From the IMG/VR virus record IMGVR_UViG_3300027969_000104, positions 1-62,523 of that record: DNA of 62,523 nucleotides; one strand, given 5' to 3'. Every line of letters begins with the position of its first letter. The first letter of the stretch is position 1. The notes below the pieces were generated by a model, which was given only the letters and a program-made list of their open reading frames with translations, did no database searches and was not told the DNA's origin. The position numbers and the translations under genes are program-made. Shown here in pieces: positions 1 through 62,523 of this stretch. Source of the stretch: a virus. Taxonomy: Duplodnaviria; Caudoviricetes.

Positions 1-2640
1 GCTGATATTAATCCTGCTGTTAAAATATTACCACCAGTTACATTACCAACAGCACTTGATGATCCGGCATTTACAATATTACCAGCATAAACATTACCAG
101 TTGCTGTTACAAATCCAGCTGTAGTAATATTACCACCAATAATGTTAGCTGCTGATGTAATAGAACCAGTGGCTGATATCAACCCTGCTGTTAATAAATT
201 TCCACCAGTTATGTTACCAGTTGCTGTTACAAATCCAGCCGTTGATAAATTACCACCAATTACATTGCCATTAGCAGAAACGTTGCCAATTACGTCTACA
301 CCAGAACTAGTAACTACTACGACATTGCTTGATCCGTTAATTGTAATATTTGCGTTACCGTTTAATGCTGTAGTTATATTGGTATTACCATTGGTCAATG
401 CAGTTCCTGCAGTTGAACTAATACCAGTTAATTGACTACCATTACCAATAAAGTAATTACCAGTTACGTTTCCTGTAGCAGTAATTAATCCCGCTGTAGA
501 AATATTACCACCAGTTACGTTACCAGTAGCAGTAACTGCTCCAGCAGTTGTAATATTACCACCAGTTACGTTACCAACGGCACTTACTGTAAGTGCAGCA
601 TTGAAAACGTTGGCTAATACATAGTTAGCACCAGTAATATTACCACCAGAACCAGTACTAGTAACAAATCCAGCAGCATAAACGTTACCAGAAGAGCTAA
701 CAAATCCAGCTGTTACAATATTTCCGCCAGTTACGTCACCAGCAGAACTTGATGATCCAGCATTTATAATGTTACCTGCGTAAACATTGCCTGTAGCTGA
801 TACTAGTCCAGCTGTCAATAAATTGCCACCAGTTATATTACCCGCAGTACTTGCCGATCCGGCATTTATAATGTTACCTGCAAAAACATTACCAGTAGCC
901 GATACTAATCCCACTGTAGTAATATTACCACCAATAATGTTAGCTGCTGATGTAATTGTGCCAGTAGCTGATACTAAACCAGCTGTTCTGACATTACCAC
1001 CTTGAATATTTCCAGTAACACTTAAATTAGCACCTGTGTTAACATTACCTGTGCCATTTGGCGTTAATACAATGTTAGAGTTAGACGCACTAGTCTGAAT
1101 ATCTAATTGTCCTGAGTCAGTAATTGCTCCGCTTAATATTAAGTTACCAGCTGTAATATTACCTGTTGATACTGTTAAACTTGTTCCAGTGAGTGCCGCG
1201 CCAGTTATGGCACCAGTGGCACTGATTAATCCAGCTGTTAATAAGTTACCACCAGTTATATTACCTGTAGTACTTGCCGAACCAGCATTTATAATGTTAC
1301 CTGCAAAAACATTACCAGTTGCTGATACTAATCCAGCTGTTAGGATATTAGCACCGACTACATTGCCAGTTACACTTAAAATATTACCAACAGTATTGAA
1401 TGTTAGTCCTGAAGTAGCCGCTAAATTACCGCTACTGTTAAACTGAACTTGCGTATTAGAACCAGCTGCTGTAACGTTACCACTAATACTACCAGCAAAA
1501 GTACCAACAAAAAACCCGGCTGTTGTAATGTTACCAGTAGCACTTACTTGTCCAGCTGTTAGAATATTACCTGCGATAACATTACCAGTAGATGTAATTA
1601 AACCAACTGTAACTAAGTTTCCACCCGTTACATTACCGGTAGCAGTTACAAAACCAGCAGTAACTAAATTTCCGCTTGTTATTGTTGCTGTGGCACTAAT
1701 ACCTACATTAGTTGACCATGCATTTGACGAATTTTGATATTGCCAATATGTTAATGGAGCTGTATTAGGACCTACTGAAAATCCTGCATTATTAACGTTG
1801 GCATATGTGTTTTGATTATTAGCTAATTGGATCCATAAATCGTTCGTAGTAATTACATTACTACCAATAAACGTTACATTACCTTGTACATCTAAACTAC
1901 CAACAATAACAGCATTGCCTGCAATACTCAAATTACCATTTGTTAATAAACTACCTGTGGCGCTTACTAGTCCGGCTGTTAAAATGTTACCACCAGTTAC
2001 ATTACCAGTAGCAGTAACTAAACCAGCTGTAGAAATATTGCCACCAATTACATTGGCCGCTGAAGTAATAGTTGAAGTAGCTGATATTAATCCAGCTGTT
2101 AATAAGTTACCACCAGAAATATTTGCTGCTGATGTAATTGTTGACGTAGCTGATATCAATCCAGCTGTTATTAAGTTACCACCAGTTACATTACCACTGG
2201 CACTTAACAAACCAGTAATATATTCACCAGTAGGAGCAAATACAGCAACGTCACCTACACCACTTACTGATATAGTTACATTGGCCGCTGCAGTGGCAAT
2301 GTTAACATTACTATTACCGTTTATTACATTTGAAACTGAAGTAATGATACCAGTTAATTGACTACCATTACCTAAAATATAGCTACCGGTTATATTACCA
2401 GTAGCTGAAATTAAACCAGCAGTGGTTACATTACCACCAATTACATTTCCGCTAGCACTTAATACGGTACCTAATACACTTGAACCTGTTACAGTACCAG
2501 TTGATGATACTAAACCAGCTGTTAATAAATTACCGCCAATAACATTACCCACTGAGCTTGATGTACCAGCATTAATAATATTACCAGAATAAACGTCACC
2601 AGTGGCACTAACAATACCAGTAGAAAATACATTACCTAAT
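1..2640 (-). repeat. Degenerate coding tandem repeats with 51-nt (17 aa) and 69-nt (23 aa) units
   Basis: Recurring ccagctgtt...ttaccaccagttac blocks, e.g. 1972/2023 (51 nt apart) and 2092/2161 (69 nt apart). Confidence 0.85.
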
Positions 2641-3140
2641 GAAATATTACCGTTAGAATTAGTGGTAGGAATAGCGTTACCAGCATAAGTCAGTTGAGTA
2701 GCATTTCCAGTTAACTGAACTCCGCCAATATAAATTGAAGTATTACTTACATAAAGATGTTGCCATTGATTAGTTACATTTCCTAAACTGTAGTTGGAAT
2801 CAGTACTAGGGATAATATTTCCATTAAAACCTGTGCTCAAATAAGCTAATACGTTACTATTACTATAAGAACCAACAATACTATTAGCTGTAATTCCAGT
2901 TAATTGGCTACCATTACCAAAGAAATAGTTACCAGTAATATTTCCCAATGCGCTTACATAGCCATTGGTAAGTATGTTACCACCAACAACATTTCCTCCT
3001 GCTATAATGTTTGAAGAAACAGAAAGATTTACAAATCCTGTTGCTGTTCTAGTCCATGCGTTTGACGCAGAAGAATAAACATATGTTATATTATTAACTA
3101 CTGCGGTTTGGCCATCTGAAGGCGAGGTTGGAAATGCCAT
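1..3140 (-). CDS. Long repetitive tail-fibre-like virion protein, partial (runs off the left edge; >1040 aa)
   Basis: Not in the ORF track because its stop lies outside the window. ATG at 3140 (MAFPTSPSDGQTAVVNNITYVY...) follows AAGGA SD and TATAAATA; the frame at the left edge matches. Many TGNVTGGNLLTAGLISA-type repeats. Confidence 0.8.
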   Translation of the reverse strand, partial: MAFPTSPSDGQTAVVNNITYVYSSASNAWTRTATGFVNLSVSSNIIAGGNVVGGNILTNGYVSALGNITGNYFFGNGSQLTGITANSIVGSYSNSNVLAYLSTGFNGNIIPSTDSNYSLGNVTNQWQHLYVSNTSIYIGGVQLTGNATQLTYAGNAIPTTNSNGNISLGNVFSTGIVSATGDVYSGNIINAGTSSSVGNVIGGNLLTAGLVSSTGTVTGSSVLGTVLSASGNVIGGNVTTAGLISATGNITGSYILGNGSQLTGIITSVSNVINGNSNVNIATAAANVTISVSGVGDVAVFAPTGEYITGLLSASGNVTGGNLITAGLISATSTITSAANISGGNLLTAGLISATSTITSAANVIGGNISTAGLVTATGNVTGGNILTAGLVSATGSLLTNGNLSIAGNAVIVGSLDVQGNVTFIGSNVITTNDLWIQLANNQNTYANVNNAGFSVGPNTAPLTYWQYQNSSNAWSTNVGISATATITSGNLVTAGFVTATGNVTGGNLVTVGLITSTGNVIAGNILTAGQVSATGNITTAGFFVGTFAGSISGNVTAAGSNTQVQFNSSGNLAATSGLTFNTVGNILSVTGNVVGANILTAGLVSATGNVFAGNIINAGSASTTGNITGGNLLTAGLISATGAITGAALTGTSLTVSTGNITAGNLILSGAITDSGQLDIQTSASNSNIVLTPNGTGNVNTGANLSVTGNIQGGNVRTAGLVSATGTITSAANIIGGNITTVGLVSATGNVFAGNIINAGSASTAGNITGGNLLTAGLVSATGNVYAGNIINAGSSSSAGDVTGGNIVTAGFVSSSGNVYAAGFVTSTGSGGNITGANYVLANVFNAALTVSAVGNVTGGNITTAGAVTATGNVTGGNISTAGLITATGNVTGNYFIGNGSQLTGISSTAGTALTNGNTNITTALNGNANITINGSSNVVVVTSSGVDVIGNVSANGNVIGGNLSTAGFVTATGNITGGNLLTAGLISATGSITSAANIIGGNITTAGFVTATGNVYAGNIVNAGSSSAVGNVTGGNILTAGLIS

Positions 3141-3169
3141 TTTTTATCCTTATGAATTAATGTACAGTT

Positions 3170-3177
3170 TATTTATA
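3170..3177 (-). promoter_or_regulatory. T4-type late promoter TATAAATA
   Basis: Exact gp55 consensus upstream of the 3140 start. Confidence 0.75.
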
Positions 3178-3197
3178 ATAAATTACAATAGATTGCG

Positions 3198-3896
3198 TTA
3201 CCATGTATTTATTAGAGATCTTTTCCATGTGTTTGTAGCTACACAAACGTACACATAATCAGAATCCCATGTTATTTGTCCTGCTACTCCGTCAGCTGAA
3301 CTAGATGCTGGAGTGAAACTTGTTGTTAGATTTAATGCTGTAGTATAAAATCCTGTGTTGGCAAAAACTGCTACATTGCTAGTGCCATTAATGTTAACGG
3401 TTGCGTTGGAATTTGTATTAGTAATGACAATATTACTATTTCCATTTGTAACTGCGTTAAATGATCCATCAATTCCCACAGTTGAACCATAATCATCTAA
3501 CCAAAAATAATCAGTTCCATCAAATGTATAGCGATATTGAGCATTTGTTGTGCTATCATACCAAAAATCACCAACACTGGGATTACTTGGAGGAGTTGAG
3601 CTGGTGGTTGAACGTATACCACCGCCAAAAATATTACCTGAAGCACTGATAACATTACCAGAAATTAATCCATTTGCTGTAATATTTCCCGAAACTGAAA
3701 CAGAAGATAAAGATACAGAGTTTGCCCAAACTCTTGTATTATCTGTTGATATTGTCAAAATGCTATCATCAGCACCGGGCCCAAGGTTAGGTTCGGCTTG
3801 ACCCAATGCTAAAAATTGATATCTAGATGAATCAAGATTAGCATACGGTACTACCGGAGCCTTACCACTAAGAAGTTTCGTTGTGTTTATTGACAT
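3198..3896 (-). CDS. Virion/fibre-associated protein
   Basis: 232 aa ORF; PSNPSVGDFWYDS motif and C-terminal GQITWDSDYVYVCVATNTWKR motif typical of phage fibre-associated proteins. Confidence 0.65.
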   Translation of the reverse strand: MSINTTKLLSGKAPVVPYANLDSSRYQFLALGQAEPNLGPGADDSILTISTDNTRVWANSVSLSSVSVSGNITANGLISGNVISASGNIFGGGIRSTTSSTPPSNPSVGDFWYDSTTNAQYRYTFDGTDYFWLDDYGSTVGIDGSFNAVTNGNSNIVITNTNSNATVNINGTSNVAVFANTGFYTTALNLTTSFTPASSSADGVAGQITWDSDYVYVCVATNTWKRSLINTW

Positions 3897-3897
3897 A

Positions 3898-4230
3898 TTA
3901 TGCGGTTAATGTTTCTAAGTAACTTAAAACTAATTGTCCACTAGTGTCATCACTTGACGAAAGCTGTAATTGATCTCCATATTGTAAAATTAATCGGCCA
4001 GTTAAAATACTTGCAGCATCGTCAGCAGGAATACTATAATTATTAATCAATGATGTAGATGCACTTGCCCTAAGTACACTGGCAGAAATTTGAATAGTTC
4101 CATTACCTGTATTACTAACCTGTGCTAATAACACGACAGTAGCATATCCTAACGGAGGAGTATATACAGTTGTAGTAGTAGTGGTAATATCTGCTAAGTT
4201 TGTTTTAAATAAATTTAGTGCGCCTGCCAT
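3898..4230 (-). CDS. Small virion structural protein
   Basis: 110 aa beta-rich ORF, AAGGA SD, in an operon with fibre genes. Confidence 0.65.
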   Translation of the reverse strand: MAGALNLFKTNLADITTTTTTVYTPPLGYATVVLLAQVSNTGNGTIQISASVLRASASTSLINNYSIPADDAASILTGRLILQYGDQLQLSSSDDTSGQLVLSYLETLTA

Positions 4231-4253
4231 AATTTTTCCTTGTTCTTTGCCGA

Positions 4254-5897
4254 TTAATCGCCCGCTAAAGCTAAAATGTACGGTGTCATTTGAGCAAATA
4301 AACTTTTATAAAATGCATCACCTGTAATAGTTGCAGTTGCTTGATTAACAATAAATCCGTCACCTACTTTAAAATTACCTTTTTGATCTGTACTTGTGTA
4401 TGTTATAACAGCACCATTGGTTGCCAGCACTTCATTAGCTTCAATTGGAATACCACCATATTGTGGCAATGCTGTGGCAGGATTAGTTCCCGCACCCACG
4501 TACTCAAACGTGTGTGCAGAAGCAATAATACTACTGCGAGTATAAAATGACATTCCTGTACCAGGAGCAGCATTACCTAAATATGTTTGTTGTACTAGTA
4601 CTGTACTATTACCTACACCCGGAACGTTAGGAAGTATAGTATCAATAGTATAATATTGAGGATCCCCATCTATTAGAACCACAGTATTAACGTGAGGTTG
4701 ACCATTAGATAAGTTATCAATAATAAATGATCCTTGAAATTGACTTACAATATTTCCAGAAGTTTGAAGTGGACCTACACCGTCAGCTACCAATCCGTAG
4801 TTACCTATTGAACAATCTGATCCGTTAAGAGTAATGAATGATCCTGATTCAACTTGAATTCCAATGTCACAAGCAATTGTATAAATGTTAACTGATTGAC
4901 TATATGATGAATTTACAAGATGTATACCTATACCACCTCTATTGATAATGGTAAAAAAACCTACAATCATTGCTTTAGTGCCAATACACACATCACCATC
5001 AACATACACGGCAGTTCCAGTGGTAGTACTTGAGGTAAGATTTTGAATATATGGACTAACAAAAGCTGTAGTTACTATGTTTGGATTATAACTAAATGCT
5101 TTACCAGTATAATCCTTTACTGTTATTCCCCATACATAAGTTCCACCAGACATGTAAAACATATCTCTAGTTGATATTTGTGGTTTTATGAATACATTTC
5201 TTAAATTGTCACCCATCAATGCCGTATTTGGTGGAATAGTAATAGGCATATTCTCAGTATATGTGCCAGGAGCAACATGAATTGATACGTTGCCACCCAA
5301 TGCGGTTGCACGACCCATGGCATTTTCAATTGTTAATACAGGAGAAGTTAATCCACCTGTATTCAGATCACTGCCATTTTTTGCTACATATATTATATTA
5401 GCACTGGCAGAAGTAATATTTATATTAGCGTTGATATCTTGTGCTGTGATGCTGCCAGAAACACTAAGATTGCCGCCTAATGCCAATAAACCTGTATTTG
5501 AATTAAATGTTAAATTAGAACTACCGCCAAATACGCCATTATCATTGAATTGGATAGCTGTGTCTGGACCTTCTGGAAGAGTATTAACATTAGCATAAGC
5601 AGTTATTGGCGCTCCATTTGAATAGACACTATTACTAGTTTGCCATGCGTTGACAGTTGTATCAAATCGTAATCCAGCAAATGTATTAGCACCCGTTTGG
5701 CCTAACAATCCCATATCAGTAAACACACCAGTATTGTTTGCTGCTACAGTTAGAAAAGGACTTACAGTAATTGCCGGAACATTATATGTAACATTTCCAG
5801 TAAATACCGTTTGGGCATTAATCGTAAAAATACCATTACCGGCAGGTGTTCCTACATTTAATGTATAATCTGTGTTTATATTTTTAAACGAAGCCAT
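4254..5897 (-). CDS. Virion protein with pectin-lyase-like beta-helix (tailspike-like)
   Basis: IYVAKNGSD...TIENA...IHVAPGTYTE...GDNLR motif, characteristic of beta-helix N-caps. Confidence 0.65.
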   Translation of the reverse strand: MASFKNINTDYTLNVGTPAGNGIFTINAQTVFTGNVTYNVPAITVSPFLTVAANNTGVFTDMGLLGQTGANTFAGLRFDTTVNAWQTSNSVYSNGAPITAYANVNTLPEGPDTAIQFNDNGVFGGSSNLTFNSNTGLLALGGNLSVSGSITAQDINANINITSASANIIYVAKNGSDLNTGGLTSPVLTIENAMGRATALGGNVSIHVAPGTYTENMPITIPPNTALMGDNLRNVFIKPQISTRDMFYMSGGTYVWGITVKDYTGKAFSYNPNIVTTAFVSPYIQNLTSSTTTGTAVYVDGDVCIGTKAMIVGFFTIINRGGIGIHLVNSSYSQSVNIYTIACDIGIQVESGSFITLNGSDCSIGNYGLVADGVGPLQTSGNIVSQFQGSFIIDNLSNGQPHVNTVVLIDGDPQYYTIDTILPNVPGVGNSTVLVQQTYLGNAAPGTGMSFYTRSSIIASAHTFEYVGAGTNPATALPQYGGIPIEANEVLATNGAVITYTSTDQKGNFKVGDGFIVNQATATITGDAFYKSLFAQMTPYILALAGD

Positions 5898-5916
5898 TAG
5901 TATTAATCCTTTTTAT

Positions 5917-5924
5917 TATTTATG
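5917..5924 (-). promoter_or_regulatory. Late promoter CATAAATA
   Basis: One mismatch to TATAAATA; upstream of AAGGA SD and ATG 5897. Confidence 0.6.
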
Positions 5925-5948
5925 TGTAAACACAAATGCTTTAACCAC

Positions 5949-5975
5949 AAAAAATCCCCTATTTTAAAGGGGATT
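5949..5975 (-). terminator. Rho-independent terminator
   Basis: AATCCCCT-7nt-AGGGGATT then T-tract on the minus strand, downstream of 6036..6953. Confidence 0.75.
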
Positions 5976-6035
5976 AAAACTTAAACTAGGTTTAAGATTT
6001 ATGCTGTATCTACATAGGACTCAGCTGTTATAGTA

Positions 6036-6953
6036 TTACGGATTACTAGGAACTTGTGCCATTGTAATATTACCAACACTACTAGTAAATGTAACTGCTT
6101 CTGCACCCGATTTAACAACAGTTACAGGAGGAGTTCCAACACTAAATGTTAATCCACGAGTATTACCTGCTGTGGTAACAATGTTTGCTCCGCCAATTGT
6201 GGTTGATAGCGTAAATGTTGTTGTGCCATTAGTAGATGTAACAAAATACGTTGTTGGATCTGAGTAACCAGTAATAGTAGCATTACCAGTTAATGTTCCA
6301 GCAACAACAACAGCAGCGTTTGCTATAATAGTGGTAGCAGGAGTAGTACTAAATGTTCCTGCGTTGCCAGTAACAGTTGTAGTACTCAGTGTAACATTAG
6401 CTGCAGGCTCAAAGAAGTTTAAAAAGTACTGTTTGGTATTATTGTTAACAATAACTCCATCTACCTGTGCTGCTGTACTAAACCCAACACCATATTTGTT
6501 GTTAATACGGGACATATATGTTATATCAACGTTACCTGTGCCGTCAGGAGTACTAACACCAACACTCATTTGATTAACTGTTAACGCACCATTTGCCACG
6601 TTAGCTAGATAAGCAACCCCAGTTGCGCCAGAAGTTACTCCGGTAACTAAGAATTTACTAGCGCCTTTCTGTCGTGTAATAAATGCTGCTTCATTTTGTG
6701 TACCATCAATATTAGCTGAAACGGCAACTACTGGAAATGTAGCTGAGCCATCAGCCATTGTAGCATTGCCATTGTTCCAACCTGTTTGTGAATTTTGTAC
6801 ATTACCACCAACAATACCATAATAATTAGTACCTGTTAATCCTGGTGGAGTAACAGCATCTGTTAATGTATTGATTTGTGGATAACCTGCGTTGACTGCA
6901 TCACCTGGAGTGGCAGCATAACCTTGTTTTTGAATTTTTAATGGACGACCCAT
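6036..6953 (-). CDS. Probable virion structural protein (MGRPLKI... N-terminus), function unknown
   Basis: 305 aa Thr/Gly/Asn-rich ORF, AAGGAG SD, own late promoter and terminator. Confidence 0.6.
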   Translation of the reverse strand: MGRPLKIQKQGYAATPGDAVNAGYPQINTLTDAVTPPGLTGTNYYGIVGGNVQNSQTGWNNGNATMADGSATFPVVAVSANIDGTQNEAAFITRQKGASKFLVTGVTSGATGVAYLANVANGALTVNQMSVGVSTPDGTGNVDITYMSRINNKYGVGFSTAAQVDGVIVNNNTKQYFLNFFEPAANVTLSTTTVTGNAGTFSTTPATTIIANAAVVVAGTLTGNATITGYSDPTTYFVTSTNGTTTFTLSTTIGGANIVTTAGNTRGLTFSVGTPPVTVVKSGAEAVTFTSSVGNITMAQVPSNP

Positions 6954-6976
6954 GGAAATCTCCTTTGTTTTTAGTT

Positions 6977-7028
6977 GCGAGTTCTAGCTCGCTACGCGGG
7001 GATAAAACCGCATAAAGCATTATTGCCT
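6977..7028 (-). promoter_or_regulatory. Structured 5' leader (three abutting hairpins), candidate cis-regulatory RNA
   Basis: AGGCA/UGCUU, UUAUGCGG/CCGCGUAG and GCGAG/CUCGC stems between promoter AATAAATA (7036-7043) and the SD. Confidence 0.5.
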
Positions 7029-7091
7029 GTACTAATATTTATTGATTGTTAACTTTTTTAAACAGCATACTAAATGATAATAAATATTTCC

Positions 7092-8243
7092 ATGACTCCT
7101 CACGAACTATTAGCACTAGGTAACGATTATCGTTCACAAACTAAACCCGAACAAGCCTTAGCTTGTTATGCCCAAGCATTTGTACAAAATCCCGACATGG
7201 GAGCAGCTTATAATAATTATGGCAACGTAGTAAGAGAAATGGGCTATCCCGATCGTGCAATTGGATTTCTACTCAATGCAATTGCTATTGATGAACATGA
7301 TTCAGTCGCACAATTTAATCTTGCTGTGGCATATTTGCTATCAGGAGATCTTGAGCGCGGCTGGCGTCAATATGAAAAACGTTGGAATTTTGAACATTTA
7401 GATGGCATGTTACCAAAATTTTCTCAACCACGATGGGAAGGCCAGGATTTAAATGGAAAATCTATATTAATAACCGGAGAACAAGGGCATGGTGATAATA
7501 TACAGTTTTGTCGTTTTGCTGAACAACTAGTACATGCAGGAGCAAAAGTTTATATTAGTGTAGATAATAATTTACGACCTTTATTTTTAGCATCATTTTT
7601 AAATTCTGTGACTATCTTAGCACCAGAAGATTTACTCCCTGAATTTGACTACTGGACACCAATTATGAGTATACCAGGATTCCTAGGTATTACATATAAA
7701 AATTTGCCGTACAAGCTACAATATCTTAATCCCAGTGCTGCAACAGTACAAACCTGGGCTAAACGATTAGGTTTAAAAAAACGACTTCGTGTTGGATTTT
7801 GCTGGAGTGGTCGTAAAGACAGCTGGATCAATCAACACAAAGCAGTACCATTTGAAAAAATGCTAGCATTAATACAACGAAATCCTGATTATGAATGGCT
7901 TAATCTTCAGGCAGAATGTACTGCAGATGAACAACAACAATTAGTCTCAGCAGGAGTACAATCTTATCCTGCAAGCATCGGCAATTGGGATGATACAGCG
8001 GGATTAATGCAACACCTTGATGTTGTTGTAGCTGTAGATACCGCAGTTGGGCATCTAGCGGGTGCCATGGGACGACCTTTTTGGTTACCACTTAATAAAT
8101 TTGGTCAAGATTGGCGTTGGCTATTAGACAGGAATGATAGTCCTTGGTATGGATCATGCAGAATTTTCCGTCAACCTACAATTGGCAATTGGGACGATCC
8201 ACTTGAACAAATCCATAATAATTTAAAATTATTTAAGATTTAA
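7092..8243 (+). CDS. TPR-repeat glycosyltransferase (GT-B fold, GT9/heptosyltransferase-like C-terminus)
   Basis: TPRs (AYNNYGNV, AQFNLAVAYL), EQGHGDNIQF, LDVVVAVDTAVGHLAGAMG, DWRW...SPWY motifs; start re-assigned to ATG 7092, 5 nt after AATAAATA. Confidence 0.85.
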   Translation: MTPHELLALGNDYRSQTKPEQALACYAQAFVQNPDMGAAYNNYGNVVREMGYPDRAIGFLLNAIAIDEHDSVAQFNLAVAYLLSGDLERGWRQYEKRWNFEHLDGMLPKFSQPRWEGQDLNGKSILITGEQGHGDNIQFCRFAEQLVHAGAKVYISVDNNLRPLFLASFLNSVTILAPEDLLPEFDYWTPIMSIPGFLGITYKNLPYKLQYLNPSAATVQTWAKRLGLKKRLRVGFCWSGRKDSWINQHKAVPFEKMLALIQRNPDYEWLNLQAECTADEQQQLVSAGVQSYPASIGNWDDTAGLMQHLDVVVAVDTAVGHLAGAMGRPFWLPLNKFGQDWRWLLDRNDSPWYGSCRIFRQPTIGNWDDPLEQIHNNLKLFKI

Positions 8244-8302
8244 AACATTAAAATTACATTAATCCGACTAAATACTTCATAATAACAACAAGGAGTATTA
8301 AA

Positions 8303-11300
8303 ATGGCTGATGGTAATTTTGGTAATGTATCCGCAACAGGTAACATAGTAGCTGATGGCTACATTTCAGCAGCAGGAAATGTAACAGCAGCAAATTTATT
8401 GTTTGCTAGTCCAACTACTGCTAATATCAGTGTTGGTAATATTGGCTTATACAATAATTTAAATATGGTAGGCTCATTATCCACTAGCGGTAATGTCTTG
8501 GCAGATAGAATAACAGGTAATCTTGTCACAGCAAACCAACCTAACATTACTAGCGTAGGTACATTATCTAGCCTGGCAGTAACAGGTAATGCTACTTCTG
8601 GCAATGTATTAACATCAGGTATTATTAGCTCAACAGGCAATGCTACACATAGCAATGTAACAGCAGGAATTGTTTCCGCAAATGCTGTGTTAGCAAATAC
8701 AATAACATTTAACAGCCCAACTACCTCCAATATTGATGTTGGTAATCTTGCGTTATACAGTAATTTAAATATGACTGGCTCTATATCATCTGCTGGAAAT
8801 ATCACTGGCGCTAGATTAATTGGTAATTTATTCACAGCAAATCAACCTAATATTACTAGTATCGGCACATTAACCAGTTTATCAGTAAGTGGTAATGCTA
8901 CAGTCGGTAATGTATTAACATCAGGCATTGTTAGCTCAGCTGGTAACGCCACACATGGCAATGTAGCAGCAGGAATTATCTCCGCAAATGCCATACTAGC
9001 CAATACCATAACATTTAATAGTCCAACTACTGCCAATATTGATGTTGGCAATCTTGCGATATACAGTAATTTAAATATGACTGGCTCAATGTCTGCCGGT
9101 GGAAATATTAGAGGCAACTATTTTCTAGGAAATGGTTACTATTTGACAGGTATAAGTGGTGTAGCAAGTAACTATGGAAATAGTAATGTAGCAGCTTATT
9201 TGCCTACATATACAGGTAATTTAACAGCAAATATTATATCAACAACTGGTAATATAACTGGAAGTTACATTCTAGGCAATGGAAGTCAATTAACTGGCAT
9301 TACTTCTAGCTATGGAAATGCCAATACTGCTAATTTCTTAGCAAATTTCGGTTCCAACACAATTAGTACCACAGGATCAATCAGCGCCGGCGATGTTACT
9401 TTAAATAATCTTTACTCTCCTAATTATTTCGCTAATGCTGTAGCGTTCGCTAATGCTACCGGTTATATTACTACTTCTAGTTTATTCAAGTATAATTCCG
9501 GAACAGAAGTTCTTACAGTAGGCACTGTATCTGCTACAGGCAATATAACTGCTAATTATTTCGTTGGTAATGGAAGTCAATTAACTGATCTTCCAACCGG
9601 TTATTCAAATGCTGATGTTTCTACATATCTGGCAAATAGCAATGTAGTAATTTCAACAACTGGTAATATTACCGGAAGTTATATTCTAGGTAATGGAAGT
9701 CAATTAACTGGTATTGCCGCAAGTTATGGCAACGCCAATGTTGTTGCTAACTTGGCTGCATTAGGATCAAACCCAATCAGCACCACGGGCAATATCACAG
9801 CAGGCAATATCAGCACAGGCGTGATCACACTCACAAACGGTGCAACAATTCAAGACACTGTGGGTGACGCAGTGGCATTTGGTTCGGGTGCTGGACTAAC
9901 CAATCAAGGCCTGGTTGCAGTAGCCATTGGCAACTCGGCTGGTAATGTCAATCAAGGTAATATATCAGTGGCCATTGGTTATCAAGCTGGTAATACCAGT
10001 CAAGGTGACCAATCAGTAGCAATCGGTGATAGTGCTGGTAAAACCACACAAGGTGAATCGTCGGTGGCTGTGGGCCAAGGAGCTGGACAAACCACACAAG
10101 GTGGCTCGGCAATAGCAATTGGTTTTGGGGCTGGTGCAGCCACACAAGGAACCTCGGCAATAGCATTTGGAAGACTTGCTGGTCAAACCACACAAGGCAT
10201 CTCGGCCGTGGCCGTTGGTGATGGAGCCGGGCAAGACACACAGGGTCAATACGCAGTGGCCATTGGCTACGGAGCCGGCAACTCCAATCAAGCCAACAAC
10301 TCAATCATATTGAACGCCACAGGATCAGTCCTGGAGCAAACCACTGTCAACACATTCACAGTGAAACCAGTGCGACAAGCCAACACAGCAAATGCCATGT
10401 ATTATGATGCATCTACTGGTGAGATCACATATGACACGGCTGGTGGCGGCGGCAACACAGGCAATGTAACATTCAATGATATTAATATCATTGGTACAGG
10501 AAACTTAAAACTACAACCAGATTCTGCTAACGCTAGTGCTTATTTGGATATCTTTTTAACCGGAGGTCCAGACATTCACATTGCTGGCAACGGCGAAACT
10601 GTTATTCTTGGGACTGATGACTTTGCAAATGTCACTGTCAATATTGATGGTAATGTGTCTATACAATCCGGTGATGCCAATGGCACACATACTTGGAACT
10701 TTGACACTACTGGTAACTTGTCCTTGCCATTGAATAGTGTTGTCTATGAAACCAACATTCCGGACGGCGGACTTAGTGGCAGTGCCATTGCTTTAAAACC
10801 AACAGGTGGAACAAATGCTGATCAACAACTATTAATTTATCCAACCACTAATGATGCCAATCACCTACACTTGACTTCGGGCAACTTATACAGCACCGAA
10901 TTGTTCTTTGGCAATGATAACTTATATGTTAAGTTAGCAAATACAGGTAATGTTGTTATCAATAGTAATAATGGTATTGGCAATAGTGCTCAATGGACAT
11001 TTGATACCACTGGTAACTTGACCACGCCAGGTGGCATGATCATCAACGGCAACACCAACACGATAGGCACACAGACAGCATTGTTACAAGCCGCTAATGA
11101 TCTACCCTTATCATTTATAGCATCTGGTGCCAACGGGTCAGTAACATCATTCTGGGCAGAAGATTTTGCCAACTTGATGACCAGCAACATAGCGGCCATA
11201 TACACGCCGTTGCAAAACACGCAGACCGTGCGTATTGTCACTGGTAGCAATGGCGGCAATATAGCCATCTACGACTTTGACGATCAAGGAATGTTTACTG

Positions 11301-12058
11301 CGGCTGCTGTTTGCGCTACTGGCAACGTGTACGCCGGCAATGTCGCAGCCTCTGGCAATGTATCCGGCGTTTATATTTTAGGTAACGGCAGTGGATTAAC
11401 TAGTTTACCAGCTCCAGTCGTTACACAAGATATTACCTCCAACGGTGCTATGAGTATAATGACGTATGATGGTAACATAAAATATGTAAACAATGCTACT
11501 ATTGAACCATCCTCCGGCAACATCGCTGGTGGCAATATCAGTGCTAGTGGCAATATCACAGGTAGCAATATTCTGTTTGGATCTGGTATTGTGAGTGGTA
11601 CTGGCAACATAAATGGTAACATTGGTACGTTTACTACCCATAACGGAACAACATTTAGTGCCTCTGGCAATATTACTGGTGGAAATATTAGTGCTAGTGG
11701 CAATATCTCAGGCAACACAAACGGTTTTGCAATCGGTTACTTGAGTATTCCACAAGTTGCGGCAGGTAACGCAACACTAGCTCTAACTGATGCAGGTAAA
11801 CATTACTACTCAACATCAGCAGGTGACTTTACATTAACTATTCCAACTAATGCTAACGTAGCATTTGATACTGGTACAGCAATAAGTATTGTTGTTCAAT
11901 CTGTAGGCAACATATTAGTTAATGCGGCATCAGGTGTAACATTGTATATGGCAGGCAACTCAACTGCTGGTAACAGAGTTGTAAGTACCTACGGTATGGC
12001 AACATTAATGAAAGTTGCAAGTGACACTTGGTTCATTAACGGTACAGGAGTAGCATAA
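8303..12058 (+). CDS. Mosaic tail fibre/adhesin-like protein
   Basis: 1251 aa; SATGNITG repeats, YadA-head-like AVAIG repeats; AGGAG SD; ACTAAATA at 8267-8274. Confidence 0.75.
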   Translation: MADGNFGNVSATGNIVADGYISAAGNVTAANLLFASPTTANISVGNIGLYNNLNMVGSLSTSGNVLADRITGNLVTANQPNITSVGTLSSLAVTGNATSGNVLTSGIISSTGNATHSNVTAGIVSANAVLANTITFNSPTTSNIDVGNLALYSNLNMTGSISSAGNITGARLIGNLFTANQPNITSIGTLTSLSVSGNATVGNVLTSGIVSSAGNATHGNVAAGIISANAILANTITFNSPTTANIDVGNLAIYSNLNMTGSMSAGGNIRGNYFLGNGYYLTGISGVASNYGNSNVAAYLPTYTGNLTANIISTTGNITGSYILGNGSQLTGITSSYGNANTANFLANFGSNTISTTGSISAGDVTLNNLYSPNYFANAVAFANATGYITTSSLFKYNSGTEVLTVGTVSATGNITANYFVGNGSQLTDLPTGYSNADVSTYLANSNVVISTTGNITGSYILGNGSQLTGIAASYGNANVVANLAALGSNPISTTGNITAGNISTGVITLTNGATIQDTVGDAVAFGSGAGLTNQGLVAVAIGNSAGNVNQGNISVAIGYQAGNTSQGDQSVAIGDSAGKTTQGESSVAVGQGAGQTTQGGSAIAIGFGAGAATQGTSAIAFGRLAGQTTQGISAVAVGDGAGQDTQGQYAVAIGYGAGNSNQANNSIILNATGSVLEQTTVNTFTVKPVRQANTANAMYYDASTGEITYDTAGGGGNTGNVTFNDINIIGTGNLKLQPDSANASAYLDIFLTGGPDIHIAGNGETVILGTDDFANVTVNIDGNVSIQSGDANGTHTWNFDTTGNLSLPLNSVVYETNIPDGGLSGSAIALKPTGGTNADQQLLIYPTTNDANHLHLTSGNLYSTELFFGNDNLYVKLANTGNVVINSNNGIGNSAQWTFDTTGNLTTPGGMIINGNTNTIGTQTALLQAANDLPLSFIASGANGSVTSFWAEDFANLMTSNIAAIYTPLQNTQTVRIVTGSNGGNIAIYDFDDQGMFTAAAVCATGNVYAGNVAASGNVSGVYILGNGSGLTSLPAPVVTQDITSNGAMSIMTYDGNIKYVNNATIEPSSGNIAGGNISASGNITGSNILFGSGIVSGTGNINGNIGTFTTHNGTTFSASGNITGGNISASGNISGNTNGFAIGYLSIPQVAAGNATLALTDAGKHYYSTSAGDFTLTIPTNANVAFDTGTAISIVVQSVGNILVNAASGVTLYMAGNSTAGNRVVSTYGMATLMKVASDTWFINGTGVA
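8405..9110 (+). repeat. 306-nt (102 aa) internal tandem duplication, about 2.3 copies
   Basis: ANQPNITS codons at 8531 and 8837; SPTT.NI.VGN..LY.NLNM.GS occurs three times. Confidence 0.85.
9905..10291 (+). repeat. 48-nt (16 aa) tandem repeat x8, QGxxAVAIGxxAGxxx
   Basis: Gln codons at 9905, 9953, 10001, 10049, 10097, 10145, 10193, 10241 and 10289. Confidence 0.9.
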
Positions 12059-12798
12059 TGAGTGGCGCAATAATGGCCGTAATGTCTAACACTCCATCAC
12101 GGGTAAGTTATACTGCTCTTGCTGGTAGCCTACAGTTTAACGGAAGCAATCAGTATCTTAGTATAACTCCCGGCGCCGCACTAGGCACCGGTGCTTACAC
12201 TATAGAAGGTTGGTGTTACAACAACGGTACATATGCTAATCAAGCCGCATTGGTTGCCACAGATCAATCAGGTGCTCTAAGCCTATTCAACACTGACGCA
12301 CAGTCATTTACACTAGACAAATACGGTGGTGGTGGTGCAAGAACTTATACTTTTCCCAGTAACACCTTGCAAGTCAATAAGTGGCAGTATATCATACTCA
12401 ATCGCAATGCTAGTACACAGGTAGAAACTATGTGGGTGGGTACTTTTGTCAATACTAGTGCTTATGTAACTTGTAACCGTGCTACCGGTGCCGCAGGCGG
12501 AACCAGTATCAGCGGCGGAACACAGGTAAACAATCTTGATTACACAGGTGTTTGTAACTGGATAGGCAGATTCTACGGTGGCTATTGGCCTGGTTTTATT
12601 ACCAACCTTAGAATCACTGTTGGAACAGCTGTGTATAACAGCACTAGTAGCACAGTCATAGCACCTTCAGCACCGTTAGCAAGTTTGGCTAATACCAAAT
12701 ATCTGATGTTGGGTGCGGTAGTTACTGCAGACACCTCAGGTACACAAACTGTGACTAACAACGGCACAGTGACACAAATTGCAACTAAACCGTTCTAA
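12058..12798 (+). CDS. ConA-like lectin/LamG-domain virion protein
   Basis: GSLQFNGSNQYL, YTIEGWCY, WQYI, GFITNLRIT motifs; coupled (TAATG) to the fibre gene. Confidence 0.75.
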   Translation: MSGAIMAVMSNTPSRVSYTALAGSLQFNGSNQYLSITPGAALGTGAYTIEGWCYNNGTYANQAALVATDQSGALSLFNTDAQSFTLDKYGGGGARTYTFPSNTLQVNKWQYIILNRNASTQVETMWVGTFVNTSAYVTCNRATGAAGGTSISGGTQVNNLDYTGVCNWIGRFYGGYWPGFITNLRITVGTAVYNSTSSTVIAPSAPLASLANTKYLMLGAVVTADTSGTQTVTNNGTVTQIATKPF

Positions 12799-12803
12799 AA
12801 ATT

Positions 12804-12830
12804 AAAAAGCACCGTTTGGTGCTTTTTTTT
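12804..12830 (+). terminator. Rho-independent terminator (possibly bidirectional)
   Basis: AAAAAGCACC-GTTT-GGTGCTTTTTTTT. Confidence 0.85.
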
Positions 12831-12887
12831 ACAGTTCTCACCCGGCCAACCGAAACGTGTGCCAAGCTAATTCTTATAAATATTTAC

Positions 12888-13565
12888 ATGAAAATTACTG
12901 AAATCCTCAACGAATTTAAAACATACCATGGCTCTTCACGAATGTTTGATAAATTTTCACTGGATAAAGTACTAAGCGGAGAAGGGAATGTAAGCTACGG
13001 ATACGGAATATATGTAGCAGGCAATCCGGGAACAGGCAAACATTATGCCATGGTAGCGCATGAAGCAAATAAAGCTAGAATATTTGATAAAAAATCTCAA
13101 ATAAGTGCCATCAAACACAAGTTAGCAAGAGTTTCATATCGCGGACAAATATCAATAAGTCCACAGGAACGACAAGAATTAATTAAAACTCAAAAAATTC
13201 TAGAAAAAGAAGTTATTGATTTTGAAAAAGGTCTTGGAAAAAAGTTTTATGAATTAAATGTAAATGATGATATTGTTCCATATTTGTTTGATTTAGATAA
13301 AAAATTATCAGAACAAACACCTCAAGTAAAAAAATCATTAGTGAAACTAGGTGTTGATTTATCTCAATCAATCACTGGATTTAGATTATTAAAACAAATG
13401 GAAGAACAAAATGATGTTAAAACAACATCTGAACAACTCCATGCTGCTGGAATATCTGGAACAAAATATTTTGATCGCGGAAGTCGTGATTCATCAAGTA
13501 GTACATTTAACTACGTGATATTTGATCCTGCAAATATTACAATAACAAAAGTTATTGAATTATAG
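12888..13565 (+). CDS. ADP-ribosyltransferase-like protein (ART-PolyVal type) with putative capsid-targeting leader
   Basis: YHGS...FDKF...GEG...YGYGIY and GISGTKYFD.GSR...NYVIFD motifs; start re-assigned to ATG 12888 (MKITEILNE), 5 nt after TATAAATA at 12875-12882. Confidence 0.6.
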   Translation: MKITEILNEFKTYHGSSRMFDKFSLDKVLSGEGNVSYGYGIYVAGNPGTGKHYAMVAHEANKARIFDKKSQISAIKHKLARVSYRGQISISPQERQELIKTQKILEKEVIDFEKGLGKKFYELNVNDDIVPYLFDLDKKLSEQTPQVKKSLVKLGVDLSQSITGFRLLKQMEEQNDVKTTSEQLHAAGISGTKYFDRGSRDSSSSTFNYVIFDPANITITKVIEL

Positions 13566-14361
13566 CCTTTTTACAGTTATCACCGTGCCAACGAGCGTAC
13601 CCGTTCACTGCTACATGTTGATCACAATGTGGGCATAGTTTCTTTTCACGCTTGCTACCCCTAACTGCGTCTGCTTTCTTTTGTTTTGTTTCTTCTGATT
13701 GCTTACGTCCAGTTGCTTTCTCAGACATTTTAGCAATCGTTTCTGCTGAATGTGACTTGCCGTAATTTGGATTACCTTCACCTGAATACATTTTACTTCT
13801 TTCTAATTTGTATTCTTCGCTATATGGCTTTCTTTCAATCCCATCATTCTTTCTTTTTATCCAAGCTGCTTTTTGTTTTTCTTTTTCATGCACAGGTTGT
13901 TTTCTTCCAGTAATTTTCTTACTATGCTCTTCTTTTTGTTCAGCAGTCCGACTAATTCCGTAATTAGGATTACCTTCTCCTTTCATTGACTCACTTTGTA
14001 ATCTTGCCCGCTCAGCTCTTACACCAGCAAGTCTACGAGATGAAAAATATCGTTTACCTTCTTGTCTTGTGTTTACCATGCTACGCATTTCATATGCTTT
14101 AAGCACTTTAAAGTATGCTTGTTTATTATCTTTATGTATCTTCGTTAATAGATAATGTACTAACTCATGTTCCCTATCAGTTAAGTGGGTTATATTTTCT
14201 ATGGCATCACTGTCACCAATTATCCAACCACTCGGACCTTTTCTTTTGCGAATTGAGTAAAATGACTCAGGGATAATATGATGTTTTTCAGTATATCCTT
14301 CAATTACCCGAGTTTGTCCTCGTTTACAGATGTTGTTGTACCATTTTGTGTATTTGTTCAT
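13552..14361 (-). CDS. Free-standing HNH-type homing endonuclease with NUMOD3 repeats
   Basis: EKHHIIP...HLTDREHELVH nuclease motif; GNPNYGKSHSAETIAKMS NUMOD3-like repeats; C-terminal CPHC...HGDNC; start re-assigned to ATG 14361 because the longer ORF overlaps the gp23 terminator. Confidence 0.8.
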   Translation of the reverse strand: MNKYTKWYNNICKRGQTRVIEGYTEKHHIIPESFYSIRKRKGPSGWIIGDSDAIENITHLTDREHELVHYLLTKIHKDNKQAYFKVLKAYEMRSMVNTRQEGKRYFSSRRLAGVRAERARLQSESMKGEGNPNYGISRTAEQKEEHSKKITGRKQPVHEKEKQKAAWIKRKNDGIERKPYSEEYKLERSKMYSGEGNPNYGKSHSAETIAKMSEKATGRKQSEETKQKKADAVRGSKREKKLCPHCDQHVAVNGYARWHGDNCKKAIIQ

Positions 14362-14366
14362 GTGTT

Positions 14367-14415
14367 TATTTATGTTTGTTAATTCAATAGTAACATTTTT
14401 ATAAACAACAGTCAA
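14367..14415 (-). promoter_or_regulatory. Tandem sigma70-like (TTGACT-17-TACTAT) and late (CATAAATA) promoters of the endonuclease
   Basis: -35 at 14410-14415, -10 at 14387-14392 with TGn extension; late box at 14367-14374. Confidence 0.55.
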
Positions 14416-14416
14416 C

Positions 14417-14440
14417 AAAAAAGACACATTTCTGTGTCTT
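14417..14440 (-). terminator. Terminator after the major capsid gene
   Basis: AAGACACA-GAAA-TGTGTCTT-TTTT; preceded by a second GAAA-loop hairpin at 14469-14498. Confidence 0.85.
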
Positions 14441-14506
14441 CCTTGTCTTCCCATCCCTAGGAAATTTTTTCTGTATAACAATTTCTTGCTGTACAGAATC
14501 TTTCTT

Positions 14507-15703
14507 TTAGCTAAAGCTGAGATTTTGGACCGCTATCTCGCCTACATAATCGGCAGCGTTACCAAAACTCGAGGCCGTGTTAGTGAGCTCCACAAACCCG
14601 TACCTTGTCATAAATGATACGACTGGTTCGAATGTGCTTGGATCCAACACAACGCCAGAACTCATCAGAGGAATGTATGGGCAATAGAACGCAGCGGCAT
14701 CAGCCTCTGACGAACCTTTGTAACCAACTAGAACTGATTGTGTATCTGGAGCATAGCTGTTTACGAATACACGTAATGAACCGTTTAGTGTACCGACAAA
14801 CTTAGTGTTTGTAGGTGCTTCAAAAGTTCCTTCTGTTGTACGAGCAAAAGCTGATGTTGTTGCAGATTGCAGTACTGTTAATGCAGCACTTGAAACAACG
14901 GCCCAGTTACCAGCGCCACGACGAGTACGTTGGGCGATTAGGTTGGCAACACGGTTGATCAGAACGGCTAATGCAGCGTGTTCATCACCAACGAATGTAG
15001 CAGTACCTGATACTGTAGCTTGGTTGTATGTGTACTCTGTAGCAGCCAATGAGCTTAACGATAAGAGGATCTCTTGATCGATTTCAGCTGTGATTTCTTG
15101 AGCTAAAGCAGCCATAATTTCTGCTTCAACGTCAATACCGTGCATAGCTTGGGCGTCTTGTGCTGATTCAAATGTCCAACGAGCTTGTAACTTACGTGTC
15201 TTTGCTTCGACGGCTTGTTTCAAGATTTGGATACTGATTTGCTTACCGCCAGTACCTTCCATAGTAGCAGTATTGTTACCGGTATAAGCGGTAGCAGTAG
15301 TAGTACCTTGTGGAACTGTTGAGTATGCTGTAGCGATGGTGAATGGGCTTAAAGCTTCTTGACCAGCTGTTACACTTGTAGCGGCTAAGCTATTGTCAGT
15401 CAATGACTGAGCATAACGTACACGTAGAGTATGGATCTGGGATACAGGTCCTGTCATTGGTTGTACACCAACCAACTCGTTAGCGATAACGGTTGGCATT
15501 ACACGTCGGATAACTGGCAGAATTACACGGTTTAATGTAGCAATGTTGCCTGACGCGGTTGAACCCGATGTTGCATTTTCTTTCAAATACTTACGGGTGT
15601 TTTCTAGGATTACAGACATTGAGCTACGCTTTGAGCCGCCTAGGCCTTCTAGCAATGCATCTTTTGTCTCGCCCCAACGGCTTTCTAATAACGCTTGTGA
15701 CAT
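14507..15703 (-). CDS. gp23: Major capsid protein (T4 gp23-like)
   Basis: VGVQPMTGP, TRKLQARWT, EITAEIDQE, FYCPYIPL, MTRYG motifs. Confidence 0.97.
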   Translation of the reverse strand: MSQALLESRWGETKDALLEGLGGSKRSSMSVILENTRKYLKENATSGSTASGNIATLNRVILPVIRRVMPTVIANELVGVQPMTGPVSQIHTLRVRYAQSLTDNSLAATSVTAGQEALSPFTIATAYSTVPQGTTTATAYTGNNTATMEGTGGKQISIQILKQAVEAKTRKLQARWTFESAQDAQAMHGIDVEAEIMAALAQEITAEIDQEILLSLSSLAATEYTYNQATVSGTATFVGDEHAALAVLINRVANLIAQRTRRGAGNWAVVSSAALTVLQSATTSAFARTTEGTFEAPTNTKFVGTLNGSLRVFVNSYAPDTQSVLVGYKGSSEADAAAFYCPYIPLMSSGVVLDPSTFEPVVSFMTRYGFVELTNTASSFGNAADYVGEIAVQNLSFS

Positions 15704-15723
15704 TTAAGTCTCCTTTTTTCTTT

Positions 15724-16818
15724 TTACAGCCCTGCCAACCGCTTAAGATCAATGACGTTACTTTCGGTATCGTCTTCTTGTTCTTGGACACGGGCAGATT
15801 TATCGCCAGTTGCTTCGGTTAATGTTTCTGTAAAGACTTTTTTAGCTTTCACAGAGCGATTTTCTAAAACTGCTGGTAGATACTTTTCAAAAGCACCTTT
15901 CAAACGTGGAGTTTGAACGCTTTCAAGTAAATTACGCATTACTTCTGCTTTCTCTTCATTTAGAGGAGATAACAATTCTTCCATTGTACGGTTACGTACA
16001 TTAGATTCTTTTAGGATGCGTACTTCACGTTCTTTGGATTCGACTAAGACAGTTGCTTTCTTAGCGAATTTGATGGCTTCAGCAATTTTTTGATCTTTGT
16101 AAGCAATCATATCGTGCAGTTTACGGACTTCAGCTTTCTCATTGAGGTGAGTAGCTCCGAATTCTGTACTATATGCTTCAAAAATACGACGACCAAAATT
16201 GTTCTCACGAGCAATTTGGATGTCTTCTTTCAATTGGCTGAGTTCAGACTTAAGATGCTTGGATACGGCTTGTGACATTTTTTGTGCAGATTCTTTTACG
16301 AAACGGCTTTTTAGTGATTCTAATTGGCCACGTGCATTTTGAACCAGGCGAACCTTAGTTTCAACTACATCACGTTTATCTTCTTGGAATTCACGAATTT
16401 CACGAGCTAACGCATGAACGATAAAACCTTCTAACTTTTGAAGGCCCTCATTATGTGTTTTACGATCTCGACGCAATTCGCCAATTTCTTCTGCTAATTT
16501 AGATACCATGAAGTTGTTAAACTTGTTTGTATCTTCTTTAATTTTGCGTTGGAATTTGACACGATCTTCAGCAAGTGCGGCTTTTTCGGCCTTAATTTGC
16601 TGAACTTCTGCGACAAGACTTTCTGTTACCATGCGATCTAAGGCTTCCACCATCACTGATTTGTCATGCTCGTAGCGTTGAGCAAACTCTTCTCGGAGTT
16701 CTGCTCGTGCTTGTTCTTTGGCTTCAACAATCTTGGCTTCCCAAGCTTCATTGATTTCAGCTCTTGCTTCCTCAGTAACAAACTCGCTATCTAGTAACGG
16801 TTTCAATGCGTCTAGCAT
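15724..16818 (-). CDS. gp22: Prohead scaffolding/core protein (gp22-like)
   Basis: Coiled-coil, E/K/R-rich, between protease and capsid genes; start moved to ATG 16818 after GAAGGA SD. Confidence 0.85.
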   Translation of the reverse strand: MLDALKPLLDSEFVTEEARAEINEAWEAKIVEAKEQARAELREEFAQRYEHDKSVMVEALDRMVTESLVAEVQQIKAEKAALAEDRVKFQRKIKEDTNKFNNFMVSKLAEEIGELRRDRKTHNEGLQKLEGFIVHALAREIREFQEDKRDVVETKVRLVQNARGQLESLKSRFVKESAQKMSQAVSKHLKSELSQLKEDIQIARENNFGRRIFEAYSTEFGATHLNEKAEVRKLHDMIAYKDQKIAEAIKFAKKATVLVESKEREVRILKESNVRNRTMEELLSPLNEEKAEVMRNLLESVQTPRLKGAFEKYLPAVLENRSVKAKKVFTETLTEATGDKSARVQEQEDDTESNVIDLKRLAGL

Positions 16819-16819
16819 A

Positions 16820-17470
16820 TTATTTTCCTTCAATCTTCAGACCACGTATTAAACGAATTACTTCATTTGATACGTACTTCTGTGCTTTGTTGCTGTTAGC
16901 CGGATTCTTAAACATTTCCAATAACTTTTGTCCGCCGGCATGGTTTAATAAGCCTTCGTAAATTGCTGTTGGATATGCGTTTGGAGCACTTGGCTGAGCA
17001 ACTACATCGACAGTGACGATTTCAAAGTCACTGACATGTCCGTTGGAGTCGTTGACATTTCCTGATCCACGACTACTAACCCCTAATTTCACACCTTGAT
17101 CTAACATTGTTTTCACAAGTAAACCCATTGGTGTTCCTAATATTTTTAATTTGCCATAACCACAATGTCCTTCCATCCACATTTTTTCAATCATATGTGA
17201 AACACGATCTAAATTAATCTTAAGATCATCGGGATGGTCAACTTCACCTAATACAGAATGACCTGTTTTAAGTTGTTCATTAACTGTGTCTACTGCTTTG
17301 GCAATTTCATTTACTGGATATATACGCTCATTGGCATTTCGTATGCCACCCTCAATACAAATACCCTTCATATAAAGAGTTTTGCCGCCATCTTTGGCTT
17401 CCTCAGTTAAAAGTTCGACTTTTGCCTGAGTGAAGCTTAGATGTTCTTTGAGATATGTGTTGCGAGCCAT
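16820..17470 (-). CDS. gp21: Prohead core protease (gp21-like)
   Basis: RNANERIYP, LGEVDHP, LGVSSRGSG, DVVAQPSAPNA motifs. Confidence 0.95.
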   Translation of the reverse strand: MARNTYLKEHLSFTQAKVELLTEEAKDGGKTLYMKGICIEGGIRNANERIYPVNEIAKAVDTVNEQLKTGHSVLGEVDHPDDLKINLDRVSHMIEKMWMEGHCGYGKLKILGTPMGLLVKTMLDQGVKLGVSSRGSGNVNDSNGHVSDFEIVTVDVVAQPSAPNAYPTAIYEGLLNHAGGQKLLEMFKNPANSNKAQKYVSNEVIRLIRGLKIEGK

Positions 17471-17479
17471 ATCAGTCTA

Positions 17480-18379
17480 TTAACCTTTTGGAAAAGGTGT
17501 TTTTGTATTAACGCCAGATGCTTGCGCTAAATGTGGCTTTGGAGCTGGTGCTAATTTAGCATTTGCGCCGCCTTTTGCTGGAACATTTTTGAATGAACCT
17601 GCACCTGGAAGATCGCCACGGCCTTTGTCAGCATAGCTTGTTGGAGCTTTGTATGCAGCTGTACCATCTGGATTTGATTCAGATGCTACATTGCGCACTG
17701 GCTTACCTTGCATACCGGCCGCGCCCGAGTTAAATGTTGTTGGTGATTTAGTATTAACACCGTTGTCACCCATTTTTGCAGGAGCAACTTTCTCTAAACT
17801 AACACCTTCCATCATACCCTGCTGGTCATCAAATTCTGATGTGTCATCATCGGTGTAAGCATCGCCGCCAACATCGCCATCAACTGGTTCCATGTCAAAG
17901 TCGTCGCCTTCTTCGTCGCCCATTTCAGCTTCTTCGTCGCCCATTAAAGCTTCAAATTCAGCCATTAATTCGTCAAGTTTGTCTTCAAGATCAACTACAC
18001 GGTCTTCAAGATCTTCTTCGCCGCCAAATTCTTCGCCGTCATCTTCGCCATCATCATGATCATGTTCCATATCTTTGGTAAGATCTTCGCCGTCTTCTTC
18101 AGCTTCGTCATCAAATTCAGAATCTTCTTCATCTTCTGCATCATCTTCTTCTTCGTTCATGCCTTGTTGATCAGTTTCAACTTCTCGTGTCATGTCCTGA
18201 CTAGCAGAGCCAGAAGTATCGTTCATATCTTCATCGATATCTTCGTCTTCTTCTTCATTCATTAAATTTTCATAAATTTCGCGTGATTTCTCAACTACGA
18301 TGTTATGGAAAAGCTCGCGGGCTTTTTGTTCGTCATCGTTAATCACATACTCGATTAACTGTTCAAATTTCGATGTCAT
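17480..18379 (-). CDS. Acidic prohead core protein (positional gp67/gp68 analogue)
   Basis: Very D/E-rich; lies between portal and protease; AAGGAG SD. Confidence 0.65.
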   Translation of the reverse strand: MTSKFEQLIEYVINDDEQKARELFHNIVVEKSREIYENLMNEEEDEDIDEDMNDTSGSASQDMTREVETDQQGMNEEEDDAEDEEDSEFDDEAEEDGEDLTKDMEHDHDDGEDDGEEFGGEEDLEDRVVDLEDKLDELMAEFEALMGDEEAEMGDEEGDDFDMEPVDGDVGGDAYTDDDTSEFDDQQGMMEGVSLEKVAPAKMGDNGVNTKSPTTFNSGAAGMQGKPVRNVASESNPDGTAAYKAPTSYADKGRGDLPGAGSFKNVPAKGGANAKLAPAPKPHLAQASGVNTKTPFPKG

Positions 18380-18467
18380 ATTATCTCCTTGGATGATGGC
18401 TCGTGCTAATACTTAGCACTAACTAATAATATTATCAATTTAAGACGAAAAAAATGACTATTTTATG

Positions 18468-18695
18468 TTACATCTGTGGACCAGCAGGCTCAACTGGAGG
18501 AGAATATTGCGCCTTGACATATTTTAATTTGCTTTTATGTTCTATTTTACGAATATCATTCATCTGACGTAATTTACGAATTTGGGTTAATGTCAACCTA
18601 GTCTTACGTAATTGACCCATTTGAGGTTGAGAATTATCGTTTTCTAAATCTTGATAAGATTCAGGACTTTTTTCGTAGATTTCGTTTAGTATCAT
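18468..18695 (-). CDS. Small head-module protein
   Basis: 75 aa MILNEIYE...RKTRLTLTQIRKLR; GATAAATA 7 nt upstream. Confidence 0.65.
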   Translation of the reverse strand: MILNEIYEKSPESYQDLENDNSQPQMGQLRKTRLTLTQIRKLRQMNDIRKIEHKSKLKYVKAQYSPPVEPAGPQM

Positions 18696-18722
18696 GATTT
18701 ATTATTTATCTTTTTACTTTAG

Positions 18723-20561
18723 TTAAACACCCGCTGTATTACCAGCTGGACTACCTACGCTACCTGCTCCGGCTGACGCTCCTGGGGCTGAGGTTGGACC
18801 AGCGCCAGTATCAACTTCCGCTGTACCAACACCAGTGTCTGCTAAATCATCACCCATGTCAATATCAGCATCCATGCCAGCAGGTGTAACTCCAACTGAA
18901 CGTAAATCTTGACCAGAAACATTAAGAACTTCAGAAAGATCACGCTCTTCTTTCCATAATTTTTCATTTTCAAGAATTTCTTCTTCAGTAAGACCAAGAT
19001 ATCTCTTTAATAAAAAACGTTTTGAGAGATATGGCAGTGGTTCAATAGCAGTAAATGTACTAACTCTAGCAGTATCAAGTTCAGATTGACGATAACTAGC
19101 AAAGTTTTGTGGCTGAGTTAATTTTAATGTAAAGATACTGCTATCAATACTAAAACCTCTCCAGTGTAAAAACATTTTAAATTCATCATCTAACTTTTGC
19201 ATAATCAACTTTTGCAAACGTTCGCAATACTTGTTAAAACGGAATTCTTGAATTAATGCTGTTCCTACTTTACCATCATTTGTTGTTGCTGCACTATCAT
19301 CTGGACCTGTTGGAAGATAACTGCTAGGAACACGTAATCCACGAGCCATTTTATTATTAAAATATTTTAAATCGTCAATTTCGCCTAGATTTTGTCCACC
19401 TGGCATTACTTCAACAGAACTACCTCGTCCATCTGACGTTTGTGGAAAGAAATAATCTTCATTTATCGATAGTGGATTATAACTAGCATCCATCATATTA
19501 TTTCCGCCTCCTGTGATTGTAGGAATACGGCGTTGATGCATTTCATTTTTAACACGTTCCACAAATGCCATTGCCATGTGACTAGGCATATTACCTACGT
19601 CAATTTTAAATAAACGGCGTTCCGGAGCACGTTGAACACGATAAATCAATACTGAATCTTCTAAAAGTTCTTTTTGTTTGTAAACTTTATAGATATTTTC
19701 TAAAATACTTTGCCCGAATGGCCAAAAATAATCTAAACCTTCATTTAAACTTAGATGTACAACGTGTTTAGCATCTATGCATGACTCATTCATAGCTTGC
19801 GTAAAGCGACTATTGCCTGTTCCGCCACCACCACCGCCACCACCGCCACCATTTGGCGCATTGTAGTTATTGCCCGTTGTAACTGAACCAGTTGATCTGC
19901 TTACATAATAATCAGATGTGGTTTTAGCCGCCATACTCATATTTTGAAAGTTAGGATTGATATCACGAATGATATATTGCTCAGGACGTTTGCCTTCCGA
20001 CTCGTTAACAATAATACGAGCCACTTTAATCATGTCAATCCAATACATTTCAAATGTTTCTGGATCACGGACAAATACTTGATCGCCATACTTGATAGCG
20101 TTTCTGAACAATTTAAAAATACGCTGGTCTAATTTGTTTAACTTAGTCCATTGTTGTAATTGTTTTTTAATAATTTCAATTTCATGATCAGTTGGATTTT
20201 CACCAAAATCAATATCAAACGGAGTGCCATTATCACTATTAGCTTGTGTACTAAACTCAGCAATAATGTCTAAGCAAGCGTTTACTTCGCTATCACAATC
20301 CATATTTTCATATTGATTGTAACGTTCTAATCTGTTTGGATGTCCGGAATAAACTTCGGGCAATCTACTTGCGTAATTGCGAAATGCAAATTCATTTCGT
20401 GTTCCACTTTCAAAATCAGAGCCTGGTCTGTTATATCCAGGTAATCCAAAATTGTTTTTACCAGATATAGGACTAAGTTGCCCCATCTGATTTGTATCAG
20501 CTAGTTTGAAATATTTACGCCAAGAACCGTTGCGTCCGTTAGTACCGTTTGAAGTTGCCAT
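18723..20561 (-). CDS. gp20: Portal vertex protein (gp20-like)
   Basis: LLEDSVLIYRVQRAPERRLFKIDVGNMP, EDYFFP, GGQNLGEIDDLKYF, LRVPSSYL motifs. Confidence 0.96.
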   Translation of the reverse strand: MATSNGTNGRNGSWRKYFKLADTNQMGQLSPISGKNNFGLPGYNRPGSDFESGTRNEFAFRNYASRLPEVYSGHPNRLERYNQYENMDCDSEVNACLDIIAEFSTQANSDNGTPFDIDFGENPTDHEIEIIKKQLQQWTKLNKLDQRIFKLFRNAIKYGDQVFVRDPETFEMYWIDMIKVARIIVNESEGKRPEQYIIRDINPNFQNMSMAAKTTSDYYVSRSTGSVTTGNNYNAPNGGGGGGGGGGTGNSRFTQAMNESCIDAKHVVHLSLNEGLDYFWPFGQSILENIYKVYKQKELLEDSVLIYRVQRAPERRLFKIDVGNMPSHMAMAFVERVKNEMHQRRIPTITGGGNNMMDASYNPLSINEDYFFPQTSDGRGSSVEVMPGGQNLGEIDDLKYFNNKMARGLRVPSSYLPTGPDDSAATTNDGKVGTALIQEFRFNKYCERLQKLIMQKLDDEFKMFLHWRGFSIDSSIFTLKLTQPQNFASYRQSELDTARVSTFTAIEPLPYLSKRFLLKRYLGLTEEEILENEKLWKEERDLSEVLNVSGQDLRSVGVTPAGMDADIDMGDDLADTGVGTAEVDTGAGPTSAPGASAGAGSVGSPAGNTAGV

Positions 20562-20579
20562 AGTCAGTTATTTAGTTTA

Positions 20580-23500
20580 TTAACTCTGTAGTTGTAATAA
20601 CTGTTTTGACATTTCCATATGTTTAGACATACCATCAACTAATAGGGTTAATTTTTGAACTTTTGCTGATAAAAGTGAAACAAGAATAGCAGAGTCATTG
20701 TTTTGCTTAGGCATGTTAACAGGAATTGATTTACCATCAGGCAATGGAACAACAGCTTCAGTTCCATGTAGCATTGCTTCATAACCGCTCATGTCACCAT
20801 ATAAAATTCCACCCAGTTGAGCAGTTTGCATTGTTTTACCATCTGTTCCTGTCGTGGGAGTTGCTGCGACAGATGCAGCAGGAATTTCAGCGGCAGCTGT
20901 TCCTACAGGAGCTGTTGTAGAAGCAGTTTGAGTAGCTGCTTTTCCGCCTTTACTCATAAATGATAAATCAGCTACTTTTTCTGCGTTAAATTGGCCTGTT
21001 TCCAAATTTCTTGCATATGCGTCTTTTTTTCTTTGCTCAGTTACCGCATTTGAATTACCAATACTTCGTGCTACTTGTGTATATGGATCAGCATTTGGAT
21101 TTCGCTTCATTCCATCTAACATCATCATAACTGCAATCTTAGCTGCAATTTTTGGATCATTTGCTAAATCTGGATTTCCAACTAAATCTATGCCTAATTT
21201 TTCACCATATTTTTTATAATTGGTTTTAAAAGTAATACCAATAAATCCACGCCCTCGATATTTGTATCCATCACCTGGTTGGTCATTACCGTAACCTTTA
21301 AATGCCGGATTTTTATCACCATAAACATAGTCAAAGAATTTTACAGGGTCTGCTTTTAATTTAGTCAACTCATCATCTGGCATTTTGCCAAAAATAGATC
21401 CTGCTCCGAATGATTTTCTAATATTTTCATTACTGGTATTTTGATAGCCAATTTCTGTTTGCATTTTAAAACCAGACTCGCCCTCAGCAGCAGCAGCCAT
21501 GGATGCTCGTATTTTAGGATCGGTAACACCTAAATCAGTCATAGCTTGTTGGAATAATTGTTGATTTTGTCCAACCGTGGTAGGCCCAGTGCCTTCAGCT
21601 AATCCACCTGCTTTTTCTGTTTCTGCTGTGCCGCCCGCAACACTTCCAGCGCCGCTGGCATTAAGTGTTGCTGCATTCGCAGCATTGCCAATTGATGGGC
21701 CAGACGATCCACTAGGTGTTCCACCTGATGTTCCGCCTGATGTTCCACCTGGCGCTCCACCTGATGTTCCACCTGGCGCTCCACCTGATGTTCCACCTGG
21801 CGCTCCACCAGATGAGCCGCCTGATGTTCCACCAGATGATCCCGTTAGCGTGCCTCCTACTAATTGTGGAGTTGCAGGAGGTGGACCACGAGTAGCTAGT
21901 GATGCTCCTTTAGCTATTAATGCGGTAACTTCTTTTACTTTATCTTTAATATTTTCTTTAATTTTAATTGATAAAGATCCAGAACTTAATAAATCACTAA
22001 AAGTTTTAAATGATTTTTCAACAGGCACAATACCTTTTTTAACTGAACTATCTACAGTATTACCAATAGTTTTTTGATCAGTGCCTATTTCTTCTTTGTC
22101 TTTTGTAGCAGAATTTTCTGATAAAAATAACATAGTTTGTTGATTTTTAACAAATTTTTCACTAGCATTTGTATAATCTTTCTGTGATTCAGTGGCTTTG
22201 TCAAGTAATACTGTTAAATTTTCAATTGACTTGTCTGTTTTATTGCTAACAATAGAAGTTGTGCCTAATCCGCTAGATTTTTTACTTGACGGACCATCTA
22301 CATATCCTCCTATTGCATATCCACCTGTGCCATAAGGATTTTTTATATCTTTGACAGGTAATCCACTAGATGAAAAATCTGTACCCTTGAATTTTTTAGA
22401 CCCAAGATAATCTACTTCATTTTTCTCGTTGTTTCCTGAAAGTCCTAGGCCAAGTGGCATATATGGACTTATTAACGTATTTACCACTGTTTTAAACAAC
22501 GAATTGTCTTTACTACGATTATTACTACCAATTCCTGTTTTAACTTGATCATGAATGGAAAGTTTGCCTAATGTTGAATCTTTATTGACTTTGATTCCTA
22601 CTTTCTTAGCCACTGTTTGTAATTGAGTTGGAGTATCGTTGGCTAATCCTCGTTTCATTAATTCAGTTTTGTTAATTGGTTTATTAGTTTCAAATGTGTT
22701 TTTATTTAATTCGTTAATTTTTCCAGATCCCGCGAAATCATGTCCAACTAATCCACCATCAGCATATCCTCCTAAGGAAAATCCACCTGTGCCATAAAGA
22801 TTTGCTGGTTTTTTAACACCCAAATCATCAGCTGTCTTACGAAAATCTCCTTCTTTATATTTGGAATTTTTATTTCCAAGATAATCTTGACTTGGATCGT
22901 AAGTATATGAACTTTTATTAACTTTTATACCTATTTTTTTGGCTGCTGTTTGTAATTGAGTTGGAGTATCGTTGGCCAATCCTCGTTTCATTAATTCAGT
23001 TTTGTTAATTGGTTTTGTAACACTTTCAAATCCATTTCTAACTAATTCAGCATATTCTTTACTGTTAACCATGCCCGCTTGCGCTACTTGTGAGAATGCA
23101 GATCTGCCGCCAAATTCCTTACTATTACCTGTGCCACCTACAAGACCACCATCAGCAAATCCTTCTGTTCTTCTGCCTGTTCCTGAATTGCCAAACAATC
23201 CCCCAAACATTGTGCCGCCTTGCTGACCTTTTTTACCTAAGGCAATAAAATTTGCAGCCTCTGCCGCAGCGGTTGACATTAATTTTACAGCACTAGTTGC
23301 TGGACCTAACCCTTCGTTAATTACATGATCAAACGATTTTGCTATATCACGATTTGACTGTTTAATTTTAGTCATATCAGAAGTTTTTGATTTGAAAAAC
23401 CAGTTATCATGTTTACCGCTTTTCTGATCTTCTTGTTCTTTTTTAGTTTTTTCTAATTCTTTAGTATTATCCTTAATAACCGTGTTAGCTAACGCAACTG

Positions 23501-24659
23501 TAGCTCCAAAATCTCCAAAATTTTTCTCAAATATTCCAACTTTAGCAGAATCAATATTGCCAGCTACTGTATTCCTAGCATCTTGTGCTGCCTGATTCAT
23601 TATTTTACCAGTATCAGTTTCACCTTTCTCTAACATCTTAGCTACATTTGGCAATGATCTCACCGCTTTAATGTAATTTGGATCGTTTACTGCGCCAGAC
23701 AATAGCATAGCTATTGAGTCAGACATAGGTGCAAGTTCAGGCGATGCAAAAATTTTTATCATCTCCTCGTTGCGCTTTAATTTTGCGGCTGCGTCTTTAT
23801 CTCCTGCATCTGCTTGTTGTTTAAGTTGATTTTGCGTATAATTAAACTGCTCCATACGCAAAGCTTTTTCATATGCTTTATTTTGTTCAGCAGCATTGAT
23901 GCCAGTTAATTTAGTAAGACGATCTTGTTGCTCAATATATGCTTTAGCACCATCTCGCATTTCTCTGGTTGATTTTATTTTAGATGAACCAGTTAATTGT
24001 TGAAATTTAGTATATTCAAGAATGCCAACATTAACATCTTCAACAGACAAGCCCATGTTTCCAAATTCTTCTATTAATCCTGAACTATTGATAGATTTTG
24101 AAACATCGGTTATCTTATTCATTCCATCAGCTGCTGTACCACCCAATAATGCCAACGTATTGGCATTAGTTTTCATTAATGTTGTGAAATTGCCTATTTC
24201 AGATACAGTATAGCCAGCTGCTTGTAAATTTTTAAAAGTAGAATCCATACCAACTACGAGTCCCGAACGACTCATACTTTGATAATTTTTAAATAACGCA
24301 TCTCCTTGTTTTAATGACGCAGCAATTAATTTTCCTGTAGCATTTGCTGCTTTTCCAAGCATATTTCCAGCAGATGGAAATATTCTGAACATGGAATCAA
24401 AAGATACTCCAGCTTTATCCATTATGTCACTAAAAACTTCAAGACCTTCTGCCCCTTCGGACATTCGATTAGCTGCGTTAAATACAGCTTCTTTTAAGTT
24501 CTTAGAATTAAATGTTAAAGTATCGGAAAAATTCTTAATGCCAATAGTGGCATCTCGCATTTCTTTTGCGAGTTCAGAGGATACAGGTATTCCCCTAGCA
24601 ACAGTATCGTTGAATCTGCGTATTATTTCTGCTGTTTCTTGTGGTGTATAACGTTCCAT
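20580..24659 (-). CDS. Tape-measure-like protein with C-terminal GH19 (chitinase/lysozyme-like) domain
   Basis: Helical N-terminal half, FADGG motifs, GDGYKYRGRGFIGIT...NY...GIDLVGNPDL, terminal LHGTEAVVPLPDG. Confidence 0.75.
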   Translation of the reverse strand: MERYTPQETAEIIRRFNDTVARGIPVSSELAKEMRDATIGIKNFSDTLTFNSKNLKEAVFNAANRMSEGAEGLEVFSDIMDKAGVSFDSMFRIFPSAGNMLGKAANATGKLIAASLKQGDALFKNYQSMSRSGLVVGMDSTFKNLQAAGYTVSEIGNFTTLMKTNANTLALLGGTAADGMNKITDVSKSINSSGLIEEFGNMGLSVEDVNVGILEYTKFQQLTGSSKIKSTREMRDGAKAYIEQQDRLTKLTGINAAEQNKAYEKALRMEQFNYTQNQLKQQADAGDKDAAAKLKRNEEMIKIFASPELAPMSDSIAMLLSGAVNDPNYIKAVRSLPNVAKMLEKGETDTGKIMNQAAQDARNTVAGNIDSAKVGIFEKNFGDFGATVALANTVIKDNTKELEKTKKEQEDQKSGKHDNWFFKSKTSDMTKIKQSNRDIAKSFDHVINEGLGPATSAVKLMSTAAAEAANFIALGKKGQQGGTMFGGLFGNSGTGRRTEGFADGGLVGGTGNSKEFGGRSAFSQVAQAGMVNSKEYAELVRNGFESVTKPINKTELMKRGLANDTPTQLQTAAKKIGIKVNKSSYTYDPSQDYLGNKNSKYKEGDFRKTADDLGVKKPANLYGTGGFSLGGYADGGLVGHDFAGSGKINELNKNTFETNKPINKTELMKRGLANDTPTQLQTVAKKVGIKVNKDSTLGKLSIHDQVKTGIGSNNRSKDNSLFKTVVNTLISPYMPLGLGLSGNNEKNEVDYLGSKKFKGTDFSSSGLPVKDIKNPYGTGGYAIGGYVDGPSSKKSSGLGTTSIVSNKTDKSIENLTVLLDKATESQKDYTNASEKFVKNQQTMLFLSENSATKDKEEIGTDQKTIGNTVDSSVKKGIVPVEKSFKTFSDLLSSGSLSIKIKENIKDKVKEVTALIAKGASLATRGPPPATPQLVGGTLTGSSGGTSGGSSGGAPGGTSGGAPGGTSGGAPGGTSGGTSGGTPSGSSGPSIGNAANAATLNASGAGSVAGGTAETEKAGGLAEGTGPTTVGQNQQLFQQAMTDLGVTDPKIRASMAAAAEGESGFKMQTEIGYQNTSNENIRKSFGAGSIFGKMPDDELTKLKADPVKFFDYVYGDKNPAFKGYGNDQPGDGYKYRGRGFIGITFKTNYKKYGEKLGIDLVGNPDLANDPKIAAKIAVMMMLDGMKRNPNADPYTQVARSIGNSNAVTEQRKKDAYARNLETGQFNAEKVADLSFMSKGGKAATQTASTTAPVGTAAAEIPAASVAATPTTGTDGKTMQTAQLGGILYGDMSGYEAMLHGTEAVVPLPDGKSIPVNMPKQNNDSAILVSLLSAKVQKLTLLVDGMSKHMEMSKQLLQLQS
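21715..21842 (-). repeat. 12/24-nt coding minisatellite (GGTS/GGAP linker)
   Basis: ccacctgatgttccacctggcgct repeated on the + strand. Confidence 0.9.
22581..23015 (-). repeat. Internal duplication with 333-nt offset (KPINKTELMKRGLANDTPTQLQT)
   Basis: Near-identical DNA blocks at 22614-22682 and 22947-23015. Confidence 0.9.
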
Positions 24660-24662
24660 ATC

Positions 24663-27600
24663 TTAACCTTGTTGCATTAACATTCGTTTAGTGATATCGT
24701 TTTGTCTAGACATAACACCTAATAATGAATCTAACTTTTCTAACTCTTGTGTTAATAGTGCGATCTGTTCCTCAGATCCACCACCACCACCGCCACTACT
24801 GCTGCTATTAGTTTGAACCGGGATTGTTCTTCCATCAGGCAGAGGAACTACTGCATCTGTACTAGATAATGCAGATTCGTATCCGCTAGATGGCGCACTA
24901 ATGTCAGGATTAGATGCTATACCACCCTTTTCTAAAGATTGTGTTGGTTTACTTGTTTTTCCTGATCTACGATTATTAATTTCTTGTGCTAAAAATGGAG
25001 AATCTTTAGGTAAACTAGCAGAAGTATAATCACTTCCCCATCCAACTAAACTTGAATGAGACGTATCTAAGTGAATATGTGCTCCACCTGGAGCTGAAAA
25101 TTCTGCACCTATTCCATTAAATCCTAAATCCATTGCTGTTGTGAAAACTTTATTTCTTTCTTCTTCACTTAATTGGTTAGCGCCAAATCCTAAATCAATC
25201 GCATCACCTGTTCCATGATTTGCTGCTCCAGCTCTAAATCCACTAGTAACTGTTAACTTTTTACCTATAGCTGATTCTATAGAAGCTTTCTTAGCTAATA
25301 CTGAATCTTTAACACCTGCTTCTTTTCCTACTCCAGAAGAAGCCGGCATACCTGCGCCACCAGAAGCTTCAGACGTAGATGAAGCAGAAGTTGGGCCAGC
25401 TGGATGAGTTGGTGCTTGTTCCGCTGATTTTGATGGCGTTTCCTTAGGAGGTGCTCCTCCAGCTGGAGCCGCTTCCGCGGGAGTTTCAGTTTTACCACCA
25501 GCAGCTTCACTAGTACCAGAACCAAAACTAAAAATATTTTTAACTTTATCAAACGTTGATAACAATAAATTTTTAGTACTATCAAGTATTGAACTAGAAG
25601 GATCATCTTTATTTTCTTTTGATTTACTCTGCAATGATTCAATCAATTCAGATAGTTGATTAGTTGTAGTAGATAAAGAAGAAAAACTTCTTACAACGGT
25701 TGGCATTGAACCAGATAAGCTGTTAGATAACAATTCCGAATTGTCTTTTTGTTCAGATAAAATACTAGAATATGATTGTGCCATATTAGATGTTTCATTG
25801 CTTGCAATTTTTGTCTGCGAAGTTGCTTGCGACATGCCAAGTTGAAAACTAGTAAGACTATTAGTTAATTTTCTCATCTGCTCAGCATTAAATTGCTCAG
25901 ATGATGGAGGAGAAATGATAGGAAAATTTTGATTAGCTGTTTGAATAGCAGGAGTACTTGTTAACAATTTTGTTGCTGATGTACTAGGCGCAGCAACTTT
26001 TCCACCGTCTGCATATTGTATACTTGAACTACCTGGTTTATTTAATCCCAATGCCTTAGTAGTTTCAGCATCAATAACATATTCACCCTTATGAACTATA
26101 CCAGCCGGTTCATATTTACCACCATGTCCCGTGTATCCGCCATCAGCAAAACCCAATTGAATTATTTGTTTGATCGCTTGTTTAGCTTCATCTTGTGCTT
26201 TGTCTGGATTTCCAGGGTACTTCTTATGCATAGCTTGAGATGTTTCTAACCACTTAGGATGTCCATATATCTGAGAAGGTCTAATTTCACCTGCCGCAAA
26301 TTCCTGCGGTTTCATTTGACCAGATTGTGTAATTGCCTGTGTGTCCTTGGCTATTTTTTCACTTATTTGAGCGCCATCGCCTGTATATCCGCCACCAGAA
26401 AATCCAGGAATATTTTTATTAAGACCCAATGATTTAGTAGTTTCTGCATCAATTACATATTCACCTGTGTGTACAATTCCAGCAGGTTCATATTTACCGC
26501 CATCTCCTGTATATCCACCTTTTGAAAATTCAGGAACTGTTTTGTTTAATCCTAATGCTTTAGTAGTTTCTGCATCAATAACATATTCGCCCTTATGAAC
26601 TATGCCAGCTGGTTCATATTTACCTCCAGAACCTGTATATCCTCCGTCTGAAAATAACCTACCAGTTAAAAATTTCACAGGAAGCATTGCAGCTGAGCCA
26701 ACTTTACCTAATAGAGTTGATCCGCCGCCTTGTTGTCCTTCTTTGCCTGCTAGTTGTCCTAATACTCCTGCTGCTTGTTGCACTACTCCTGAAAATGTTA
26801 CTAGCGATGAGGTAACAACGCCCATTCCAAGATCAAGTATTTTTTCTGTTGACTGAGCATAATCACGAATATTTTGATAGGTTTCAACAGTATTAGCAGT
26901 AACGCCTTGAAAAAATGTATTACCTTCCTTGCCATCAACTTGTTCCCTCTGTTGTGCTGTTGCTCCTTTCACACTCTTAGTGTGATCCATCATTGCAAGA
27001 TTTGTACCCCGTGCTATCTCTGACATAGGTCCAAAGTTTTTATCAAAAGCACCAACACGAGCCAAACCACCAAACTGTTTTATGGTTTCTGTGGTATCTT
27101 TACCAACTCTATTTTGAAATTCTCCTATATCTCTGCCGCCTTGTTGGATATAAGTAGCAGACCTGCCCAAAGATCGTTGAAATGTATGATAACCTTCGCT
27201 ATTAACAGCCCCTGCCAGGAACATAGTGGCATTTTTTTGCATAGCTGGTCCCATTGAGGACTTAGCCACTGCTAATACTTGTTCGTTAAATCTTAATTCT
27301 TCTTGAGCTTTTTTACCTTCTTCGCCGCCTCTTGCTGCTATTTGCTGTAATTCATAGGTCCTAGCAGCATATTGCTCAGTTGCCATTGCTTCCATGCGAA
27401 TATTATTCTGCTCATCCGCACTTAAGCCAGTTAATTTTGTTAATTTGTCCTGCTGAACCATAAATTCAGCAGCTGCTTTGACTGTCTCAGAGCTATCTTT
27501 CTCAATAGCTCGTCCTCCCATCTGCTGGAATTTTATATAATTTGCTATGCCAGAATTAATATCAGGAATAGTCATGCCCATACGCATAAATTGCGTACCT

Positions 27601-28187
27601 AATCCTGAATTTGTGATTTCTTTAGATATTTTTGAAAATTTAGTAAGACCTTCTTGGGCAGTTCCACTCATAACAGCTAATACAGTGGAATTTTGTTTCA
27701 TTAGGGAACCATAATCCCCTATTTCCTTTGCTGTATAGCCTGCCGCCTGTAGATTTTTAAAGGCATCATCCATGCCCTTAGCTAGTCCTGATCTACTTAA
27801 ATCCTGAAAAAGTTTGTACTGTTGATCTGCTAATACAGCTATTTTATTTTCTAAAAAAGCCAGTCCTTCTACAAATTTACCCAGTATATTACTGCCATCC
27901 TTAGCATTTTTGTTCCAATCTGAGAATGTTTTAGCTCCGGCAGCCACAACTTTATTGTAAGTAGCAGCTCCACCTTGACCATCTTGTAAATTTGTTGCAA
28001 GATCTAGAAAATTTGCGGTTAATGCCTTTTGACTAGCCCGTAATTGAGCAGAGTATCCTTTAATACCAACAGAAGCATCTTTTAACGAATCCCTAAGTGC
28101 CTGGGTTATAGGTGTTCCTTCGGCCAACGCCCTATTGTACTCGTCCACATAGTGTTGAATTTCTTCTGGTGTCATTTGATCTTGCAT
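24663..28187 (-). CDS. Tape-measure-like protein with C-terminal peptidase M15-like domain
   Basis: Paralogue of 20580..24659; GGYTG.GGKYEPAGIVHKGEYV repeats; VTSGFR...H..G.AIDL...HIHLD Zn-peptidase motif; TATAAATA at 28194-28201. Confidence 0.75.
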   Translation of the reverse strand: MQDQMTPEEIQHYVDEYNRALAEGTPITQALRDSLKDASVGIKGYSAQLRASQKALTANFLDLATNLQDGQGGAATYNKVVAAGAKTFSDWNKNAKDGSNILGKFVEGLAFLENKIAVLADQQYKLFQDLSRSGLAKGMDDAFKNLQAAGYTAKEIGDYGSLMKQNSTVLAVMSGTAQEGLTKFSKISKEITNSGLGTQFMRMGMTIPDINSGIANYIKFQQMGGRAIEKDSSETVKAAAEFMVQQDKLTKLTGLSADEQNNIRMEAMATEQYAARTYELQQIAARGGEEGKKAQEELRFNEQVLAVAKSSMGPAMQKNATMFLAGAVNSEGYHTFQRSLGRSATYIQQGGRDIGEFQNRVGKDTTETIKQFGGLARVGAFDKNFGPMSEIARGTNLAMMDHTKSVKGATAQQREQVDGKEGNTFFQGVTANTVETYQNIRDYAQSTEKILDLGMGVVTSSLVTFSGVVQQAAGVLGQLAGKEGQQGGGSTLLGKVGSAAMLPVKFLTGRLFSDGGYTGSGGKYEPAGIVHKGEYVIDAETTKALGLNKTVPEFSKGGYTGDGGKYEPAGIVHTGEYVIDAETTKSLGLNKNIPGFSGGGYTGDGAQISEKIAKDTQAITQSGQMKPQEFAAGEIRPSQIYGHPKWLETSQAMHKKYPGNPDKAQDEAKQAIKQIIQLGFADGGYTGHGGKYEPAGIVHKGEYVIDAETTKALGLNKPGSSSIQYADGGKVAAPSTSATKLLTSTPAIQTANQNFPIISPPSSEQFNAEQMRKLTNSLTSFQLGMSQATSQTKIASNETSNMAQSYSSILSEQKDNSELLSNSLSGSMPTVVRSFSSLSTTTNQLSELIESLQSKSKENKDDPSSSILDSTKNLLLSTFDKVKNIFSFGSGTSEAAGGKTETPAEAAPAGGAPPKETPSKSAEQAPTHPAGPTSASSTSEASGGAGMPASSGVGKEAGVKDSVLAKKASIESAIGKKLTVTSGFRAGAANHGTGDAIDLGFGANQLSEEERNKVFTTAMDLGFNGIGAEFSAPGGAHIHLDTSHSSLVGWGSDYTSASLPKDSPFLAQEINNRRSGKTSKPTQSLEKGGIASNPDISAPSSGYESALSSTDAVVPLPDGRTIPVQTNSSSSGGGGGGSEEQIALLTQELEKLDSLLGVMSRQNDITKRMLMQQG
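26037..26654 (-). repeat. Three full copies and one partial copy of a 38-aa FxxGGYTG..GKYEPAGIVHKGEYVIDAETTKALGLNK unit
   Basis: Copies at 26541-26654, 26415-26528 and 26037-26150; partial copy starting at 26402. Confidence 0.9.
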
Positions 28188-28213
28188 AACTAATATTTAT
28201 ACAAGGAAAAAAC

Positions 28214-29044
28214 ATGAATCCTCTAAGCCAATACTTTAGACAACCATCAATTTACATTAAATTGCCTAGCCAGGGAAATTATTATCCAGAGGGAGCAATT
28301 GAAATGCCACAAAATGGCGAAGTTCCTGTGCTGCCCATGACGGCTATAGATGAAATTACATACCGCACACCCGATGCCTTATTCAGTGGACAGGCTGTTA
28401 TCAATGTAATCCAAAGTTGTGTGCCAGCAATCAAAGATGCCTGGGCAATTCCTTCAATTGACATTGATTCAATACTAGTAGCTATTCGTATTGCTAGTTA
28501 CGGTCATGAAATGACATTCTCAACAACATGTCCTAGTTGTCAGAATGAAGATGAATACGGTGTTGACCTACGCACAGTACTTGATAGAATGAAAAAGCCA
28601 GATTACGCAGTTCCTATCAAACAAGGAGACATTGAGATTTACTTTAGACCAATGACTTACAAGAATCTGTCTGATAATAATAAAATTCAATTTGATGAGC
28701 AGCGTATTTTTCAATCATTATCATCGGAAGGTGAGGTTGATAAAACTCAGCTAACAGCTATGTCTGATGCACTAAAGCGCATGACCGAAATGACGGTATC
28801 TGCATTAAGCCAAAGCATTTTAACTATTAAAACTCCATCAGCTATGGTTACAGAACAAGAATATATCTCAGAATTCATGAAAAACTGTGATAGTAAGTTG
28901 TTTAATCTTATTCAAAATTATGTGGTTGAACATAAAGCCGAAGCAGAGATGCAACCTGTTACTATTAAATGTAATGCATGTGAGAATCAATATTCACAAA
29001 GTATTACATTGGACATGACAACTTTTTTCGGGCGCGCCTCCTAG
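28214..29044 (+). CDS. Baseplate hub/tail assembly chaperone (T4 gp26-like)
   Basis: IKLPSQG, PMTAIDE, ILVAIRIASYG, two CxxC motifs; AAGGA SD; divergent from the tape-measure-like genes. Confidence 0.8.
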   Translation: MNPLSQYFRQPSIYIKLPSQGNYYPEGAIEMPQNGEVPVLPMTAIDEITYRTPDALFSGQAVINVIQSCVPAIKDAWAIPSIDIDSILVAIRIASYGHEMTFSTTCPSCQNEDEYGVDLRTVLDRMKKPDYAVPIKQGDIEIYFRPMTYKNLSDNNKIQFDEQRIFQSLSSEGEVDKTQLTAMSDALKRMTEMTVSALSQSILTIKTPSAMVTEQEYISEFMKNCDSKLFNLIQNYVVEHKAEAEMQPVTIKCNACENQYSQSITLDMTTFFGRAS

Positions 29045-29082
29045 TATTAGATGCTGAAAGCGTCTCCAAATACATTGATAAA

Positions 29083-29259
29083 ATGGATAAGGAGATAAAT
29101 GATATTAGACTTGAGGCGTTACGCATGTCCTGGTACATGAGAGGTGGATTGCCATATGATCAAGCCTTGCAACTAAGTGTGTCAGAGAGAAAACTAATTA
29201 GTGGTATTATCAAAGATAACATGGAGACCACAAAAAAAAGTGGCTTGCCATTTTTTTAA
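29083..29259 (+). CDS. gp51-like hub assembly protein (58 aa; possibly made as a -1 frameshift extension of the previous gene)
   Basis: Not in the track: MDKEINDIRLEALRMSWYMRGGLPYDQALQLSVSERKLISGIIKDNMETTKKSGLPFF*; frame open from 28984; no SD before the ATG. Confidence 0.75.
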   Translation: MDKEINDIRLEALRMSWYMRGGLPYDQALQLSVSERKLISGIIKDNMETTKKSGLPFF

Positions 29260-29332
29260 GCTCCTTTTTCTGTTTTCTCCAGGCATGACTCCCATAATGT
29301 CAAGGATATCTTAAATTTCTTTTACCTTTAAG

Positions 29333-29965
29333 AGATTAGCTTCGCTAATCTAAGACTCGCTTACGCTCGTCTTATTTCTTTCCATTATTATTAGTAGTTG
29401 CAGTTGATACTATTCGTCTAGAACTAGGACATAATTCACCGTAAGCACGGTGAAAAAAATGTTCTCTTCGTCTGAGACTGAGGACACCTATTATAAAGAG
29501 ATTGTGCTTTCACACGCGGAGGCGGTTGACCGGTACCCCCTACTCTAGCTTCACAAATCAACGGAACCCTAGTGACCCTATAATAAATCAAAGTCCTATA
29601 AGCATGGGTCGTATCTTTTTCACGTTGCCCAAACCATTTGTTGCCTTAAGTTGGCTTTTGCCTTTGACACCCGAGTAAGCTTGCGCCTCTTCTATCCGAA
29701 TTGGGTTTTTCACCAATCCTCAACGGGGGTCGAGCCGCCTCGACCAAACGCTGTCAGTGTGATGCCTCCCAGGGTTTCACTGGTTCCGACAATAGTTTCG
29801 GGCTTCCCCTAACTTTGCTTGTTGATGCCTGTCTAATGATTTGTGTGATGCTTTATATAATGATTTAATAGTTTCGCAGTAAACATAACTACTTTCCGAG
29901 TTGGTGCGGTAGTAATATTTCACTGAAAAATTTTTGATGCCTTACTGAGATGCCTATCTAATGAT
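29333..29965 (-). ncRNA. Candidate large structured non-coding RNA (or RNA-primed origin), family not recognised
   Basis: About 650 nt with no ORF of 60 aa or more, visibly more GC-rich than the flanks, about 10 hairpins; GNRA loops and G-U pairs are consistent with the minus strand. Confidence 0.6.
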
Positions 29966-30394
29966 TTAAATTTTGTTTTTAATATGACTACCATGTATAC
30001 GACAAACTATTTGTCCGTTATAGTAATCATCACTTTCTAATACACGATGCTTAAACTGTTCCCTAACCTCAACATAACTGCATTCCGATTTGGTTTTGCA
30101 ATAATATAATATTTCCCTAGTGAAGTTTTCGATGCCTAACTTTTCGATGTCTTTATTTAATTCTATGCTGCTGCCGGTGTACTGTTGCCAGTCTGAATCC
30201 ACTTTGCTTCTGATTTTCTTTCGTTTTTTGGTGCCGTTCTTAAGTTTTACTACTTTGTATGTTGTCTTACTAAATTTTGCTAATTTTTTTCCAATATATT
30301 TTCTGCCTGATATGTTATTGGTAATACAATAAACAAATCCGACACAATCTTCTGGTAGTATCTCAACATGGGTGTTTTCAAAAAGCCATAACAT
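29966..30394 (-). CDS. Stand-alone GIY-YIG endonuclease (EndoII/Seg-like catalytic domain)
   Basis: GFVYCITN...KYIGKK, Y.GSS, FTREIL, conserved E, YYNG. Confidence 0.85.
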   Translation of the reverse strand: MLWLFENTHVEILPEDCVGFVYCITNNISGRKYIGKKLAKFSKTTYKVVKLKNGTKKRKKIRSKVDSDWQQYTGSSIELNKDIEKLGIENFTREILYYCKTKSECSYVEVREQFKHRVLESDDYYNGQIVCRIHGSHIKNKI

Positions 30395-30430
30395 CTACTA
30401 GTTATAGTCTTTATAATAACACTCATATTT

Positions 30431-32194
30431 TTATGATACATCCACATCTGTATTATAACTGGTAAAGCCTCCATCCTTTATTACTTTGAGAATATTCTCT
30501 ACTCTTCCTGTCAATTCATCTCTATGACTTACTAACCATATTGATTTATTTCTCTCTCGTGCCATTTGTTTTAATAAACCCAATGCAGACTCAACGCCCT
30601 GTGAATCAAGTCCGTTATCTATCATTTCGTCTACGAACAGAAGATTAATCGGAGTATATAATGATTCAAACACATCCCTGAATGCCCATGCCATTGATAA
30701 GATCAAGCGATTTCTTTCGCCCCTTGATAGATTATCAAAGTCAAGCTCACGACCTAGCTCTTCGATATTGACTGACAGATCATTTTGAAATATAACAGTA
30801 TGTGGTAGTCCAATACGATCTAAGTAATTAGTTAATCTTGTATTAAGATATGATAAGTTTTGTTCAATAATCTTTTTTCTTATGAAACTATCCTTGCTTG
30901 TAAGCAATTTTAATAAGAATTCTTGATGTTCTTGTACTTTAGTCAAATCATTCAACGCATCATATGTAACTTCTGCCAGTGCTTGCTCAGTCATTTCAGT
31001 AATTTGATCAGCATACGGATCTATTTCTGTTCGTTTATTTTCTAATTGAACTTGTAGACCAGCTATAGTAGCACGATGTTGAATTGCATCTTCTTCTTTA
31101 TCGTAAAACATCTTAGGTGGTTTGCCTAATATGCCAAGTGATAGCTGTGCATCGTTTAAATCTATTAGTAATTCGTTGTATTCTTTATTTGCTGCTTGTG
31201 AGACTTCTAGTTCTTTCTGTTTTGTAGATAACACCTGTTCATACTTACTATCGTGGAACTCTTGGCCGCACGTGTGACACTCATGATTTGCAAGCGTTTT
31301 GATTTCAGAAAGTAGCCTACTGATTGATTTTTCTTCTCTAGCAATATCTAATTTAACTCTGCTGATTTGTGTAGTTAGTTCATTGATGTCCTTACGCTTT
31401 TGATCCCATGATGAGTGATCTTTGTGCGCTTGAATTTCTAAATCTATGTTAATTTCCTGTAATGAAGCTAATGCTGCTTCAAGTTTTGTTGTATCTTCGG
31501 TGTTTTTAGTAGTCCAAAGTGTCTGTCTACGTTTTAGTGAGACAATTTGTTCTTCTATTCGTTTGTTTGCGTCTTGTACAGCACGAATTCTAACTTCTTC
31601 AGCTTGAATACTGTCTTTCGTAGTGCGATTTAGCTCTTTGATACGATCAGCACGTTCACTCAGTAACGTAATACCAAGTAATTGTTCAATAATAGTGCGT
31701 TGATCGTTGGCTTTTAGTGATAAAAACGGTTCAGTGTATGTATTAAGCGCCATAATATGCTTAAACATGTCATGACTCATGCCTAACATATCTTCAATTT
31801 CACTCTGGGTTTCTCTACTATCACCCTGTGCGTTGTCTTTGGCTTCGGTTTCTTTGTCATTGACATAAAACTTAAGCAAATTAGGCTTACGACCACGTTC
31901 AATACGATATTGTTGATCACCTATAGCAAAATCCAAGGATACTATCATGTTTTTGCCATTAGTTTTGTTAACTAGGTTATCACGCTTGATATTGCTTAGA
32001 GCAACACCATATAAAGCATATGATAATGCATTGATGATGGTAGTTTTGCCTGTTCCATTGCGAGATCCGTCTCCGCCTAGGTCTAAATTCTCTCCTAGTA
32101 CTAAAGTTAGGTCTCTGCGATCAAAATTTATTGCTTGAGTAGCATTTCCGACACTCATGAAGTTTTTTACTGTCAAATTCTGTATATTAATCAT
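30431..32194 (-). CDS. gp46: Recombination ATPase (gp46/SbcC/Rad50)
   Basis: Walker A NGTGKT, CHTC zinc hook, LSRGE signature, LLFVDE Walker B, SHR. Confidence 0.95.
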   Translation of the reverse strand: MINIQNLTVKNFMSVGNATQAINFDRRDLTLVLGENLDLGGDGSRNGTGKTTIINALSYALYGVALSNIKRDNLVNKTNGKNMIVSLDFAIGDQQYRIERGRKPNLLKFYVNDKETEAKDNAQGDSRETQSEIEDMLGMSHDMFKHIMALNTYTEPFLSLKANDQRTIIEQLLGITLLSERADRIKELNRTTKDSIQAEEVRIRAVQDANKRIEEQIVSLKRRQTLWTTKNTEDTTKLEAALASLQEINIDLEIQAHKDHSSWDQKRKDINELTTQISRVKLDIAREEKSISRLLSEIKTLANHECHTCGQEFHDSKYEQVLSTKQKELEVSQAANKEYNELLIDLNDAQLSLGILGKPPKMFYDKEEDAIQHRATIAGLQVQLENKRTEIDPYADQITEMTEQALAEVTYDALNDLTKVQEHQEFLLKLLTSKDSFIRKKIIEQNLSYLNTRLTNYLDRIGLPHTVIFQNDLSVNIEELGRELDFDNLSRGERNRLILSMAWAFRDVFESLYTPINLLFVDEMIDNGLDSQGVESALGLLKQMARERNKSIWLVSHRDELTGRVENILKVIKDGGFTSYNTDVDVS

Positions 32195-33207
32195 AGACTC
32201 TGGTAAATTTTTAGTAATAACTTAGGATCATAGAATTCTGATTCAATATTTGTAATTTGATCAGTGACAATTTGATCTACTGACTCAAATTTTATCTCTC
32301 CCGGAGCTAAATCAGTATCAACTGAGTTAGTTTTAACTGGAATTAACGCCATTTCGCGCAATTTATAGTCTTTGATGAATGTTTCTTTAATGAAATTAGC
32401 TTCTTCATAACTAATACCAATGTCCAACTCAACACGAACATACATGTTGGGTTGAAAGATGCTTGCTCCGTTGTCAATTGCATCACTTAACTTAAGTACA
32501 CGATATAATGGTTGTCCCGGCCATGAAAAATACTTGTCTTCCATGCCCCATTCTTTGACCATCATGCCACGAGCACTATCTCCTGCATCAGCAAAGTTAT
32601 GAGGAAAGCAATTACCAATATAAGTGACATTTTCTTTCTTTTGACGCATATGAAAGTGGCCACTATACACGCTTTCAAAGCCGGTGAAGTGATCTACCTT
32701 AATTTCACCTGTGTCTGGCATTTCTACCATGGCATTCATCTTAAAATGAGGTAATTCAAAGTGGCCAAACATATATTGACCACTTAGTTTCTGAATTTTT
32801 TTATGATCATCACCTACTAGCCATGGAGCAATTGTAACATTGCCTTCTGTGAACCAATCGTTTACAATAATGATGTTTGGAATGTGTTTAGCCCATTCTG
32901 CGCCATGAATATCACGTTTATCACGATAATATAAGTCATGGTTGCCAGGAATGAAGTAAAATTTATCAAATGCCTTAGATAATTTTTCTAATGCACGTAC
33001 ACTAAACTGAAGTGTTTGTAAATTGATTGAAGCACGATGATTATGCCAATCACCAAGGAACATACCGGTTTCACAGCCTTCTTCCTTGGCTTTATCAATA
33101 AACCAGTCAATAAATGCTTCGCAATCACGGTTATGTACTAAACTATTGGATTTTAAACCCCAATGAATATCGGTACATACCGCTGCTTTCTTAAATAGAT
33201 TTGTCAT
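32191..33207 (-). CDS. gp47: Recombination nuclease (gp47/SbcD/Mre11)
   Basis: DIHWG, LGD, GNHD, GHFE, SGHFH phosphoesterase motifs; ATGA overlap with gp46. Confidence 0.95.
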   Translation of the reverse strand: MTNLFKKAAVCTDIHWGLKSNSLVHNRDCEAFIDWFIDKAKEEGCETGMFLGDWHNHRASINLQTLQFSVRALEKLSKAFDKFYFIPGNHDLYYRDKRDIHGAEWAKHIPNIIIVNDWFTEGNVTIAPWLVGDDHKKIQKLSGQYMFGHFELPHFKMNAMVEMPDTGEIKVDHFTGFESVYSGHFHMRQKKENVTYIGNCFPHNFADAGDSARGMMVKEWGMEDKYFSWPGQPLYRVLKLSDAIDNGASIFQPNMYVRVELDIGISYEEANFIKETFIKDYKLREMALIPVKTNSVDTDLAPGEIKFESVDQIVTDQITNIESEFYDPKLLLKIYQSL

Positions 33208-33214
33208 AATGCCA

Positions 33215-33243
33215 AGTATAAACTAATGCTTAGTAGAATACAA
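33215..33243 (-). promoter_or_regulatory. sigma70-like promoter TTGTAT-17-TATACT
   Basis: -35 at 33238-33243, -10 at 33215-33220, 7 nt before the gp47 ATG. Confidence 0.65.
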
Positions 33244-33252
33244 TTAAAATGG

Positions 33253-34176
33253 TTAATCTTGATTATATTCGTCAACTGGAATGTTAATTACTGGTCCATG
33301 TGCATGTGCCTCTCGTCTACCTGAGTTCTGTCTTGACCATGATGGTGTTAATCCGTGTTGTTCAAGCAAATCATCACGAATATTTTGATTTTTCTTCTCA
33401 GAGTTCAAAATATGTGTAAATGAGTTAGTAATTGTTGCTGTGTAATATGCAAATGGATTTTGAGACTTACTTTCGTCAAATCGTAAACCAATTTGTGACA
33501 ATTGTACTAGAGCAGCACCACGCATTTCTTCATTATAGGTATAACCTCGCCAATTTGATCTTGTCGCATAACGGTCACATAGTTTAATAAACATAGTTGC
33601 TAGGGTATGAGTCATAGTTCCATGATCTTTGCAGAATTCACCTGTTTCTAGATCACCTTTCCAATGACTTTTGCCAACTAGATAAGGTTTTTTATTTTCA
33701 TCTAGTCTATAATGATAAAATGGCGGAAATGGAAGTCTAAGATATTTTTTTGCTGTGTCATCAATTGGATCTGGCAAAATTAAATCTAAAATATCTTCTT
33801 CGTCTACTATTTCAATATCAAATATATCTTCAATTTTTTTCTTTTTGGTTGCGCTCTTTGGTATCTTTTTAGGAGCTATTGGTATATGTTCCCAGCAAGA
33901 TACACGGAATACTACATCAGTGTTTGGTATTTTAGTAGGATCAACTATTACTTTTGTTTCTTTTTTGATACGATCAGCCCGATTTCGTCTGGCTTCTGCT
34001 ACTGTTCGTTGATTAATTTTACTCAAACTAGGCAAAATCATGTCATATTGATGATCGTTTTTAGGATCTAAGAATGAACAATATGTATTTTTGCTTAAAT
34101 GAATTTGTTTTAACAAATCTCTATTATTGAGATAAATGACTTTTTTTACTGGTGCTACTACGGGTTTTGTGGCCAC
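33253..34176 (-). CDS. gp55: Late-transcription sigma factor (gp55-like)
   Basis: YLNNRDLL, NWRGYTYNEEM, FDESKSQNPFAYYT motifs; GTG start after AGGAG. Confidence 0.88.
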   Translation of the reverse strand: MATKPVVAPVKKVIYLNNRDLLKQIHLSKNTYCSFLDPKNDHQYDMILPSLSKINQRTVAEARRNRADRIKKETKVIVDPTKIPNTDVVFRVSCWEHIPIAPKKIPKSATKKKKIEDIFDIEIVDEEDILDLILPDPIDDTAKKYLRLPFPPFYHYRLDENKKPYLVGKSHWKGDLETGEFCKDHGTMTHTLATMFIKLCDRYATRSNWRGYTYNEEMRGAALVQLSQIGLRFDESKSQNPFAYYTATITNSFTHILNSEKKNQNIRDDLLEQHGLTPSWSRQNSGRREAHAHGPVINIPVDEYNQD

Positions 34177-34204
34177 TAGTTATGTCTCCTACTAAGTTAA
34201 TTTT

Positions 34205-34232
34205 AGTATAACACAATTTAATCAATTGTCAA
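34205..34232 (-). promoter_or_regulatory. Near-consensus sigma70 promoter TTGACA-16-TATACT (extended -10) for gp55
   Basis: -35 at 34227-34232, -10 at 34205-34210. Confidence 0.75.
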
Positions 34233-34266
34233 GTTATTTAGTATAATATCTGTACATTATTTAACA

Positions 34267-34274
34267 TATAAATA
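34267..34274 (+). promoter_or_regulatory. Late promoter TATAAATA of the baseplate operon
   Basis: Exact consensus upstream of AGGA SD and ATG 34293. Confidence 0.75.
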
Positions 34275-34292
34275 ACAATATAGGAAAATACA

Positions 34293-35567
34293 ATGGCAAC
34301 AGCCGCAATAATACTAATAGCCGGACAACCGTGGACTCCGGGATCGCAATTGTCGCCTGCACAAATGGCAGCAGTTTCCGCTGCAATAGCAACGGGTAGT
34401 CCAGTTAACCCTGCGGCACGATCACAATTTTTTGCTCAAGGTGGGTCTGCTCCTGCAGTAAACTCATCTGCGCCTCCTGTAAATCCAACAACAAATCCAC
34501 AAGTTCCAGCTAGAACTGCGGTGGATCCAGCTAGACCCGCACTAGATCCTACCAGCCTAAGAGGACAAGCAAGAGCAAATGCAGCAAGATCAGTAGTAAA
34601 TCCAACAGTAGATCCAGCTGCTGCTGCCGCTATAGCACCCGCTGCAGCTAATTCGCCAGATGAATTTAAAAATACTCAGGGTGGAGCAACTTATGCTAAG
34701 CAGCTTGCCACTCAAAGTCCAAGAGCAAATGAAATACAGGCAAGCGTTGAAAATGCTAGAAGTCAACCTGCACAGGCAATAATTCTAGGTGATAATTCTA
34801 GTAATTATGACTGGCGTGTTAGATTGAGTTTAGGTAAAAACGCAGGCTATTTGTACAATGATCCTGATCCAGGTATATTACAGCCATTGAAGGCAACTAA
34901 TGGTATAGTATTTCCATATACACCTAAAATTGACATGTCATATAAAACAACTTATCAGCCATATGATGTAACACATTCTAATTTTCGTGGATATTACTAT
35001 CAAAATAGCCAAGTTGGTGATGTGCAAATTTCAGCAAAATTTACAGCACAAAATACTGCAGAAGCAAATTATTTACTTGCAGTGATACACTTTTTTCGTT
35101 CAGCAGGAAAAATGTTTTACGGCCAAGATGCTCAACGAGGAACTCCGCCACCATTATTATTTTTAACTGGTCTAGGACAATTTCAATTTAATAATCATCC
35201 ATGTTTGCTTACTAGTTTTACATATAATTTACCAGAAGATGTTGATTATATTAGAGCACACATTACTAATCAAATGTTAACTAATTTAACAGAACGAAAT
35301 AATAGAAAAGAGTCTACTTATACTGTTAATGCAACACCATCACAGCGATTAGCAAATGCTAGGTTAGCAAAGGGCGCACTTTCTAGTATGCCGTTTGGTA
35401 GTCCTCCTACTGTGCCATATGCTGCATTAGCTAATCCTACATATGTTCCTACTAAAATAGATTTAAGTATCGTGTTACATCCTGTAAATACTAGAGAACA
35501 AGTTAGTAAACAGTTTAGTCTTAAGCAATATGCTAACGGAAATCAACTTAGAGGAGGATTCTGGTAA
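34293..35567 (+). CDS. Baseplate/tail-tube junction protein (gp48/gp54-like) with Ala/Pro-rich N-terminal extension
   Basis: GIVFPYTPKI, PPPLLFLTG.G...FNNHPC tube-like motifs; precedes the gp53-like gene. Confidence 0.6.
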   Translation: MATAAIILIAGQPWTPGSQLSPAQMAAVSAAIATGSPVNPAARSQFFAQGGSAPAVNSSAPPVNPTTNPQVPARTAVDPARPALDPTSLRGQARANAARSVVNPTVDPAAAAAIAPAAANSPDEFKNTQGGATYAKQLATQSPRANEIQASVENARSQPAQAIILGDNSSNYDWRVRLSLGKNAGYLYNDPDPGILQPLKATNGIVFPYTPKIDMSYKTTYQPYDVTHSNFRGYYYQNSQVGDVQISAKFTAQNTAEANYLLAVIHFFRSAGKMFYGQDAQRGTPPPLLFLTGLGQFQFNNHPCLLTSFTYNLPEDVDYIRAHITNQMLTNLTERNNRKESTYTVNATPSQRLANARLAKGALSSMPFGSPPTVPYAALANPTYVPTKIDLSIVLHPVNTREQVSKQFSLKQYANGNQLRGGFW

Positions 35568-35869
35568 TGCCAGCAAACTACGATCAAACCAGCCCGTACT
35601 ATGAGACGCAATATAGTCAATATTTTTTAGATGTAATGATTAATCGTTCTATACCAAAATTGCCGGACGATCAATATTTCATGATAAATTTAACATATCA
35701 ATATAGACCAGATTTGCTTGCATACGATTTGTATGATAATAGCAATCTGTGGTGGGTATTTTATCAACGCAATCCAAATACATTAATGGCACCGCCACTT
35801 GATTTTACTTCTGGAACGCAAATTTATCTTCCTAAAATCAACACTCTTAAATCAACGTTGGGATTTTAA
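35567..35869 (+). CDS. Baseplate wedge protein (gp53-like, LysM-like)
   Basis: YRPDLLAYDLY...LWWVF...N motif. Confidence 0.8.
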   Translation: MPANYDQTSPYYETQYSQYFLDVMINRSIPKLPDDQYFMINLTYQYRPDLLAYDLYDNSNLWWVFYQRNPNTLMAPPLDFTSGTQIYLPKINTLKSTLGF

Positions 35870-35870
35870 T

Positions 35871-37514
35871 ATGGCGTCTGTTGGTGTTGGTACTAAAGAT
35901 GGAAAAAATGTTCCTCCGGTAACGGTAAATGGTACATTAATTACAGATCCAAAAGATGTAGCAAGAATTATAAAAGGAAAAGATGAAGCTGACGCAATTA
36001 TTGCTGCTCTTCCTCCTGCTACGTCACAAACTAACGAGGTTTTCAGAAGAGCAGAAATAAATGCAATTAAAAATACTAAGTATTTGGATGCTGCAGAAGC
36101 AGCATATAGTAAGGTAAGAGAAGCAAATACAACGGTTGAAATAGATGCTAATGGAAACAAAAGAACTATTTTTCGTGATCCAACTGTAAGAACTCCGACA
36201 AAAACTCCTGTTAGCAATCAACCAGCACCTGGAACAACTGCCACCCCGCCAAAAGGATTAAAAGCACAGGCAACACAAATTGATGATACCGGCACAAATG
36301 ATCCAAAAAGAACAACAAATGATACCCAACGCGGCCTACCTAGCACTGGCCCATACATTCATCGTGAACAATTTGTAACTCTTGTGCCAGGTGGAGCAGC
36401 ATATGGTAATCCAAATGCTACAATTAGGGGGCAAGATCGTGGAGCCACGCAAGCACCTGCGCCTGCCTGGCCAAATGATGACAATCCTAATTTACCACCT
36501 AGACAGTCTCAACGAGAAGTTATAATAAATTCAGATAGCAACAAAAGTAATTTTGTTAGGCCGCGTGCTAATATTTTGGATCAATTTGCTAGTTATACAT
36601 ACAATATTGCCTGGTACATGTTATCACCCGCTCAATATGCAGCACTTAATGGTAGTGCCAATAGAAAAGTTGGATTTTTTAGGGGACTTGCAAATTATGT
36701 TAGGGGAATAACAGAAAAAGATCCAGCAACCGCAACGTCAAGAGTTGGAGTTGGCAATTGGTCTTTGTTAATGCAAAGTGGAGGAGCATCTCAGCAGAAA
36801 CACGCGGTTGTTAAAACTGGTGTTGCTTTTTCTAATAATAATGTAATTTCCCAACCTGATATTGATACATCTATTCCAAATAGAAATAAATATTTTACCC
36901 TAGATTATTACCTAGATGATTTGGTAATAAAAACAGTAGTTACTAATGCCAGTGCTTCACAAGTAGCAGAACTTTCATTTAAGGTATCTGAGCCTAACGG
37001 ATTAACATTAATTCCAAATCTCAATTATGCTATTAGAGATGGTATTTCTGGCGCGGCACCAGTAAACACTGATTATTGTTTAGTTGTATCATTTTATGGA
37101 TGGGATATTGATGGAAATTTAATAACTGATCCTAGCAGAGATACCGGACTTCCCGGGGCAGTCCCTAACATAGAAAATGCTATACTAACTAGATATTATC
37201 CATTTAAAATAACAAATATTGATTTTTCAGTTGAAAGTAGGTCAGTTATATATCAAATAACTGGCGCTCCACAACAATATACTACAGCAGCATCATCTGC
37301 GTTGGGAAGTGTGCCGATGAATGTTGATCTTACTGGAGAAACAGTAAGTCAAATATTGTCAGGTAAAAATTCTATTCTTGCTACCTTATCTGAACAACAA
37401 GGAAATTTAGTTGATGGTAGAGAAAATTCAGCTGCATCATCGCCACCTGGCCCAAAAGATAGTCCAACTAATACTGACGCCGGATCATTTGACCCAAATA
37501 CCCAGGTAATATAA
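35871..37514 (+). CDS. Baseplate hub-like protein, N-terminal part
   Basis: Start re-assigned to ATG 35871 just after the gp53 stop; lies between gp53 and gp5. Confidence 0.55.
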   Translation: MASVGVGTKDGKNVPPVTVNGTLITDPKDVARIIKGKDEADAIIAALPPATSQTNEVFRRAEINAIKNTKYLDAAEAAYSKVREANTTVEIDANGNKRTIFRDPTVRTPTKTPVSNQPAPGTTATPPKGLKAQATQIDDTGTNDPKRTTNDTQRGLPSTGPYIHREQFVTLVPGGAAYGNPNATIRGQDRGATQAPAPAWPNDDNPNLPPRQSQREVIINSDSNKSNFVRPRANILDQFASYTYNIAWYMLSPAQYAALNGSANRKVGFFRGLANYVRGITEKDPATATSRVGVGNWSLLMQSGGASQQKHAVVKTGVAFSNNNVISQPDIDTSIPNRNKYFTLDYYLDDLVIKTVVTNASASQVAELSFKVSEPNGLTLIPNLNYAIRDGISGAAPVNTDYCLVVSFYGWDIDGNLITDPSRDTGLPGAVPNIENAILTRYYPFKITNIDFSVESRSVIYQITGAPQQYTTAASSALGSVPMNVDLTGETVSQILSGKNSILATLSEQQGNLVDGRENSAASSPPGPKDSPTNTDAGSFDPNTQVI

Positions 37515-37524
37515 GGAACTTATT

Positions 37525-39474
37525 ATGGCAACACAACTAGGTAGAGTAGGAATAAACAGACCTCCTACAATTTTAGAAGCTGCAGTTAACGCAGTTAATC
37601 CTTTTTATCAAATACGAAGTGCATATAAGGGGGCAGTTGCTATTGGTTCATTGATAACAACAGGCTCTTTACCTGGACCAGAAACTAAAGGTTTATGTGA
37701 TATGTTAAATGCTCATGAACAGCAATTAGTAAAAGACAAAACATATGAAATTGCCAATGTTTATGAAATAAAATTTGCATCTAGTATTATAGCTTCTGCT
37801 AAAGTAAAAAATCCTGGTTCTATTGATTTCAAAACAACTTCAATGAATTCAAGTGATACAGCAGCAGCAAAGACTGGTGCAAATTCTGGCACAGCTAAAA
37901 CTAATTCTCATAATAAAGGAGTCTCTCAGGGTACTCAAATATTACAGGTTATTGAGCAAGTGGTTCGTAATAGTTCTTATATTACTGATCAGCAAACATC
38001 TATTGCCAATACCCTTGATGTAGCTGCTCCTAATATAACCAATACTTCTTCTAAGAAAAATAAACCCACAGCTTGGTTTAAGATATTAGTTAATTCTGTG
38101 CCTATTAGTGATGTAATAGATAAAAAAAGAAATGATTATGCATACCGTATTACATATATTGTAACTCCATATGCAATTAATGAAATGGATAGTAGTTATT
38201 TTCCAGAATCTCAGTTTCGTGGTGTACATAAGCTATATGATTATTGGTTTACAGGATTGAATACACAAGTGTTAAGCTATTCACAAAAATTTCCAACTTT
38301 GTACCGAACAATAGCTGGAAATGGCGGTAGTATAGCTGACGGAATATCTAGGTTACAAGGTGGACAAGGTGATGCACTTGCCAATAATACAGGTGATCTA
38401 AACAATATAGGTGTAATAAAAACTGCTCAACCATCAACGAAGAGTAACCAAGGTTCACCTAGTGATGCTAATGAACCTGCCGCAACTGCAGCAGATTTTT
38501 TATATAGTTTTGCTGATATGAAAATGGTTAATATTAAAATTGTAGGAGATCCTGCGTGGTTATTACAGGGTGAAATTTTAGGAATGAACGAGAAAGATAT
38601 GTGTTATGATGGATTTTATCCTAACGGAACAGTATGTCCTGAAACTCAAGAAGTGGTGTTTGCTATTAATTTTAATAGCCCTGCTGATTATAATAATGGA
38701 GGAGCTCCTGAATTAGGAACAGGATTGGTAGATATAAATTCTTCAGCAACACAGGGTAATTCTAACAATTTGTCAAAAACTCCTCCACAGGCAAGCGCAG
38801 CGTATAGGGCAATGACAGTTACATCAACATTTAGTAAAGGACGATTTGAACAAGAGTTAGAAGGATCAGCCCTTAAAAATCTAAGTGCTCTTCAAATTAA
38901 AAAATTCATTGTTGAAGAAAAATCATTGATATCAAGAATTATAGATGGTGTTACCAATTGGTTTACCCCTTCTCCAGCAAGAACACCAGCTTCTCAGACA
39001 CCACCGCCTGGTAGTTCAAATTCATCGGTTGCAACAGCTCCTATTGCAAATATTCCTGGCACAAAAGTCAATCCTCCAGTTAATAATCTTACGCAATCTA
39101 GGGATATAGCTCCTCCTGTAGTAAATCGTGGTACTCAACCAGTTACTCCTGCTAAACCGCCAACATCTAGCGGAGTTACAGTAGGTACAAGAACAGAGAC
39201 TACTACTAATAGTAGCGTAAGTTACTTTGTTTTTAGACAAAATGATCCTAAGGGTGCAAAAGATTACCTAGATTATATTAACGAACAAGCAAGAAAATTA
39301 GAGGCAAAAGGAGTTTCTCCGGACTGGGTGGCAAGGGCAGAAGCACAACAATTAGCATTAACAAAATTTGATGCCCAATTACGGGCAGCAGGTGCTCTTA
39401 CTAGCAATACAACAACAACAACCACACCAATAAACGGAGCCAATCCACAACAAATGGCTTCAAAGGACGAATAA
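37525..39474 (+). CDS. Baseplate hub-like protein, C-terminal part (gp27/gpD-like)
   Basis: IKIVGDP and VTSTFSKGRFEQEL motifs resemble hub C-termini; directly before gp5. Confidence 0.55.
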   Translation: MATQLGRVGINRPPTILEAAVNAVNPFYQIRSAYKGAVAIGSLITTGSLPGPETKGLCDMLNAHEQQLVKDKTYEIANVYEIKFASSIIASAKVKNPGSIDFKTTSMNSSDTAAAKTGANSGTAKTNSHNKGVSQGTQILQVIEQVVRNSSYITDQQTSIANTLDVAAPNITNTSSKKNKPTAWFKILVNSVPISDVIDKKRNDYAYRITYIVTPYAINEMDSSYFPESQFRGVHKLYDYWFTGLNTQVLSYSQKFPTLYRTIAGNGGSIADGISRLQGGQGDALANNTGDLNNIGVIKTAQPSTKSNQGSPSDANEPAATAADFLYSFADMKMVNIKIVGDPAWLLQGEILGMNEKDMCYDGFYPNGTVCPETQEVVFAINFNSPADYNNGGAPELGTGLVDINSSATQGNSNNLSKTPPQASAAYRAMTVTSTFSKGRFEQELEGSALKNLSALQIKKFIVEEKSLISRIIDGVTNWFTPSPARTPASQTPPPGSSNSSVATAPIANIPGTKVNPPVNNLTQSRDIAPPVVNRGTQPVTPAKPPTSSGVTVGTRTETTTNSSVSYFVFRQNDPKGAKDYLDYINEQARKLEAKGVSPDWVARAEAQQLALTKFDAQLRAAGALTSNTTTTTTPINGANPQQMASKDE

Positions 39475-40988
39475 TGGCAGTTAATGTACAACGATCAACC
39501 GGCAGATCATCATCATATAAATTTGATAAGGGTGGCACACCTGCTGATTTTGGCCCTTTTATAGGCGAAATCATGAATAATGTTGACCCTACTAGAGGAG
39601 GAAGAGTTCAAGTTTATATTGAACAATTTGGCGGCGGTGATAAAAATGATGAAACATTATGGCGAACTGTATCTCCTGTGCGTCAACAAGGTGGATCAAC
39701 ACCAAAAACAAGCACATCATCTGGGGTAGGAACTTACGGTTCAACAAGTAATCAACAAAGCTATGGTTCAGCAGTTGGTTCTCCTGATATTGGCACACAA
39801 TTAATGTGTTTTTTCGTTGCTGGTGATCCTACACAAGGATATTTTATAGGTGTTGTTCCCGAACAAAGTATTAATCAGATGGTACCTGCAATTGGCGCAG
39901 TTAAAAATGCGGTCAAACAAAATGAAGATCAAAAAAAATATTTTTCTAATAGTCCACAGTTACCAACAACTGAAATTAATAATGCAGAATCTAATACAGA
40001 AATATCAGACAGTCCAGAATTTTATAACAAAGAAAAGCCAGTACATAGTTATCAGGCAGCAACTATGTTTCAACAGGGCACAGTCAGTGATCCTATCCGT
40101 GGACCAATAGATTCATCTAGTCAACGAGAAAGTCCAAGTAACACATATGGCACAAGTACGCCAGGTAGACCAATATATCAGGGTGGCATGCAAGACGCAA
40201 CAATTAAACAAAAAGTAGAATCAGGAGAAGTAACCTCTGATGATGCTAACATTGTTGGTCGTACTGGTGGACATAGTGTAGTAATGGATGACGGCGCAAC
40301 TGATGGCAAAACCGCAGTAGTTCGCATTCGTACAGCTAAAGGTCATCAAATTACAATGAGTGACGATGGAAACAATCTTTATATTGCTCATGCTAATGGA
40401 CAAGTATGGTTAGAATTTGGATTAGAAGGTACACTTGATGTTTACACAACAAATTCTATTAATTTACGCACAGAAGGTACAATGAATTTACATGCTGATA
40501 AAGATTTTAATGTCTGGGCTGGCGGAAATATCAATATGATGAGTAATGTATCTACAACAATGCAAAGTCAAGGCAAATTTACTTGTGCGACTAAGGAAGA
40601 ATTACTATTGTTCAGTCAATCAACAATAGGAGTTAAAAGTAACGGACAATTGACACTTGATAGTAAATCTGGAGCTTGGCAAGGTGGTGGTAGTTTGGCA
40701 TTACAAGGTGGAACAATAGATTTAAATTCAGGATCATCGGCAAGTGTATCTGCTCCTACTGGTTTAGTAAAATATACAATGCCAGCTAGCAGTTTTAACA
40801 CTGCATCTGGGTTTAAGGTTGAATCAGCGGGAACTGAAAGTATTGTTACTAGAGCACCAGCACATGAACCATGGCCGTATCATAACCAAGGAGTTCAAGT
40901 TAATGTTAATCTTGGAGATGGAACTAACTCAAGTCCTCCTAGTGCTCCAACTATTCCAGCTGGTACTTCTATAACTAAGACAAATTAA
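39474..40988 (+). CDS. Baseplate central spike (gp5/VgrG-like)
   Basis: OB-fold NVDPTRGGRVQVYI, GHSVVMDD...RIRTAKGHQITMSD, beta-helix repeats, terminal PAHEPWPYH. Confidence 0.85.
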   Translation: MAVNVQRSTGRSSSYKFDKGGTPADFGPFIGEIMNNVDPTRGGRVQVYIEQFGGGDKNDETLWRTVSPVRQQGGSTPKTSTSSGVGTYGSTSNQQSYGSAVGSPDIGTQLMCFFVAGDPTQGYFIGVVPEQSINQMVPAIGAVKNAVKQNEDQKKYFSNSPQLPTTEINNAESNTEISDSPEFYNKEKPVHSYQAATMFQQGTVSDPIRGPIDSSSQRESPSNTYGTSTPGRPIYQGGMQDATIKQKVESGEVTSDDANIVGRTGGHSVVMDDGATDGKTAVVRIRTAKGHQITMSDDGNNLYIAHANGQVWLEFGLEGTLDVYTTNSINLRTEGTMNLHADKDFNVWAGGNINMMSNVSTTMQSQGKFTCATKEELLLFSQSTIGVKSNGQLTLDSKSGAWQGGGSLALQGGTIDLNSGSSASVSAPTGLVKYTMPASSFNTASGFKVESAGTESIVTRAPAHEPWPYHNQGVQVNVNLGDGTNSSPPSAPTIPAGTSITKTN

Positions 40989-40989
40989 T

Positions 40990-42540
40990 ATGGCAATTTT
41001 TAAATATACTCTACCGTCTGGATCAAAATATCAACTAAATGCTCCAAATGATACCACACAAGCACAAGCGGATAAAATTTTTTATTCACAAGTGGCAGCA
41101 GGTACATTTGTTGGATACAATAAAGGTGATACCCTATTACATCCTACCGAGGCATTAAGTAATTTTGGACTTACAAGACTACAGCGAGGCACAGCTGGTG
41201 TAGATGATAAAACTTTAATGGCGGTTATTGCCAATATGCCAGTGGTAATTGAATTACCACAATTAACGACAGTATCAGTAAGTAATCCTGTAACATCAGC
41301 AAACTATATACAAGTGGTTAGTACTCCTAATGGAAGAACTAACATGACATTGCAAGCAGGACAGTTATCATCTCAAGAAACACAAGCTTTGATGGCGCAA
41401 TTAGCTAATCTTGCTCAAAATGATGTTAATACTTTTACACAAGCTGATGGAATTGGCATTTATGGATTTAATTGTAGTCAACTTGAACAGGCTGGAATAG
41501 TAAAGCCTGGCATGAGTCAGTTATATTGTCCTCTTAATGAAACTACCGGAGATAATCCTGATAATTTTGTTGATTTCATGAGTTCACCTACCCCGTGGTC
41601 AGGAAAATTTAATATTACAAGCGTTTATGACATATTAGGAGATTTAGCAATACAAAATCAGATACAAGAGCTGTTACTTGATCAAAGTTACAATCAATTA
41701 GTTGCAAATGGCTCTATTATACCACCTACTCCTAGAGTTACTACACCTAGCATCAGTACGGGTCATGTTTATACAGCAGATGGCACGTTAGCTACTGCAT
41801 CAGCGGTTACTTTGCTTACTGCCACTCCTAGATTGACAAATGGAGTAGTTGATCCTAATATAATACCAGTTGGAACAGTTCCACCGGAAGTACAAAGTTT
41901 TGGATCTGATTCTAGTGCAATTTATAGCTATGGAATGTCAGCATTGGCCACAGGGGCAGTTGGGTTTAATACAGGAGCAGGCCAAGTAGCAGGATTATCC
42001 ACTGGATTAAATAACGGAACAGCGGTAGGAATGGCAGCTGTTTTAGGTTCATCGGTAAACGGTGATGTTGGTGCGTTAATGGCTATAGGAAGCAGATATG
42101 GAGTTGGTATTGCAACTAGTTGGGCGGCAGGATCCACTAGTGGCTTTATATCAAACGCTGCCGGAATTGGTGCGTTGGTAGGAAGTTTAGTTCCAATACC
42201 TCCAGCACTAGCAAAAGTAAGTGCTAAGATCAATACAGTAGTTAACACTATTGCTAAAGCAGCACAATTTGCTTCAAGTTTTAGTAATTTTTCATTGAGT
42301 GGATTAATATCTAGAATACAACCAGCAGCTGCATTCAGTAATACAGTTAATAGATCTACTCTTGATGCTGCTGTGACTCGTGTTATTGGATCAGCACTTA
42401 TTGCTTCTCCTATGTATGCTCTTCCATCAATAAAAAGTTTAGGAATTTCCGCTGACATTAGTGCTGCAACTAGAATTCTAGCACAAGCACAATCAGCAAC
42501 TCAAGTTATTGGCAATAGACCAGTTAATATTCTAAGATAA
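40990..42540 (+). CDS. Baseplate-associated protein, function unknown
   Basis: 516 aa ORF between the gp5- and gp25-like genes; hydrophobic Ala/Gly-rich C-terminal third. Confidence 0.55.
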   Translation: MAIFKYTLPSGSKYQLNAPNDTTQAQADKIFYSQVAAGTFVGYNKGDTLLHPTEALSNFGLTRLQRGTAGVDDKTLMAVIANMPVVIELPQLTTVSVSNPVTSANYIQVVSTPNGRTNMTLQAGQLSSQETQALMAQLANLAQNDVNTFTQADGIGIYGFNCSQLEQAGIVKPGMSQLYCPLNETTGDNPDNFVDFMSSPTPWSGKFNITSVYDILGDLAIQNQIQELLLDQSYNQLVANGSIIPPTPRVTTPSISTGHVYTADGTLATASAVTLLTATPRLTNGVVDPNIIPVGTVPPEVQSFGSDSSAIYSYGMSALATGAVGFNTGAGQVAGLSTGLNNGTAVGMAAVLGSSVNGDVGALMAIGSRYGVGIATSWAAGSTSGFISNAAGIGALVGSLVPIPPALAKVSAKINTVVNTIAKAAQFASSFSNFSLSGLISRIQPAAAFSNTVNRSTLDAAVTRVIGSALIASPMYALPSIKSLGISADISAATRILAQAQSATQVIGNRPVNILR

Positions 42541-42549
42541 ATACACATT

Positions 42550-42924
42550 ATGGCTACATTTGTTGGATTTTCTACTGTTAACCAAAACAAAAATTTTGTA
42601 TTAGTTGATTATGAACTAATAAAACAAGATTTACTTAACGCATTTAACATCAGACAAGGTGAACTGGTGGGTAGACCTGGATACGGTACAATTTTATGGA
42701 CATTTTTATTTGAAAATCAAAGCGTAGATTTGCAAACAGCAATTTATGACGAAGTTCAGCGAGTAATTGCTGGAGATCCTAGATTATATCTTAACAATAT
42801 TGTCATGTATCCACAAGCTAATGGCATATTACTTGAGCTTAATCTACAAACAGTAGCAACCACTTCGGTAGAGATATTATCTATTTTCTTTGACGAAAAT
42901 TCACGATCTGCCAGTTACGTCTAA
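42550..42924 (+). CDS. gp25: Baseplate wedge subunit (gp25-like)
   Basis: IKQDLLNAFNIRQGE...P.YGT...LFE...DPR motif. Confidence 0.9.
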   Translation: MATFVGFSTVNQNKNFVLVDYELIKQDLLNAFNIRQGELVGRPGYGTILWTFLFENQSVDLQTAIYDEVQRVIAGDPRLYLNNIVMYPQANGILLELNLQTVATTSVEILSIFFDENSRSASYV

Positions 42925-42949
42925 CATAATGTACACACATTATTAGAAG

Positions 42950-42957
42950 TATAAATA
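42950..42957 (+). promoter_or_regulatory. Late promoter TATAAATA
   Basis: Exact consensus upstream of the gp6-like gene. Confidence 0.75.
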
Positions 42958-42976
42958 CTGTAACATTGGAAAGGCT

Positions 42977-45900
42977 ATGGCAAAGACTACAAGACAAACC
43001 GTATTATTTGGAGTTGAAGATTGGAAAAAAATCTATCAAACCTACAGTGAAGGAAATTTCCAAAGCTACGATTTTGAGACCTTACGAAAGAGTTTTATAG
43101 ATTACTTGCGTCAATACTATCCTGAGACATTCAACGACTACATTGAATCTTCAGAATTCATAGCATTACTGGATGTAATGGCGTTTATGGGCCAATCATT
43201 AGCATTCCGTACAGATTTAAATACTCGTGAAAATTACATTGATACAGCAGAGCGCAGAGATAGCGTTATTAAACTTGCAAATTTAGTTTCTTATAATCCT
43301 GAACGTAATACAGAGGCTAACGGTTATCTTAAGGTATTTTCAATTCAAACTACTGAAAATGTAACAGATTACAATGGATTAAATTTAGCTAATGTAAACG
43401 TTAACTGGGCTGACCCTAGTAATTTTGATTGGCAAGAACAATTTACGGCTATTCTTAATGCATCATTACTTGACACTCAGTTTGTTGGTTCACCAGGCAA
43501 TGAGCAAGTTATACTAGGCGTAGATACAAGTGAATATACTATTAACTTAGTTCCCGGTTATCTACCAGTTGTGCCGTTCACTGCAACTGTTAATGGAGTT
43601 AATATGCCATTTGAGGTAGTTAATGCTACATCACTTGCTGAAACTTATATATATGAGCCGCCTCCATTGCCAAACGGGCAGTTTAATATTTTATATCGTA
43701 ATGATCAGATGGGATACCAGTCTGCTAATACCGGGTTTTTCTTTTATTTTAAACAAGGTACATTACAAAATCAAGATTTTAATTTACTAGAGCAAATATC
43801 AAATCGTACAGTTAATATTAATATTGAAGGTGTTAATCAAACTGACGTTTGGTTATATCAGCTTGATAACGTAGGTAGCGTTAACAAAATTTGGACAAAA
43901 GTTCCTTCAATTTATGAAGCTGCAGTTGAGCAAATGACTCCTAATCTTCGTGATGTATACTCTGTTACTAGTAGAACTAATGATCAAATTACGTTAGTAT
44001 TTGGTGATAATGTGTTTGCTACTATTCCTGTTGGTCAATTTCGTAACTATGTAAGATCATCAAACGGATTACAGTATATTATTAATACAGAAAATATGCA
44101 GTCTGTGCAAATTCCTATATCATACGTAAGTCGTAGTGGTCAGATTGAAACTCTTACATTTACATGTGGAATTACTTCACCTGTTACTAACGCTGCTGCT
44201 CGTGAAACTATAGATCAGATTAAGCAACGTGCTCCTGCCCGTTATTATACACAAAACCGTATGGTTAATGGAGAAGATTATACTAATTTTCCATTTACAA
44301 CAAACAATTCTATTATTAAAAGTGCTGCGCTTAATCGTAGTTCAATTGGAACTAGCAGATACTTAGATTTGGTTGATCCTACTGGTAAATATTCATCTAC
44401 AAATGTGTTTGGATCGGATGGAGCATTGTGGTATATTAATAGTACGCCTGCTTTTACATTTACGTTTCAAACTAATAATGACATTAATAATGTTATTTTG
44501 AATGATATTACTCCTGTATTGTCGCAGGAAACATTTAGACAATTTTATAATGCTTATTTTCCGCGACCAAGTTTAACAAATTTAAATTATAGTTGGTATG
44601 AAAGCACGACTATAGTAAATGAAACTACTGGCTATTTTCAAAATAGCAGTGGTGTTCCGGTACCAGTTGGCTCAACAGTAAGCAATAACGCATTTTTTAT
44701 TGATGAAACAGCGTTGATTAAATTTGTTCCACCATCTGGATATTACTTTGATTCTAAAAATGAATTGAAACCAGGTATTCCAACGGAAGCTGGTGATCAT
44801 CTAGTAATTTGGGCTAGTCCAACTGCAATTGATGGAGATGGAACTAACGATGGGCTAGGCAATTTAATAGATGGAACTGGGCCAGTTGTATTGAATACAT
44901 ATGTTCCAACTGGTGCAATTCCAGTAGATGTTATTCCAATGTTAATCACTAAGTTTAACTCAGAAACTCAGCAATCTATTCTTAATCAAATTTATCTAAA
45001 ACAAAATTTTGGATTAGGATATGATAGCACAGGCGCAATTACTGGAACGGCATACTCATGGTATATCATAACTTCTGCCAATTTGGCCATAGATGCCACA
45101 TGGAGCCAAGCATATGCTGGCAATACAACAAATGCCAATCTTGATGCTAGTTGGATGATTCAAGCGACTTATAATGGATCACAATATACTGTACAATCAC
45201 GAAGTCTCAACTATTATTTTGGCAGCGTATTAGAGGTAAGATTTTTCTTTGGTACTGATCAGGCAATTTACGACAGTAGATCTGGTACTGTTATTTCTGA
45301 TTTTGCTAAAGTATTACGTTCTAACAGTCAACCTGATAATAATTCACCGTTAATGACAGATGTGACACTTAAGATTATTGGTCAACCAGTATTAAGTGAT
45401 GGACTAGTTGATGATTATCAAGTATTAGTTAGTTACCAAGATTACAATAACAATGGTATTCCATTAGATCCAGATTTTTTCCAACAAATTGTTGGAGTAT
45501 CTCCTTCAAGCACAACTATTCCACAGCCGTATGTGTATTTTCAATTAACTGTTGATTTTGATAATTTAGAAAGATATATATTACAACCAAATGGTATTGT
45601 AAATGATGATTATGCTACTGTATCTCAGATTCAACTGGTTAAAGAACAATATTCAACCGGACAAGTATTTTATGCTTATCAAGAAAATAATTTTTACACA
45701 TTAACGCTGGCATTGTCTGGAGTTAGAACTTTAACATTGACTCAAGGATGGGTAGCGCAAGTTGGAAGACAAGATTTGTATTTTCAATATCGCCATAACT
45801 CAGCATTAAGCAATTTAATTGACCCTGGTAGCACAAATATTATTGATTTATATCTAGTAACACTATCATATTATACAGCATATTCATCATGGGTGCGTGA

Positions 45901-46408
45901 TACAACTAATACTATTACTCAACCTTTGCCACCTACAATTAATGAGTTAACTACATCGTATGCTGCGTTACAAGATTACAAAATGATCAGTGATAACATG
46001 ATTCTTAACAGTGTGGAATTTTTGCCACTATTTGGAAGTAAAGCTCCAGAAGCATTACGGGCTATTATTAGAGTTGTGCCAGCTGCAAATACTAATGCTA
46101 GCAATAATCAAATTCAAAATCTTGTACTATCAACTATGAATGCGTATTTTGACATTGCTAATTGGAATTTTGGACAGACTTTTTATTTTTCTGAACTAGC
46201 ATCATATATTCATGCTCAAATTGGAACTTATGTGGCTTCTGTTGTATTAGTTCCACTTAACCCACAAAAATCATTTGGTGATTTGTATGAAATACAATGT
46301 GCTCCATATCAAATTTTTGTTAACGGTGCCACAATTAACAACATTGAAATTATTCAATCATTGACTAGCACTAACTTACAAACTGCCCCTGGTAGTGGAG
46401 CAATTTAA
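42977..46408 (+). CDS. gp6: Baseplate wedge protein (gp6-like)
   Basis: DFETLR, LLDVMAF, DTAERRDSV, FGDNVF, ETIDQIKQRAP...QNRMVNGEDY. Confidence 0.88.
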   Translation: MAKTTRQTVLFGVEDWKKIYQTYSEGNFQSYDFETLRKSFIDYLRQYYPETFNDYIESSEFIALLDVMAFMGQSLAFRTDLNTRENYIDTAERRDSVIKLANLVSYNPERNTEANGYLKVFSIQTTENVTDYNGLNLANVNVNWADPSNFDWQEQFTAILNASLLDTQFVGSPGNEQVILGVDTSEYTINLVPGYLPVVPFTATVNGVNMPFEVVNATSLAETYIYEPPPLPNGQFNILYRNDQMGYQSANTGFFFYFKQGTLQNQDFNLLEQISNRTVNINIEGVNQTDVWLYQLDNVGSVNKIWTKVPSIYEAAVEQMTPNLRDVYSVTSRTNDQITLVFGDNVFATIPVGQFRNYVRSSNGLQYIINTENMQSVQIPISYVSRSGQIETLTFTCGITSPVTNAAARETIDQIKQRAPARYYTQNRMVNGEDYTNFPFTTNNSIIKSAALNRSSIGTSRYLDLVDPTGKYSSTNVFGSDGALWYINSTPAFTFTFQTNNDINNVILNDITPVLSQETFRQFYNAYFPRPSLTNLNYSWYESTTIVNETTGYFQNSSGVPVPVGSTVSNNAFFIDETALIKFVPPSGYYFDSKNELKPGIPTEAGDHLVIWASPTAIDGDGTNDGLGNLIDGTGPVVLNTYVPTGAIPVDVIPMLITKFNSETQQSILNQIYLKQNFGLGYDSTGAITGTAYSWYIITSANLAIDATWSQAYAGNTTNANLDASWMIQATYNGSQYTVQSRSLNYYFGSVLEVRFFFGTDQAIYDSRSGTVISDFAKVLRSNSQPDNNSPLMTDVTLKIIGQPVLSDGLVDDYQVLVSYQDYNNNGIPLDPDFFQQIVGVSPSSTTIPQPYVYFQLTVDFDNLERYILQPNGIVNDDYATVSQIQLVKEQYSTGQVFYAYQENNFYTLTLALSGVRTLTLTQGWVAQVGRQDLYFQYRHNSALSNLIDPGSTNIIDLYLVTLSYYTAYSSWVRDTTNTITQPLPPTINELTTSYAALQDYKMISDNMILNSVEFLPLFGSKAPEALRAIIRVVPAANTNASNNQIQNLVLSTMNAYFDIANWNFGQTFYFSELASYIHAQIGTYVASVVLVPLNPQKSFGDLYEIQCAPYQIFVNGATINNIEIIQSLTSTNLQTAPGSGAI

Positions 46409-49400
46409 TGGCCGCAAAAATTCGTTCTGTTGATTTTTTACCTGAAATATTCCAAACACCGGTAAACACTCAGTTTTTAACAGCTACACTTGATCAATTA
46501 ATCCAAGAACCAAAATACAAACAGACTCAAGGTTTTATCGGACGAAAAGTCGGGCCTGGTGTAATACCATCTGACGGCTATGTCATTGAGCCAAATGCTA
46601 CTCGTAACAATTACCAATTAGAACCGGGTGTGGTAAGTATTGATCCTATCACATTAAAAATTAATGATGCTATTACATACCCTGGAATTATTAATGCTCT
46701 TAATACACAAGGTGGCATTACTGAGCAGGCAGATAGATTATTTGAAAGCGAATATTACACCTGGGATCCTTTTGTAGATTTTGACAAGTATAATAACTAT
46801 TCTCAGTATTATTGGTTGCCTGACGGACCAGACTTAGTTACTGTTGCACCTACTTCAATACCCACTGAACAAACTTTTAATGTTACTCGTAGTAACGGAG
46901 CGTACACATTTACTGATTATTCTGGAAATAACCCAGCATTGACTTTAGTACGTAATGGCAAATATAAGTTTGTTATAGCACAAAATACACCTGCTACTAT
47001 AGAATATCGTGTTACTAACAGAGGGACTAGTAGTTGGACTATAAATTCCGTTGCCAATCCTACATTAACCCTTATTCGCGGCAACACATATGTGTTTAAT
47101 TTAGTACAAACTGTTAATCTTGCGTTTTATATCAAAACTCAACCAAGTTTTGGCACTACAAATTTATGGTCGGATGGAGTTACTAATAATGGAGCAGGCG
47201 AAGGGTTAGTTACATTTACTGTGCCTCAAAATGCACCAGATACTTTATATTACAGTAATGATTTAGAATTTAATCTCCGTGGACAGTTTGATATTATTAG
47301 TGCTGAGCCAGGCACTGGTCCAGATTTTTGGATTCAATCTGCGCCTGGCGTTGATGGTAAATTGCCATCGTCAAGGAATATCAGCAGCCGTGATGTGCTT
47401 GGTGTGTCAAACAACGGCACGGATTTAGGCACAGTTACATTTAATGTTCCTGATGTCAGCGCACAGAATTTCTACTATTCTATGCCATATATTGGTTACC
47501 CTACCGCAACAACAGGAGTAGTAGATTTAATTTGTGATAATATACAATTTGACCAAATAAACGGTATTACTGTTGAACAATTTTTAGCTACTTATCCTGA
47601 TGGTATTGACGGCATCACTAATCTAAATGGTAGGACACTTGTATTTCCTACTCAATCGTCAGACCCTGCCCCTGGCGGATGGTATAACGTGCAACCATTT
47701 GATCCACTTTTAACAGGTCAGAATTTTCAAGTAGGATCATATGATACTACTGGATTTGCAGAAGCTATTCCTATTACTGATCCTGCGGTACAAGCAAGTT
47801 TATGGCAAATTCAATATGTAAACAAAGGCGGTGTAGATTTTATTCAGCTTAATAGCATTTTTTCTATTGCTGATTTAACACAATTTATTGTTTCTTTTGG
47901 ATCTCAATATGTTAATACACAGTGGTATAAGAATTCGTCTGGATTCTTTACACAAATGCCATTACTTACTGCAGCATTGCCACGGTTATACTATCAAGAT
48001 AGTGAAGATCCAAGTATTTTTGGTGTAATCAATCTTATTGATGGCAATATTAATCCAAGTATTCCTGCATTGGCTATTAGCGGGCTTTCAGCATCTGGAA
48101 CAGAAGTGACATTATCTTTTTCAGAACAGACATCAGCTCCTTACTCTATTGGAAGTACAATTATTGTATCGGAAATTACTCCAACCGGATATAATGGAAA
48201 TTATACAGTATTAGATTGTACTACAACATCAGTAACTTACGCAAGTACATATACTGGAACGTATAGTACTGGTGGTGTAATAAATTCTGTTAGTATCAAC
48301 TCATATATCAATGTTGAAACTGATATTTTAGGTCAACTAAATTATACTAGCCCAAACGGCATAACATTTACCAATGGACTTAAGATTATATTTAAAGGCA
48401 ATGTATTCCCTACATCATATGTAAACAATACTTACTATGTACAGGGCGTTGGGTCTGGAATAAAACTAATACTTGCTTCTAACTTAATTGCAGTGGAACC
48501 TTATGCTAATGATGATAGTGGACAACCTGTAGTTCCTGATTATATTACAATCAGCATAGCTAGTCTTGATTTAAATCCATGGACTCGCAGTAACAGGTGG
48601 TTTCATGTTGATGTTATTGATGCTGCTGCTGCCTATAATAATGTAACTCCTAGTTATACTGGTTTACAACGTGCAGCCCGTCCTATTTTAGAGTTTAGAG
48701 CTGGTACAAAATTATTTAACTTTGGCACAGAAGGATTGCCAGCTGTTAACGTCATTGATTTTACCCAAACTAACGCATTATTAAATGTAAATGGTCAATT
48801 GGGATATGGTGTTAATGGATACGAATTTGTACAAGGCAGTTTAGTTATATTTGCTGCTGATTCTAATGCAGATGTGCGTAATCAAATTTTCACTGTGAAC
48901 TTTATTGTTCCTGATCCTGAAACTACAACTGTCCCTATCATTGATTTGGTACCAACAAGTTATAGTCCAGTTTCATTTAATCAAACAACGGTATGTCTTA
49001 ACGGTCTTACATTGCCAGTTACATCAGCGTCTGGAACAGGCACTAGCGTTACTCTAAACTTTACCCCACGATCAAGCATTCCTTATGTAGTTGGACAATC
49101 TATTTCGGTATCAGAAATATTACCAGCTTCTTATAATGGAAATTATATTGTAACTGCATGTACGACTTTTTCAGTTAGCTTTGCTAGTAATACTACTGCA
49201 ACTTATATTTCTGGGGGTACTATTGGTGTTCAGGGTCAAAGTTTTTACTATAATGGCACGACATGGGTAGATTCTCAGCAAAAAAATTCTGTTAATCAAG
49301 CTCCATTGTTTGATGTATTTGATAGTAGTGGATATAGTTTTAGTGATTCAACAATATATCCAAGTTCTAACTTTACAGGATGTAAACTTCTAAGTTATGC

Positions 49401-52400
49401 AGAAAATCCAAATAACCCCGTTGATTCAGTATTAGGAATTCCATTAGATTTCTATGGTATCAATAATATTGGTGATATTTTGTTCACTAATAATTTATAT
49501 ACTGATACATTTATATACACGCCTGCTGAAACATCGGGAGTAACAGTGGATGTCAGTAGTGGATTTGTATATCAATATTCCGATAGAGTTACATTCAGTC
49601 TTGAGATTGGCTGGCAAATTGCTGCTATTCCATCATTGCCCAGACAACAATTTCAGTTTACATATGATGGTCAACCGCTACAACTAGATATTGTGATTGA
49701 AACTACGTTAGATGTGCCGCCTGTTCAAGTTTTTATCAATGACGTATATCAACTTCCATCATCATACACTTTATTAATTGATACTACAACTAATGTATCA
49801 ACTATTACATTAAATGGCACTGGATATGTTGATGGTGATATCATTGAAGTACTTGCGTATAGTCAGCAAGTAAGCGAATATGGTTTTTATGAAGTTCCAG
49901 TAAACTTAGAAAATAATCCATTTAATGGTAATAGCAAACAATTTAGTTTAGGTACAGTGCGTCAGCATTATGCCACAATATGCCAAAATTTAGTTGATCT
50001 TAATGGTCCTATTAATGGACGTAATAATACCCGTGATCTGGGTAACATTAGTCCTTATGGTCAGTTAATATTACAACAATCATCGCCATTGACGCTTGCT
50101 GGATTTTTCTTACGAAATATTAACTATGATATATTTGCTTCTTTAGAGTATAATAGCAGAGAATATATTAAGTACAAAAATAAATTATTGACCGAAGTCA
50201 CTAGACTAGATCTTAATGGATCCGAGACTGTGCCTCAAATTCTTGATTTGGTTATTTATAGAATTACAAAAAGCTTAACAAGCTCTGATTCATTTTATTG
50301 GTCAGATATGTTGCCAGTTGGAACAAATTACACAACAACTACAACTACAGTTAATCCAATTACGACTCAAACTTTTAATACAACTCAAGTTTATGATTTT
50401 AAATCTAGTAACTATCTTGGGTTATTGGTATATGTCAATAATGTACTTTTACTAAGAGGAACTGAGTATACAGTTTCAACTGATGCTGCTAAATTAACTA
50501 TACTGATTTCATTAAACATTGGTGATGTAGTTACTATTAACGAATATCCTACCACTGTTGCTAGTTGGTGCCCAAATACTCCTAGTAAAATGGGATTGTA
50601 CCCAAAATATACTCCAAGTATATATGTTGATGACACTTACTTAGAGCCAACAGTAGTAATTCAAGGACACGATGGATCAATTACCATTGCATTTGGTGAT
50701 ATTCGGGATCAAGTGCTATTTGAATTTGAAAAACGAATATATGACAACATTAAAGTTGATGATAATCCAATTCCGTTATCGACTGATCAAGTAAATCCAG
50801 ACTTTTATCCTGCTCAAACTACTGCGTTATTGCCCGGTTATTTCCGCAAAACTCCATATACATATCAAGAAATCAATCAAATAATGAATGAGGACTTTTT
50901 GTCTTGGGTTGGACAAAATAAATTGAATTACACAACGCAAGATTACATTGCTAGCAATCCATTTACATACAATTATAGTCAAGCGGCTAATCGTATTGAT
51001 CAAGCGGCATTTCTTCAAGGTAATTGGCGTGGTATCTATCGTTATTTCTATGATACAGAAACTCCTAACTCAACTCCATGGGAAATGCTTGGGTTTACTG
51101 AAGAGCCAGCATGGTGGATTATCAGATACGGTCCAGCGCCATATACATCAGGCAATACTGTGTTATGGGATGATTTAGAAGCAGGTATTGTTAGTAATCC
51201 AGCGGGTCCATACATCTTACCAGAGTATATTCGCCCTGGTTTAGCAAGTATTATACCAGCCGGTCCAGAGGGTGAACTATTATCTCCTATAGATTGTATA
51301 GTTGGATTGAATGATCCATACGGATTCAAGCAATCATGGGCAGCAGGAGATGGTGGGCCAGTTCAGGCATCATGGTGGAACAGTAGTTCTTATCCATTTG
51401 CTATAATGCGTTTATTAGCTCTTACTAAACCAGCACAATTCTTTTCGTTATTTGCTGATAGAGATTTATATCGTTATAATACTACATTAGGACAGTATCT
51501 ACTAAACAATCGCTATCGTTTAGATGCTGCAGGCGTACAAGTGTATGGTGACGGCGTAAGTAAAGCAAGTTATATTAACTGGATTGTTGATTATAATCAA
51601 CGATCTGGTGTTAACAGTACTAAAAAATTGACAGAAGCATTGGCAAATCTAGATGTTCGTCTATGCTATCGTATGGCATCATTTAGTGATCCAGCGTATG
51701 TGCGATTGTTCACCGAACGGAGCGGCCCAAATTCTACTAATAATAGTTTAGAAATTCCATCTTCGAGTTATGAATTATTGTTTTATAAAAATCAGCCATT
51801 TGGACAAATTACATATAGTTCTGTAATTGTTCAGGTAGAACAATTGGAAAATGGCGGTATTGGTTATGGAGTATATGGATACAGCAATGTTCAACCTTAT
51901 TTTGACATATTGGTTAGTAGTCCAGTTGGAGCGTATCAAACATTAACAGCAGGTAATACTACTGTTCAAATACCTTCGCAATATACTGACAATATTAGAC
52001 AAATTCCATATGGATATGTGTTTACCAGCCCATCTAGCGTGTGTGATTTTTTATTAAGCTATGGTGCTTATTTAGAAAGCCAGGGATTAATTTTTTCTGA
52101 TCGTTATAATGGTTATACATTAGATTGGAAACAGATGGCACAGGAATTCTTGTATTTTGGAGCCCAAGGATGGCAACCTAATACAATGATCAATCTAAAT
52201 CCTAGTGCGACTACTATTGTGGCCAGCCGTCCTGTATCTATTGTGGATACTATTGCTAGTGTAACGCCTGAAAACATGTTGTTAGATCAAAATCGTTTTG
52301 CATTAGATGTTAGCAACATGGTAGTTAATAGAATTAATAATTTATTCTCAGTTACTACAACAACAGGGCAAACGATTAATTTTCTCACGTTGAAATTTAC

Positions 52401-55400
52401 AAATTATGAAGATATGATTGTGTTGAATAACACGACACAGTTTAATGATTTGATTTATGATCCTATTACAGCTGCTAGACAAGTTCGTTTAACCTTGATT
52501 GCTTCAACTTCAACAGAATGGGATGGACAGCTTAATGCCCAGGGATTCATACTTAATTTAAACAATGTAAAAGAATGGCAGCCTTATACCAAATACACCA
52601 AGGGTGAAATGGTATTGTATAAAAATACATACTGGCAGGCACTAATTATAGTAGATCCATCAGAGGTATTTAACTACGCAAACTGGATTAAGAGTGATTA
52701 TCAAGCGATTGATAATGGATTATTACCTAACTTGGCTAATAAAGCTAATCAACTAGTTGATACATATAATGTATATCAAGCTAATTTAACAAGTGATAAC
52801 GATCTATTTGCGTTTGGGTTAATTGGATTTCGTCCTAGACCATACATGACAAATATGAATTTGAATGGCGTTACTCAAGTTCAGTTATATCAACAATTTA
52901 TTGGAACAAAAGGTACTGTTCGTGCTGCTGAAATATTTAATTTAGCTAATCTTAATGCAAAAGAAAGTGGCGATTACAACGTATATGAGAATTGGGGAAT
53001 ATTAGCAGGTACTTACGGAGCACAAGCAAATAAAAGTTTTGTTGAATTTCAGTTAAATGAAGCAAAATTATCGTATAATCCTTCAACAATACAAGTTATT
53101 AATCCTGGACAAACTAGTGATGCTAATCAAACTTTATACCTAGATAATTTATGGAAAGAAAGTTTTAACATTACTAGTACAGATATTCTACCTACTATCT
53201 ATGAAAACGGCAGTTTACCAGCTGCGTTGCCGTCAGCTGGCTTTGTGTGCCTAGAAGATGTTGATATTACGGTTTTTAGTCTGAAAGATCCAACTGACAT
53301 TGATAAAAATATTGATAATATTGGTATAGGCACTTATATATGGATTGCTAAGATAAACACACATGATTGGGGAGTTTACCGAGTAGCAGGAGTACCCGGT
53401 AATATTACTCAAATATCTAATAATCTTAATGATACTAGCATAGTACAATTTAATGCGTACCATGGGTTATCTGTTGCTGATTTGATAATTGTTAAATATT
53501 TTGATGATGAAGTTAACGGAGTATATCGTGTATTAGCAGTTCCTACTCCAACAACTATAATTGTTGCATTTTCATTCAATAATTATAATGTATCTACCAT
53601 AACAGGCAGTGGATTAGCATTTCAATTACAGAATGCCAGAGTAAAACAAGCGAGCGATATTTCAACATTGCCTTATGTAAACTCTCTGATTCCAGGAGAA
53701 AAGGCGTGGGTTGATAATGATGGCACTGGTCATTGGCAAACAGTAGAAAAACAAAATGTATTTGGCACTGATCTAGTAATTCGCCCTGGTTTTACTGCAA
53801 ATGCCAGATACGGAGCAAGTGTGGCACAAGCTGAGTCTGGAGTAGCTGCTCTTGTTGGAGCCCCCGGCACTAATAGAATATTAACATATTTTAGGGGTGT
53901 AATTTCATATTATCAGTATAATGATTCATTGGCGCTAGGCGCAATTGACACTGATAATTTTGGTAATACAATATCTTTTGGAAATTCTGACTGGGCAATA
54001 GCAGGTGCTAATACTAGTTTATCTAATATGGGATACGCTGCAGTAATTTATAGAAATCCTAACGTAAATTCTTTCAGCATCACTCAATTATTAGTTCCGC
54101 CAGATCAAAATTTTGATCCAATTGGATTTGGAACGTCTGGAGCAATTAGTAAAGATGAACAATGGATGTATATTGGTGCTCCCGGCGCAAATGTCGTGTA
54201 TGCGTATGAAAAAGTAGTAGTTGAAGATCAATCAGTATCATACTCTACTATTTTTAGTGTATTATCTTACAATTACTCAAGTGAAATACAAATAAATTAT
54301 TTGTATCCAAATCAATTACTGGTCACATTAAATAATGATGTATTGGCAGAAGGTATAGATTACATATTAGATCAAAATAATGTAATTTTAACATACATTC
54401 CTGGTAATGAGCAAACATTATTGATATCACGGAACACTTCTACAATACTAGATGTACAAAGATATGATGGAATTGAACAAGATTCATCTTCTGGCATTGG
54501 ATTTGGAGCTGTATTTACCATTTATAATTCTAGGGGAATATATACAGCAAATCTTACCGCTAATGGAGAAGGCTACAATGTTGGAGATACTTTATTAATT
54601 TATGGAACACAATTGGGAGGTACATCTCCTGCCAATGATTTGGAAATAACAGTTACCAGTGTCCTATCTAGCGGGCAATTGTTTGGATTTAATATTTCTG
54701 GTACAGGAGTATACTCAAATAGCGTATTTGCTCTTAATACGTCTTTATATAATGCAACATCTATTGAAACATTTGCTGTTACTGTGAATCAAGATTTTCA
54801 ACGACCATATTTTGACTATACTTTTGATCCAACAACAACTGAATTAACATTTATAACAATTCCTCCAGAGAATGCTGTAATTACTGTAACGACACCAACT
54901 TATTGGCAATATGTCACAAATATTACATCGCCTAGTTCATTAGAGGGTGATAATTTTGGATCAAGCGTATCAACTACAACAGATGGATCACAGATATTTA
55001 TAGGTGCTCCTAACGCTACTAGCAATGGAATAGATAACGCTGGAGTTGTGTATGCATTTGATAGAAGCGTTGTTCGTTTCATAGTATCAAATCCTGATCA
55101 AATGACATATGATATTCCAGGAACTATTAATTCTCCTATATCTGTCAATGTAAATGAAATATTTTTATTATCTACTTCTCAATCGCTTAATGGGCAATAT
55201 AGTATATCTGGTAATACAGTGACGTTTGTTAATATAACATTTAACTATGGTGATATAATTGAATTTGGAACAAATCAATTTGTTCAAATTCAAGAATTAG
55301 TTAGCAGCACAGAAAATGAATCAGCAAACTTTGGATCAGCAATGGATGTTTGTCCACTAAGCTGTAGTTTGTATATAGGAGCACCATTTGATAGTACTTA

Positions 55401-58400
55401 CATTGATGAAGCTGGTTCAGTTGATCGTTTAGCAAATCAATCTCGTTTATATGGTGTTACTACTACAACTATTGCTAATCCAATTTTAACACCGTATACT
55501 ACAATACGAATTAACAACAGTATTGTATCTGTGCCGCCATCGCCTAATGCTTCAATAAATGGACTTGTTGAGGCAATTAATCAAGCAGGAATACCAAACG
55601 TGGTGGCATTTCCTACTGTTGATTTATATTTTATTGGTGACGGAGTTACACAAACGTTCAACATTGGTTCTTTATATACTAATACTAGCTCTTATAATAC
55701 TGTTGTCTATGTAAATAATTTATTACAGTTAGTAGGAACAAATTATTCATATGATCCATCTACTGAAACTATTAATTTCTTAATTCCTCCGGCATCAAAT
55801 GAAACAATCACAGTTGTGTCTGGAAGATTAACAATATCAGTGCAAAATGCAACAGCTGGTACTAAAAATAATTTACTAACAGTATCTCCTGGGGTAACAT
55901 CTTCAGCTTTTGATACCTTAGGATTTGAAACGCTAGTGTTTACACAACAAATCTTAAGTCCTGCTCCTACATTCAATGCTCAATTTGGATCAAGTTTGAG
56001 TATTGACTCTAGTGCAATCAATTTGATTGTTGGTGCTCCTAACGGTAATGTGTATGAGCCAACAATTTTTGATGGCGGAAGAACTTACTTTGACGATAAT
56101 AGTACTATATTCTATAATCCAATTAATAACGGAGGAGTGGCATATACGTATGATTATTTCCTTAGTAGCACAAGTAATATTAACAATCCGGGAAAATTTG
56201 CGTTTGGGCAACAAATATACAATGATGTTATTGAAACTGGAAATTTTTTCGGCACATCTGTTGATTATACTAACAATACATTAATGGTGGGAGCAACTGG
56301 TGGAGTTCCTAGTAACACAACTAATTTAGGCTATGTTGTTGTGTATAATAATACTAATAATTCTCCAGCATGGGTGCCAATTCGTACACAACAACCTGTG
56401 GTTGATGTTTATGCAATTAACAATGTGTTTAGTTATAGCAGCAATCAAGCAATTGGTATTAATGATACAGTAAATGGCAGAAATCAAACTTATTTTGACT
56501 TCTTTGACCCATTACAAGGTAAAATTCTTGGCATAGCAAGAAGAAACATTGATTATATTGGAGCAGTAGATCCTGGTCAATATAATCAAGGAACTGTTCA
56601 TAATAATGGACAACCTTGGGGTGCTGAACACATAGGGCAAATTTGGTGGGATACTGACACAGTACGATTTATAGATCCTAATCAAGATGATATAGTGTAT
56701 GCTAGCCGTCGTTGGGGAACTACATTTCCTGGCAGTAGAGTAGACATATACCAATGGATTGAAAGTACAACACCACCAGCTAGTTATTCTGGTGCTGGTA
56801 CTCCATTAAGTCCTACGAGTTATACAATAGGATCAGTTCTAGGCGCAAATAACGTTTTTGTTACCCTTTATTATTTTTGGGTTAGAGATATTCCTACTGT
56901 GGCAGCAGGTTCAGGTAAAACATTGAGTACAATGGCAATATCAAGTTATATTCTTGATCCACGCAGTAGTGGATTGCCTTATATTGCTGGACTTAACTCA
57001 TCAACCATCGCTATATATAATGCTCAAAATTTATTAAATGCAACTAATACGATTTTGAATATTGGATACGATCAAAAATTAAATGATGACGTAGTACATC
57101 AAGAATATCAAATTGTTACAGATGGCATTGCTGATTCATTCCTTAATGGCAATTTATATCGTAAATTTCTAGACAGTTTATGTGGTATTGATACTATTGG
57201 TAATATAGTACCAGATCCAAGATTAAGTCCTGGCATGAAATACGGCGTTCAATTCCGTCCTCGTCAATCAATGTTTGATGATAGATTCACTGCGTTAGAA
57301 AATTATTTAACTCGTGCTAATAATGTCTTATCACAATATCCTATTACTGAAACATGTAGTTTCAATCTATTAAATGCGTCACAGCCAATTCCAGCAGCTG
57401 ATTCAGGATCATGGAATTTTCAAGTGGCTAATTTAGAAGTGCTCGGCTACCAAAATCTTGCCGGAATACCGGTGGGCTACAAGTATCTAGTACTTAATGA
57501 TAGCGATCAACAGGGCCGATGGACAATTTATACAGTTGGTGCTAATCAAACATTAACATTGACTCAAGTTCAAAGCTATGACACTTCGTTATACTGGTAT
57601 TATGTTAATTGGTATCTAACTGGTTATAATTCAAGTATTGCTCCTGTTGCTGCTGTGCAAAATTATGGTCAGTTATCTACCTTGTCTCTTACGACTGCTC
57701 CTGTTGGATCTTCTGTGCGTGTCGTTGCTAATGGTGCAGGCAAATGGGAAATTTATTTGCGTATTGGGGTTAGTCCTGCTACTGGATGGCAAAGGGTTGG
57801 TCTTGAGGATGGAACAATAGCATTTAAAGAAGAATTATGGAATTATTCTATTGGTGATTTTGGATTCGGTGCACAGACATTTGATTCTCAGTATTATGAT
57901 CAAGCACCGCAAGTTGAAACTCGTTTCATAATTCGTGCATTGAACGAAGAAATTTATATTGAAGAATTGTTACTTGAGCGTAATAGTAGTTTAATACTAA
58001 TGTTCAACTACATATATAGTGAATTTACTAATCCTTCATGGTTAATTAAAACAAGTTATGTTGATGTAAATCATAAAATACGTTCATTACTGCCGTATCA
58101 GAGTTATCTTGCTGATAATCAAGACTTTGTTCTAGATTATTTCCAAGAAGTTAAGCCATACCACGTTCAAGTGAGACAATTCAATCTAATATATACTGGT
58201 GATGATAATTTCCAAGGTGATATTACTGACTTTGATTTACCTGCGTATTGGAATACAGCATTGTCATCACCGCAATTTGTAAGTCCAATATTAACACCAT
58301 ATGATCAGGCAATAACTACTAATAGCTCATTAGCAAGTAACACAGCACCTAATGCTCAGATATGGTTAACGCCAAGCTTATATAGTCAATGGTTTAACAA

Positions 58401-61400
58401 TTATCAGTTAAATGTACAAGGAGTAACTGTTATTAATCCTGGAACTGGTTATACTTCAGTTCCTGTTATAACTTTTGGTACAATTTGGCAAGCCAATACA
58501 GCTTATTCACTTGGTCAACAAGTTTATTATGATAATAATTTGTATACTGTTACTGTTCCTGGCACCTCTGGATCAGTTGAACCGACATTTACATTTGGTT
58601 CATCGTTAGATGGTAGTGCCACTCTTACATATGCTGGATACCCTGCTACTGGCAGCTGTATTATTAATACTTATGGTGGTATTATTTCAATTACGATAAC
58701 AAATCCAGGTAAAGGTTATATCACTGATGCCACTGTGAACATTACAGGGGGTGGATTACCTAGTATTACTATATCATGGACTGCTAATTTATCAGTAGTT
58801 TCAAATAGTTATATCATTACTCCTACAAACAACATATTTCAAGTAACTGTTGCTGGAACATTAGGTGGTGTGGCCCCAGTTGGACAAGAAAATCAAACTA
58901 ATGGCACTGTACCTCTAGTATTTGTTGGTCAAATTGCCCAGGCTAAAGCAGTAATTGGTAATCCAGATGGTCATTCGTTGGTTCGTACATTTAATACTAC
59001 ATTAAAATATGATAGATATGAATATACGTCAAATATCGTTGAGTGGACAGCTAATACAACATATGAAACTGACACACAAGTACGATTTGATGATATAGTA
59101 TGGAGTGCTAATAGCACAGTAACTAGCACAGTATTTGATCCTGAGCAATGGACTCAGGTTGATGCTGGCACATTGAGTGGTGTTAATCGTACAATGGGTT
59201 ATTATGTCAGCACAGTCAATACTCCGGGATTATCTTTACCATTATTAGTAGATGGCGTTGAATATCCAGGTGTTCAAGTATCTGGATTGAATTTTAGTCA
59301 GGACACTGGATTTGATCGTGGTAACTTTGACATTAATCCTTTTGATAACTTCTCATTAGATGCTAATGGATTACCAACATATGATTTAAATGTACTTGAT
59401 ACAATTTTTGAAAGTAGTTATTTAGATCCATACTTAGGAACTCGCCCTAGCGATATTAATATTGATGGTGGTAAGTATATTGATGTGTTTGAAAGTCATG
59501 CTCCTGAAGAATTAGTGCCGGGAATAGAATTTGATACATTAGATATGCGTGTATATACCACACCCGGAGCAGATTGGGGTAGAAACGGCCATGGATTTAA
59601 CCAAGGAGTAGTTCAAGTTATATATGATAGTACTATTCCAACTATAAGTTTTGCTAATTTAGTAACTTATCCATTTGACTTAGAAATAACCAATGCTACT
59701 CAACGATATAACTTAGTTGAAGGTTTAGATTATACTGTTGATTGGCCAAATTTAACATTTACTGTGTTGTCAAGTTCTACTTTAGTAATCAACAGTGATC
59801 AACTTGGTGTTTATGTATATGAATTAGGTGGAGGCAATCAGTTATTTAAAGACACGTACTTAGGTGATGAATTCAGTGATGTATTAACAGTTCCTGTTGA
59901 GTATGATTTATTATTACCAGATGACAACGGTTTTGCTATTTTTGTTAATGGTAATTATTTGTCTAATGCTAATTATTCATATATTGCTGGAACATCATTT
60001 GGCACAACTACTATTACATTTGACAGTACCTACACTTCAATTGATTTTATTAGCCTAGTAGCAATTGGTCCCACTACGATAGATTCTGTGACTACTGAAT
60101 ACAGTTGGAGTTTGCCGATAGCACAAAGTTTTACTGTTACTACATCAGGTCAAACAGTATTTGATCTAGATCCATCAATTAGTTTGGAATATACTAATCC
60201 TGTTACTGCAATTGTTACTGTGGGCGGAGTTACCGCCCGGGGATCAGCTGGAATTCCTTATGTTGGTGATGGAAGCACTGTTGCCTACATATTGCCACAA
60301 CGTATTGGAGTTGATTCTGGAGATATACTTAAATCTAACGTAAGTGTATATATTGATGGCATATTACAAAATCCAACAACATACGATTTAGAAGTATCTG
60401 ACGGATTTAGTTCTGATAGCTCCGTTGATTATTTTTCTGCAGGCCCGTTTGATCTTGATGCTGGAGTATTATATGTATTATTAGATACTGCGCCAGCTAA
60501 TGGAGCACAAATTTACATTGCGGTTGATTCTACCGCACAATATATAATTGATCCTGATGCAATGACATTAACTTTCATTGAGAATACAGGCATAACGCCA
60601 TTTGTGGGACAAGTAATTTCAGTAACTACATTTAATGACACTCGTGAACAACGTCTATCAACTCAAATAATTGTTGGCCCAGTAGGAGAAGGTTTTGCTG
60701 TGCAAGAAGGATTTGATACTACTCTATTTGGTGATATATTTGATGGCACTATTGGTGTAGTAATACAAACTAATAATTTTGTATTATATCAAGCATATAC
60801 TGATATATCTCGTCCATGGGTTTCATTGAACGGAAGAACATTAACAGCACAATTAGATTATACTATTGAAGGCAATTTGTTAATATTGAATTCTGGAACA
60901 ATAGGTGTTGCCGATACATTAATAGTAACTAATGTGACTAATTCAGTAGTGCCATCAGCGATGGCATTTAGAATATTCCAAGATATGCGAGGAGTACAAG
61001 CAACTTATCGTATTACTCCTAATTCTACGACAGCAGTGGCACAAGAGGTAGATCAAAATGATGATATCATACATGTGGCTGATGCTAGCAGATTAAGTAT
61101 TCCTAACTTTGCTGCCAATATATGGGGTGTAGTTACTATCAATGGCGAACGAATCATGTATCGTGAAATTGATTTAATAAGCAATACTATTAGTAGTTTG
61201 CTTCGTGGAACAGCTGGAACAGCAGCGGCGTCACATAGCGTAAATGCATATGTATATGATATGGGTCGTGGTAATTTATTATCGCCTGAATTCCAGAATT
61301 ATGTTGAAAGTAGTTCTTTCTTAGGCAATGGCACAACAAGTACATATACAACAGATGTCAATGTTAACTATGCCAATTTCTGGGAAAATACAGAGCCGTT

Positions 61401-61716
61401 TGACAGTACTACGTTTGACGAGGGTGATGACACTGGAGAAACTTTATCATTTGATTATGGATTTGCTGGCAATCAAGAAGCAATTCAAGTATATGTTGCA
61501 GGAGAATTGCAAACTAGTGGATATTCTATAACAAATATAGATCCAGTTGTGGTATCGTTTAATACTCCACCAGCTGATGGATCAGAAATAACTATACTCG
61601 TGAAATTTGGGTCAACCTGGTATGCTCCCGGAGTTAATCCTCCAACCGCGTCAAATGGTGTTCCATTGCAAGAAACAAATACGGTTCCTGCTCTGTTTTT
61701 ACGGGGATTAAATTAA
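46408..61716 (+). CDS. Giant (5102 aa) baseplate/virion structural protein (positional gp7 analogue)
   Basis: Uninterrupted ORF coupled to gp6 (TAATG); FG-GAP-like repeats, Ig-like and carbohydrate-binding-like modules, EVKPYH motif. Confidence 0.75.
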   Translation: MAAKIRSVDFLPEIFQTPVNTQFLTATLDQLIQEPKYKQTQGFIGRKVGPGVIPSDGYVIEPNATRNNYQLEPGVVSIDPITLKINDAITYPGIINALNTQGGITEQADRLFESEYYTWDPFVDFDKYNNYSQYYWLPDGPDLVTVAPTSIPTEQTFNVTRSNGAYTFTDYSGNNPALTLVRNGKYKFVIAQNTPATIEYRVTNRGTSSWTINSVANPTLTLIRGNTYVFNLVQTVNLAFYIKTQPSFGTTNLWSDGVTNNGAGEGLVTFTVPQNAPDTLYYSNDLEFNLRGQFDIISAEPGTGPDFWIQSAPGVDGKLPSSRNISSRDVLGVSNNGTDLGTVTFNVPDVSAQNFYYSMPYIGYPTATTGVVDLICDNIQFDQINGITVEQFLATYPDGIDGITNLNGRTLVFPTQSSDPAPGGWYNVQPFDPLLTGQNFQVGSYDTTGFAEAIPITDPAVQASLWQIQYVNKGGVDFIQLNSIFSIADLTQFIVSFGSQYVNTQWYKNSSGFFTQMPLLTAALPRLYYQDSEDPSIFGVINLIDGNINPSIPALAISGLSASGTEVTLSFSEQTSAPYSIGSTIIVSEITPTGYNGNYTVLDCTTTSVTYASTYTGTYSTGGVINSVSINSYINVETDILGQLNYTSPNGITFTNGLKIIFKGNVFPTSYVNNTYYVQGVGSGIKLILASNLIAVEPYANDDSGQPVVPDYITISIASLDLNPWTRSNRWFHVDVIDAAAAYNNVTPSYTGLQRAARPILEFRAGTKLFNFGTEGLPAVNVIDFTQTNALLNVNGQLGYGVNGYEFVQGSLVIFAADSNADVRNQIFTVNFIVPDPETTTVPIIDLVPTSYSPVSFNQTTVCLNGLTLPVTSASGTGTSVTLNFTPRSSIPYVVGQSISVSEILPASYNGNYIVTACTTFSVSFASNTTATYISGGTIGVQGQSFYYNGTTWVDSQQKNSVNQAPLFDVFDSSGYSFSDSTIYPSSNFTGCKLLSYAENPNNPVDSVLGIPLDFYGINNIGDILFTNNLYTDTFIYTPAETSGVTVDVSSGFVYQYSDRVTFSLEIGWQIAAIPSLPRQQFQFTYDGQPLQLDIVIETTLDVPPVQVFINDVYQLPSSYTLLIDTTTNVSTITLNGTGYVDGDIIEVLAYSQQVSEYGFYEVPVNLENNPFNGNSKQFSLGTVRQHYATICQNLVDLNGPINGRNNTRDLGNISPYGQLILQQSSPLTLAGFFLRNINYDIFASLEYNSREYIKYKNKLLTEVTRLDLNGSETVPQILDLVIYRITKSLTSSDSFYWSDMLPVGTNYTTTTTTVNPITTQTFNTTQVYDFKSSNYLGLLVYVNNVLLLRGTEYTVSTDAAKLTILISLNIGDVVTINEYPTTVASWCPNTPSKMGLYPKYTPSIYVDDTYLEPTVVIQGHDGSITIAFGDIRDQVLFEFEKRIYDNIKVDDNPIPLSTDQVNPDFYPAQTTALLPGYFRKTPYTYQEINQIMNEDFLSWVGQNKLNYTTQDYIASNPFTYNYSQAANRIDQAAFLQGNWRGIYRYFYDTETPNSTPWEMLGFTEEPAWWIIRYGPAPYTSGNTVLWDDLEAGIVSNPAGPYILPEYIRPGLASIIPAGPEGELLSPIDCIVGLNDPYGFKQSWAAGDGGPVQASWWNSSSYPFAIMRLLALTKPAQFFSLFADRDLYRYNTTLGQYLLNNRYRLDAAGVQVYGDGVSKASYINWIVDYNQRSGVNSTKKLTEALANLDVRLCYRMASFSDPAYVRLFTERSGPNSTNNSLEIPSSSYELLFYKNQPFGQITYSSVIVQVEQLENGGIGYGVYGYSNVQPYFDILVSSPVGAYQTLTAGNTTVQIPSQYTDNIRQIPYGYVFTSPSSVCDFLLSYGAYLESQGLIFSDRYNGYTLDWKQMAQEFLYFGAQGWQPNTMINLNPSATTIVASRPVSIVDTIASVTPENMLLDQNRFALDVSNMVVNRINNLFSVTTTTGQTINFLTLKFTNYEDMIVLNNTTQFNDLIYDPITAARQVRLTLIASTSTEWDGQLNAQGFILNLNNVKEWQPYTKYTKGEMVLYKNTYWQALIIVDPSEVFNYANWIKSDYQAIDNGLLPNLANKANQLVDTYNVYQANLTSDNDLFAFGLIGFRPRPYMTNMNLNGVTQVQLYQQFIGTKGTVRAAEIFNLANLNAKESGDYNVYENWGILAGTYGAQANKSFVEFQLNEAKLSYNPSTIQVINPGQTSDANQTLYLDNLWKESFNITSTDILPTIYENGSLPAALPSAGFVCLEDVDITVFSLKDPTDIDKNIDNIGIGTYIWIAKINTHDWGVYRVAGVPGNITQISNNLNDTSIVQFNAYHGLSVADLIIVKYFDDEVNGVYRVLAVPTPTTIIVAFSFNNYNVSTITGSGLAFQLQNARVKQASDISTLPYVNSLIPGEKAWVDNDGTGHWQTVEKQNVFGTDLVIRPGFTANARYGASVAQAESGVAALVGAPGTNRILTYFRGVISYYQYNDSLALGAIDTDNFGNTISFGNSDWAIAGANTSLSNMGYAAVIYRNPNVNSFSITQLLVPPDQNFDPIGFGTSGAISKDEQWMYIGAPGANVVYAYEKVVVEDQSVSYSTIFSVLSYNYSSEIQINYLYPNQLLVTLNNDVLAEGIDYILDQNNVILTYIPGNEQTLLISRNTSTILDVQRYDGIEQDSSSGIGFGAVFTIYNSRGIYTANLTANGEGYNVGDTLLIYGTQLGGTSPANDLEITVTSVLSSGQLFGFNISGTGVYSNSVFALNTSLYNATSIETFAVTVNQDFQRPYFDYTFDPTTTELTFITIPPENAVITVTTPTYWQYVTNITSPSSLEGDNFGSSVSTTTDGSQIFIGAPNATSNGIDNAGVVYAFDRSVVRFIVSNPDQMTYDIPGTINSPISVNVNEIFLLSTSQSLNGQYSISGNTVTFVNITFNYGDIIEFGTNQFVQIQELVSSTENESANFGSAMDVCPLSCSLYIGAPFDSTYIDEAGSVDRLANQSRLYGVTTTTIANPILTPYTTIRINNSIVSVPPSPNASINGLVEAINQAGIPNVVAFPTVDLYFIGDGVTQTFNIGSLYTNTSSYNTVVYVNNLLQLVGTNYSYDPSTETINFLIPPASNETITVVSGRLTISVQNATAGTKNNLLTVSPGVTSSAFDTLGFETLVFTQQILSPAPTFNAQFGSSLSIDSSAINLIVGAPNGNVYEPTIFDGGRTYFDDNSTIFYNPINNGGVAYTYDYFLSSTSNINNPGKFAFGQQIYNDVIETGNFFGTSVDYTNNTLMVGATGGVPSNTTNLGYVVVYNNTNNSPAWVPIRTQQPVVDVYAINNVFSYSSNQAIGINDTVNGRNQTYFDFFDPLQGKILGIARRNIDYIGAVDPGQYNQGTVHNNGQPWGAEHIGQIWWDTDTVRFIDPNQDDIVYASRRWGTTFPGSRVDIYQWIESTTPPASYSGAGTPLSPTSYTIGSVLGANNVFVTLYYFWVRDIPTVAAGSGKTLSTMAISSYILDPRSSGLPYIAGLNSSTIAIYNAQNLLNATNTILNIGYDQKLNDDVVHQEYQIVTDGIADSFLNGNLYRKFLDSLCGIDTIGNIVPDPRLSPGMKYGVQFRPRQSMFDDRFTALENYLTRANNVLSQYPITETCSFNLLNASQPIPAADSGSWNFQVANLEVLGYQNLAGIPVGYKYLVLNDSDQQGRWTIYTVGANQTLTLTQVQSYDTSLYWYYVNWYLTGYNSSIAPVAAVQNYGQLSTLSLTTAPVGSSVRVVANGAGKWEIYLRIGVSPATGWQRVGLEDGTIAFKEELWNYSIGDFGFGAQTFDSQYYDQAPQVETRFIIRALNEEIYIEELLLERNSSLILMFNYIYSEFTNPSWLIKTSYVDVNHKIRSLLPYQSYLADNQDFVLDYFQEVKPYHVQVRQFNLIYTGDDNFQGDITDFDLPAYWNTALSSPQFVSPILTPYDQAITTNSSLASNTAPNAQIWLTPSLYSQWFNNYQLNVQGVTVINPGTGYTSVPVITFGTIWQANTAYSLGQQVYYDNNLYTVTVPGTSGSVEPTFTFGSSLDGSATLTYAGYPATGSCIINTYGGIISITITNPGKGYITDATVNITGGGLPSITISWTANLSVVSNSYIITPTNNIFQVTVAGTLGGVAPVGQENQTNGTVPLVFVGQIAQAKAVIGNPDGHSLVRTFNTTLKYDRYEYTSNIVEWTANTTYETDTQVRFDDIVWSANSTVTSTVFDPEQWTQVDAGTLSGVNRTMGYYVSTVNTPGLSLPLLVDGVEYPGVQVSGLNFSQDTGFDRGNFDINPFDNFSLDANGLPTYDLNVLDTIFESSYLDPYLGTRPSDINIDGGKYIDVFESHAPEELVPGIEFDTLDMRVYTTPGADWGRNGHGFNQGVVQVIYDSTIPTISFANLVTYPFDLEITNATQRYNLVEGLDYTVDWPNLTFTVLSSSTLVINSDQLGVYVYELGGGNQLFKDTYLGDEFSDVLTVPVEYDLLLPDDNGFAIFVNGNYLSNANYSYIAGTSFGTTTITFDSTYTSIDFISLVAIGPTTIDSVTTEYSWSLPIAQSFTVTTSGQTVFDLDPSISLEYTNPVTAIVTVGGVTARGSAGIPYVGDGSTVAYILPQRIGVDSGDILKSNVSVYIDGILQNPTTYDLEVSDGFSSDSSVDYFSAGPFDLDAGVLYVLLDTAPANGAQIYIAVDSTAQYIIDPDAMTLTFIENTGITPFVGQVISVTTFNDTREQRLSTQIIVGPVGEGFAVQEGFDTTLFGDIFDGTIGVVIQTNNFVLYQAYTDISRPWVSLNGRTLTAQLDYTIEGNLLILNSGTIGVADTLIVTNVTNSVVPSAMAFRIFQDMRGVQATYRITPNSTTAVAQEVDQNDDIIHVADASRLSIPNFAANIWGVVTINGERIMYREIDLISNTISSLLRGTAGTAAASHSVNAYVYDMGRGNLLSPEFQNYVESSSFLGNGTTSTYTTDVNVNYANFWENTEPFDSTTFDEGDDTGETLSFDYGFAGNQEAIQVYVAGELQTSGYSITNIDPVVVSFNTPPADGSEITILVKFGSTWYAPGVNPPTASNGVPLQETNTVPALFLRGLN

Positions 61717-61768
61717 GATAAATAACTGTAAGTTTTTACTCAGTTATAAATTTAATAAATAAAGAACA

Positions 61769-61906
61769 ATGCAAAATACAACATCTAACCAGAAACAAAC
61801 TAATCCTAGTAAACAGCCTACCGATACTGGATCTGTTGCAGTGGAAGCTTTTGTAAAGATATTTGATCCAAAAACACGAAAAGTATTCGTAGAGCAAAAA
61901 TCATGA
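61769..61906 (+). CDS. 45 aa microprotein resembling the N-terminus of the next gene
   Basis: Not in the track: MQNTTSNQKQTNPSKQPTDTGSVAVEAFVKIFDPKTRKVFVEQKS*; AATAAATA at 61754-61761; ATGA overlap with 61903. Confidence 0.7.
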   Translation: MQNTTSNQKQTNPSKQPTDTGSVAVEAFVKIFDPKTRKVFVEQKS

Positions 61907-62508
61907 TACAAACAGGTTTAGCAAAAATTGAAGGATTTATTAAAATTACAGATGCTGTAACAGGCGAAGTTTTAATTGATAAAAAGAACGCTATAAATTA
62001 CGAAAATATTTCAATTGCAATGGCAAACGCCTTAGCTGATCAAGGTACCGGCTGGATTTATACTATGGCTTTCGGCAATGGTGGCTCAGCAGTAGATCCC
62101 ACTGGTGTTATCACATATCTTCCACCTAATGTAGTAGGACAAAACGCTAGTTTGTATAACGAAACATATGCTCAGGTAGTAGATCAAAATTCATCTGATA
62201 ATTTAGATCCTGCTAATAATAACATGACAGTATTACATACTTCAGGCAATCCGTATACTGATATATTAGTATCATGTTTATTAGATTATGGTCAACCAGC
62301 CGGGCAACAAGCATTTGATAATAGTACCAATTTTAATGGTGAATATGTATTTGATGAATTAGGATTACAGTGCTGGAATGGTTCTTCCACTGATTTGTTT
62401 CTAATTACTCATGTTATTTTTCACCCAGTACAAAAGAGTTTGAACCGTCAAATACAAATTGATTATACTTTACGAATTCAAACTCTAACAAACTTAAGCG
62501 CCGCATAA
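61903..62508 (+). CDS. Baseplate/tail-fibre attachment structural protein
   Basis: MAFGNGG, FDELGL, ITHVIFHPVQKSLNR.IQIDYTLRI; end of the baseplate operon. Confidence 0.65.
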   Translation: MIQTGLAKIEGFIKITDAVTGEVLIDKKNAINYENISIAMANALADQGTGWIYTMAFGNGGSAVDPTGVITYLPPNVVGQNASLYNETYAQVVDQNSSDNLDPANNNMTVLHTSGNPYTDILVSCLLDYGQPAGQQAFDNSTNFNGEYVFDELGLQCWNGSSTDLFLITHVIFHPVQKSLNRQIQIDYTLRIQTLTNLSAA

Positions 62509-62523
62509 ATATGTATATATTAA

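Follow-up and report, generated by a model that had tools for sequence, protein, structure and literature searches.

Comparative analysis of a 62,523-nt stretch of DNA (hereafter the window; IMG/VR record IMGVR_UViG_3300027969_000104, Duplodnaviria; Caudoviricetes) revealed a conserved structured RNA of about 430 nt, encoded on the minus strand behind a small nuclease gene. The carrier is an uncultured freshwater jumbo phage, and the RNA is specific to one lineage of such phages. The reading that we prefer, and to which we give about an even chance, is that the locus is an uncatalogued, lineage-specific ncRNA gene of ~430 nt closing the gp47-gp46-nuclease operon at its 3' end, whose product acts on its own. 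The locus is arranged as follows:

28214-29044, baseplate-hub gene, upstream of the 58-aa ORF (T4_baseplate PF12322, PHROG 150)
29083..29259, plus strand, converging conserved 58-aa ORF (from the ORF list), which with the baseplate-hub gene forms the far boundary of the RNA slot
29328..29755, minus strand, the structured RNA of about 430 nt, conserved (located by nhmmer at 29329-29771, E 1.4e-110; covariation)
29768..29965, minus strand, lineage-specific spacer from the nuclease stop to the RNA, absent from most relatives
29966..30394, minus strand, stand-alone SegE-type GIY-YIG nuclease gene, 142 aa (Pfam PF19835, PHROG 447)
30431-32194, gp46, directly before the nuclease gene in the operon (AAA_23/SMC_N match)
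32191-33207, gp47, before gp46 in the operon (Metallophos match)

From the stop of the GIY-YIG gene (29966) to the point where the converging 58-aa ORF ends (29259), the listed ORFs are short (58 aa or less), and the GC content, about 0.31-0.40 in the flanks, climbs to 0.475-0.505 within 29500-29799; the non-coding, GC-richer gap that an earlier note on this DNA had described is thus real. Its boundaries for the feature (29400..30394) have to be redrawn, the conserved RNA occupying 29328-29755 and 29768-29965 being spacer. Synteny of the slot with the 58-aa ORF and the baseplate hub was seen across loci. The 142-aa protein has SegE_GIY-YIG (PF19835) as its sole Pfam match (E 3.4e-33, residues 3-129, 115 bits against a cut-off of 25), in agreement with the earlier remark that it carries no obvious separate DNA-binding domain. 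Its 128 distinct variants in relatives are free of internal stops and keep GFVY, YIGKK and the later R, E and N positions; from family knowledge, we take the GIY, YIG, Arg, Glu and Asn positions to be the catalytic ones. The gene is present in 78 of the 80 loci gathered with gp46 as seed, is 66-99% identical among them and is as well conserved as gp46; judged by this distribution, it is a conserved core gene of the lineage. A mobile homing endonuclease of the free-standing Seg type was considered and rejected, given this near-constant presence and the single 142-aa domain.

The RNA was found by nhmmer in 187 of 202 collected sequences, as 153 distinct copies, and by blastn in 67 of the 80 loci gathered via gp46 alone. 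Its core retains ~75-90% nucleotide identity where gp46 protein identity is only 57-79%. In most relatives it starts 1-15 nt past the upstream stop codon. The spacer of the present phage holds three copies of AGGCATC (29824-29830, 29936-29942 and 29949-29955), with a fourth just before the RNA (29761-29767), so that four of the 10 occurrences in the window lie around the spacer. AGGCATC and a longer 5' motif were considered as a promoter or as part of the conserved RNA and rejected, being not spread through the window and, for the longer motif, missing from many relatives.

The evidence for structure is comparative and not thermodynamic, since the single-sequence folding energy is unremarkable (z = -1.18 for the minus and -0.10 for the plus strand). 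RNAalifold detected compensatory changes in 24 of 69 predicted pairs. In a 38-sequence alignment of the core (whose test helices 1-3 are H5-H7, 4 and 5 are H8 and H9, and 6-10 are H10-H12 as listed below), double changes affected 20 of 44 pairs against 12.2±1.9 in shuffled alignments, 95.1% of cells paired against 86.6%, and the covariation score reached 0.275 against 0.132; on all five measures used, these three included, none of 500 shuffles matched the observed value. Controls with slid partners gave at most 10 pairs with double changes and a score of at most 0.086. Per-pair tables from 128 sequences supported 14 of the 15 helices; H2 is misaligned in that alignment, and its support comes from refolding of 88 distinct versions. 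G·U occupies 1249 alignment cells and A·C 157, an excess that places the RNA on the nuclease strand (minus), as the earlier note had proposed. Compensatory changes beyond the controls and strand-specific G·U pairs together identify a structured non-coding RNA, and the covariation analysis of relatives that the note had suggested came out in favour of one. Stop-to-stop open frames (median 69.5 aa, mostly on the opposite strand) do cross the region, as they would if a gene had decayed here or if the antisense strand coded for protein; such an origin, in place of a functional RNA, is barely credible against indel lengths without triplet preference (mod 3: 516, 1239, 714), identical invariant bases that sit in differing frames of the longest ORFs of different clades, and compensatory pairing far above the controls. 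As judged from the aligned sequences, 29328-29755 does not code for protein.

The fold comprises 15 helices, including one pseudoknot, kept through compensatory changes. From 5' to 3', its elements are:

29666..29755, minus strand, 5' domain, in which H1 closes H2 and H3, and H3 closes H4
29753-29755 with 29666-29668, minus strand, H1 (G-C 100, C-G 20, A-U 5)
29729-29745, minus strand, H2 hairpin (one 6-7-bp hairpin in 86 of 88 distinct versions)
29724-29727 with 29670-29673, minus strand, H3 (95-100% paired, several pair types)
29713-29719 with 29698-29704, minus strand, H4 (95-100% paired, several pair types)
29677-29688, minus strand, optional hairpin in the 5' domain (in 7 of 46 aligned sequences)
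29653-29655 with 29643-29645, minus strand, H5 (invariant loop AACUUAA)
29628-29635 with 29601-29608 and 29621-29624 with 29610-29613, minus strand, H6/H7 hairpin (pair tables)
29574..29595, minus strand, H8 hairpin (95-100% paired)
29580-29588, in the H8 loop, with 29486-29494, minus strand, H9 pseudoknot (pair tables, covariation test)
29547..29573, minus strand, near-invariant unpaired stretch ACUAGGGUUCCGUUGAU(A/U)UGUGAAGCU (invariant alignment columns)
29497..29546, minus strand, three-way junction, in which H10 encloses H11 and H12
29543-29546 with 29497-29500, minus strand, H10 (pair 29546-29497: A-U 64, U-A 56)
29518-29540, minus strand, H11 (closing pair G-C 92, A-U 36; the rest invariant)
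29504-29515, minus strand, H12 (mostly GNRA-capped; 3-5 pair types per position)
29405..29476, minus strand, 3' module, consisting of motif A, H13 and motif B
29461-29476, minus strand, motif A (like motif B, placed in a loop)
29447-29454 with 29435-29442, minus strand, H13 hairpin (97-100% paired, G-C to C-G changes)
29405-29421, minus strand, motif B (sequence AUCUAGAU, self-complementary)
29352-29375, minus strand, H14 terminal hairpin (invariant GA/GAA internal loop)
29345-29351 with 29333-29339, minus strand, H15 terminal hairpin (up to 5 standard pair types)

In overall order, a closed 5' domain is followed by three hairpins and then by a hairpin-loop pseudoknot across a three-way junction; the pseudoknot is of the H-type and spans that junction. 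Its helix H9 is wholly rebuilt in divergent members, from AUUUAUUAU/AUAAUAAAU to CUGAUC/GAUCAG, and the pair 29631-29605 (U-A 69, G-C 39, C-G 10, A-U 8) has the highest mutual information of the alignment. The stems of H2 differ widely among its 88 distinct versions, the two that do not fold being cut sequences. The GUUGA of the 29547-29573 stretch could pair with the H11 loop UCAAC, both being invariant. A U-rich run follows H15 in many relatives, so that H15 probably marks the 3' end or serves as a weak terminator, and in many of them 0-10 nt separate the end of the RNA model from the stop codon of the converging ORF. Much of the single-sequence fold drawn in the earlier note survives this comparison: GGUCGAG/CUCGACC (29729-29745) is the hairpin formed by 86 of the 88 versions; GGAUUGG/CCAAUUC, GUGU-GAAA-GCAC and the UUCACCGU/ACGGUGAA hairpin are supported by the per-pair tables; and GGGGG-UAC-CGG-UCAA-CCG-CCUCC holds, with a single varying pair (G-C 92, A-U 36). 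Its long-range helix (29576-29587/29487-29498) is retained in the register 29580-29588 with 29486-29494 and turns out to be a pseudoknot with a hairpin loop, while AGGC-GCAA-GCUU is a lineage-specific insert, seen in 7 of 46 aligned sequences. No support was obtained for GGC-AAAA-GCC or for the flanking CAGCG/CGUUG; covariation prefers 29753-29755/29666-29668, 29724-29727/29670-29673 and GCC-AACUUAA-GGC.

Motifs A and B of the 3' module are direct repeats that flank H13 and carry the same base at three variable positions, as at repeat position R1 (A/A 65, G/G 56, A/G 7) and repeat position R2 (A/A 67, G/G 53), with only a handful of states in all. Linkage alone was rejected as the cause of this identity, since positions 4 nt apart assort freely whereas the copies, 58 nt apart, agree. 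Antiparallel A-B pairing and a small-ORF reading of the motifs were rejected by eye. No column within the RNA alignment partners the A/B variation, no further or complementary copy occurs in the 62.5-kb window or in a complete 346.9-kb relative, and no residue of the GIY-YIG protein, the 58-aa ORF, the baseplate hub or gp46 tracks the motif states; the best GIY-YIG column shares 0.28 of 0.98 bits of mutual information with repeat position R1, about as much as is seen for gp46 and the baseplate hub. The identical loop motifs around H13 would be the best candidates for two equivalent binding sites, and the self-complementarity of motif B makes self-association conceivable.

Searches of known families left the RNA unassigned. 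Rfam 15 at gathering thresholds gave no match in the whole window, and at E up to 10 three diverse members gave only scattered low-scoring matches to eukaryotic snoRNAs and lncRNAs, which differed among the three and, in the window, never fell on the conserved RNA. ARAGORN found no tRNA or tmRNA gene in the 62.5-kb window. The earlier description of an unclassified large structured phage RNA, neither tRNA nor tmRNA nor a member of an Rfam family, is thus upheld, and with no credible Rfam match its novelty stands. The region 29260-29965 had no match among 50,697 phage records with blastn in distant mode, and model R1 none in locus L002 or in six gp46 loci without a blastn match. When 185,579 species genomes were scanned, the invariant core turned up in only two contigs, of one Haliscomenobacter MAG, which are probably binned phage DNA and therefore are not taken as host evidence. 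The four published ncRNAs of phage PA5oct lie at other genome positions according to Table 1 of PMC7318152, and the available part of the paper on 'moraphages', possibly another lineage, does not mention the RNA (PMC12619734).

A GIY-YIG gene beside a structured RNA in a T4-like recombination setting recalls group I introns with I-TevI-type endonucleases, whereas the GIY-YIG gene here belongs to the conserved core; the score of the protein with TIGR01453 (group I intron endonuclease) is low, 23.4 bits where the cut-off is 56. A group I intron was rejected: the RNA splits no host gene but fills the gap from a stop codon to a converging ORF, here and likewise in relatives whose upstream genes differ, and no group I core (P3-P8, P4-P6, P3/P7 pseudoknot) was matched in Rfam at E up to 10 with three members. 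The topology of the pseudoknot is presumably unlike that of P3/P7. HEARO/omega RNAs (of IscB, IsrB and TnpB), the comparison drawn in the earlier note, share with this locus a large structured RNA beside a nuclease gene; here, in contrast, the nucleases are GIY-YIG or PD-(D/E)XK proteins of 142-170 aa, the RNA lies downstream of the gene without transposon ends, and the nuclease is swapped or displaced while the RNA is unchanged. That class was rejected as well, there being no HEARO match and the neighbour being SegE_GIY-YIG or PDDEXK_15 and not RuvC-type. The pRNA of phi29 is a phage-encoded, essential, structured RNA that oligomerizes through loop-loop pairing. The present RNA resembles it in being core and highly conserved, in its loop motifs and in adjoining virion genes, but it is ~2.5x longer, has no sequence or family match to it, and comes with no evidence of packaging. 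GOLLD and ROOL are often phage-borne and frequently adjoin tRNA genes. With these RNAs and with OLE and raiA the present one shares a length of several hundred nt, many helices, pseudoknots, invariant unpaired stretches and discovery by covariation; unlike them, it has no Rfam 15 match and no tRNA genes in its window, and it keeps one syntenic position, closing a recombination operon, in a jumbo-phage lineage. GOLLD, ROOL and OLE form homo-oligomers according to the consulted part of PMC12286853. The IMG/VR candidate RNAs of Fremin and Bhatt (2023) share data source and comparative logic with this study; being 29-151 bases long as given in the part consulted (PMC10690425), those candidates could include at most a fragment of the RNA.

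The layout of the locus also bears on its expression. With the RNA starting so close behind the upstream stop codon in most relatives, there would be no room for a promoter of its own, so transcription would reach it from the gp47-gp46-nuclease operon, of which it would form the final part. In simple scans, promoter-like sites were not above chance and no terminator-like site was called in the window; in particular, the scan of 28900-30600 agrees with the earlier note in placing no terminator between nuclease and RNA. A metatranscriptome contig of 162 nt, 100% identical, covers 29737-29898 (a single contig with a small share, and a weak hint), and a second sequencing run, likewise with a small share, which we guess to be of RNA, shows high depth over the RNA core. 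The RNA probably ends at H15 and may then be kept as a stable RNA, whether after processing or as a 3' UTR.

The earlier note had tied the RNA to the GIY-YIG protein, and in a broader form of that idea the RNA serves the small nuclease upstream, of whatever family, as cofactor, guide, regulator or substrate, with the twin motifs guide-like. Upstream sequence of 520 nt or more was available for 137 distinct loci. Of these, 130 have a same-strand GIY-YIG gene upstream, 6 have PDDEXK_15, one has neither nuclease within the available 596 nt and none has both; the RNA starts no more than 100 nt from the nuclease gene in 105. Nuclease and RNA very probably share one transcript, both nucleases are single-domain proteins of 142-170 aa without a separate nucleic-acid-binding domain, and the motifs differ between phages yet match each other. 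An account by synteny alone, for its part, has to assume a fixed gene order with a nuclease upstream in 136 of the 137 loci. Nevertheless, the six PDDEXK_15 loci retain the invariant RNA core, which would need to serve two unrelated folds, and unrelated accessory genes stand between nuclease and RNA in 26 loci; in eight inspected loci, six of them with an inserted gene, the RNA starts ~20 nt or less past the nearest upstream gene, whatever it is. Either nuclease family is also found without the RNA: behind the GIY-YIG relatives of phages Melnitz and phiN3 come ordinary genes, and the genome of PA5oct, whose gp342 is 53% identical to the PDDEXK_15 protein, was not matched by model R1 (limited to the 179 core positions, and with a first-look filter that passed no candidates). 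The two unrelated nucleases never turned up together, although the search of a complete relative with family PF24608 was run without a positive control. The GIY-YIG columns leave the motif states untracked, and the motifs have few states and no complementary site in a complete genome. The RNA is therefore not co-inherited with one nuclease family, for all the co-occurrence with GIY-YIG that the note had proposed to test, and the swap to an unrelated nuclease, the inserted genes, the nuclease relatives without the RNA and the untracked motifs together leave the case for a functional pairing weak. We consider a nuclease partnership quite unlikely, and regard as a long shot its most specific form, in which a constant RNA recruits, aims or restrains an interchangeable small nuclease from the same transcript and the twin motifs read the target; if true, a jumbo-phage lineage would carry, as a core function, an RNA-directed nuclease system with no relation to CRISPR or OMEGA. 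The upstream nuclease (GIY-YIG, or PDDEXK_15 in some relatives) would most simply belong to the gp46/gp47 module, as an enzyme that acts in recombination or cuts junctions.

Some features fit a cis-acting 3' element, whose fold would do no more than keep 3' exonucleases off the operon mRNA and end transcription between converging blocks: the RNA comes last in a co-directional gene block, opposite a converging ORF whose stop codon its terminal hairpins abut, and a U-rich run stands behind H15 in many relatives. That reading is unlikely: 430 nt, a pseudoknot and long invariant unpaired stretches exceed the needs of a terminator or stabiliser, same-strand genes come after the RNA in several relatives, and the terminator scan was negative. 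Size, pseudoknot, multi-way junctions and invariant unpaired core are also those of large catalytic RNAs, and release from the operon transcript would require a 5' end to be made, as by self-excision from a polycistronic transcript. A ribozyme is still improbable, with no Rfam ribozyme family matched at E up to 10 by three members, a helix order apparently unlike that of group I, group II and RNase P, and no evidence of cleavage. A replication origin, with a transcript that serves as primer for DNA synthesis and with motifs A and B as iteron-like sites for a DNA-binding protein, draws on direct repeats that co-vary as identical sequences, an A-rich stretch after motif B and the adjoining recombination genes; iterons follow their binding protein as identical repeats. 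Only two repeat copies are present, though, no initiator gene is known nearby, and the G·U bias and compensatory changes reflect selection on one RNA strand across 430 nt, which leaves an origin very improbable. In the preferred reading, that of an ncRNA gene acting on its own, the RNA would be an independent fold that binds protein, RNA or itself and is neither guide nor cofactor of a nuclease, which is the least certain step of the proposal.

Large RNAs with intricate conserved folds are, to our knowledge, uncommon, and nearly all such classes that we know of with a solved function are ribozymes, riboswitches or cores of ribonucleoprotein machines. The present RNA is a well-defined new family and a candidate for an Rfam entry, as well as a compact object for cryo-EM and chemical probing. 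It corrects an attractive but weakly founded idea, namely that a GIY-YIG gene beside a large RNA implies an RNA-guided enzyme. The forced identity of its two loop motifs poses a puzzle whose answer should reveal the partner of the RNA, and its conservation, higher in this phage lineage than that of the adjacent recombination and baseplate proteins, suggests a function indispensable to the phage.

The window, a 62.5-kb piece of an IMG/VR virus record with an estimated completeness of 18%, harbors three consecutive minus-strand genes, on which two plus-strand reading frames converge:

32191-33207, minus strand: gp47-like phosphoesterase
30431-32194, minus strand: gp46-like SMC/Rad50 ATPase
29966-30394, minus strand: 142-aa protein with SegE_GIY-YIG as its sole Pfam match
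29083-29259, plus strand: 58-aa ORF, converging on the nuclease/gp46/gp47 block
28214-29044, plus strand: baseplate-hub gene, converging on the same block

The closest cultured relative of the gp46 protein is that of the Pseudomonas jumbo phage PA5oct (51% identity). Between the nuclease gene and the 58-aa ORF (29260-29965) all ORFs are of 58 aa or shorter and the GC content reaches 0.505, compared with ~0.31-0.40 in the surroundings, bearing out the ORF-free, GC-richer stretch noticed in the earlier note. Farther along the minus strand (24663-28187), a tape-measure-like protein of 1174 aa, with no Pfam match, contains three copies of a ~35-residue repeat (GGYTGxGGKYEPAGIVHxGEYVIDAETTKxLGLNK). 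The gp46 homologues of the jumbo phages Yersinia fHe-Yen9-03/-04 and Escherichia Turkey5 align as two pieces, suggesting that an intron, an intein or an endonuclease gene interrupts gp46 there.

Of 80 related loci gathered via gp46 alone, 67 gave a blastn match to the ORF-free region; among the 13 others, eight lie on contigs that break off 100 nt or less from the nuclease gene. With extra loci added by scanning IMG/VR for two invariant blocks, a profile search located the RNA in 187 collected sequences (153 distinct), its best-conserved part retaining 80-91% nucleotide identity where the gp46 protein is only ~76% identical. The conserved RNA extends from ~29755 to ~29328. The 198-nt spacer between the nuclease stop codon and the RNA (29768-29965) is confined to the close relatives of the window, the corresponding gap being 1-15 nt in most relatives. 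Within and beside this spacer (29761-29965), the string AGGCATC occurs four times in ~200 nt; it is neither a genome-wide motif, as judged from the window, nor common to all relatives, and a string resembling it, AAGGCAAC, lies inside the RNA at ~29640-29647. Accessory genes (SGNH-like, radical-SAM-like and others) are inserted at hot spots on both flanks of the RNA (loci L033, L045, L051, L056, L071, L087, L185 and L190). The covariance model of the 179-position core detected a single copy in the window and no match in the PA5oct genome, and a blastn search of 50,697 phage records returned no match to the RNA region. A scan of 185,579 species genomes for the invariant core found it only in one Haliscomenobacter MAG, two long contigs of which (L199, NZ_JBBAKG010000003.1, and L200, NZ_JBBAKG010000001.1; 148 kb and 183 kb) each hold the full RNA core. 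These contigs probably derive from jumbo phages and ended up in the bacterial bin; as to the host, they hint at best weakly at Bacteroidota.

The folding energy of the single sequence was within ~1 SD of shuffled controls (z = -1.18 for the minus strand and -0.10 for the plus strand), and the evidence for an RNA beyond chance comes from comparison with relatives. Mutual information among 128 distinct sequences, a search for stacked covarying pairs and per-pair tables defined 15 helices, listed here 5' to 3' on the minus strand:

29753-29755 with 29666-29668: H1, closing the 5' domain
within the domain closed by H1: H2, a hairpin, and H3, which encloses H4
3' of the 5' domain: H5, with the invariant loop AACUUAA
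after H5: H6/H7, a hairpin
H8, a hairpin (pairing partner of its loop: 29486-29494)
H9, the pseudoknot formed by the H8 loop with 29486-29494
29547-29573: unpaired, near-invariant stretch after H8, leading into the three-way junction
three-way junction: H10 enclosing H11 and H12
after the junction, in this order: motif A (29461-29476), H13, motif B (29405-29421)
H14 (29352-29375) and H15: two terminal hairpins at the end of the RNA

In the core alignment of 38 sequences, 95.1% of cells were paired (86.6% in shuffles), double-sided changes occurred at 20 of 44 pairs (12.2±1.9) and the covariation score was 0.275 (0.132), none of these values being attained in any of 500 shuffles. When partners were slid by 1-3 columns, at most 10 pairs were doubly changed and the score did not exceed 0.086. 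The clearest case of covariation is H2, since 86 of its 88 distinct versions fold as a single 6-7-bp hairpin despite unrelated stem sequences (by refolding), the two exceptions being sequences cut at contig ends. The pseudoknot is fully rebuilt in the most divergent clade, from AUUUAUUAU/AUAAUAAAU to CUGAUC/GAUCAG. The excess of G·U over A·C pairs (1249 vs. 157) identifies the folded strand as the window minus strand, in the sense of the nuclease gene, as the earlier note had proposed. Six of the helices drawn there were recovered and another proved to be a lineage-specific insert, whereas the flanks of H2 and the GGC-AAAA-GCC hairpin were replaced by better-supported pairings. Some 60 of the 179 core positions are invariant, many of them unpaired; H12 is capped by a GNRA loop, and the internal loop of H14, an invariant GA facing GAA, resembles tandem sheared G·A pairs and may be a protein-binding motif.

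A protein-coding reading of the region was ruled out, as indel lengths show no bias toward multiples of three and the longest open frames, mostly on the opposite strand, run through identical invariant nucleotides in frames that differ by clade. Rfam 15 yielded no match in the whole window at gathering thresholds; at E values up to 10, three copies of the RNA, that of the window and those of two diverse relatives, drew only scattered eukaryotic snoRNA/lncRNA noise, with no family in common. ARAGORN found neither tRNA nor tmRNA. The four ncRNAs reported for PA5oct have coordinates other than those of the RNA locus (PMC7318152), and a survey of candidate structured RNAs in IMG/VR describes motifs of 29-151 bases (PMC10690425). 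No account of the RNA was found in the literature searched; a fragment of it might be among the supplementary lists of the survey. The RNA is new to the catalogues searched, and the earlier claim of an unclassified large structured phage RNA stands on the lack of a known family together with compensatory changes beyond shuffles and conservation in 187 sequences.

The most informative feature of the RNA is the pair of motifs A and B (29405-29476). Each apparently occupies the loop of its own short, variable hairpin, and at three variable positions their bases agree in nearly all of 128 sequences:

first position (A/B): A/A 65, G/G 56, A/G 7
second position: A/A 67, G/G 53, G/A 7, C/C 1
third position: U/U 105, A/A 11, G/G 5, A/U 7

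Linkage was excluded as the cause, because positions 4 nt apart inside one motif assort freely. The RNA has no complementary partner column for them, neither the window nor the complete relative G001 (346.9 kb) holds another copy of the motifs, and no residue of four neighbouring proteins tracks these bases. The motifs could be equivalent sites read by one trans-acting factor, be kept identical by gene conversion over short tracts, or make contacts in an oligomer; the self-complementarity of motif B (AUCUAGAU) bears on the last of these.

Among explanations competing with a trans-acting RNA, a purely cis-acting 3' element ranks first, followed by a nuclease partner, a ribozyme and a replication element. 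The second of these, put forward in the earlier note as a candidate nuclease-RNA system, draws on a neighbourhood striking at first sight: of the 137 distinct RNA loci whose upstream sequence spans 520 nt or more, 130 are preceded by a co-oriented GIY-YIG gene. Its distance from the RNA is up to 100 nt for 100 of these loci, 100-400 nt for five and larger, with intervening genes, for 25. However, six loci (L097, L111, L118, L130, L145 and L173) have instead a 167-170-aa protein of Pfam family PDDEXK_15 (PF24608, E ~1e-25; PHROG 244, annotated as 'RusA-like Holliday junction resolvase'), with a fold unrelated to that of GIY-YIG, ending 6-12 nt upstream of the RNA in five of them, with the invariant RNA core unchanged. 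No locus has both nucleases, and one has no nuclease match in 596 nt upstream; G001 encodes one SegE-type gene and gave no PF24608 match in a family search run without a positive control. Moreover, the RNA starts almost immediately after the upstream stop codon whichever gene precedes it, including the 26 loci with inserted accessory genes (SGNH-like or other), and each nuclease family is found elsewhere without the RNA: the PDDEXK_15 protein shares 53% identity with gp342 of PA5oct, which lacks the RNA core, and homologues of the 142-aa protein occur in 775 phage records (identity up to 47%), with ordinary genes 28-148 nt downstream in Melnitz and phiN3, the two phages examined. A dedicated partnership is unlikely; the interpretation in the earlier note was half right, and its observation was confirmed and sharpened. 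The GIY-YIG protein behaves as a core enzyme rather than a selfish homing gene, because it is present in 78 of 80 gp46-seeded loci, is as conserved as gp46, and keeps its catalytic motifs, free of stop codons, in 128 distinct variants. In the simplest reading, the slot behind gp47/gp46 holds the structure-specific recombination nuclease of the lineage, with what looks like non-orthologous displacement between a PD-(D/E)XK and a GIY-YIG enzyme, in one direction or the other, and the RNA is the gene that follows this slot.

We infer that the RNA is transcribed as the last element of the operon, since in most relatives the upstream stop codon lies too close to H1 for a promoter to fit, a conserved promoter embedded in the upstream gene is unlikely given that this gene varies, and around the window copy promoter-like sites are no more frequent than expected by chance. 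Its 3' end would coincide with H15; in many relatives a U-rich run comes after this hairpin, which adjoins the converging ORF at its stop codon. A 162-nt lake metatranscriptome contig identical to 29737-29898 and a depth peak over 29510-29580 in a second run that may be RNA give a weak hint of expression, at contig level and without strand or ends. The closed multi-helix 5' domain, the pseudoknot, the invariant positions, the GNRA loop of H12 and the H14 loop are marks of selection on three-dimensional shape, as in ribozymes, riboswitches and ribonucleoprotein cores; the pseudoknot locks the three-way junction against a hairpin. As a working model, to which we give about even odds, a stable trans-acting RNA would bind a partner. 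The RNA belongs to a known kind, the large ornate RNAs of unknown function, and is unusual among them in its fixed position at the operon end and its twin co-varying loops.
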